A stretch of 36,187 nucleotides of DNA, taken from Bacteroidota bacterium (lineage in GTDB: Bacteria > Bacteroidota > Bacteroidia > Bacteroidales > UBA12077). Location: positions 1-36,187 of the forward strand of contig JBNJFN010000002.1 in assembly GCA_051746885.1 (NCBI GenBank). Direction: 5' to 3'. Positions 1-36,187 of this stretch are shown piece after piece (the stretch's first letter is position 1; each line of letters begins with the position of its first letter). The position numbers and the translations under genes are program-made. The notes beneath the pieces were generated by a model. That model saw nothing but the letters and a program-made list of their open reading frames with translations, did not search any database and had not been told where the DNA came from.

Positions 1-1
1 T

Positions 2-547
2 GTCAATTGCGGAGGTGGACGCAGATATGCAGGTTTTGTCGAAGAAGTGGGTTCGGATTTTAATTATTTCCTTTCCTGTGGAAGTAAAAGCGTTGAAGGA
101 GAGCGTTATAAACGTGATCCGGAAACCGTCAGATTGATGATGGAAGGCTTCCCTCATCTCAGGAAAAAAGACCATTGGTTGGTTTTTAAACGGTGGGACA
201 GGCTCACGGAAGAAGATGAGCCGGAAGTGGCTGTTTTTTTTGCTGAGCCCCACGTTTTGTCGGGACTTTTCATGCTGGCAAATTATGATTTTGTGGGAAA
301 TGCAGGGGTCATTTCACCGTTTAGCTCAGGTTGTGGTTCGATCGTTTTTTTCCCTTATCTTGAAAAGGACAAGGAAAAAGCCAGAAGTGTTCTTGGGATG
401 TTTGATCCTTCAGCCCGTGCGTGTGTGAAGGATAACGAGCTAACTTTTGCAACACCTTACAAACGCCTGGTGGAATTGATGGATTATATGGAAGAGAGTT
501 TCTTGATTACCAACATCTGGGGACATCTACAAAAAAGAATAAAATAA
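2..547 (+). CDS. DUF169-family protein, 5'-truncated by the window edge
   Basis: The frame is open from nt 2 to the TAA at 545-547, and the GTG at 47 is only the first in-window start. CGGGRRYAGF, EPHVLSGLFMLANYD and SSGCGS segments resemble DUF169/COG2043 proteins. Confidence 0.55.
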   Translation, partial: VNCGGGRRYAGFVEEVGSDFNYFLSCGSKSVEGERYKRDPETVRLMMEGFPHLRKKDHWLVFKRWDRLTEEDEPEVAVFFAEPHVLSGLFMLANYDFVGNAGVISPFSSGCGSIVFFPYLEKDKEKARSVLGMFDPSARACVKDNELTFATPYKRLVELMDYMEESFLITNIWGHLQKRIK

Positions 548-561
548 AAAAATGAAACGAT

Positions 562-1395
562 ATGAAAAAATATATTCTTTTTCTGCTTTTTGCTTTATTT
601 ATTACATCAATAACTATGGGCCAGAACGTGAATCTGATCACCTATAACATTCGCTACGACAATCCCGGAGATAAGGACGATTCCTGGGATAAAAGAAAAG
701 AAGTTATTACAAGCCAGATCATCTTTTATGAGCCTGATGTGTTCGGTATTCAGGAAGGATTGGCTCATCAGGTGGAGTATCTCGACGATCACCTTGCATC
801 ATACAGTTATGTGGGCGTAGGTAGAGACGATGGGGAGACGGAAGGGGAGTATTCAGCTGTTTATTATCACCACGATAAGTTTACCGAACTGGATCACGGC
901 ACTTTCTGGCTTTCCGACACGCCTGAGCAGCCCTCTGTAGGCTGGGATGCCGCCATGGAAAGGATATGTACCTGGGTGCTTTTGGAGCATAAGGAGTCAG
1001 GCAAAAAGCTGCGGGTATTCAATACACACTTCGACCATAAGGGGGAGCAGGCCCGTGCCAATTCGGCCCGACTGATCATCCGAAAGATTGAGGAAATCAG
1101 CAAGAAGGGGGAAACCATTGCCCTTATGGGTGATCTGAATGCCTTGCCCGATCAGGAGCCCATAGAAGTGATAGACGAAAAACTGAAGGATGCCCGGGTA
1201 GCCAGTCAGACCCAGCCTTTCGGGCCGGAAGGCACCTACAATGGATTCAACTATACGGAGCCGGCCAAACGACGTATAGACTACATTTTTGTGAAAGAGA
1301 CAGAAGTGTTGAAATACGGGGTGTTGAATGATCCGGTAAATCTGCATTTTCCTTCTGATCATTTCCCCGTCTATGCGGAGGTCCGACTGCGTTAG
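562..1395 (+). CDS. Endonuclease/exonuclease/phosphatase (EEP) family protein, secreted
   Basis: 277-aa ORF with a hydrophobic N-terminal signal (MKKYILFLLFALFITSI). EEP-like motifs include ITYNIRYD near the N-terminus, GDLNA, and C-terminal IDYIF...SDHFPV. Confidence 0.8.
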   Translation: MKKYILFLLFALFITSITMGQNVNLITYNIRYDNPGDKDDSWDKRKEVITSQIIFYEPDVFGIQEGLAHQVEYLDDHLASYSYVGVGRDDGETEGEYSAVYYHHDKFTELDHGTFWLSDTPEQPSVGWDAAMERICTWVLLEHKESGKKLRVFNTHFDHKGEQARANSARLIIRKIEEISKKGETIALMGDLNALPDQEPIEVIDEKLKDARVASQTQPFGPEGTYNGFNYTEPAKRRIDYIFVKETEVLKYGVLNDPVNLHFPSDHFPVYAEVRLR

Positions 1396-1488
1396 CTTCT
1401 ATATATGCTGCAATATATTTTGAAGAGAGTAATGACAACAAATGACCATCGAATGGCATTAACTTTCTCTTCCATACAATCATTCAAT

Positions 1489-1558
1489 CCCGCCTGTCCC
1501 AGTCGGGCAGGCCCGCCTGTCCCAGTCGGGCAGGCCCGCCTGTCCCAGTCGGGCAGGC
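1489..1558. repeat. Three tandem copies of a 23-bp hairpin-forming unit (CCGCCTGTCCCAGTCGGGCAGGC)
   Basis: Read directly from the sequence. Each unit contains GCCTG(T)CCC-AGTC-GGGCAGGC dyad symmetry. The array sits between two convergent genes and is flanked on both sides by CATTCAATC. Confidence 0.9.
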
Positions 1559-1564
1559 ATTCAA

Positions 1565-4123
1565 TCATTGCAAGTTCTTCTCCGGATACATCTCCTTCCA
1601 CTGTTGCGGCTGTTCTTTCAGTTTACTGTCGAACCATGATGTGATCGTATGATGCCATTTGATGCGTTTGTCATAATCTATGATGTGGTGGTCCTGATCT
1701 TCCACCAGCACCATCTCTACATCTTTTCCCAGGATTTTCAGAGCAGCGTAATACTGTTTGCTTTCGCCCACCGGCACGTTGGTGTCGGCGGAGCCATGCA
1801 GCAGAAGGATGGAGTTGCTGAAGTCATCGGCGTTGAACAAGGGGCTGCTCTCTACATATAGGTCCTTATTGTTCCATGGATAGCTATGAGCCGATGCCAC
1901 TGAGCTGTAGGTATAACCCCAGTAGCCCTCGCCCCAGTAGCTTGATATCGAGCTGATGCCAGCATGGGCCACGGCGGTTTTGAAGATGTCCGTCTGGGTC
2001 TGAAGCATCATGGTGGTATAGCCGCCGTACGAAGCGCCGATGGCTCCGACGTTGTCTTCATCGGCTGAAGGATGAGCATCCAGGAACTTTTTCGTCCCTT
2101 CGATGATGTCGTTGAGTTGTTCCTTGCCCCAGCCATTGACGTGAAGAGCTGAGAATTCCTGTCCGTAACCTGTAGCCCCGCTGGGCTGAAGCACATACAC
2201 GATATATCCTTTTCCGGCCCAGATGTTCTTCGGATAACGTCCATCAAAGCTTCTTGAAGTAGGGGTAGTACCTCCGTAATAGTAAACGATCACGGGGTAC
2301 TCTTTATCGGAGTCATAGTTGGGCGGATAGTAAACCCTTCCGTCAATGGTCCTGCCCCTGCTGTTGGTAAAATTCCATTCCTCAGTTGGTCCGTATTGCA
2401 CGTTTGTAAGTGATTCCTGTTTGGGTTTGTCAATAAGCCGGCTCTCTTCCTCTTTCAGATTCAGTGCATAGAGATGCTCCGGCATGGTCATTCCTGTTCC
2501 GGTGTAAACGGCCTGATCTCCCTTATCCGAAAAATCTATACCACCCAGCACCTCTACTTCAAGATCAACTTGTTCGAATTCCTGGTCGTCCAGGTTGTAG
2601 TGATAAAGGCGTCCGTAATCTTTTTCCGTGACCGAAAGATAGATGCGGCTTTCAGTTATCCAATCTGCGGAGTTTACAGAAGGAGTGAATGTTTTGGTGA
2701 GGGGCTTCACATTTCCGCTTTGGAGGTTGTACAGGTAAAGCTGGTTGTCGTAGTTGTTGGGCATCATGTCATCGGATACGTTCACACCGACATCCCCGAA
2801 ACATAAAGGTCCGCCCTGGACAAGAAGCCGGTTACCGCCGGGTGAATATTCTGCCCTGCCTGAGTATCGCTTGTCTTTCCATATGGTATCCAGCGTTAGA
2901 GTTTCCATATCCATTTCATAAAGGTTCTGCCTGGAAAAAGGTACCTCCGTATAATCGGGATAGGAGGTTGAAAACAGGATCTTTTTGCTGTCGGGCCTTA
3001 TGTCATGGAGATGGGTGCTCAGGTTACCGGCAGTGATCCGCTGGGAATGACCTGAGTTTACATTTAATATGTGCAGGAATGACCGGTCGCGGAATCCGGG
3101 AATGCGATCCTCGTTGCCGTAGATTCGTTTCAGGTCGCCGGGATCATCCGCTTTTACCTGTGTCGAATATACGATATACTTTTCGTTGGGTGCCCAGGTA
3201 TAGCTGCCCATATCATCGATGTCTCCGGCTATTTTCTTTTCTTCTCCACTTTCCACATCATACACATAAAGGTTGGAGGCACCTTCGAATTCTACCGTAT
3301 ATGAGATACGGCCGGTTTTCGGGAGCCATTGCACCCTGTTGATGTCCTGATTCCGAAAAACTACCTCGTTTTTCATATCATCCAGTCTTTTCAGTACGGT
3401 ATAGCTCATATTTTTCCCCGTGCCACGGGGTGATTCCGAATAGTTGATCAGTACATACTTGCCGGAGGGGGAGATATGGGCCGAACTGATGCTCTTGCCG
3501 TCAAGAATATCGTGAATGGTTAGCTTCCTTAAAGGATCCAGGGTGTTGGTCAGGGTTAGCCCCTCAAAATCGGGGGAATGGGAAACTTTTGTGTGAAATT
3601 TAATGTTTTCATCGTCGCTTAGTAGTTTCAGGCTCACCAAGTGTTTTCCCCTGTGAAGCTGTGCGGAGTATTTCTCGTTGCTCAGTTTTCCATTTTTCTT
3701 AGTATGCTTCTGTTCGCCATCGACGCGAAGTTCAAACAAAGCATCGGTGGTTATGTTGAAATCCAGTTTCGCCCAGCGGTCCACGTCGATGTAGGAGGCC
3801 AGGTAAATCACATTTTTTCCGTCCAGGGAGGTGGCTATCAGGCTGTCACTGTCTATTGTAATTTCCTGCCACTCCATTTCTTCTTTGGACAGGTTAATAG
3901 ACCGGCCGGCTCTTGGCATGCGTTCAAAGTCCATGCGGATGCTTTCCAGCAGGTCGCTGTTGTTGAATTTTTCTCCGTCGATGTTTCCTTTTTCGGAAAA
4001 CGCGGGATTATGTATACCGGACGGTCCGGCTTTCAACCATTGATTCATGTTGATCTCCGTTTGTGCAGAGAGTGTAGTTGTCATAAGAATTAAGAGAGCC
4101 AGAAGACATGTATGTTTTCTCAT
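1565..4123 (-). CDS. S9 family serine peptidase (prolyl oligopeptidase / dipeptidyl-peptidase type) with N-terminal beta-propeller region
   Basis: 852-aa ORF with a signal peptide (MRKHTCLLALLILMTTTLSAQ). It has the GASYGGY nucleophile elbow and C-terminal HGSADTNVP and DHH segments typical of the alpha/beta-hydrolase catalytic domain. Confidence 0.85.
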   Translation of the reverse strand: MRKHTCLLALLILMTTTLSAQTEINMNQWLKAGPSGIHNPAFSEKGNIDGEKFNNSDLLESIRMDFERMPRAGRSINLSKEEMEWQEITIDSDSLIATSLDGKNVIYLASYIDVDRWAKLDFNITTDALFELRVDGEQKHTKKNGKLSNEKYSAQLHRGKHLVSLKLLSDDENIKFHTKVSHSPDFEGLTLTNTLDPLRKLTIHDILDGKSISSAHISPSGKYVLINYSESPRGTGKNMSYTVLKRLDDMKNEVVFRNQDINRVQWLPKTGRISYTVEFEGASNLYVYDVESGEEKKIAGDIDDMGSYTWAPNEKYIVYSTQVKADDPGDLKRIYGNEDRIPGFRDRSFLHILNVNSGHSQRITAGNLSTHLHDIRPDSKKILFSTSYPDYTEVPFSRQNLYEMDMETLTLDTIWKDKRYSGRAEYSPGGNRLLVQGGPLCFGDVGVNVSDDMMPNNYDNQLYLYNLQSGNVKPLTKTFTPSVNSADWITESRIYLSVTEKDYGRLYHYNLDDQEFEQVDLEVEVLGGIDFSDKGDQAVYTGTGMTMPEHLYALNLKEEESRLIDKPKQESLTNVQYGPTEEWNFTNSRGRTIDGRVYYPPNYDSDKEYPVIVYYYGGTTPTSRSFDGRYPKNIWAGKGYIVYVLQPSGATGYGQEFSALHVNGWGKEQLNDIIEGTKKFLDAHPSADEDNVGAIGASYGGYTTMMLQTQTDIFKTAVAHAGISSISSYWGEGYWGYTYSSVASAHSYPWNNKDLYVESSPLFNADDFSNSILLLHGSADTNVPVGESKQYYAALKILGKDVEMVLVEDQDHHIIDYDKRIKWHHTITSWFDSKLKEQPQQWKEMYPEKNLQ

Positions 4124-4251
4124 AAGATATAAGTTTTTTGGATTTCATGGTTAGACTGCTCCCAGTCAAAAAGGATTAAAATTAATATTATGCTCTCAAT
4201 TTACCAAATGAGGGGGTATTATTTGGGATTTGTTGCTTGGGATTTGTTATT

Positions 4252-5907
4252 TTAATCTATATTCCGGTTGTAAAGGAACCGTTTGATCTTGTGGGTAGCA
4301 GTTTTCTGGAAAGGTTCGTTTTGGAGCATAACATTTTGTATGCGTGAAAAACGGTTTACTCTTAAATTAATGTAGGCGTGGAGTTCATTTCTTAACTCTT
4401 CCAGTTTCCAGTCAAGATATTGATTGACCCCTTCCTTCAGTTCCTGGTATTTTTGGGCCAGTTCATCGGTATTGAAATGGACCATGGCCACCAGCTTTCC
4501 TTTCTTCTCAACAACGATGGATTCGGCAACATGCCTGAAATTATTAATCACCGATTCGATCTCTTCAGGATAGATGTTTTCGCCGTTATCTCCAACGATC
4601 ATATTTTTCAGCCGGCCTTTGATGTAAAGAAAGTTGTTTTTATCGAAAACACCCAGATCACCTGTCTTGAACCAACCATCTTCCGTGATGGTTTCCCTGG
4701 TAAGCTCTGGTTGCTTATAATACCCCAGCATTACATTTGGTCCTTTGGCCCAGATCTCTCCTTCGCCTGTGTGCTTGTCAGGATTGTGAATCTTTAGCTT
4801 TACTCCCTCCAGGGGAGGACCGGTTGACTGAAATTTAATGTTTTCAGCGTTTGCCCCGGCAAGCAGGGGCGAGGTTTCGGTTAATCCATAGCCAATGGCA
4901 TATGGAAACCTGGCTTCCCGGAGAAATTGTTCCACGGTTTTGTTGAGCTTGGCTCCGCCGATACCAAAGAATTTGAGTTGTCCCCCGAAGGTTTCCATGA
5001 GTTTTTTACCGGCTGCTTCATTCATCTTCTTTCGTACAGGAGGGATTTTGTAGAGAGCCCGCATGTATAAATTTTTCCTGAAAACGGGCAGAATTTTGTT
5101 CCGGTATATTTTTTCTATGATCATGGGAACCGAAAGCATGATGGTTGGTTTTACCTGCTTCAGGGCTGGCAGGAGTACTGAAGGGGTTGGCGGCTTGCGC
5201 AGGTAATATACTGATGCTCCGCATATCATGGGGATGATAAAACCAAGCGTGTTCTCGTAAGTATGGGAGAGTGGGAGAATGGAAAGCAACCTGTCTTCCG
5301 GTTTAACGGGTTGTATCTTTAAAGTTTTAAGGGCCGTAAAGGAAATATTTTTGTGCGAAAGCATGACACCTTTCGATTTGCCAGTGGTCCCAGAGGTATA
5401 AATAATGGCAGCCGGATCATCTTCTTCAACTCTGTATGTCTGATTGGATTTTTCCACGGGACTGAATTGTACGGAGCTCTCTTTGGGTGAGATGACAGTC
5501 ATATTCTCTATTGCAACAGTATATTCCAGTTGTTCACTTGTGATATTTTCTGTCTTTTTTCTCAGACCTTCAGAAACGAAAATCACTTTGGCCCCTGAGT
5601 GCTCTATGATATTGCTTACTTCATCCGGGTGGAAGTCGGGCAATAAAGGCACCACGATTGCCCCAATAAAGGTGGTTGCAAAATATACAATTCCCCAGTT
5701 GGGCATATTCATGCTAAGAATGGCTACCCTGTCACCGGGCTTGACATCCATCTTTTCAAGAAATGCAATAGTTGCCTCTACTTTTTCATTGACAGTTCCA
5801 TAAGTTAGAGGAGTCTCGCCGGCAAACCCCAGGGCACCTTTTTCGCTGTGCTTTTTTACCGTATCCTTGAACAAACGGGGTATGGTCAGTGTTTTATTAT
5901 ATGACAT
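4252..5907 (-). CDS. AMP-dependent synthetase/ligase (long-chain fatty-acid-CoA ligase-like)
   Basis: 551-aa ORF carrying the YTSGTTGKSKGV AMP-binding motif, GYGLTE, and TGDLG...GRLKN motifs of the adenylate-forming superfamily. Confidence 0.85.
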   Translation of the reverse strand: MSYNKTLTIPRLFKDTVKKHSEKGALGFAGETPLTYGTVNEKVEATIAFLEKMDVKPGDRVAILSMNMPNWGIVYFATTFIGAIVVPLLPDFHPDEVSNIIEHSGAKVIFVSEGLRKKTENITSEQLEYTVAIENMTVISPKESSVQFSPVEKSNQTYRVEEDDPAAIIYTSGTTGKSKGVMLSHKNISFTALKTLKIQPVKPEDRLLSILPLSHTYENTLGFIIPMICGASVYYLRKPPTPSVLLPALKQVKPTIMLSVPMIIEKIYRNKILPVFRKNLYMRALYKIPPVRKKMNEAAGKKLMETFGGQLKFFGIGGAKLNKTVEQFLREARFPYAIGYGLTETSPLLAGANAENIKFQSTGPPLEGVKLKIHNPDKHTGEGEIWAKGPNVMLGYYKQPELTRETITEDGWFKTGDLGVFDKNNFLYIKGRLKNMIVGDNGENIYPEEIESVINNFRHVAESIVVEKKGKLVAMVHFNTDELAQKYQELKEGVNQYLDWKLEELRNELHAYINLRVNRFSRIQNVMLQNEPFQKTATHKIKRFLYNRNID

Positions 5908-6038
5908 ATTATTTTAATAACGAATCAAAAGTAAGACAATTTTATGATTTTTCTCTTTTATTCGTAAAACAACACAATTTTTTTTTGGTTCATTCTTTTT
6001 AAATATCAATTAATATATGTAAACTTTGAGGAGGATTT

Positions 6039-7064
6039 ATGAATAACTCAAACCGCAGAGATTTTTTAAAAGCGCTGGCAGGCATTACTTCAGGCCTGCT
6101 GATACCCTATCACAGTTTTTCCTCGAACGGTGTTTCCCTGGAAGATAAACTTGGTGAACGATTACCTTTGAGGAAAATGGGAAATACAGGTGAAAAGGTC
6201 ACTATGCTGGGCCTGGGTGGTTATCATATCGGATGGACGGGCGAAAAGGAAGCGCGGGAGACTATCGAAGCTGCCCTGGAAGGAGGAATTCGCTTTTTTG
6301 ATAGTGCAGAATCTTATGGTAATGGCCGCAGTGAAGAGCGCTATGGGAAATATCTGGTACCCAATTACCGGGATGATGTTTTCCTGATGACCAAGACCAA
6401 TTCTTCTGATGCGGAGACAACCCGTAAGCACCTGGAAGGATCGCTGAAGCGTATGAAAACGGATTACATTGATCTGTGGCAGGTTCATTCGCTGCAAACT
6501 CCTGAAGATGTTGATGAAAGAATAGATAACAAGGTGCTGGATGTGATTGCAGAGGCAAAAAAATCAGGCAAAGTACGATATGTGGGGTTCACCGGTCACC
6601 GGTCGCCCTATGCAAATGCAAGGATGTTGGATAAAACCGGAGAAAACTTTTTCGATGCCTGTCAGTTTCCGATCAATGTAGTGGATTCCAGTGTTGAGCA
6701 TAGTTTTATCCAGCATGTATTGCCGCGGCTTGTAGACCGGAATATAGGTGTCCTTGCAATGAAGACCCTGGCTGACGGGCGATTTTTCTATAAAAAGGTA
6801 CAGAATGGCAACGTGAAATGGGATACCAATAAGCCGGTGGTTCCGGATGCAATTACCCTTGAGGAAGCCCTTGCATTCGTTTGGTCACTGCCCGTGAGCG
6901 TGCTCATTACCGGGGCTGAAAATCCTCAGTTGGTGAAGGAAAAGATCACCATGGCCAGACGTTTTGAAAAAATGTCAGAGGCCGACAGGGAACAATTGAT
7001 TGATAAGGTTGCCGATCTGCCCGACAGGGATGAGGTGGAGTATTATAAGAATGTGCAAAGCTGA
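6039..7064 (+). CDS. Aldo/keto reductase with twin-arginine (Tat) signal
   Basis: 341-aa ORF. The N-terminal SNRRDFLKALAG is Tat-like. The AKR-type core includes GIRFFDSAESYGNGRSEE and IDLWQVHS. Confidence 0.8.
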   Translation: MNNSNRRDFLKALAGITSGLLIPYHSFSSNGVSLEDKLGERLPLRKMGNTGEKVTMLGLGGYHIGWTGEKEARETIEAALEGGIRFFDSAESYGNGRSEERYGKYLVPNYRDDVFLMTKTNSSDAETTRKHLEGSLKRMKTDYIDLWQVHSLQTPEDVDERIDNKVLDVIAEAKKSGKVRYVGFTGHRSPYANARMLDKTGENFFDACQFPINVVDSSVEHSFIQHVLPRLVDRNIGVLAMKTLADGRFFYKKVQNGNVKWDTNKPVVPDAITLEEALAFVWSLPVSVLITGAENPQLVKEKITMARRFEKMSEADREQLIDKVADLPDRDEVEYYKNVQS

Positions 7065-7080
7065 CAAGATCATTTGCATT

Positions 7081-8136
7081 TTATCCGTTTTTCAGCTCCA
7101 CGGCCCTGTTTTCCTCATTGCTTATCAGGGAAGCTTCAACCACACGGATTACATTAATGCCTTGTTCGGCTGGTACAGCCAGCTTTTCACCTTTGCGTAT
7201 GGCATAGTAAATGTTGTCGAAATACCCGTGGTAATTGCCGGGTAAAGTTTCAATCTTCCCGTAATGATGTAAGCCATGTATGTGGGTATTGAGTATTCCC
7301 CAATATTCTTCCTCTTCTTTACCCCAATCGGGCCCTTCTGGAAAATATCCGTCGATCAGATCTTGTTCCTGCGGGTCAACGCCCCATTTAAGGAAAGAGC
7401 CTTCGGTGCCGTGGATGATATACCTTGGGCCTTTTTCGCGCACCAGAAAGCCTCCTTTAACGGTTACTACTGTATCAGGAAAATTGAATTTCACGTTAAA
7501 ATAGTCATTAACCTCACTGCCAGGTCGCTGGGCTCTTAAATCGGCCGTTACTGAATCGGGCATACCAAAAAGCACCAAGGCCTGATCGATCATGTGGGCA
7601 CCCAGATCATAAATCAGACCTGGAAATGAGGAGGCTTGTTCTTTCCATCTACCCGGGGTTACAAAATTCTTGAAACGGTCGTAGTGGGCTTCGTATTCAA
7701 CGAGGCGGCCCAGCAATTGTTCTTCCAGTATTTTTTGCACGGTCTTGAAATCTCCATCCCACCGCCGGTTTTGATAAACCGAAAGCACCAGATTCTTGCT
7801 CTTGGCCAGGGTTGCAAGCTCTTCTCCTTCCTTACTGTTCAGAGTGAAAGGTTTTTCCACAACCACATGCTTTCCGGCTTCCAGTGCCTGTTTGCAAAAG
7901 TCATAATGCGTTTTGTCAGGGGTGTTGACAATGATCAGCTCAATATCCTTGTCGTTGAGCAACTCTTCATAATTCCGTGCTATCTCAACATGGGGATACC
8001 GTTGTACTGATAGATTTTTTGTTCTTTCCCAAACTTTTTTAATATTGAAACCCGCATTGGTTTCCAGAAAAGGCGCATGGAAAACCTGCCCCGATAATCC
8101 GTATGATGCTAGTCCAGTTTGTATTACTTCTGCCAT
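7081..8136 (-). CDS. Gfo/Idh/MocA family oxidoreductase
   Basis: The ORF is open to 8247, but the family-typical N-terminus starts at MAEVIQTGLASYGLSG (ATG at 8136). It has an N-terminal Rossmann segment and the VVEKPF motif. The upstream 37 codons are Lys-rich and low complexity. Confidence 0.8.
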   Translation of the reverse strand: MAEVIQTGLASYGLSGQVFHAPFLETNAGFNIKKVWERTKNLSVQRYPHVEIARNYEELLNDKDIELIIVNTPDKTHYDFCKQALEAGKHVVVEKPFTLNSKEGEELATLAKSKNLVLSVYQNRRWDGDFKTVQKILEEQLLGRLVEYEAHYDRFKNFVTPGRWKEQASSFPGLIYDLGAHMIDQALVLFGMPDSVTADLRAQRPGSEVNDYFNVKFNFPDTVVTVKGGFLVREKGPRYIIHGTEGSFLKWGVDPQEQDLIDGYFPEGPDWGKEEEEYWGILNTHIHGLHHYGKIETLPGNYHGYFDNIYYAIRKGEKLAVPAEQGINVIRVVEASLISNEENRAVELKNG

Positions 8137-8315
8137 AATGAATGTATTTTGGAAGCTAAAATTATAAAATTTATAAGATTCTTCTAAACTCTTTTTCTTT
8201 TTTCTCAGAATCTCTAGATTTGACTTCTTTTTTGATTTAATGCCCACAGGCTTTCATTTTTCAGAAATGGAGGCGCAAAAGAATTAAAATCAATGGATAA
8301 AAAACGCGCGAGACA

Positions 8316-9500
8316 ATGGAACAGAAGAGTGATCCCAGGGGTATATTGAAGGATCCGACTTTCCGGATTATTCTGGCGATTGTGGTGATGGCTGTGATCG
8401 GAGGAAGCCTCGTAGCTCCGATATTGCCCTCTATGATTGAACCTTTGGGAACCACCCAGGAGATGGTGGGCCTGGTTATGAGTATATATACGCTGTTTGC
8501 CTTGTTTTCCACTCCCGTCCATGGTGTATTGGCGGATCGTTTTGGAAGGAAGCGTGTGCTGGTGCCCGCTGCAGTTTTATATGGAGCATCCGGATTTTCC
8601 ATAGCTTTTACCGATGCTTTTTATGGTGTTCTTATCCTGCGTGCATTGCAGGGAATAGGGGCAGCCGGAATGATGGGCCTTGGTGTAACTTTGATCGGTG
8701 ATATTTTTAAGGAAAAAGCCAGGGCCACGGCAATGGGTTACCGGAGCAGCGCCCAGTCGCTTGTGAATACCGCAATTCCTTTTATCTCCGGCTCCATAGC
8801 TACCATAGCCTGGTTTTATCCTTTTTATATCTATGTTCTGGCGATTCCCCTGGCGATATTTATCTCTCTTAAGCTGGAAGATAAATCCACCACCAATCAG
8901 TCTTCCATTAAAGATTATTTTAAGACCATCTTTTTAGTACTGAAGGACAAAAAGACCCTCTGGGTATATAGCTCCAATCTCTTTGTGTTCATTTTCTTGT
9001 ATTGTCTTATAGTTTATGGCCCTATCCTGGTAGTAGAGGAGCTGAATCTATCCACAATGTATACCGGCTTGTTGCTCTCAGTAGGATCTGTCATTGCAGC
9101 AATCACTTCTTCCCAGTCGGGTAAACTCTATTACCGTTTTCAAAAATACCAGATCGTTACTTTGGGCTTCTTCCTTTGTGGTACCGGTTTGTTTCTCATT
9201 TCACTTGCTCTGAGCTTTGTTTATCTCATTTCTTGCATTGTGGTATGGGGCGTTGGCTTTGGTCTGGTATTTCCAACCCTGAACACAACAGTGACCGAGT
9301 TGGTTTCCTCTCACCTGAGAGCCGGTGTTGTGTCGGGTTTTACCGCTATGACCTATATCGGACAAACTCTATCTCCGCCTCTCTTTGGATTTATACTGAA
9401 ATTTTCCGATCTGGGAACCGTCTTCCTTAGTGCCGCATTGTTGACACTGCTACCAATCAGTATTACACTGATTATCCGGTTTGTTTACCGGAGGATATGA
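8316..9500 (+). CDS. MFS transporter
   Basis: 394-aa polytopic ORF with about 12 hydrophobic segments and the LADRFGRKR MFS loop 2-3 signature. Confidence 0.8.
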   Translation: MEQKSDPRGILKDPTFRIILAIVVMAVIGGSLVAPILPSMIEPLGTTQEMVGLVMSIYTLFALFSTPVHGVLADRFGRKRVLVPAAVLYGASGFSIAFTDAFYGVLILRALQGIGAAGMMGLGVTLIGDIFKEKARATAMGYRSSAQSLVNTAIPFISGSIATIAWFYPFYIYVLAIPLAIFISLKLEDKSTTNQSSIKDYFKTIFLVLKDKKTLWVYSSNLFVFIFLYCLIVYGPILVVEELNLSTMYTGLLLSVGSVIAAITSSQSGKLYYRFQKYQIVTLGFFLCGTGLFLISLALSFVYLISCIVVWGVGFGLVFPTLNTTVTELVSSHLRAGVVSGFTAMTYIGQTLSPPLFGFILKFSDLGTVFLSAALLTLLPISITLIIRFVYRRI

Positions 9501-9592
9501 TTGGTGGTTTGTATTTTTCTTCTCTCAGGTTTTCTTTCAAAATTTGAATAATCTCCTGGATTTTTTTATATTTTTGAAAAAACAGCCCAATT

Positions 9593-9991
9593 ATGGAAAA
9601 GTGGATAAACCTTTTGACGTTTAAAAATCCGGCCGAAGCACATTTGATCAAAACAAAACTGGAGTCCGAAGGGATCAGGGTGTTTCTGAAGAACGAATAT
9701 ACCGCTCAGCTTGTTCCTCACGGATCGGAACCTGGGGGTCCCATTAAGATGCGGATTCATGAGAATGATTTAGATGAGGCCGTGAAAATATTAAAGGAGA
9801 GCGGCCATTTATCAGGAGAAAAGGAGAAACCTCCGCCTAGTGCTTTAATCAATTTCATAGATATTGTAACGGGAAAGATTCCCGGTTTTCGCAACCAGCC
9901 GCTCAAGCTTCGGGTGATACTGGCGGTTGCTGTAATATTGGTAATACTTGTGGTGATTTACTCGTTATTGACATTGCCGGGTTCAATTTAA
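9593..9991 (+). CDS. DUF2007-domain (putative signal-transducing) protein with C-terminal TM helix
   Basis: 132-aa ORF. The N-terminal part (LLTFKNPAEAHLIKTKLESEGIRVFLKNE...DLDEAVKILKE) matches the DUF2007 pattern. The C-terminal LRVILAVAVILVILVVIYSLL is hydrophobic. Confidence 0.6.
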   Translation: MEKWINLLTFKNPAEAHLIKTKLESEGIRVFLKNEYTAQLVPHGSEPGGPIKMRIHENDLDEAVKILKESGHLSGEKEKPPPSALINFIDIVTGKIPGFRNQPLKLRVILAVAVILVILVVIYSLLTLPGSI

Positions 9992-11461
9992 ATTGTCATC
10001 CTGCTTCTTTTCTGAATCTTGTTTCTTCCTTAGCAGGAACAATCCGATCAGCGTAAAGAATCCATTAATGATTAAAATTTCAAAACCGAACTGGTAACCG
10101 TTGAAAAGGGTTTCCGAATTGAAGCTAAGAATACCGCAAAGGATGGGAGAGAGCACAGCTACAAAGGGAACCCATTTGTCTCTTACTTTGTATTTCGTAA
10201 AAAGGCCAAAGGTATAAAGCCCCAACAGGGGACCATAGGTATATCCTGCCACCGTGAACAAGGCTGATATTACTGCCCTGTCATTGATTGCATTAAAGAT
10301 AAGGATGATGATGACCAAAACAATTGACATGCCTACATGTACTTTTTTTCTGAGGCGTCTGAGTGGCTTTTCTTCCATGCCTTTTGTGTTAAGGATATCT
10401 ACAGTAAAGGAGGTGGTAAGGGCAGTGAGTGCTGAATCAGCGCTTGAATAGGCTGCGGCTACAATACCGATCAGGAAGAATATTCCTACTGCCGGAGTTA
10501 AATACCCTTGTGTAGCAATGATGGGAAACAGGTCATCTGACTGGTCGGGTAGGGGTATGCCTTCTCTTTTGGCATAGATGATCAGCAAGGCCCCCAGGGA
10601 CATGAACATGAGATTCACAGGAATCAGGGCCACGCTGAACCAGTACATGTTCTTTTTGGCATCCTTTATGTTACGGCAACTCAGGTTCTTCTGCATCATA
10701 TCCTGGTCAAGGCCGGTCATGGTAATGGCAATAAATGCTCCTGAAAAGAATTGCTTGATGAAATGGTATTCACCGTTCCAGTTGTCAAAGAAGAATATTT
10801 TGGAATAACCGCTGTCAGAAATGGTGTTTACCATGCCCGAAAAGCTCATGTTCAGTTCCTGGGTGATCATGTAAACCGTAATACCCACAGCAGTGAGCAT
10901 GAATAATGTCTGGAGGCTGTCGGTCCAGATAATGGTACGAATACCACCCTTAAAAGTATATAGCCAGATCAACAGAATTGTAATCACAACAGTAGCTTCA
11001 AAAGGAATGTTCCATTGATTGAAAAGCGTTATTTGAAGTACGTTTGCAATAATGAAAAGCCGAAATGCAGCGCCTATTGTTCTGGAGAGCATAAAGAAAG
11101 AGGCTCCTGCTTTGTAAGAGTTTGTCCCGAAACGTTTTTCCAGGTAGGTGTATATAGAAGTGAGATTTAATCTGTAATACATAGGCATCAGCACATTGGC
11201 AATAATAAAATACCCCAGAAGATATCCCAAAACAATCTGCATGTAGGAAAAACTGCTGTTCATTACATATCCTGGAACAGAGATGAAAGTAACTCCGGAA
11301 AGGGTGGCACTTATCATGCCGAATGCTACGATGTACCATGGGGATTTACGGTTGCCGAGAAAGAAGGTTAAATTGGTGGCATTCTTGCCAGTGATGTAGG
11401 AAATAACCAATAGCAGGGCAAAATATCCGATGATGATGGTGAGTACTGTTGTTGGATCCAT
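9983..11461 (-). CDS. Sodium:solute symporter family (SSF/SLC5-like) transporter
   Basis: Polytopic ORF of about 13 TM segments with SSF-like content. The start is chosen at MDPTTVLTIIIGYF (ATG 11461) rather than the 14-codon upstream extension to 11503. Confidence 0.75.
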   Translation of the reverse strand: MDPTTVLTIIIGYFALLLVISYITGKNATNLTFFLGNRKSPWYIVAFGMISATLSGVTFISVPGYVMNSSFSYMQIVLGYLLGYFIIANVLMPMYYRLNLTSIYTYLEKRFGTNSYKAGASFFMLSRTIGAAFRLFIIANVLQITLFNQWNIPFEATVVITILLIWLYTFKGGIRTIIWTDSLQTLFMLTAVGITVYMITQELNMSFSGMVNTISDSGYSKIFFFDNWNGEYHFIKQFFSGAFIAITMTGLDQDMMQKNLSCRNIKDAKKNMYWFSVALIPVNLMFMSLGALLIIYAKREGIPLPDQSDDLFPIIATQGYLTPAVGIFFLIGIVAAAYSSADSALTALTTSFTVDILNTKGMEEKPLRRLRKKVHVGMSIVLVIIILIFNAINDRAVISALFTVAGYTYGPLLGLYTFGLFTKYKVRDKWVPFVAVLSPILCGILSFNSETLFNGYQFGFEILIINGFFTLIGLFLLRKKQDSEKKQDDNLN

Positions 11462-11606
11462 GGCCTGTGATTTGTAAATTATAAAACCGAAAGCAGGGCA
11501 CAAGAATAATAAAAAAATAATAAAATGAATCGGTGAAAAGTAGGAAAAGTTGCCCCAGTATTTGACAGGATATTTTTAATTTTGAGCTAAAATTTCAGAG
11601 GACTTC

Positions 11607-12233
11607 ATGGAGCTTGAAAATTTTTCTTCAAAACTGTTGAAAGAAGCTGTGGATGAGTTTGCCAAACTGCCTGGAATTGGGAGTAAAACAGCTTTGAGGC
11701 TGGTTTTGCATTTGTTGAACCGGGATAAAGAGGAAGTGAATCAGTTTGGGAATACCATCATTAAACTTCGCAATGAGATAAGAAGGTGTAAGTCATGTAA
11801 TATGATTTCAGATAATGAACTTTGCCCGGTATGTTCTGACAACACCAGGGATCATTCATTGGTTTGTGTGGTGGAAAACAGCCGGGATGTAATGGCCATC
11901 GAAAGCACCCATCAATATCAAGGTGTTTACCATGTGCTGGGAGGTATCATATCTCCTATGGATGGTATAGGACCAAGTGATTTAAATATTGAAAATTTAC
12001 AAAACAAAATTGAGGATAATATCGTACAAGAGATCGTGCTTGCATTAAGTACAACTATGGAAGGAGATACGACAAACTTCTTTCTTTATAAAAGGTTCAG
12101 GGATTATCCGGTCAAGATAACCACCATTGCCAGGGGGATATCTGTCGGTAATGATCTTGAGTTTGCAGATGAACTAACTTTGGGTAAATCGATCGTCAAC
12201 AGGACCTTATTTGAAAATACTTTGTCATCGTAA
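11607..12233 (+). CDS. recR: Recombination protein RecR
   Basis: 208 aa with a helix-hairpin-helix N-terminus (LPGIGSKTALRL), a C4 zinc finger (CKSCNMISDNELCPVC) and a Toprim region (VCVVENSRDVMAIE). Confidence 0.95.
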   Translation: MELENFSSKLLKEAVDEFAKLPGIGSKTALRLVLHLLNRDKEEVNQFGNTIIKLRNEIRRCKSCNMISDNELCPVCSDNTRDHSLVCVVENSRDVMAIESTHQYQGVYHVLGGIISPMDGIGPSDLNIENLQNKIEDNIVQEIVLALSTTMEGDTTNFFLYKRFRDYPVKITTIARGISVGNDLEFADELTLGKSIVNRTLFENTLSS

Positions 12234-12251
12234 TAAAAACAGATTGAATTT

Positions 12252-13010
12252 ATGAATTGGAACCGTCTCACATCTATTACTTTATGCTTTTTTGTTGGAT
12301 TTTTTTTATTGAGTTATACAGGTTATTCTCAAAATGCGATAGATTCCATAATGGAATTGGGAGATGATCTGGTAGACATGGATGATTATGAAGCAGCGGA
12401 AGATAAGTACGATCAGGCTCTTGAAATAGACGAAAATTATGTTCCGGCTTTAAAAGCCAAGGTAAGAGTATTGCTTCTAAGGGATAAGTATAATAAGGCT
12501 AAAAGACTAGCTGAGAATTCGTTGGAAGAGCATGGTGATCAACCTGCTTTTTATTTATATCTCGGTGAAGCATCGATTGATAAAGAACGTTACGAGCAAG
12601 CCATGGATTATCTAAAGGATGCATTGGAATTGGTGGATGAGAAGAATACGGAATTGTTGAACAGAATTTATGTTAAGCTGGGAGCCGCTTATCAAAAGCT
12701 GGAGAATTATGAAGATGCCTTGGAGAATTATTCAAAAGCTTTGGATATTGAACAAACCAATCCGAGTGTATTTTTATACCGGGGGAATATATACTATAAG
12801 AGGGAAGATTATGAAAATGCCCTGGCTGATTTTAAAAAAGTTTTGGAGCTTGATCCCAGCAATCATTTAGCCCAATATAATCTTGGAATGTGTTATTTCA
12901 GACAAGGCGACAAAACGAATGCCTGCGATGCCTTCCACAATGCGTGTGAAAATGGGAATAAAAATGCTTGTAGAATGGTTGTTTCCAAATGTTTGAGAGA
13001 TAGCGAATAG
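12252..13010 (+). CDS. Tetratricopeptide-repeat protein, membrane-anchored or secreted
   Basis: 252 aa with a hydrophobic N-terminus and repeated TPR-like A..Y..AL....P helices (YEDALENYSKALDIEQTNP, YENALADFKKVLELDPSN). The C-terminus is Cys-rich (CDAFHNACENGNKNACRMVVSKC). Confidence 0.75.
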   Translation: MNWNRLTSITLCFFVGFFLLSYTGYSQNAIDSIMELGDDLVDMDDYEAAEDKYDQALEIDENYVPALKAKVRVLLLRDKYNKAKRLAENSLEEHGDQPAFYLYLGEASIDKERYEQAMDYLKDALELVDEKNTELLNRIYVKLGAAYQKLENYEDALENYSKALDIEQTNPSVFLYRGNIYYKREDYENALADFKKVLELDPSNHLAQYNLGMCYFRQGDKTNACDAFHNACENGNKNACRMVVSKCLRDSE

Positions 13011-13205
13011 CAATAATTCTATTATTTTCCTTTAAAGTGGCTGATTGATCTCAAATAGTATTTTAAAGCGGGGAGCAACTGAAGCGGCTACAAGGGTTTT
13101 TCAAAGTAAAATCACCGGTGGCTGCGGCTATCGTGCATGCATCAGGCATAGGGTGTTCTGGTATAGGAATATATAAACTATCCGGACCGGGCTTAATGAT
13201 TGGGT

Positions 13206-15623
13206 TTAAAATTCAACGATTATGCCGATAGAAGGCAGAATATTCCCTGATTCTTCAACTTCCAGTTGTTTTAATACATATCGATCCGGGTTGTTCGGAG
13301 CGATCAAAGGCTCTCCCTCTTTATTTGTTTTTCTTATGAGGACAGGGGACTCATCTGCTGTAAAATTATATACATTTTGCACATCAAGATACAACATCAG
13401 CGACCAGTTATCAAAGAAATATTGCTTGTCAACTCTGAGATCCAGTTGATGAAAGGAGTTTAATCTTTTGGAATTTAGTCGTTCGTAGTCTGGATAGGCT
13501 CTGCCTCTGGCATCCCATGCAAATATTTGGGCAGATTTTTGCCTGTCGAGAGGAGTATAAGGAGAACCTCCCACGAATCTCCATTTCAGTCCGAGTTGCC
13601 AGTTATTTTTAAATTCCCTGGTTGTGGTCAGGTTAAGCAGATGCCTGTTATCCCATGAAGAAGGAAGATAATTACCAGTAACCTCAAGCTGATTGTTGAG
13701 CTCTCTGAATTCACTTCTTACATAGGTATAGGAAAGGATCACATTGAGATCGAAAAGATTCTGATGGCGAAAAAGCAGTTCCAGTCCATAGGCTCTGCCT
13801 TCTGCAACAGACTTAACTTCTTCATCGCCGTAGGAACCGAAATCAGCACCTTTATTGGCTATGGAGATGGAATCGTCCAGCGAAAAGGGATAGTTGTTAT
13901 ACTTTTTGTAGAAGCCTTCAATGCTTATTTTTGATTCATCATCAGGCAGGAATTGAAAACCTCCCACCAGATGGTCGGCAGAAATGTATTTCAGTCCGTT
14001 TTGCTTGTTGATCTGTTCTCCTTGTTGATTGCTAAAGCCCAGTGTGGTATAAGGGGGCAATTGATAATAGCGACCGGTATTGAAATTAAACGACCATTTG
14101 GGTGTAAATTGGTAGGAGAGAGAGAATCTGGGCGAAGCCTGATCAATCAGGTTGTCCATGCTTTCGGAGTAATTGTTGGCATCGGCCCGGATGCCAAGTG
14201 AAAGTGACAATTTCTCATTAAAATAGCTTTTGCTGATCTGTCCGAACACATTCCACTGAAAAAAATTCAGCGTACTGTTATAGTCGATGGTAAAGGGCTT
14301 ACCTCCTACAAAGGATTTTCTGAAAGTGTTGTTGGTATAGTTTGCATATTCAATGCCTAAACCGGTATTAATCCTGTAGCCATTGGTGATTGTGGTATTT
14401 TCATACCGAAACTTTGTCTCCGCTTCCTCGGAAGTATAATCCAAACGCTTAAGAGAGTCCACCTCCTGATTGTTTTGATATTTATAAGACCTGTTTCTCA
14501 GATAATTCCGGCTCAATACCCAGGTGTCATTCCCGTTCTCTCTATAGTGTTTATAAACCGCTCCTATGGTATAGTTGCGCTGAGTGTTCACAGGAATATA
14601 GTCGAGGATATATTGCTGCGATTCGGTATCGTTGGCATCTGTATTGAGATCAAAATCATCAATGGCTCCCAGCCCGATCAGACTGAGTTCGTTTTTATCA
14701 TTCAGTCGGGTTTTGGATTTGAACTGAAAATCATTGAAGGTGGGAAGGAAAGGTAGCTCAAGTGCCTTAAACAGCAACTGAAGATATGACCGGCGTGCCG
14801 AAAAAACAAAGGTGGTATTGTCACTAATGGGTCCGTCAAAAGTCAGGGAAGCTTCGGAAGCACCTATGGATCCCTGAACTTCAACATTATCTTTGTTTCC
14901 GTTGATTTGCTTAAGATCTAAGACTGAACTTAAAGCATCACTCCGGTTGGCCGGGAATGCGCCTGAATAGAAATCAACTTCCCTGATAAAATCAACGTTG
15001 ATGATCCCCACAGGCCCTCCAGAAGCACCTTGGGTTGCAAAATGGTTGATATTGGGAATTTCTACTTCATCCAGATAAAAACTGTTTTCACTGGGACCTC
15101 CGCCCCTGACAATGATATCATTTCTGAATGAAACGCTGGAACCAACTCCGGGGAAAGATTGGATTACCCTTGAAATATCCCTGTTGGCGCCGGGATTTTT
15201 TTCGATCTGTTCTACACCAATGCGACGCAATGAAACCGGACTTTCCTTGTCCAAACGAAAAGGGGAAGCTGTAATCACCACCTCTCCAATTTCTTCGCTC
15301 TTTTCATTCAGAGGTATATCAATATAAACAGGTTTGGCGTTGGTCACCATAAACGATTCGGTAATATAGGTTTCATATCCCACTGAGGAGACTTTTAGCT
15401 TAACATAACCTGGCTCTAACCCCGTAAATTTGAACTCACCGTCAAAATCGGACGCCGATCCGATATCGGTTTGCCGGATGATTATGTTGGCATAGGGAAC
15501 AGGCTCATTATTTTTAGCATTGTAGATCTTACCCTTGATTACTCCATTTCCCGACTGTGCAAAAGTATTTATTCCGGTTCCAAGGAAAAAGAACAACAAT
15601 ACCAATGATGTGATTCGGTTCAT
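13206..15623 (-). CDS. TonB-dependent receptor with CarboxypepD_reg-like N-terminal domain
   Basis: 805 aa with a signal peptide and an N-terminal GKIYNAKNNEPVPYANIII...DGEFKFTGLEPGYVKLKVSSVGYE domain. It also has a plug-like region, a long beta-rich barrel and a terminal aromatic residue (..IIVEF). Confidence 0.85.
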   Translation of the reverse strand: MNRITSLVLLFFFLGTGINTFAQSGNGVIKGKIYNAKNNEPVPYANIIIRQTDIGSASDFDGEFKFTGLEPGYVKLKVSSVGYETYITESFMVTNAKPVYIDIPLNEKSEEIGEVVITASPFRLDKESPVSLRRIGVEQIEKNPGANRDISRVIQSFPGVGSSVSFRNDIIVRGGGPSENSFYLDEVEIPNINHFATQGASGGPVGIINVDFIREVDFYSGAFPANRSDALSSVLDLKQINGNKDNVEVQGSIGASEASLTFDGPISDNTTFVFSARRSYLQLLFKALELPFLPTFNDFQFKSKTRLNDKNELSLIGLGAIDDFDLNTDANDTESQQYILDYIPVNTQRNYTIGAVYKHYRENGNDTWVLSRNYLRNRSYKYQNNQEVDSLKRLDYTSEEAETKFRYENTTITNGYRINTGLGIEYANYTNNTFRKSFVGGKPFTIDYNSTLNFFQWNVFGQISKSYFNEKLSLSLGIRADANNYSESMDNLIDQASPRFSLSYQFTPKWSFNFNTGRYYQLPPYTTLGFSNQQGEQINKQNGLKYISADHLVGGFQFLPDDESKISIEGFYKKYNNYPFSLDDSISIANKGADFGSYGDEEVKSVAEGRAYGLELLFRHQNLFDLNVILSYTYVRSEFRELNNQLEVTGNYLPSSWDNRHLLNLTTTREFKNNWQLGLKWRFVGGSPYTPLDRQKSAQIFAWDARGRAYPDYERLNSKRLNSFHQLDLRVDKQYFFDNWSLMLYLDVQNVYNFTADESPVLIRKTNKEGEPLIAPNNPDRYVLKQLEVEESGNILPSIGIIVEF

Positions 15624-15793
15624 ACTTCTTGTTGCTAATTTAGTTTGTCAACAAGGAAGAATCCATTTTGTTTAAACATTATATAAAAAAAATAAACAAC
15701 CATTGGGTTCATATACTCTTTACAGAGAAAAGTCTATTGAGATATCGTTTTAACATGAACTGATTCAGCAGGTTTCTTATATTGAAAATAAAA

Positions 15794-15826
15794 AGCGGGA
15801 AACGCATACTTATTACGTTTCCCGCT
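15794..15826 (-). terminator. Intrinsic terminator hairpin downstream of the repeat-protein gene
   Basis: AGCGGGAAACG - 11 nt loop - CGTTTCCCGCT forms a perfect 11-bp stem. On the minus strand it is followed by TTTTATTTTC. It lies 49 nt past the stop at 15875. Confidence 0.7.
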
Positions 15827-15874
15827 GAATGGAAAATTATATTTTCAGACTTGTTGTTATTCCTGAAATTTCAT

Positions 15875-16885
15875 TTATTCTTCCTCTTTTTTCTCTAATT
15901 CCGGTTCCTTCATTGAATATCTCATTCTCCTTTTAAGTGCCCACTCCTGATCATTATTATCCCACCGATAGGTGAGTTCTTCCTTCAATTCGCCTTCGTC
16001 GTTGTATTTAAATTCCAATTGTCTTTTGTTATTCCATTCTTCCGAAGCATAGTCATAATGCTGCAGTATTTCGCTCGATTTATTTTTCTTCTTGTAATCT
16101 ATCAGATACCGGATTCCCTTGATGTAGTCTTCTATACTTTCGTTCCACGTAGCCCGGCTTTCCATTGTCTTTTGTCCTCTGCTATTGTGTTTCAAATTAT
16201 ACCGGCCTTTTTTTTGCCACTCCTGGGCGCTTCTGTTCCACCCCTCAACAAGGGCTGCATGTGGATGTCTGGATCCATCATACTGAAAGAGATATCTTTG
16301 ATGATTGTACCATTTATCCTCATCCGGTTCATAAGCTTTGATCTCGATATTGCTTTCTTCACCCCTTCTGTTATAATCGATTAAATATCTGGTAGTATTA
16401 ACCCACTGCCCGACTGCTTTTTTCCATTCCTGGTAAAGTACCTCACTCTTATTGCCTTCCTCGTCGTAAGTCAGGGTTCTGAGCTCCAGGTTAACCCAGT
16501 CGGTCCTTGTCGTATCCCATTCCTGGTCAAGAACTTCCACTGGTTCCTCTATGCTGTTATAACTCTTAATCGTTCTTTCATGATTAATGAATTCATATTT
16601 CGCGGGATCCCATCTTTGATTCAGTTCAGCAAGCAACTGTTGGTTTTCCTTGAAGAATTTCAGATTTCTTCCGTAAAGATCCCATTTACTCGAATCCTGA
16701 TTCCATTCCCAGGTATATGAAGTATCAATATTTTCCAATCCTACCCGTTTGATAAGAGAATCTCTTCTGTATACCTCTTCATCAATTTCTTCCTGAGCTG
16801 CTACTGGCTTGCCTGTCAAAGTAAAAAAGACGATTGCCATTGCAATCCCAAATACGTACTTTAAGATTTGATTGTATTTTATCAT
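15875..16885 (-). CDS. Secreted hypothetical protein built of about nine 31-residue W..W..Y[DN]..G repeats
   Basis: 336 aa with an N-terminal signal/anchor (VFGIAMAIVFFTLTGKPVAAQ). The body repeats with 31-aa period, for example QEWDTTRTDWVNLELRTLTYDEEGNKSEVLY and QEWKKAVGQWVNTTRYLIDYNRRGEESNIEI. Confidence 0.7.
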   Translation of the reverse strand: MIKYNQILKYVFGIAMAIVFFTLTGKPVAAQEEIDEEVYRRDSLIKRVGLENIDTSYTWEWNQDSSKWDLYGRNLKFFKENQQLLAELNQRWDPAKYEFINHERTIKSYNSIEEPVEVLDQEWDTTRTDWVNLELRTLTYDEEGNKSEVLYQEWKKAVGQWVNTTRYLIDYNRRGEESNIEIKAYEPDEDKWYNHQRYLFQYDGSRHPHAALVEGWNRSAQEWQKKGRYNLKHNSRGQKTMESRATWNESIEDYIKGIRYLIDYKKKNKSSEILQHYDYASEEWNNKRQLEFKYNDEGELKEELTYRWDNNDQEWALKRRMRYSMKEPELEKKEEE

Positions 16886-16974
16886 AATAATTCTTTTTTT
16901 TATTTTTGATTTTGTTTTTTTAACGATAATATCTTACCATATATTACAAAAAAAGGTCAGAATTGTTTTTAGGT

Positions 16975-18972
16975 TTACTTAATACCTATTGATTCCAGAA
17001 ATGCGTCGTAACCGGGCTCTCTACCCAGAAATTCTCTGACCATACTGGATTCCTCCCGTGAAGCACCCTTTTCAAGCACTTCTTTTTTGAGTTTTTCACC
17101 CAACCTGGAGTTAAAATTTCCTTTCTTCCTGAACAGTGAGAACATGTCCTCAGCATAAACCTTAGCCCACATGTAACCATAGTAACCTGCGGCATAACCG
17201 TATAGATGGCCAAAGCCAGCCTCAAAATGCGTATTTTCCATATAATCAAACAAAGTGATGTTGTTTTGCAATTCTTTTACTACTTCAGTGGTACTTCTGG
17301 GATCATTATCAGGATCATAACGATCATGGAAGGTCATATCCACCATTGCATAAAATATCTGCTGGAGGATAAACAGGCCGGAATCCACATTTTTGGTATC
17401 CACCATCTTTTGATGTAGTGCTTCTGGTAAGTTTTCTTCTGTTTGATAATGTTTTGCAAATTTATTCAGAGATTCATATTCCCATGCCCAGTGTTCAAAC
17501 AGTTGAGAGGGTACTTCAACAAAATCCCTTTTTGTACTGGTTCCTGATTGTGCCGATAAGGGGGCTTTTGTCAATAAATCGTGCATCAGATGACCAAATT
17601 CATGAAAAAGGGTTACTACGTCGGAATGCGGTAATAATGAAGGAGATTGTTTTGTGGGACGTGGAAAGTTGGTTACCAGCGTGGCTGTGGGTTTCTGATA
17701 TCCTTTTTCTGTTTTTTTACCTGGAATTATAGTGAAACAAGCGGCATGATTGAATTTATTATCGCGGGGGAAAAGATCCAGGTAGAACCTTCCCCTCAGT
17801 TGATTATCCGAATATACTTCGAATAACCTGACGTCTTCATGCCATACGGAGGGATTTTTAACTTCTTTGTATTCCAGACCAAATAGCTTTCCGGCTACCT
17901 CGAACAATCCCCCGATCACCCGGTCGAGCTCAAAGAACTGCTTGACTTTTTCATCATCGAGTTGATAATCCTCTCGTAACAATAATGTTTTGTAATAAGT
18001 GGCCTCCCAGGGTTCGATTTTCTGTGGGTTACCTTTATTCTTTTGTTTCTTTTTCTCCAGTAGTTTCTCATAATCCTCCCTGGCTTTGTTATTTACCTTT
18101 TCTCTGAGGGTCTGTTCAAAATCCCAGACATTTGAAGGATTTTTTGCCATCCTGTTTTCCAGTATATAGGCAGCGTAAGATTCATAACCCAGTAAGCGGG
18201 AAAGCATTTTTCTTTTTTTCAAAAGGCTAATAAGCACTTCCAGATTCTTATCCGAGGCAATGTTTTTGAATTTTCTGGATAACTCTTTTCTTGCCCGGTC
18301 GGATTCGGAATATTTCATAAAAGGAAAGTAGGAGGGGTAGGTAAGATCAATTTTATAGTTGCCTTCATCTGTTTTTCGGGCTTGCTTGTAATCTTCGGGC
18401 AGGCCTTCCATTTCCTTCTCGCTAACAATCAACGAATCCTGATAGGAACTGATATTGGATTCGAACTGAATGCCGAGCTCTGATATTTCATCCTGGATTT
18501 TTTTGATCTGTTCACGTTTTTCCTTAGGCAATCCCAGGCCATTTTGTTCGAAATCCCGAATGGTATCGTCCAGAAACTTTTTTGCTGCTTCTTCAAGATT
18601 GATTGCTTCTTCAGTTTGGGAATAGTCCTTAATGGCCTGATAAAGCTCCACATCCATTTTGATTTTGTTTTCCAGCCTGCTTAGTTCTTTGATACTATTC
18701 AGGGATTCTTCCCGTATTTCTGCCTTGGGGTGGACATAAGCCATAAGGAAGATGGATGAGTGAACCCGCTCGAGCTCATTGATCAGATCGTCAAAACGTC
18801 TGAGTGTATTGTTATAAGTCCGTGGTTCTTTTTTGTCGTCCGTTATTTCTTTTATTATTTTTTCAACCTCCGAAGCGGTTTCTTCTTTAGCCTGTTTTAT
18901 CTGCCCGGCAGTTAGATTTTTGAAATCTATGCTTTCGTTGAATCCCGGGCAAAGCACATTACTTTTCATCAT
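16975..18972 (-). CDS. M3 family metallopeptidase (oligopeptidase A / Dcp / thimet-like)
   Basis: 665 aa with the HEFGH zinc motif (TLFHEFGHLMH) and a downstream E in VEVPSQLFE, in typical M3 layout. Confidence 0.85.
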   Translation of the reverse strand: MMKSNVLCPGFNESIDFKNLTAGQIKQAKEETASEVEKIIKEITDDKKEPRTYNNTLRRFDDLINELERVHSSIFLMAYVHPKAEIREESLNSIKELSRLENKIKMDVELYQAIKDYSQTEEAINLEEAAKKFLDDTIRDFEQNGLGLPKEKREQIKKIQDEISELGIQFESNISSYQDSLIVSEKEMEGLPEDYKQARKTDEGNYKIDLTYPSYFPFMKYSESDRARKELSRKFKNIASDKNLEVLISLLKKRKMLSRLLGYESYAAYILENRMAKNPSNVWDFEQTLREKVNNKAREDYEKLLEKKKQKNKGNPQKIEPWEATYYKTLLLREDYQLDDEKVKQFFELDRVIGGLFEVAGKLFGLEYKEVKNPSVWHEDVRLFEVYSDNQLRGRFYLDLFPRDNKFNHAACFTIIPGKKTEKGYQKPTATLVTNFPRPTKQSPSLLPHSDVVTLFHEFGHLMHDLLTKAPLSAQSGTSTKRDFVEVPSQLFEHWAWEYESLNKFAKHYQTEENLPEALHQKMVDTKNVDSGLFILQQIFYAMVDMTFHDRYDPDNDPRSTTEVVKELQNNITLFDYMENTHFEAGFGHLYGYAAGYYGYMWAKVYAEDMFSLFRKKGNFNSRLGEKLKKEVLEKGASREESSMVREFLGREPGYDAFLESIGIK

Positions 18973-19251
18973 TTTTTTAAGATTGTTTTACAGTGATAAA
19001 TAATTCTGGCAAAATTGCATATTTTACTACAAGTTACAATGAAAGGGGTTGTTGGTTCATTGTTGCTTTAAAATACCTTTGGAAACAAGCATCAGTAAAC
19101 AAAATAATGAAAAAGCTCATTCTTTTATAATCCCTTGCGTACAGTCGTTTTATTGTATATGTTAAGTAAAAAACGCTTTAATTTTTTTTATTCATAGATT
19201 AAATAAGTAATTTTGGCCTGAACTGTTTACAGAAAACAAAATTTTTCTATT

Positions 19252-20532
19252 ATGAAAAGAGACACCAAAATTTTTGATTTAATTGAACAGGAACGGCAAC
19301 GTCAGTTAAATGGGATTGAATTGATTGCATCCGAGAACTTTGTAAGCGAGCAGGTGCTCGAAGCCATGGGTTCCAGCATGACTAACAAGTATGCCGAAGG
19401 TTATCCCGGAAGAAGGTATTACGGGGGCTGCGAAGTGGTAGACCAGTCGGAACAACTCGCCATAGATCGCGTTAAAGAATTATTCAATGCGGAGTATGCC
19501 AATGTTCAGCCTCATTCCGGGGCCCAGGCCAATGCAGCCGTATTTTTGGCTACATTGAATCCGGGGGATACCCTTATGGGACTGGATCTTTCCCATGGTG
19601 GGCATTTAACCCATGGATCGCCGGTGAACCTGTCGGGTAAACTTTACCATGCTGTATCCTATAGTGTGAAAGAGGATACCGGTCTTGTCGATTACGACCA
19701 AATGGAAGAAGTGGCTAAAAAAGAGAAACCCAAACTCATTATTGGCGGTGCATCGGCTTATTCCCGTGACTGGGATTATAAGCGTATGCGGGAAATCGCC
19801 GATGAAATTGGTGCCATTTTCATGGTGGATATGGCTCATCCTGCAGGCCTCATTGCAGCCGGCCTGCTTGAAAATCCACTGGAATATGCTCATATTGTTA
19901 CTTCAACAACCCATAAAACGCTGCGCGGCCCCAGAGGTGGCATTATATTGATGGGCAAGAACTTTGAAAATCCCTGGGGAATAACAACCAAAAAGGGAAC
20001 AGTGAGAAAAATGTCAGGCCTTCTGAATTCAGCTGTATTTCCGGGCACTCAGGGTGGACCACTGGAGCATATCATTGCTGCCAAGGCAGTGGGATTTGCT
20101 GAGGCTCTTGAGCCGGAATTTAAGGAATATCAGCAACAGGTTCAGAAGAATGCCAGGGTAATGGCAGAACAATTCGAGGAGAAAGGATATAAGGTAATTT
20201 CCGGTGGAACGGATAACCATTCCATGTTGATTGATCTGCGAACAAAAGTTCCCGATATAAGCGGAAAAGATGTAGAAGATGCACTTATCAAGGCAGACAT
20301 TACCATTAACAAGAATATGGTTCCGTTTGATTCAAGACCACCGTTGAATACCTCCGGTATGCGATTGGGAACTGCGGCAATAACTACCCGGGGGATCAAG
20401 GAAGATAAAATCAAGCTGGTCGTGGAATATATTGACAACATCATTACCAATATTGAGGATGAAAATGTGATCCAGGATATCAAATGGAAGGTTCACGAAA
20501 CGATGAATCAGTATCCATTGTTTGCCTATTAA
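19252..20532 (+). CDS. glyA: Serine hydroxymethyltransferase
   Basis: 426 aa with [21 protein letters not shown] and the PLP-lysine motif [14 protein letters not shown]. Confidence 0.97.
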
Positions 20533-20558
20533 AAAAGAGGTTGGATTGTTTTATTATT

Positions 20559-20587
20559 AAGGGGGTTAGTTGGTAACCCCCTTTTTT
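20559..20587 (+). terminator. Intrinsic terminator of glyA
   Basis: AAGGGGGTTA - GTTGG - TAACCCCCTT stem-loop runs into a TTTTTT tract, 27 nt after the glyA stop. Confidence 0.8.
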
Positions 20588-20669
20588 AAATGGTATTTAT
20601 TGATTATATAGTGTCTGTCAGAATTATTTTTGAATAATTCGGGCTAAAATATTTTGAATTTATTTGAAT

Positions 20670-21434
20670 ATGGAGTGGTATCTCGTTCTTGCCGTAATCG
20701 GAGTGGGTTTTCTCGCCGGATTCATTAATACTCTTGCCGGTAGTGGGTCCCTGTTAACCCTTCCTATGCTCATGTTTTTGGGATTGCCTGCTAATGTAGC
20801 CAATGGGACTAACAGGATTGCGATTTTTCTGCAAAATGTAGTGGGAGTTGGTAGTTTCCGTCAACAGAAAGTGTTGAATGTACGAATGGGATTATGGCTT
20901 GCACTGCCTGCTGTGGCCGGCTCGCTCCTGGGTGCCCAGATTGCCATTGGGCTACAGGAAGCGATTATGGAACGGGTTATTGGCATTCTGTTGATTGTTA
21001 TGTTTTTTCTGATTCTATATAAACCCGCTCAATGGGTGAAGGAACATTCCGGCCATGTGAGATCAAAACCCAGTACGCTTCAGTTCATCATCTTTTTTGT
21101 AATTGGTATATACGGAGGATTTATTCAGGCGGGTGTTGGGATATTTCTGCTGGCCGGCCTGGTGCTTGGAGCCGGGTTTGACGTAGTAAAGGCCAATGCT
21201 ATAAAATTGCTGATAATATTGATTTATACTCCCTTTGCGCTGGCCATTTTTTTCATGAATGATCAGGTCAACTGGAAGATAGGACTGATTCTGGCACTGG
21301 GTAATATGCTTGGTGCATTTGTAGCATCCCGGTTTGCCGTGTCATGGGGTACCAGGTATGTCCGATATGTCTTGCTTCTGGTAATTTTTGGCTCAGCACT
21401 GAAACTTCTGGGTGTTTTCGATCTGGTTTTCTGA
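20670..21434 (+). CDS. TauE/SafE family sulfite/anion exporter
   Basis: Polytopic protein of about 254 aa with the duplicated G-rich TM pattern of TauE/SafE (FLAGFINTLAGSGSLLTLP, GIYGGFIQAGVG). The ATG at 20670 is preferred over the TTG at 20664. Confidence 0.75.
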   Translation: MEWYLVLAVIGVGFLAGFINTLAGSGSLLTLPMLMFLGLPANVANGTNRIAIFLQNVVGVGSFRQQKVLNVRMGLWLALPAVAGSLLGAQIAIGLQEAIMERVIGILLIVMFFLILYKPAQWVKEHSGHVRSKPSTLQFIIFFVIGIYGGFIQAGVGIFLLAGLVLGAGFDVVKANAIKLLIILIYTPFALAIFFMNDQVNWKIGLILALGNMLGAFVASRFAVSWGTRYVRYVLLLVIFGSALKLLGVFDLVF

Positions 21435-21445
21435 TTCCATCAGGT

Positions 21446-22783
21446 TTATTTGTCTTCTCTGTTCACGTTCTCAGCTTTAAAAGATAGTATGAGCAAAACA
21501 ACCACAATACCCAGACAAATTAATGTGCTGGTAGTGTAATTACCGGTAAAATCGTGCGAGAGACTGAAAAAATAGGGGCCAATTGAGCTTGCAACAACCG
21601 ACCAGCCTAAAGCATAACCCGAAATAGAACCCAAATTGCCTATTCCAAAAAATCGAGGCCACGTGACCGCTGAGAGCACACTGAAAAGGCCCATAGAAAC
21701 CCCGTATCCTATAATCACCAGCCAATATCCTAGCGGTATTGATTTTAAGAGAATTATTGAAAGCAGGGTAACCAATAAACCGGTTAGATGGACAATTAAC
21801 AGGTATTTGAGTTTGGTGAAATCGCTCAACCAACTGCTGCCAAAATTCAGAATGACAGAGATGATGGAACCGGGGAGAAAAATAGAAACTGCTTTTTCCT
21901 GGCTCATCCCCGCCACTTCAAAAATCGATGCAATATGAAAAGTTAATGCAGTGACAATTAAAGCATGCATAGCAAGGGAAATGTTAAACACCCAAAAAGA
22001 GTATGTTCTTTGGGCCTCTTTCAGTGTAAAATCTTTTAATCTGTATTTGGATTTTGATTTGTGCTTTGCAGACAGATCTTTTTTAGTGCCATCAATGAAA
22101 CAATTGCACTGTTCGGGATTGTCCCGGTAGAACGCAAGCACCATCAAAGGTACCCCTACACCAACAATAAGTGCGGTAAGCATCCATGTTTGGCGCCATC
22201 CCATTATATTGATCCCGCTATTGAATATTTGAGGGGCCATCGAAAAAGAAAAAGCAATGAATATGCCCAAAAATCCATTGGCCAGCCCCCGCCGGTTTTC
22301 GAACCATTTCATAACCATATTTCTGCTGGTCATCGTAAGAACGCCCTGACCAAAGAATCGGAGTGTAAAAAACCCGACAACGCAAAGCACTATGGTTATT
22401 ATGGTTTTGTTGATTACAGGAAATGCGTGTTTTATGGAAGAAGCTATAAAATCCAGATTTGTCAGATATATCAGAACGAGGCCAATCATTATAGCAGATA
22501 GTATAGCTATGATCCTTGCACCGTAAATATCATAAAGCTTTCCGGCTCTGCTGACAAGCAGTCCGCTTATAAGCGTGCCGCCCATATATGCCATGCTTAA
22601 TTGATTCCTGGTAAGGCCGAAGTCTTCTATTAAATAATCGGTAAATGCCGAAACACCAATGGTCTGGCCCGGTACGCTCATCACAAAGCCAATGGTCCCT
22701 ACCACCAGTATCATCCAGGCATACGGGAAAGGAAACCTGGAGGGATCAAAGGGAAACCCGGGCTTGATGATTTCTTTTCTCAT
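21446..22783 (-). CDS. MFS transporter
   Basis: 445-aa polytopic ORF of about 12 TM segments with a central hydrophilic loop. Substrate is unknown. Confidence 0.7.
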   Translation of the reverse strand: MRKEIIKPGFPFDPSRFPFPYAWMILVVGTIGFVMSVPGQTIGVSAFTDYLIEDFGLTRNQLSMAYMGGTLISGLLVSRAGKLYDIYGARIIAILSAIMIGLVLIYLTNLDFIASSIKHAFPVINKTIITIVLCVVGFFTLRFFGQGVLTMTSRNMVMKWFENRRGLANGFLGIFIAFSFSMAPQIFNSGINIMGWRQTWMLTALIVGVGVPLMVLAFYRDNPEQCNCFIDGTKKDLSAKHKSKSKYRLKDFTLKEAQRTYSFWVFNISLAMHALIVTALTFHIASIFEVAGMSQEKAVSIFLPGSIISVILNFGSSWLSDFTKLKYLLIVHLTGLLVTLLSIILLKSIPLGYWLVIIGYGVSMGLFSVLSAVTWPRFFGIGNLGSISGYALGWSVVASSIGPYFFSLSHDFTGNYTTSTLICLGIVVVLLILSFKAENVNREDK

Positions 22784-23205
22784 AAGATGTGAATTTGGCT
22801 CTGCAAAGAAAAAAAAAGATCAGGTACCGGATATAATTTTATTTCGAAAAAGTTATTCCGGGAGATCATTCGGATGCTATAAACAGGGGAATGAGCAAAG
22901 ATTTGAAATGCTTTTTGGGTTTGAGATTTATAGCTGCAGGGGCGTATTCTGTCAAGTACTGACTGTCGAAATTGTCCGGGAAGTAAAAAGAGTTTAAGAC
23001 AGAAACTTAAATAAAATATTAGTCAATTCCTCTTTATCTTTGTTATGGAAGGAAGTAATCTTATGATCTCTTATTATTCGCCGGATTTTATCCTTTTCAA
23101 GCAACATGAATTGTTAGTTGTGATTGGTTATTTCTCAATACAAAGATACAGAAAAAACGGATAAAATGTTAAATGATCAAATTATTAGATTGTGGATTCA
23201 CAAAA

Positions 23206-23345
23206 CTCACTACTGTTCTCATCTTCTCCCTTTCTCATTTTCCCGTCTTTTCCTTTTCTCCTCTTCCCGTCTTCCTTATCTCCCCCTTTATTTCCCTTCG
23301 TTCCTTCGTGCTCTCATTCCGTCGTGCCGTCGTTCCTCAATCTCC
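23206..23345. repeat. Polypyrimidine (+ strand) / polypurine (- strand) low-complexity tract
   Basis: By hand count there are only 17 purines in the 120 nt 23221-23340. The tract contains short internal duplications (TTCCCGTCTT x2, CCTTCGT x2, CCGTCGT x2). Confidence 0.85.
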
Positions 23346-23366
23346 GAGACGCAAGCATTGCGTCTC
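23346..23366. repeat. Perfect 9-bp inverted repeat GAGACGCAA-GCA-TTGCGTCTC
   Basis: Read directly from the sequence. It lies 135 nt downstream of the gltD stop, with no U-tract on either strand. Confidence 0.85.
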
Positions 23367-23500
23367 TACTGCTGCACCAGTATCCATATAACTCACTTCT
23401 CGTCTTTCCTTCTTCCTTTTATTCACTATATAAAACCCACACTTCTTGTTGTCTGTCGCTTCAAAATAACATTCAAACTCTTCGTCAAACATTCAAACGT

Positions 23501-24925
23501 TCAAATTTTTCCCAGATACGCATCAATATTCCGGGCTGCCTGTATACCCGAATAGATTGCTGTTACAACAAGGTTTGCTCCCTCCAGGGCGTCTCCGGCC
23601 ACGAATACTTTATCTATCGAAGTTTGCAGGTTGTTGTCTCCTTTAACATTGCCCCGGTCATCGTATTCGACCTTCAGATTATTCAACAATCCTTCATGCA
23701 CGGGATGGACAAAACCCATAGCCAGCAATACCAGATCGGCTTTAATGGTTCTTTTGCTCGATTCAATTTCTTTCATCTGCATACGGCCATTTTTATCCTT
23801 TTGCCAGGTGATGTCAACAATTTCGATTTCTTTTACCCTGTTATCCGATCCTATAAATTTTTTGCTGGCTACGCTCCACATACGCTGACAACCTTCTTCA
23901 TGGGACGATGAGGTCTTTAGCGTTTTTTGCGGCCAGGGCCAGTTGGCATTCGGGCCTTTATTTCCCGGCGGTTTGGGTAAAATTTCCAGTTGGGTAACGC
24001 TTTGGGCTCCCTGGCGGTTTGCTGTGCCTACACAATCAGAACCTGTATCACCTCCGCCAATGACTACCACATGTTTGTTTTTGGCATGAATTTGAGTTTC
24101 CCCGTTTGATGAATGTTTCCGCACCAACCTGTTTTGATGGGAAAGAAAATCCATAGCAAAGTGAATACCGCCTAGATCGCGCCCGGGTATTTTTAGATCT
24201 CTTGGCTCGCCGGCGCCCACAGCCAGGCAGATGGCATCAAATGAATGTAACAGGTCATTGGCAGAGATATCCTTTCCCACTTCCACACTTGGGCGGAATG
24301 AAATTCCTTCTTCTTCCAGTATGTGCAATCTGCGGTCAATAACCTTTTTGTTTAGCTTAAAGTCGGGTATTCCATAACGTAAAAGCCCTCCTGCCGCATC
24401 ATCCTTTTCAAAGACTTCTACCCGGTATCCTCTGCGATTGAGTCTGGCAGCAGCAGATAATCCGGAGGGCCCGGATCCGATGACCGCCACTTTTTTGTTT
24501 TTACGGACCAATGGCGGGCGGGGTTTGATAAGTCCGTCAGCAAATGCACGTTCTGCTATCGCCGCTTCGTTTTCACGGATAGTAACCGAATCGTCATTAA
24601 TGGCAAGGGTGCAACTGATTTCACAGGGAGCAGGGCAAACCCTTCCTGTAAATTCGGGAAAATCATTGGAAGCATGAAGTATGTCGCTGGCTTCTTGCCA
24701 GTCACCCCGGTACATGGCGTCCTGCCAATCGGGTATATTGTGGTGCACCGGACAGGCCCAGTGGCAAAACGGCACCCCGCAATCCATACACCTGGAAGCT
24801 TGTAGCTTACGGTCTTCAGTATTCAATGTCTGTTCCACCTCTCCGTTGTCATGAATACGTTCATGTATGGGCCGGTTTCCGGCTTCTTTTCTTCTTATGT
24901 TGATAAATCCTTTTGGATCGCCCAT
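23501..24925 (-). CDS. gltD: Glutamate synthase (NADPH) small subunit
   Basis: 474 aa with an N-terminal Fe-S cysteine cluster (CMDCGVPFCHWACP...CPAPCEISC) and dinucleotide folds VAVIGSGPSGLSAA and VVVIGGGDTGSDC. Confidence 0.93.
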   Translation of the reverse strand: MGDPKGFINIRRKEAGNRPIHERIHDNGEVEQTLNTEDRKLQASRCMDCGVPFCHWACPVHHNIPDWQDAMYRGDWQEASDILHASNDFPEFTGRVCPAPCEISCTLAINDDSVTIRENEAAIAERAFADGLIKPRPPLVRKNKKVAVIGSGPSGLSAAARLNRRGYRVEVFEKDDAAGGLLRYGIPDFKLNKKVIDRRLHILEEEGISFRPSVEVGKDISANDLLHSFDAICLAVGAGEPRDLKIPGRDLGGIHFAMDFLSHQNRLVRKHSSNGETQIHAKNKHVVVIGGGDTGSDCVGTANRQGAQSVTQLEILPKPPGNKGPNANWPWPQKTLKTSSSHEEGCQRMWSVASKKFIGSDNRVKEIEIVDITWQKDKNGRMQMKEIESSKRTIKADLVLLAMGFVHPVHEGLLNNLKVEYDDRGNVKGDNNLQTSIDKVFVAGDALEGANLVVTAIYSGIQAARNIDAYLGKI

Positions 24926-24946
24926 TTTTAGTTGATTTTAAGTGTT

Positions 24947-27900
24947 TTATTCATGTTCTGGAAGATATTTATTGATCTTCTGGTTCAATTCCTGAATCTT
25001 TTTCTCCTCAATATATCTTTTGTATTCAAAAGGTATAACCTTGATGAAATCCTTCAGGCTTTCCTCCCAGTCATTGAGAATCTGGTCTGCAAGCTTGCTG
25101 CCGGTGTATTGATAATGGTTCCGGATCAGTTGTTTTAAGGTGATGAGGTCATCAAAATCCTCAATGATTTCCAGGTTAACCATTTCCATATTGCAGAAAT
25201 AATCCAGGTTCCCTTTAGGATTATATACATAGGCCACTCCACCGCTCATTCCGGCGGCCATATTTCTTCCAACTTCTCCAAGTACCACTGCTACTCCACC
25301 TGTCATGTATTCGCAGCAATGATCTCCTGCTCCTTCCACCACTGCAGTAGCCCCGCTGTTTCGCACACAGAAACGTTCCCCACACAGTCCGTTGATGTAA
25401 ACTTCTCCTCCTGTGGCCCCATAGAGTGTGGTATTTCCGATTATGATATTTTTAGCAGGTTGAAAGGCAGCATCATCAGAAGCCTTTACAATGATTTTAC
25501 CGCCGGATAGCCCTTTTCCCATGTAATCATTGGACTGGCCTTCCAACCTGAAGGTGATGCCTGATTTTAGAAATGCTCCGAAACTCTGCCCCGCTGATCC
25601 TTTAAAGTTGCAGTTTATGGTGTCGTCAGAAAGTCCTTTTTCTCCGTAGATTTTATCTACCTGGTAGGAGAGCATGGCCCCTGTGGCACGGTCGGTATTT
25701 TTTATTTCATGGCTGATATGTACAGGGTTCTCTGACCGCAATGCAGGCCCGGCTTCCTCAATGAGACGGCGATCCAGAAGATCATCAGGAAGCGGTTTCT
25801 GGCTTATTGATTTTCGGATGCCGAATTTCTTTGCTTCCGGTGGAAAATGGGTGATATCATTTAGTGAAATGTTCCTTAGTTTCCAGTGATCGACATCCTT
25901 TCGCTGAAGGAGCAGGTCAGATCTTCCGATGATGTCTTCCATCTTTGTAAAGCCCAGTTCCGCGAGATACTGCCTGATCTCTTCAGCCAAAAATCTGAAG
26001 TAATTAATCACATGCTCGGGACGGCCCGTAAACCGTTCCCTTAATTTGGGATCCTGTGTACACACACCCACTGAGCAAGTATTCATATTACATTTTCTTA
26101 ATAATATGCATCCCACGGTTACCAATGCTCCGGTGGCGAAGCCATACTCTTCGGCACCCAGCAATGCGGCGGTGACCACGTCCCGTCCTGTTTTGAGCTG
26201 TCCGTCGGTATAAAGCACCACCCGGTCTCTGAGATTGTTTTTAACAAGCGTTTGCTGGGTTTCCGATAATCCAATTTCCATAGGTAATCCGGCATGGAGG
26301 ATGGAGCTGAGCGGGCTGGCGCCTGTTCCACCTTCAGCACCACTTATGGAGATCGAATCGGCACCGCCTTTGGCTACGCCCGCTGCTACAGTACCAACAC
26401 CAAACTCAGATACCAGTTTTACGTTGATCTTAGCCTCCGGATTGACATTCTTCAGATCGAAAATAAGTTGTGCCAGATCTTCGATTGAGTAAATGTCGTG
26501 ATGGGGTGGGGGAGAGATCAATGTAATGCCCGGAGTGGAATTACGGGTTTTGGCAATAACACTGTCAACTTTGGTTCCGGGCAATTGGCCTCCTTCTCCG
26601 GGCTTTGATCCCTGTGCTATTTTGATTTGTATTTCGTCGGCATTCACCAGATAATGGGTAGTAACCCCAAAACGACCCGAGGCAATCTGTTTGATTGCAC
26701 TTCTTCTGTTTTCCCCGTTTGATGAGACTTGGAAGCGGGTAGGGTCTTCGCCACCTTCGCCGGTGTTGCTTTTACCTCCGATGTAATTCATTGCAACGGC
26801 AAGGGTTTCATGGGCCTCCTTACTCAGGGAACCGAAAGACATGGCTCCGGTGGTGAAGCGTTGCATGATGCTTTCGGCAGATTCTACTTTTTTAATGTCA
26901 ATAGGGTTTCGCCTGAAGTCTAAAAAGCCCCTCAGAAAGCTGGGTGCCTGTGTAAACCGGTCGGATGCCTCTGAAAATTTCTTATATAGGTCCGGGTCGT
27001 TTTTGCGCACTGCATGTTGAAGATAGCCTATGGTTTCCGGATTCCAGGCATGATCTTCTGCCTCATACCGGTAATAGGAAGTACCCTGAAATTCTTTGTT
27101 GAAATTGATTCTTTGGCCGCTAAAAGCTTTTGAATGAGGAATAAGCGTTTCCTGTGCGATTTCATCAAGCCCAAGACCTTCGATGGCAGAGGCCGTTCCC
27201 GTAAAATATTCCCGGATAAATTCCTTATTTAATCCGATGGATTCAAAAAGCTGAGCACCCCGGTAACTCCGCAGAGTGGATGTCCCCATTTTTGACATGA
27301 TCTTGAAGATGCCTTTCCGGATGGCTTTGGTGTAATTGGCTTCTGCCGTATAATAATCCATCTGGACCTTCTGTTCCTTTACCAGTTGGTCTATAACGGC
27401 AAATGCCATATAAGGATTGATGATGCTTGCCCCGTATCCGAACAGCAATGCAAAGTGCATCACTTCGCGAGGTTCTCCGGTTTCGATGACAATATCGATC
27501 TGAATCCGTTTTTGTTTGCTTATCAGATGATGATGCACTGCCGATACAGCCAATAACGAAGGAATAGGGGCTTTGTCTTTATTGATACCCCGGTCGGATA
27601 GAATGATGTAGTCTTTGCCTTCGTCCACCGCTTGTTCGGCTTTGCGGCATATTTCATCCAGTCCTTTTTTGAGCCCCTGGGGACCGGCGTTGGCATCAAA
27701 CAGAATTGGTATGGTGGTTGTGAAAAATCCTTTGTATTTCAGGTTTTTTAATATCTCAAGGTATTTATTGGTTATCACCGGATTGAGGAATTTGATCATC
27801 CTTGCATGATCCGGGATATCATTCAGCAGGTTTTTCTGATGCGAACCGATATAGCCGGTAAGCGTCATGATCACCTCCTCCCGGATGGGATCTATGGCAG

Positions 27901-29485
27901 GGTTCGTGACCTGGGCAAAGTGTTGCCTGAAGTAATTGAAAAGCCGCTGGGGCATTTTTGAAGCCACGGCAAGCGGAGTGTCATTTCCCATCGATCCGAC
28001 CGGTTCTTTTCCCTCACGGGCCATCGGACGTATGATGTTTTTCATCTCATCCATGGTATAGCCGAAGGTGAGCAGTGTTTTATCATGGTTGTCTTTCAGG
28101 GCTACAGGTACGTTCCTGGCAAAAGGGATCTCATCCAGTGTGATCTCGTTTTCCCGAAGCCACTTTGCATAAGGTTTTTGATTGGCCAGTTCTTGTTTTA
28201 CCTCCGGATCATAATGGATTCTGCCTTCATGGGTGTCTACCAGCAGAATTTTCCCCGGTCTCAGACGGCCTTTTTCCTTGACGTTTTTGTCCGGTATCTC
28301 CAGTACACCTACTTCCGAGCTCATGATCATCATATCATCATCCGTGAGTAAGTAGCGGGAAGGCCTCAGGCCATTACGGTCAAGCAACCCGCCGATGAAC
28401 CTTCCGTCGGTGAAAAGAATCGCTGCAGGCCCGTCCCAGGGTTCCATGAAGGTGGAATGGTATTCATAAAAAGCTTTAACATTATCCGGGATGGGATTCC
28501 GGGTGTTCCATGACTCAGGTATGAGCATGGCCATGGCATGGGGCAGCGTTTTACCTGATTGTACAAGGAATTCCAGTGTGTTATCCAGAGCTGCCGAGTC
28601 ACTTTTTTCAGGCTGTATAACAGGTAGCACTTCGTTTATGTCGTCTCCCAGCATATCAGACTTCAGCAGTGAGGAACGCGCATGCATCCAGTATTTGTTG
28701 CCCTGCACCGAATTGATCTCCCCGTTATGGCAAAGCATCCGGAAAGGCTGGGCCAGATCCCATGTAGGGAAGGTGTTGGTGCTGTATCGGGAATGCACCA
28801 AGGCGATCGCACTTGTAGTATCCGGATCAGTCAGGTCCTTATAAAAATTTTTCAACTGAAGAGAGGTGAATAATCCTTTATAAATAACCACCTTTGAGGA
28901 AAGGCTTACTACATAGAAACGTTCTTTATCTTTTAGCTTAGAGGCTTCAATGATTTTTTCCAGCTTTCTCCGAAGGATATAAAGTTTTCTTTCCAGTATT
29001 TCCTGGGAAAGATCTGCTTTAAGAAATACCTGGCGGATGATGGGTTGTTCTTGTTTGGCCAGGTCGCCTATTTCATTTGAATCTATCGGTACTTCCCGGG
29101 TTTGGATGAACTCCAGGCCCAGTCCTTCTGCCAGTTCTTTTAGTTGATTCAGACAGTATTGGGCTTCCTTTTCGTTCTGTGGTAAAAAGAGTATGCCGGT
29201 TCCGAATTTTCCCGCTTCTGGAAGTTCTATACCTTGGTTTACATAGTATTCCCTGGGAATTTGAATGGTAATGCCAGCCCCATCACCGGTATTGCTGTCT
29301 GCCCCTTCCGCTCCTCTGTGCCGAAGATTGGCAAGTACTTCCAAACCTTTTTCTACAATACCGTGGGATTTCTCGCCCTTTGCATGGGCTACGAAACCAA
29401 TCCCGCAATTATCGTGCTCATTCTGGCGGTTATACAAACCGCTGTTTTGAGGTAAGTAAGCCATAAGTTTTTGTTTTTTATACAC
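24947..29485 (-). CDS. gltB: Glutamate synthase large subunit
   Basis: 1512 aa with the Ntn-amidotransferase catalytic Cys in EHDNCGIGFVAH, an FMN/3Fe-4S central domain and a C-terminal GXGXG beta-helix domain. An alternative ATG at 29464 (MAYLPQN) is equally possible. Confidence 0.95.
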   Translation of the reverse strand: MYKKQKLMAYLPQNSGLYNRQNEHDNCGIGFVAHAKGEKSHGIVEKGLEVLANLRHRGAEGADSNTGDGAGITIQIPREYYVNQGIELPEAGKFGTGILFLPQNEKEAQYCLNQLKELAEGLGLEFIQTREVPIDSNEIGDLAKQEQPIIRQVFLKADLSQEILERKLYILRRKLEKIIEASKLKDKERFYVVSLSSKVVIYKGLFTSLQLKNFYKDLTDPDTTSAIALVHSRYSTNTFPTWDLAQPFRMLCHNGEINSVQGNKYWMHARSSLLKSDMLGDDINEVLPVIQPEKSDSAALDNTLEFLVQSGKTLPHAMAMLIPESWNTRNPIPDNVKAFYEYHSTFMEPWDGPAAILFTDGRFIGGLLDRNGLRPSRYLLTDDDMMIMSSEVGVLEIPDKNVKEKGRLRPGKILLVDTHEGRIHYDPEVKQELANQKPYAKWLRENEITLDEIPFARNVPVALKDNHDKTLLTFGYTMDEMKNIIRPMAREGKEPVGSMGNDTPLAVASKMPQRLFNYFRQHFAQVTNPAIDPIREEVIMTLTGYIGSHQKNLLNDIPDHARMIKFLNPVITNKYLEILKNLKYKGFFTTTIPILFDANAGPQGLKKGLDEICRKAEQAVDEGKDYIILSDRGINKDKAPIPSLLAVSAVHHHLISKQKRIQIDIVIETGEPREVMHFALLFGYGASIINPYMAFAVIDQLVKEQKVQMDYYTAEANYTKAIRKGIFKIMSKMGTSTLRSYRGAQLFESIGLNKEFIREYFTGTASAIEGLGLDEIAQETLIPHSKAFSGQRINFNKEFQGTSYYRYEAEDHAWNPETIGYLQHAVRKNDPDLYKKFSEASDRFTQAPSFLRGFLDFRRNPIDIKKVESAESIMQRFTTGAMSFGSLSKEAHETLAVAMNYIGGKSNTGEGGEDPTRFQVSSNGENRRSAIKQIASGRFGVTTHYLVNADEIQIKIAQGSKPGEGGQLPGTKVDSVIAKTRNSTPGITLISPPPHHDIYSIEDLAQLIFDLKNVNPEAKINVKLVSEFGVGTVAAGVAKGGADSISISGAEGGTGASPLSSILHAGLPMEIGLSETQQTLVKNNLRDRVVLYTDGQLKTGRDVVTAALLGAEEYGFATGALVTVGCILLRKCNMNTCSVGVCTQDPKLRERFTGRPEHVINYFRFLAEEIRQYLAELGFTKMEDIIGRSDLLLQRKDVDHWKLRNISLNDITHFPPEAKKFGIRKSISQKPLPDDLLDRRLIEEAGPALRSENPVHISHEIKNTDRATGAMLSYQVDKIYGEKGLSDDTINCNFKGSAGQSFGAFLKSGITFRLEGQSNDYMGKGLSGGKIIVKASDDAAFQPAKNIIIGNTTLYGATGGEVYINGLCGERFCVRNSGATAVVEGAGDHCCEYMTGGVAVVLGEVGRNMAAGMSGGVAYVYNPKGNLDYFCNMEMVNLEIIEDFDDLITLKQLIRNHYQYTGSKLADQILNDWEESLKDFIKVIPFEYKRYIEEKKIQELNQKINKYLPEHE

Positions 29486-29613
29486 GTAATTGGACCCCTT
29501 TCTCCTATAAACAAATTTTTGGAATCAATTGATTTATAAGAGCGCAATTTTCTTTATTGATTTGAAGGGGAAGGTCTCCTAACTGAAGCGGAGATTATAT
29601 TCACATTAGCTTT

Positions 29614-29621
29614 CAAAAGTA
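29614..29621 (-). promoter_or_regulatory. Candidate Bacteroidota -7 box (TACTTTTG on minus strand) for gltBD
   Basis: This is the only exact TAnnTTTG match I found on the minus strand between glnA and gltB. It would give a leader of about 120-140 nt. Confidence 0.25.
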
Positions 29622-29740
29622 AAAAGAATATGTTAGAAAACATAATAGATCTTATTAAAAGATGAGGGTATCCAAAAAAGATCACAATATAAATTTCAAG
29701 CACCAAATCACAGAACAATATTCATTTACAGTTTAAATAA

Positions 29741-29784
29741 TCCCGGGAGCTGCCTGAAAAAGCTAGTTTCAGGCAGCTCCGGGA
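29741..29784 (-). terminator. Long hairpin terminator downstream of glnA
   Basis: TCCCGGGAGCTGCCTGAAA - AAGCTAG - TTTCAGGCAGCTCCGGGA gives an 18-bp stem with a one-nt bulge. It starts 50 nt after the glnA stop and is followed on the minus strand by TTATTTAAA. Confidence 0.6.
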
Positions 29785-29834
29785 TCATCATTCTTGTTGG
29801 ACTGACCGGATGATCAATTTAACCCGGTATTGAA

Positions 29835-31247
29835 TTAGTTGTCGTAATACAGGAAGAACTCATAGGGATGAGGTCTGAGCGCAAGTTCATTCAGCTCATT
29901 TTCCTTTTTGTATTCAATATAGGTTTGAATTAAATCATCTGTAAACACATTTCCTTTGGTAAGATACTCATGGTCTTTCTCAAGAGCTTCCAGGGCTTCA
30001 TCCAGAGAGCCGGGAACTTTTGGCACTTTGGCCAGCTCCTTAGGAGCCATGGAATAGATGTCTTTATCCAAAGCATCTCCCGGGTCGATTTTGTTCTCGA
30101 TTCCGTCCAGCGTTGCCATCAGCATGGCTGTAAACATCAGATAACCATTTGCCGTTGGATCCGGGCATCGGAATTCGAAACGTTTGGACTTTGGAGATTT
30201 GGAATACATAGGTATTCTGACGGCTGCAGACCGGTTCCTCTGTGAATAAGCCAGGTTTACCGGTGCTTCAAAGCCCGGCACCAATCGCCGGTATGAATTG
30301 GTTGTGGGAGCGGCAAAAGCCAGAATGGAAGCAGCATGTTTCAGTACGCCTCCAATGCCGTAAACCGCTTCCTGAGAAAGCCCCGCATATTTATCTCCTG
30401 CAAACATCGGCTTCCCTTCTTTCCATAAGGAGAGATGGGTATGCATGCCACTTCCGTTGTCCTGGAAGATGGGCTTGGGCATGAATGTCACCGTTTTATT
30501 ATGGGTTTTGGCTACGTTTTTAACGACGTATTTAAACCACATGAACTGATCGGCCATGGTAAGCAGGTCGGCAAATTTCATATCAATTTCGGACTGTCCG
30601 CCTGTACCTACTTCGTGATGATGGGCTTCAATTACAAATCCCAGCTTCCTCAGCACGTCGACCATTTCTCCCCGCATGTCATGATAGGTATCTGTAGGAC
30701 TTACCGGGAAATAGCCTCCCTTGTAACTTGGTTTATAACCCAGGTTGGGTTCTTCAATCCGGTTGGTATTCCATGCTCCTTCATTGGAATCTATCTGATA
30801 CATGCCCAGGTTTTGTTTTTGATCGTAACGAATCTCATCAAAGATGAAAAATTCAGGTTCAGGACCAATAAAACAGGTGTCCCCTAATCCGGATTTCTTC
30901 ATATGCTCAATACCTTTTTGAGCCACATACCTCGGATCCCTCGTGTAAGGCTTCAGAGATATCGGGTCATACACATCGGCAATAACGCTTACAGTGGGCT
31001 TTGCAAAAAAAGGATCCATTTTTACGGTGGAAGGATCGGGAATGGCAACCATATCTGACATGTGAATGTTCTGCCAGCCTCTTATTGATGAACCGTCAAA
31101 CCCTACTCCTTCTTTAAAGGTGTCTTCATCCCAGGTTTCCAGAGGAAAAGTGCAATGCATCCAGGAACCCAGCAGATCGGTGAATTTGAGATCTACCATT
31201 TCAGCTCCGTTCTCTTTGGCGAAATTAAAAAACTCAGTTGGTGTCAT
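29835..31247 (-). CDS. glnA: Glutamine synthetase, type I
   Basis: 470 aa, a GSI-sized protein with a beta-grasp N-domain ([23 protein letters not shown]), the catalytic-domain motif [18 protein letters not shown] and [13 protein letters not shown]. Confidence 0.93.
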
Positions 31248-31310
31248 ACGATTTAAATTTAAATGGTTTATATAATGGCATTCTGTCGTGACTAAATAAA
31301 GTATAAAAAG

Positions 31311-31440
31311 ATTACCCCTATAATTTCAAGGGGTACTGAATGCAAAAATAAGTATTATTTTAATTAACCCCAAATAATTTTAGGGTAAAATTCAAAAATG
31401 TTTTATTTTTATTTTAATTACCCCTATTTTTATTAGGGCA
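31311..31440. promoter_or_regulatory. Three related dyads ATTA(A)CCCC[TA]A - AT-rich - [TA]AGGG upstream of glnA
   Basis: The dyads are TACCCCT-N9-AGGGGTA at 31313-31335, AACCCCA..TTAGGGT at about 31366-31386 and TACCCCTA..TTAGGG at about 31419-31438. They bracket a candidate minus-strand -7 box. Confidence 0.45.
31343..31350 (-). promoter_or_regulatory. Candidate -7 box (TATTTTTG on minus strand) for glnA
   Basis: Exact TAnnTTTG match 96-103 nt upstream of the glnA ATG. Confidence 0.3.
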
Positions 31441-31623
31441 TGGCATTAAAAAAAATAATATTTATTGCACCAATCCCTTGGAAATTTTGGTAAACTTCCA
31501 AAAGATGGTTGATAGTTTTTAGCCACCAAAACACTAAAGTAACACCAAAGCCTGTTATATGAGTTTTACATTTTTTCTTCATAAATTTTTTGGCTATACC
31601 TTGTAAATAAAAAAAAGAATGTT

Positions 31624-31646
31624 TACATTTGGACAATTATTGTCCA
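31624..31646 (+). promoter_or_regulatory. Candidate promoter -7 box (TACATTTG) overlapping a 17-bp palindromic operator TGGACAAT-T-ATTGTCCA
   Basis: The -7 match is at 31624-31631, with a TTG about 20 nt upstream. The perfect palindrome is at 31630-31646 and ends 16 nt before the HTH gene ATG (31663). Confidence 0.5.
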
Positions 31647-31662
31647 GACATTTTTTATCCAA

Positions 31663-31974
31663 ATGCTAACCATCGGTGAACAAATAAGAAAATTGCGTGA
31701 GGAAAGCGGACTTCCATTAAGGAAAGTAGCAGCAGAACTGGATATTGATCAATCAATCCTGAGCAAAATAGAACGCGGTGAAAGAAAAGCCTCAAAAAAG
31801 CAAATCATTCAGATAGCTAAAATATTCAATGTACAAGAAAAAGACTTACTGATCAATTATTTGAGCGACCAGGTCTTATATGAATTAATGGACAATGAAG
31901 ATTTGGCTACGGATGCATTAAAAGTTGCAGAAAAGAAAATCAAATACAGGAATAAAACAAAAAATGAAAAATAA
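31663..31974 (+). CDS. XRE-family helix-turn-helix transcriptional regulator (possible R-M controller protein)
   Basis: 103 aa. IGEQIRKLREESGLPLRKVAAELDIDQSILSKIERGERKAS is a classic HTH_XRE (Cro/C1) motif. Its stop overlaps the start of the methyltransferase gene. Confidence 0.85.
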   Translation: MLTIGEQIRKLREESGLPLRKVAAELDIDQSILSKIERGERKASKKQIIQIAKIFNVQEKDLLINYLSDQVLYELMDNEDLATDALKVAEKKIKYRNKTKNEK

Positions 31975-33550
31975 ATTACCTGGAGCATCGTCAATCCAAG
32001 AAGAATTGCCCAGCCAATTTGCTGACCAATTGGGTGTGGAATATGCTTCTTCAGTAGATCAGTCACATAAAAAACGTAACGGTCAGTTTTTTACTCCAGT
32101 TGAGATTGCTGCTTTTATGGCTTCTCTCTCTGACTTCAATGGGGATTCCGTTCGTATACTTGATCCCGGGTGCGGTTCAGGAGTGTTATCATGTGCGTTG
32201 ATCGAAAAATTGGTGGATTCGAATAGTAATTTAAAGTATATAGAATTAGTGGGATATGAAACGGAACAAAAACTCTTTTCTACGGCCCATCAATCCTTTG
32301 AATATTTGAAAGAATGGCTGCTAGGAAATGACATCAGCATGGAGTTTAAACTTCACAATGCAGATTTCGTCCTTCATAACGCTGATGCTTTTAAAGAATC
32401 TCGCGACCTGTTCTCAAAAGAAATCGAGCCCTTTGATATAATTATTTCTAATCCCCCATATTTTAAAATCTCCATAAATGATAAAAGAACCGTTGTTTCC
32501 AAAGTCGTTATAAACGGTCATCCGAATATTTATGCCATCTTTATGGCCTTATCTGCAAAAATGCTTAAAGAAAATGGAGAATTGATCTTTATAACACCTC
32601 GCAGTTATGCAGCGGGAAATTATTTTAAACAATTTCGCACGTATTTTTTTAATTTAATTGATTTACAGAGAGCCCATTTATTCGTGTCGCGTAAAGATAC
32701 ATTTAGCCGGGATAAAGTATTACAGGAAACAGTGATTATCAAAGGTACAAGGAATACAAAACAAGAACGAAATACAAATGTAATCGTTTCTTCGTCTGGT
32801 GGATTAAAAGATTTACAGGATGCACGTTTAAAAACATTTTCCAAAAGATTTATAATCGACATTCATTCTGATGAAAAAATCTTATACTTACCTACGAGTG
32901 AGCATGAAGGAAAAATAGTGGAAGTGTTCAAAAAGTGGTCTGGCACTTTGCACAAATATAACATTAAAATTTCTACCGGTCCTGTTGTGGCTTTTCGATC
33001 CTGGGATCACATAAAAAATGAATATAATGATGATAATGAAATAGCACCCTTGTTTTGGATGCATAATGTTAAAAAAATGATATTGGAATGGCCTATCGTA
33101 AAACCCAATAAGGGCCAATATATTACAGTGAATGAAAAATCAAAATCGATTCTTATTCCCAATAAAAACTATATATTCTTAAGACGATTTAGCAGTAAGG
33201 ATGATAAAAACCGTTTAATAGCCGCTCCTTATTTTTGTAATTATATAAATTCTAATTATATAGGAGTGGAAAACAAAGTCAATTATATATATCGACCAAA
33301 CGGACATCTGGAAAGAAATGAAGTTGTTGGTTTATGTGCTTTACTGAATAGTTCTTTATTCGATGAATATTTTCGCATTTTTAACGGCAATGTTAACGTA
33401 AGCGCGACTGAATTACGGGAGATGACCTTGCCTTCTCTTGATATGATTAAAGAAATTGGAGATACAATTATTCTTTCAAATGATTTTTCAATGGCGAATA
33501 TTAATACTATTTTAGATAAATACTTCGAACCAACCATCGTACATGAGTAA
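31964..33550 (+). CDS. Type II N6-adenine DNA methyltransferase, gamma class (Eco57I / M.BsuBI-M.PstI-like)
   Basis: Motif order is GQFFTP (X), ILDPGCGSGVL (I), then IIISNPPYF (IV), with a C-terminal target-recognition region. The ATG at 31964 is preferred over the TTG at 31925. Confidence 0.85.
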   Translation: MKNKLPGASSIQEELPSQFADQLGVEYASSVDQSHKKRNGQFFTPVEIAAFMASLSDFNGDSVRILDPGCGSGVLSCALIEKLVDSNSNLKYIELVGYETEQKLFSTAHQSFEYLKEWLLGNDISMEFKLHNADFVLHNADAFKESRDLFSKEIEPFDIIISNPPYFKISINDKRTVVSKVVINGHPNIYAIFMALSAKMLKENGELIFITPRSYAAGNYFKQFRTYFFNLIDLQRAHLFVSRKDTFSRDKVLQETVIIKGTRNTKQERNTNVIVSSSGGLKDLQDARLKTFSKRFIIDIHSDEKILYLPTSEHEGKIVEVFKKWSGTLHKYNIKISTGPVVAFRSWDHIKNEYNDDNEIAPLFWMHNVKKMILEWPIVKPNKGQYITVNEKSKSILIPNKNYIFLRRFSSKDDKNRLIAAPYFCNYINSNYIGVENKVNYIYRPNGHLERNEVVGLCALLNSSLFDEYFRIFNGNVNVSATELREMTLPSLDMIKEIGDTIILSNDFSMANINTILDKYFEPTIVHE

Positions 33551-34502
33551 AAAAGAAGAAGCAAAACAGATCCTTGAGGCGTTAGGCCTCCCGAGAAGAC
33601 AACAAAATGACCGTTCTGCATTAACACTCCTTGCTTTGTGTTATTTAAGAGAAGATGACGCCTGGAATGAGGCGACTGCAAGCAGTATGTCTGTAGGAGG
33701 TAATAGGGAAAATGCCAAATACGAAGGTATAATGCGTTTTATTTCTGATAATTATAATGTGCATTATGCGGAAAATTCACGGGAGACATTCCGCCGGCAA
33801 ACGCTTCATCAATTTGTTCAGGCAGGTATAGTTGAACATAATCCGGAAAATCCTGATTTACCAACGAACAGTAAGGATAATCATTATAGGATATCCCCGG
33901 AAGCATTAAGCGTTATAAAAGCCTTTAATACAAAAAACTGGAAAACAGAAGTAAAAAAATTCAAAAAGAACATAGGTTTTTTACGCGATAAATATCAAAA
34001 AAAGAAAGATCTACATAAAATACCGGTTAATTTAAAGGAAGGAACAGAACTATCTTTTTCTCCAGGCAAGCATAACGAAGTGCAAATTGCAGTGATTGAA
34101 AAATTTGCCCCTCGTTTCGCTCCGGGAAGCGATTTGTTGTATGTGGGAGATACCGCCAAAAAAGATCTTTATTTGGATGATCAGGGACTTCAAAACTTGG
34201 GTATTCCCATTGATCAACATAGCAAATTGCCGGATATTGTTTTATATGACAAAAACCGGAATTGGTTATTTCTTATCGAGGCTGTTACCTCACATGGACC
34301 GGTTTCACCCAAAAGGCTTCTAGAACTTGAAGAAATGCTAAAAAACTGTAATGTTGGGAAGATTTATGTTTCTGCTTTCCCCGATTTTAAAGAATTTAAT
34401 CGCCACACATCTAATATTGCCTGGGAAACTGAAGTTTGGGTAGTTAGCTTTCCTGATCACATGATCCATTTCAATGGCGATAAATTTATAGGCCCGCAGT
34501 AA
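33543..34502 (+). CDS. BsuBI/PstI-family type II restriction endonuclease
   Basis: 319 aa. The N-terminal part (LGLPRRQQNDRSALTLLAL...NSRETFRRQTLHQF...NPENPDLPTNS) and the C-terminal PD-(D/E)xK-like core (LPDIVLYD...WLFLIEAVTSHGPVSPKR) resemble my recollection of this family. The ATG overlaps the methyltransferase stop (ATGAGTAA). Confidence 0.75.
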   Translation: MSKKEEAKQILEALGLPRRQQNDRSALTLLALCYLREDDAWNEATASSMSVGGNRENAKYEGIMRFISDNYNVHYAENSRETFRRQTLHQFVQAGIVEHNPENPDLPTNSKDNHYRISPEALSVIKAFNTKNWKTEVKKFKKNIGFLRDKYQKKKDLHKIPVNLKEGTELSFSPGKHNEVQIAVIEKFAPRFAPGSDLLYVGDTAKKDLYLDDQGLQNLGIPIDQHSKLPDIVLYDKNRNWLFLIEAVTSHGPVSPKRLLELEEMLKNCNVGKIYVSAFPDFKEFNRHTSNIAWETEVWVVSFPDHMIHFNGDKFIGPQ

Positions 34503-34720
34503 TGAGATATCTTTATTAATCGGTACTATGTTATAAAACATATAACGCTGTAATACTACTATAGCCATAGTTTGTAAGGATTCGTGAAATATTTTTTGGT
34601 TTTCTCATAAAAAAAGTAGCCGATTCTTTTGGTATTTTTTGTATCTTGCCAGTCAGTTTTTTTATAGTGTAATTCCACAGCTTTTCAATTCATTCTAAGT
34701 TTAACTAAAACCTTTTTAAT

Positions 34721-35203
34721 ATGGAAAATAGAGTTACCAATCCCATGCCGGAAGAAAAGTATCAGAAAATTCGAAAACTTATTGACGAATTGTATGAGGA
34801 ACTGGACACAGCAGTGGTACCCATCAGTGATGAAGATAAGAAGGAAATGCAAAAACTGGGCGCAAAAACTATGGAATTTGTCCGAAACAGCGTAAAACAT
34901 GCCAAGCTGACCCCAGAACTGGTGCCTTCCTACATCGATGTGAATGAGATGGAAAAAGATCTCATAACAACTGAGCAAATGCGGGACATCTCCCTCAGAC
35001 TGGAAAAGCTTAGTAATCTTGTTGGAGACACCTATGTACTTGCCGGCAGTGAGCTCTATGACAGCTCCCTGATTTTCTACCACAGCGTAAAGGGCGGCGT
35101 CAGGGCCAACATCCCCGGAGCAGAAGAAGCTTACGAAGATCTTAGTGTACGCTTCCCCGGCCGGCCTTCCAAAGCCAGTGAAGAGGCGGAGCCTGCAGAA
35201 TAA
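34721..35203 (+). CDS. Conserved hypothetical protein (acidic, predicted all-helical, no TM or signal)
   Basis: 160-aa ORF followed by a strong terminator. I recognise the general pattern (..KMG.K...FV...V..A...PELVPSY.D...ME.DL......L....EKL...DT..LAGSE.Y...L.FY.SVK......PGA...Y.DL..RFP) as recurring in Bacteroidota hypotheticals, but know no function for it. Confidence 0.65.
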   Translation: MENRVTNPMPEEKYQKIRKLIDELYEELDTAVVPISDEDKKEMQKLGAKTMEFVRNSVKHAKLTPELVPSYIDVNEMEKDLITTEQMRDISLRLEKLSNLVGDTYVLAGSELYDSSLIFYHSVKGGVRANIPGAEEAYEDLSVRFPGRPSKASEEAEPAE

Positions 35204-35231
35204 AATTTATAATCTGTATCTTCCGGTGGTC

Positions 35232-35280
35232 GAAAAACGTTCTTGCAGGTTTTTCAGTTTCAACCTGTAAGAGCGTTTTT
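35232..35280 (+). terminator. Intrinsic terminator of the 160-aa gene
   Basis: AAAAACGTTCTTGCAGGTT - 10 nt loop - AACCTGTAAGAGCGTTTTT forms a 19-bp stem. Its two non-Watson-Crick positions are G-U pairs only when transcribed from the + strand, and it ends in TTTTT. Confidence 0.8.
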
Positions 35281-35362
35281 CATTAATCACCGTTCCTACT
35301 TTTGGCTCCTTCGTTCAAAACTTAAACAATGTCCTGAAGCATTTTTCTTCAAAATCCGTGTT

Positions 35363-35960
35363 ACAAAAAAGTCACTCGGAGACACTTGTTAATAACCTGT
35401 CGCGAGGAAAAAGTATTTTTCAATTGACTTTTTAATTACTTCGACTCACAAAAAAGTCCTTCCAAATCCCGTGAAATTAACCTGAAACCCACTTTTAAGC
35501 AGCTTTGTTGTAGAAAGAAGTAGCCCAGAGTCACTTTTTAGTAGGTTTGAGTAAGAAAAAAGTCACTTACAATCCACAAAAAAGTCACCCAGAAACACTT
35601 TTTAATAACCTGTGGTGAGAAAAAAGTATGCTTCTACTGACTTTTTTGTCGCTTCGACTGACAAAAAAGTCACTCACAATTACTTTTAAGTAACTTATTG
35701 GAAGAAAAAAGTACCCTTCAGGTGAGTTTTTAGTCACTTCAAGTGTCTAAAAAGTCGTATCGAGGGGCGAGAAAGTCATCTGGGGTGACAAAAAAGTAAG
35801 CTAAAACTACTTTTTTGTCGGTTCAAGTAATAAAAAAATTGTGTGGACCCAGAAAAAAGTACTTCCAGGGTATTAAAAATACCTTGAAACCACAAAAAAT
35901 ACCTTCAAAGGTATTTTTAATACCTTTTGGGGAGAAAAAAATGGTTGGGAGGTATTTTTC
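35363..35960. repeat. Phased array of alternately oriented A5-6GT / ACT5-6 motifs (~21-bp spacing) with two ~212-bp higher-order copies
   Basis: About 28 motif copies were read directly. Blocks 35363-35575 and 35576-35787 align unit for unit. No ORF of 61 aa or more exists in any frame across 35204-35979. Confidence 0.85.
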
Positions 35961-35966
35961 TTATTA

Positions 35967-35991
35967 AGTTTTTTGATATTTAGCATATCTC
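35967..35991. repeat. 25-nt exact direct repeat AGTTTTTTGATATTTAGCATATCTC (copy 1 of 2)
   Basis: Identical to 36146-36170. It contains the minus-strand ATGCTAA stop/start overlap. Confidence 0.95.
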
Positions 35992-36165
35992 TTTTCCCTC
36001 TTTAGCCTCATCAATTAAGAAATCTAATTTTCCTGCACCGGAATCCTTTTTTATTTCATTATCCCATTTTTCCCAGTCCTTTTCTGCAATCCAGCGCCTC
36101 AGTTCATTAAAATCCGATTCCGGGAGCTTTTCTATTTCATTTTTGAGTTTTTTGATATTTAGCAT
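35980..36165 (-). CDS. Small (61 aa) hypothetical protein, antitoxin-like in size and charge
   Basis: MLNIKKLKNEIEKLPESDFNELRRWIAEKDWEKWDNEIKKDSGAGKLDFLIDEAKEGKEIC. This recalls a small-protein pattern (LP..E..EFR.W....D...WD..I..D...GKLD.L..EA) I remember from cyanobacteria and Bacteroidota. Its function is unknown. Confidence 0.55.
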   Translation of the reverse strand: MLNIKKLKNEIEKLPESDFNELRRWIAEKDWEKWDNEIKKDSGAGKLDFLIDEAKEGKEIC

Positions 36166-36170
36166 ATCTC
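36146..36170. repeat. 25-nt exact direct repeat (copy 2 of 2)
   Basis: Identical to 35967-35991 and located 179 bp away. Confidence 0.95.
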
Positions 36171-36187
36171 ACCTTCCTTTTTGGATT
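36159..36187 (-). CDS. 3' end of an upstream paralogous small gene (..SKKEGEIC*), truncated by the window edge
   Basis: The minus-strand frame reads S K K E G E I C stop, with the TAA at 36159-36161 overlapping the next ATG. The C-terminus mirrors ..AKEGKEIC* of the 61-aa ORF. Confidence 0.45.

Follow-up and report, generated by a model that had tools for sequence, protein, structure and literature searches.

In the 36,187-nt stretch of DNA analysed here (the window), a gene for a 160-aa protein (34721..35203, + strand) is followed by a terminator-like hairpin and then, at 35363-35965, by about 600 bp of non-coding hierarchical repeat made of ~28 short motifs. The gene, the terminator and the array, whose period is 21 bp, form a conserved pair that is apparently undescribed; our literature search found no description of such a gene-hairpin-array module. 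We propose that the array is a cis-acting, helically phased double-stranded DNA element on which the neighbouring protein assembles, a reading that we favour while placing it a little short of an even chance.

In 35204-35979 the mechanical ORF listing shows just two frames, 35585-35737 (-) and 35815-35967 (+), each of 50 aa; none attains 61 aa, as the initial annotation had stated. Along the array, A6GT and ACT5 motifs alternate, and with them the orientation of the units. AAAAAAGT occurs 11 times in the window, nine of these within 35365-35853, and allowing one mismatch brings the number of motif sites in the array to 27. Motifs are spaced 19-20 bp forward-to-reverse and 23 bp reverse-to-forward, in agreement with the distances first given for them. 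The two motifs had also been described as complements, which is not exact (gaGAAAAAAGT versus cACTTTTTA). Spacers of either kind show partial dyad symmetry, with a fraction of complementary positions of 0.40-0.42 compared to 0.25 in shuffled sequences.

TRF and autocorrelation place the periods of the array at 21.3, 42.5 and 85 bp, 21.3 bp being the basic one. Autocorrelation of base identity over 35340-35965 gave peaks at lags 21 (z 5.9), 42 (z 6.8), 43 (z 5.8) and 64 (z 4.8) and, at longer range, 85 (z 8.8), 106 (z 5.8), 149 (z 6.5) and 213 (z 7.9). The control consisted of 500 dinucleotide-preserving shuffles, in which the per-shuffle maximum averaged z 2.9 and never exceeded 5.4; the peaks at 21, 42 and 213 bp, which the initial annotation had expected (the last at 212), thus stand well above shuffled background. 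TRF reported periods of 107, 85 and 41. The strongest super-period is 85 bp because two unit subtypes alternate. In addition, a repeat search aligned 35363-35481 with 35576-35694 at 78% identity and an offset of 213 bp. Block alignment and autocorrelation together establish that this AT-rich region (GC 0.38) is, as had been claimed, a hierarchical repeat and not merely AT-rich.

The locus can be divided into successive parts. The hairpin at 35232..35281, identified by inverted-repeat search and inspection of the sequence, has 20-nt arms that are 90% complementary, a 10-nt loop and A5/T5 flanks. Read from either strand it resembles a terminator, and it lies between gene and array; a consensus terminator scan missed it because its loop is longer than 8 nt. 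The hairpin is kept in the related metagenome loci L157, L152, L169, L174 and L175. Between it and the first full unit lies a conserved leader (35282..35362), in which alignment of the window with L157, L152 and L143 shows many invariant columns, and which contains degenerate unit-like sequence (ACTTTTGG at 35298 and GCATTTTTCTT at 35339). A 14-nt direct repeat (35336-35349 / 35949-35962) marks a partial unit at each border of the array. The array itself begins with an extra super-unit of 85-86 bp, one A-type plus one B-type unit (35363..35449), found in the window lineage only and missing from all five orthologous arrays. The main body (35450..35852), delimited by repeat search, autocorrelation and alignment with orthologues, consists of 42-43-bp units of the form gaGAAAAAAGT, N11-12, cACTTTTTa, N16, with A and B subtypes alternating. 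The last ~110 bp (35853..35965) are terminal units with a 41-bp period (TRF, 41 x 1.9), whose palindromes, AAAATACC / GGTATTTT, differ from that of the main body. Inverted repeats in this part include a perfect 17-nt arm pair. It is nearly invariant across six lineages and is the best-conserved part of the array. Units of the same type, RTACYTC-N3-GARGTAY, make up the array at L172, next to a 57%-identical homologue of the protein.

Orthologous arrays were found in five related Bacteroidota metagenome lineages (L143, L152, L157, L169 and L174), all matching the main body unit for unit. Pairwise array identity among the six lineages is 74-80%, and every unit of every orthologue retains the same 8-mers. 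A comparison of the window with L143 gives 93% identity at motif positions and 74.5% in spacers; glnA, at 92.8% amino-acid identity, reaches 46% at its four-fold sites. The alignments thus establish that the array is under purifying selection, since both motifs and spacers are better conserved than glnA synonymous sites. Orthologous arrays differ in length by 22, 42, 64 or 86 bp; as these indels are multiples of 21.3 bp, phase is kept.

Phase with the DNA helix was established by a tract-phase test. The 28 A/T tracts of the window array are phased to a helical repeat of 10.6 bp (R = 0.70, p < 0.002). Twelve arrays were examined in this way: L181 and L182 have too few tracts, nine of the ten testable arrays gave a helical repeat of 10.5-10.7 bp (R = 0.70-0.93, p < 0.002), and L179 gave p = 0.098. 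A-runs and T-runs are used interchangeably in the arrays, an exchange that is equivalent for the bending of a duplex and not for an RNA. A wedge model predicts 9.5-12.7 degrees per turn versus ~5.5 in shuffles, and an end-to-end/contour ratio of 0.22 for the window array versus 0.80 in shuffles, every other 600-bp stretch of the window having a ratio of at least 0.58. The wedge parameters follow Bolshoy et al. 1991, and these magnitudes are approximate. Taken together, wedge model and phase test agree with the earlier expectation of strongly curved DNA. The arrays of L181 and L182 carry no A-tracts and no predicted curvature, and keep the 21-bp period.

The array is linked to the gene well beyond the closest relatives. 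Every locus of the protein family that is readable downstream carries a repeat array, 15-160 bp past the stop codon, and in most of them a terminator-like hairpin stands in between. The distant loci L172, L178, L182 and L184 have a hairpin of their own with a T-tract, and L183 a hairpin without one. The genes flanking the module differ at nearly every locus. This linkage is established on about a dozen independent loci, a small sample given the more than 2,000 clusters of the family; most members lie on contigs of 1-2 kb, since the arrays interrupt assembly. Only one further array of four or more copies with a period of 20-23 bp was seen in ~80 kb of surrounding sequence (L181, 4070-4154). We compared periods between the window and six lineages with family proteins that share 26-57% identity with that of the window. 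The unit sequence is lineage-specific and the period is always 21-21.5 bp: TRF/autocorrelation gave top lags of 85 for L172, 21 / 42 for L178 (22.6 copies), 21 / 43 for L181, 21 for L182, 21 / 63 for L184 and 42 / 63 for L179. Units are near-identical and without spacers in L178, L181 and L182, and those of L178 are 97% identical to each other. AGGTA/TACCT is common in four of the seven lineages, which is only suggestive of a shared core motif.

The initial annotation had raised the question whether the array has the 160-aa or the 61-aa gene beside it in every case. The tie to the 160-aa family is tight and there is none to the 61-aa gene: a link to the 61-aa, HTH or R-M genes was rejected as all of them are missing from the orthologous loci, and, on this comparison of sequences, they are lineage-specific insertions. 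Three loci (L143, L152 and L073) have an array without the 160-aa gene, and tblastn found no remnant of the gene at these gene-less loci; the protein either acts in trans or is dispensable. The array of L073, from the same metagenome-assembled genome (MAG) as L143, is shorter, carries the window motif and lies between pdxH and a 950-aa gene. In most readable loci (window, L157, L169, L172, L178, L179 and L182) the array sits between convergent genes, the next called gene beyond it being encoded on the other strand. A scan for sigma-70-type promoter-like sites, a search type that does not cover Bacteroidota promoters, gave none in or beside the array.

The 160-aa protein belongs to a large, uncharacterised family with no Pfam or structural match. 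It has no match in Pfam, NCBIfam, PHROG or PADLOC. At E<=1e-3 a profile search returned 2263 clusters, and at E<=1e-10 it returned 935; the proteins are uniformly ~150-175 aa long. An AF2 model built with 120 sequences (pLDDT 91.8) is made entirely of helices, with a long one at 74-128; a model with only seven sequences was unusable (pLDDT 55.7). Foldseek of the model against PDB and BFVD, and the sequence profile against PDB, gave no match and thus no recognisable DNA-binding fold. The family is mildly acidic (median pI 5.6; pI 4.8 and net charge -11 for the window copy). There is little variation in its most conserved helix, although array sequences are entirely different from one another, a point that counts against binding of the array by the protein. 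The full family alignment offers no stretch that is conserved well enough for a search of viral contigs; a narrower one matched 21 stretches, none of which was confirmed as a family member.

How could such a protein and such an array work together? In the reading that we favour, protein binding and any cellular role of the array are what we infer. The array would offer ~28 recognition motifs, one per two helical turns (21.3 bp) and therefore all on one face of the helix, in DNA pre-bent by the phased A/T tracts. The module has two parts, with the gene for the helical protein first, then the terminator-like hairpin and the array. The 160-aa protein, or an oligomer formed through its 55-residue helix, may bind the sites cooperatively and wrap or condense the ~600 bp into one nucleoprotein body, by analogy with iteron clusters that titrate Rep or with sopC/parC centromeres coated by their binding proteins. 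The array might serve as a landmark or anchor in the chromosome, titrate the protein or mediate its autoregulation, or act as a supercoil-domain element. Conserved 8-mers without covarying stems point to sequence recognition rather than pairing. Against a protein-DNA complex count the acidity of the protein and its lack of a recognisable DNA-binding fold, which leave nucleic-acid binding putative on the model, as well as the arrays without gene, the two uncurved arrays and the palindromic units that can fold as RNA.

Two known types of multi-site array come close to this picture. Iterons of theta plasmids lie downstream of rep in P1 incA and F incC and are spaced by 22 bp in RK2 and R6K; clusters have 5-10 or more sites, act by titration or handcuffing and are specific in sequence to each replicon. 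Like them, the present array has a period of two helical turns (21-22 bp) and sits just 3′ of the gene of its presumed partner: motifs in the window recur every 21.3 bp, and in the six other lineages the highest autocorrelation lags fall on multiples of 21-21.5 bp. In contrast to iterons, it has no Rep-type winged-helix protein, its units alternate in orientation in the window lineage and its context is not a plasmid. A replication origin was rejected, since no TTATCCACA-like DnaA box (up to one mismatch) was found in 35200-36000. The second type is the plasmid centromere. F sopC is 12 x 43 bp with an inverted repeat in each unit, and sopC, R1 parC and the pSK41 centromere are thought to be cooperatively coated into a curved or solenoidal nucleoprotein complex. 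They share with the array tandem units of ~42-43 bp (or another multiple of the helical turn) with a dyad, and an adjoining gene for a small (here presumed) binding protein; here each 42-43-bp unit carries an A6GT ... ACT5 dyad. Unlike these centromeres, the array is chromosomal, occupies one locus across species and lies downstream of its gene behind a terminator. No ParA, ParM or TubZ NTPase gene or ParB/RHH gene was found among the scanned neighbours in the window and 14 related loci, and the 160-aa protein has no ParB or RHH match. The layout had been likened at the outset to iteron or centromere arrays or to a multi-hairpin RNA: helical-phase spacing and unit dyads agree with the former, and covariation gives no support to the latter.

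The strongest rival is an RNA. The array might be transcribed, and the repeat RNA, either whole as a scaffold or sponge or cut to 21- or 42-nt units, might partner the 160-aa protein; we regard this as unlikely, though as a serious contender. A gene with an adjoining repeat array is also the layout of type III toxin-antitoxin loci (ToxIN, CptIN, TenpIN), which are ordered repeats, terminator, toxin gene, with 2-6 units. The module resembles them in its tandem, lineage-specific repeats separated by an intrinsic terminator from a gene of ~160-170 aa. ToxN-type RNases cut A-rich sites, and A6 is a conserved motif here. Terminator and array, however, follow the gene, the reverse of the ToxIN order, with 6-28 units, and the protein is all-helical and without likeness to ToxN; no toxin-antitoxin match was found for it in PADLOC or Pfam.

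A gene next to short alternating repeats is likewise the TIGR-Tas layout, with two alternating repeats of 8-12 nt and short spacers beside the gene of a small helical protein (PMC12045711). TIGR arrays have 5-15 units, and their repeat is constant within a locus and different between loci (PMC12045711). Their unit, however, is 36 nt with hypervariable 9-nt (or 9-12-nt) spacers, and a Nop domain is characteristic of the Tas protein (Faure et al. 2025; PMC12045711). Two alternating 8-nt motifs occur in the present array as well, but its unit is 42-43 bp, with spacers of 11-12 and 16 nt that are conserved between species (74.5%); as these spacers are diverged copies of each other and shared between species, they are not guide-like. 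No Nop domain was detected in the window protein or in 10 family representatives, and Foldseek against Nop5, Prp31 and TasR structures gave no match (PDB copy to April 2026).

Folding gives a mixed answer on RNA. The palindromic units yield MFE z-scores of -3.6 to -15, the strand opposite the gene is the better folder in eight of 11 arrays, markedly in L178, L181 and L182, and G-U to G-C changes are present in the terminal hairpins. On the other side, the window array folds alike on both strands (-163.5 versus -162.9 kcal/mol), and folding energies of the two strands give no consistent answer as to which would be transcribed. No supporting covariation was found in the six orthologous arrays: the RNAalifold covariation term is positive (+5.4 kcal/mol), 6 of 107 pairs show a compensatory double change, and most are invariant A-U pairs, stems being invariant rather than compensating. 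Rfam gave no match over the whole window at gathering thresholds; the best sub-threshold hit in 35000-36187 is a plant miRNA model at 28 bits, versus a cut-off of 74 bits. Finally, a period of two helical turns, A/T interchange and indels of 21.3-bp multiples are unexpected for RNA units.

The array could also be structural DNA that works independently of the neighbouring protein, as the apex or boundary of a supercoil domain, an insulator of transcription where genes converge or a landing pad for a general nucleoid protein; its linkage would then reflect a requirement of the gene in cis or shared ancestry. Strong predicted curvature in most arrays, their position between convergent genes in most readable loci, the conservation of arrays at L143 and L152 where the 160-aa gene is missing and the lack of a DNA-binding signature in the protein all fit this idea. 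We nevertheless find it distinctly improbable. L181 and L182 keep the 21-bp period without A-tracts or curvature, it is specific 8-mers and not tracts alone that are 93% conserved, and a generic element is unlikely to track one gene family across 26-57% protein identity. Bent DNA of the kinetoplast-minicircle type has A-tracts in phase, one per turn. Tracts are similarly helix-phased here, with planar or superhelical curvature predicted, but there is one per two turns, the non-tract GT / AC and ATACC are conserved, and two arrays of the family have no tracts at all.

Much less probable still is a selfish or passively expanding repeat of 3′ intergenic regions, either REP/BIME-like or a MITE with an internal minisatellite. 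BIME units alternate in orientation, as do those of the array. Furthermore, lineages differ in their number of units, the array interrupts assemblies, and the MAG of L143 has, at the unrelated locus L073, another and shorter array with this motif. MITEs of Bacteroidales with internal tandem repeats of 23 and 41 nt are documented (PMC4596501). The array shares with REP/BIME and Porphyromonas MITEs the intergenic position at gene 3′ ends, palindromic alternating units of two subtypes, a variable copy number and the breaking of assemblies. It differs from them in being strongly and position-specifically conserved and tied to one gene family: its position relative to the gene is constant across deep divergence, and orthologues match unit for unit and evolve far more slowly than synonymous sites. 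There is no sign of high copy number (the window and the L143 and L073 contigs of one MAG were compared). REP/BIME elements are GC-rich palindromes of 35-40 bp that number hundreds per genome and go with a RAYT transposase; the present units are AT-rich, the 36-kb window has a single array and none of the 10 window ORFs scanned is RAYT-like. No terminal inverted repeats were found at the borders of the array, nor target duplications. A BrickBuilt MITE was rejected (the 23-mer has 0 matches in the window at up to three mismatches), as was an IS5-type MITE, whose inverted repeat gives two chance-level matches elsewhere in the window. BLASTN of the array in distant mode against plasmid and phage collections matched nothing. 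With no Rfam, plasmid, phage, BrickBuilt or IS5-type match, the array was not assigned to any known element family, in line with the initial annotation. CRISPR, with its identical 25-40-bp repeats and unique spacers, was also rejected, since conserved cores are 7-8 bp, spacers are paralogous and shared by orthologues, and there is no cas gene.

A decayed gene or a chance low-complexity AT-rich spacer, suggested by base composition and by the ORFs that a gene caller put over the arrays of L170 and L178, can be set aside, as all ORFs are shorter than 61 aa, the 42/43 alternation breaks reading frames, no homologous locus was found in which a gene takes the place of the array, and periodicity is far above that of shuffles.

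In its widest form, the protein-DNA reading describes an undescribed chromosomal system, widespread mainly in Bacteroidota, in which a small all-helical protein of a new fold and the co-diversifying array downstream of its gene, with 6-28 sites exactly two helical turns apart, form a dedicated curved nucleoprotein body. We consider this possible but rather doubtful; such a system would amount to a bacterial equivalent of satellite or centromere-like landmarks, or to a protein-DNA switch that titrates itself. If the linkage holds family-wide, gene and array represent a new class of gene-plus-repeat-array module, noticed in the same way as CRISPR, type III toxin-antitoxin and TIGR arrays. Its signature is unlike theirs, the helical period (21.3 bp) being conserved and not the repeat sequence. 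The linkage would also provide a first functional context for an unannotated family that counts more than 2,000 protein clusters, and the array, if the reading is true, a natural case of bacterial chromosomal DNA that is intrinsically curved over a long stretch and under selection. The module may have stayed undescribed because its arrays break assemblies. To put assembly of the protein on the array to a direct test, a single protein and a 600-bp fragment would suffice.

A pattern scan for the motifs gave 25 stretches in viral contigs and at least 119 in species genomes, almost all single chance matches in AT-rich DNA; among the matches listed, only L143 and L073 are related arrays. Giant-virus and phage contigs (L013, L017 and L028) contain perfect tandem arrays of A6GT/ACT5, and a Spirochaetales MAG (L058, L096) has a mini-element of four motifs; both were rejected as relatives, being probably convergent.

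As the initial annotation had stated, 35204-35979 is free of ORFs that reach 61 aa; the only mechanical ORFs are two of 50 aa each. The A6GT / ACT5 array (35363-35965) carries 27 sites, one mismatch allowed, spaced by 19-20 bp from forward to reverse and by 23 bp from reverse to forward (~19 and ~23 bp in that annotation), and nine of the 11 copies of AAAAAAGT in the window fall within 35365-35853. Autocorrelation of 35340-35965 gave peaks at 21, 42/43, 64, 85, 106, 149 and 213 bp (z 4.8 to 8.8), compared to 500 dinucleotide-preserving shuffles whose top z of all was 5.4 and whose per-shuffle maxima averaged 2.9. Periods of 41, 85 and 107 bp were recovered by TRF and repeat search, the latter also giving a block offset by 213 bp at 78% identity. 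Both the 21-, 42- and ~212-bp periodicity and the higher-order block repeat first proposed are confirmed, and the original description is correct with some refinements. The basic unit is ~21.3 bp with alternating orientation; both spacer classes show partial dyad symmetry (0.40-0.42 vs 0.25); because two unit subtypes alternate, the dominant super-period is 85 bp; and over the final ~110 bp the palindrome changes to AAAATACC / GGTATTTT.

Five other lineages yielded orthologous arrays in pattern scans and contig look-ups (L143, a Bacteroidales MAG; L152; L157 and L175; L169 and L170; L174). Aligned unit by unit, the arrays show 74-80% pairwise identity, and their lengths differ by 22, 42, 64 and 86 bp, each an integer multiple of 21.3 bp. 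Compared with L143, the window array is 93% identical at motif positions and 74.5% in spacers, whereas the adjacent glnA, whose protein is 92.8% identical, retains only 46% at four-fold degenerate sites. Since the array is so much better conserved than these sites, purifying selection acts on it, spacers included. In the MAG of L143, this motif forms a further array, a shorter one, at another locus (L073). In L152 (300-350), L169 (10205-10250) and L174 (4035-4085), though not in L143, the array is bordered distally by an inserted GC-rich hairpin, CGACGCTTCGGGG ... CCCGAAGGTCG, which resembles a small insertion of REP or MITE type.

Whether the array always accompanies the 160-aa gene (34721-35203, unannotated) or the 61-aa gene had been asked initially. 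In L143 and L152 it lies between a TPM gene and glnA, with no restriction-modification (R-M) genes, 61-aa gene or 160-aa gene. The 61-aa association therefore does not hold, and the R-M cassette and 61-aa gene, missing there, are, as judged from these loci, insertions unrelated to the array. The 160-aa association holds in one direction: despite these gene-less arrays, an array stands 3′ of the gene at every family locus with readable downstream sequence. An indexed search gave only eight close relatives of the protein, and all close-relative loci looked up have an array just 3′ of the family gene; next to a 57%-identical homologue (L172) it consists of 21-bp palindromes, RTACYTC-N3-GARGTAY. 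Searching 1.84 billion representative proteins with a profile retrieved 2263 clusters at E<=1e-3, of which 935 reach E<=1e-10; almost all measure 150-175 aa, and no Pfam or NCBIfam match was found in the family. Six distant members (26-41% identical) were read in their contigs, five with readable downstream sequence: most have a hairpin, followed in each by a repeat array, of 22.6 x 21 bp, or 11.3 x 42 bp with 97% identity (L178), 9.7 x 21-bp palindromes ACACCTCAGGTGT (L181), 5.6 x 21 bp (L182), periods of 21 and 63 bp (L184), or a looser set of repeats whose autocorrelation is significant at 42 and 63 bp (L179). The sixth contig (L183) stops 71 bp past the family gene, just beyond a hairpin. 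Unit sequences are unrelated from lineage to lineage and the period is 21-21.5 bp in every one; AGGTA/TACCT, recurrent in four of seven lineages, is only suggestive of a common core. Because flanking genes differ at nearly every locus and ~80 kb of surrounding sequence contain a single further array of four copies or more with a period of 20-23 bp, the probability that gene and array became neighbours by chance in six or more independent lineages is negligible. Many family members were found on 1-2-kb contigs, as expected if arrays break assemblies, and the window array is itself a break point of short-read assemblies. The analysis shows an array under selection and in helical phase, in most cases with predicted curvature, whose position is fixed behind one gene family and after a terminator, here a hairpin with 20-nt arms found by inverted-repeat search (35232-35281). 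A literature search found no description of this gene-array module, which is apparently undescribed. L181 has a small second array (4070-4154; 22 bp x 3.9, GACAGGATTTTTCCTCTAAGTC), 2 kb 5′ of its family gene.

We weigh a duplex-DNA role of the array over an RNA role, and tentatively read it, at a little under even confidence, as phased DNA bound by protein, a plausible mechanism. A- and T-tracts are interchangeable and phased to 10.5-10.7 bp (R 0.70-0.93, p < 0.002 in nine of 10 arrays whose tract number allowed a test, from 12 examined). With wedge parameters after Bolshoy et al. 1991, and with magnitudes that are approximate, predicted curvature is 9.5-12.7 degrees per turn vs ~5.5 in shuffles, and the end-to-end/contour ratio of the window array is 0.22 vs 0.80, all other 600-bp stretches of the window giving at least 0.58. 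The strongly curved DNA proposed initially is backed by this prediction, and the interpretation as a whole is supported and extended. The terminator-like hairpin between gene and array also counts for DNA. That the array acts as RNA we consider less likely: all arrays would fold well (z -3.6 to -15), eight of 11 better by the strand opposite the family gene, but the same 8-mers are retained everywhere without compensatory change in the stems, and a period held at two helical turns despite sequence turnover, with A/T tracts swapped freely and indels in phase, points to DNA.

As the DNA reading would have it, the 160-aa protein oligomerises on array sites along one DNA face and forms one complex in which ~600 bp are wrapped, while arrays lacking the gene are bound in trans; the array might then serve as landmark or anchor, titrate the protein or act as a topological element. 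The AF2 model (120-sequence alignment) is confident and all-helical (pLDDT 91.8; helices 11-28, 37-42, 48-63, 74-128, 134-144), and basic positions 40, 45, 49, 56, 124, 128 and 144 are conserved. Binding is suggested by linkage and not by fold, since Foldseek found no match in PDB and BFVD (best E ~1), a profile search of PDB sequences gave nothing and the family has a mildly acidic median pI (5.6).

Iteron clusters such as P1 incA and F incC, together with the plasmid centromere sopC (43 bp x 12), would be the closest working analogies; as assignments they fail, Rep protein and ParA/ParB respectively being absent. A gene-plus-array layout is shared with TIGR loci (PMC12045711) and type III TA loci; TIGR fails for want of a Nop protein and of guide-like spacers, ToxIN for want of ToxN and for gene order. 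The array fits no known element family, as first noted: searches found no Rfam match, plasmid or phage similarity, BrickBuilt repeat (consensus from PMC4596501) or IS5-type terminal repeat, and the array has neither DnaA boxes nor inverted terminal repeats.

The leftmost neighbour listed is glnA (29835-31247, - strand). Upstream of it (~31300-31470), three TACCCC-N8-12-GGGGTA palindromes, kept in L143 and L152, are candidate regulator binding sites. The low-GC insert that follows encodes an HTH controller (31663) and two enzymes, the Eco57I-like methyltransferase at 31925-33550 and the BsuBI/PstI-type endonuclease at 33543-34502. This R-M system (31663-34502) lies immediately 5′ of the 160-aa gene, as does another BsuBI/PstI-type system in L183 (434-2900), where the family protein shares just 28% identity; a hotspot for insertions or a link in function could be involved. 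To the right of the array lies the 61-aa gene (- strand) and, past the window end as read in L005, TPM-domain and LemA genes. An exact 24-nt duplicate, GTTTTTTGATATTTAGCATATCTC on the + strand, occurs at 35968-35991 and 36147-36170: one copy corresponds to the start codon of the 61-aa gene and the bases just upstream, and the other sits on the stop codon of this gene, right where it meets the array. The duplicate may be the footprint of an insertion or duplication of the gene.

Elsewhere in the window, a 23-bp GC-rich palindromic unit, CCCGCCTGTCCCAGTCGGGCAGG, forms three perfect tandem copies (1489-1558). Pyrimidine-rich tandem repeats of 8, 16 and 24 bp (23216-23337, e.g. TCGTTCCGTCGTGCCC) closely resemble repeats adjoining the array locus in L169 (10230-10700) and form another repeat family of this lineage. 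Perfect A6GT / ACT5 tandem arrays on giant-virus and phage contigs, probably convergent, were seen in L013 (6047-6410), L017 (11180-11300 and 11540-11680, two arrays in inverted orientation that flank a short segment) and L028 (3150-3330, 42-bp period). On at least three contigs of a Spirochaetales rumen MAG (L058 430-505, L096 3003-3080, L128) there is a mini-element of four motifs, TATACTTTTTT-N14-AAAAAAGTATA-N8-TTACTTTTTA-N15-GAAAAAAGTATAT; an equal motif count was obtained for several metagenome contigs (JAEEG*), and the family includes one protein (P0009) from a Spirochaetota MAG.
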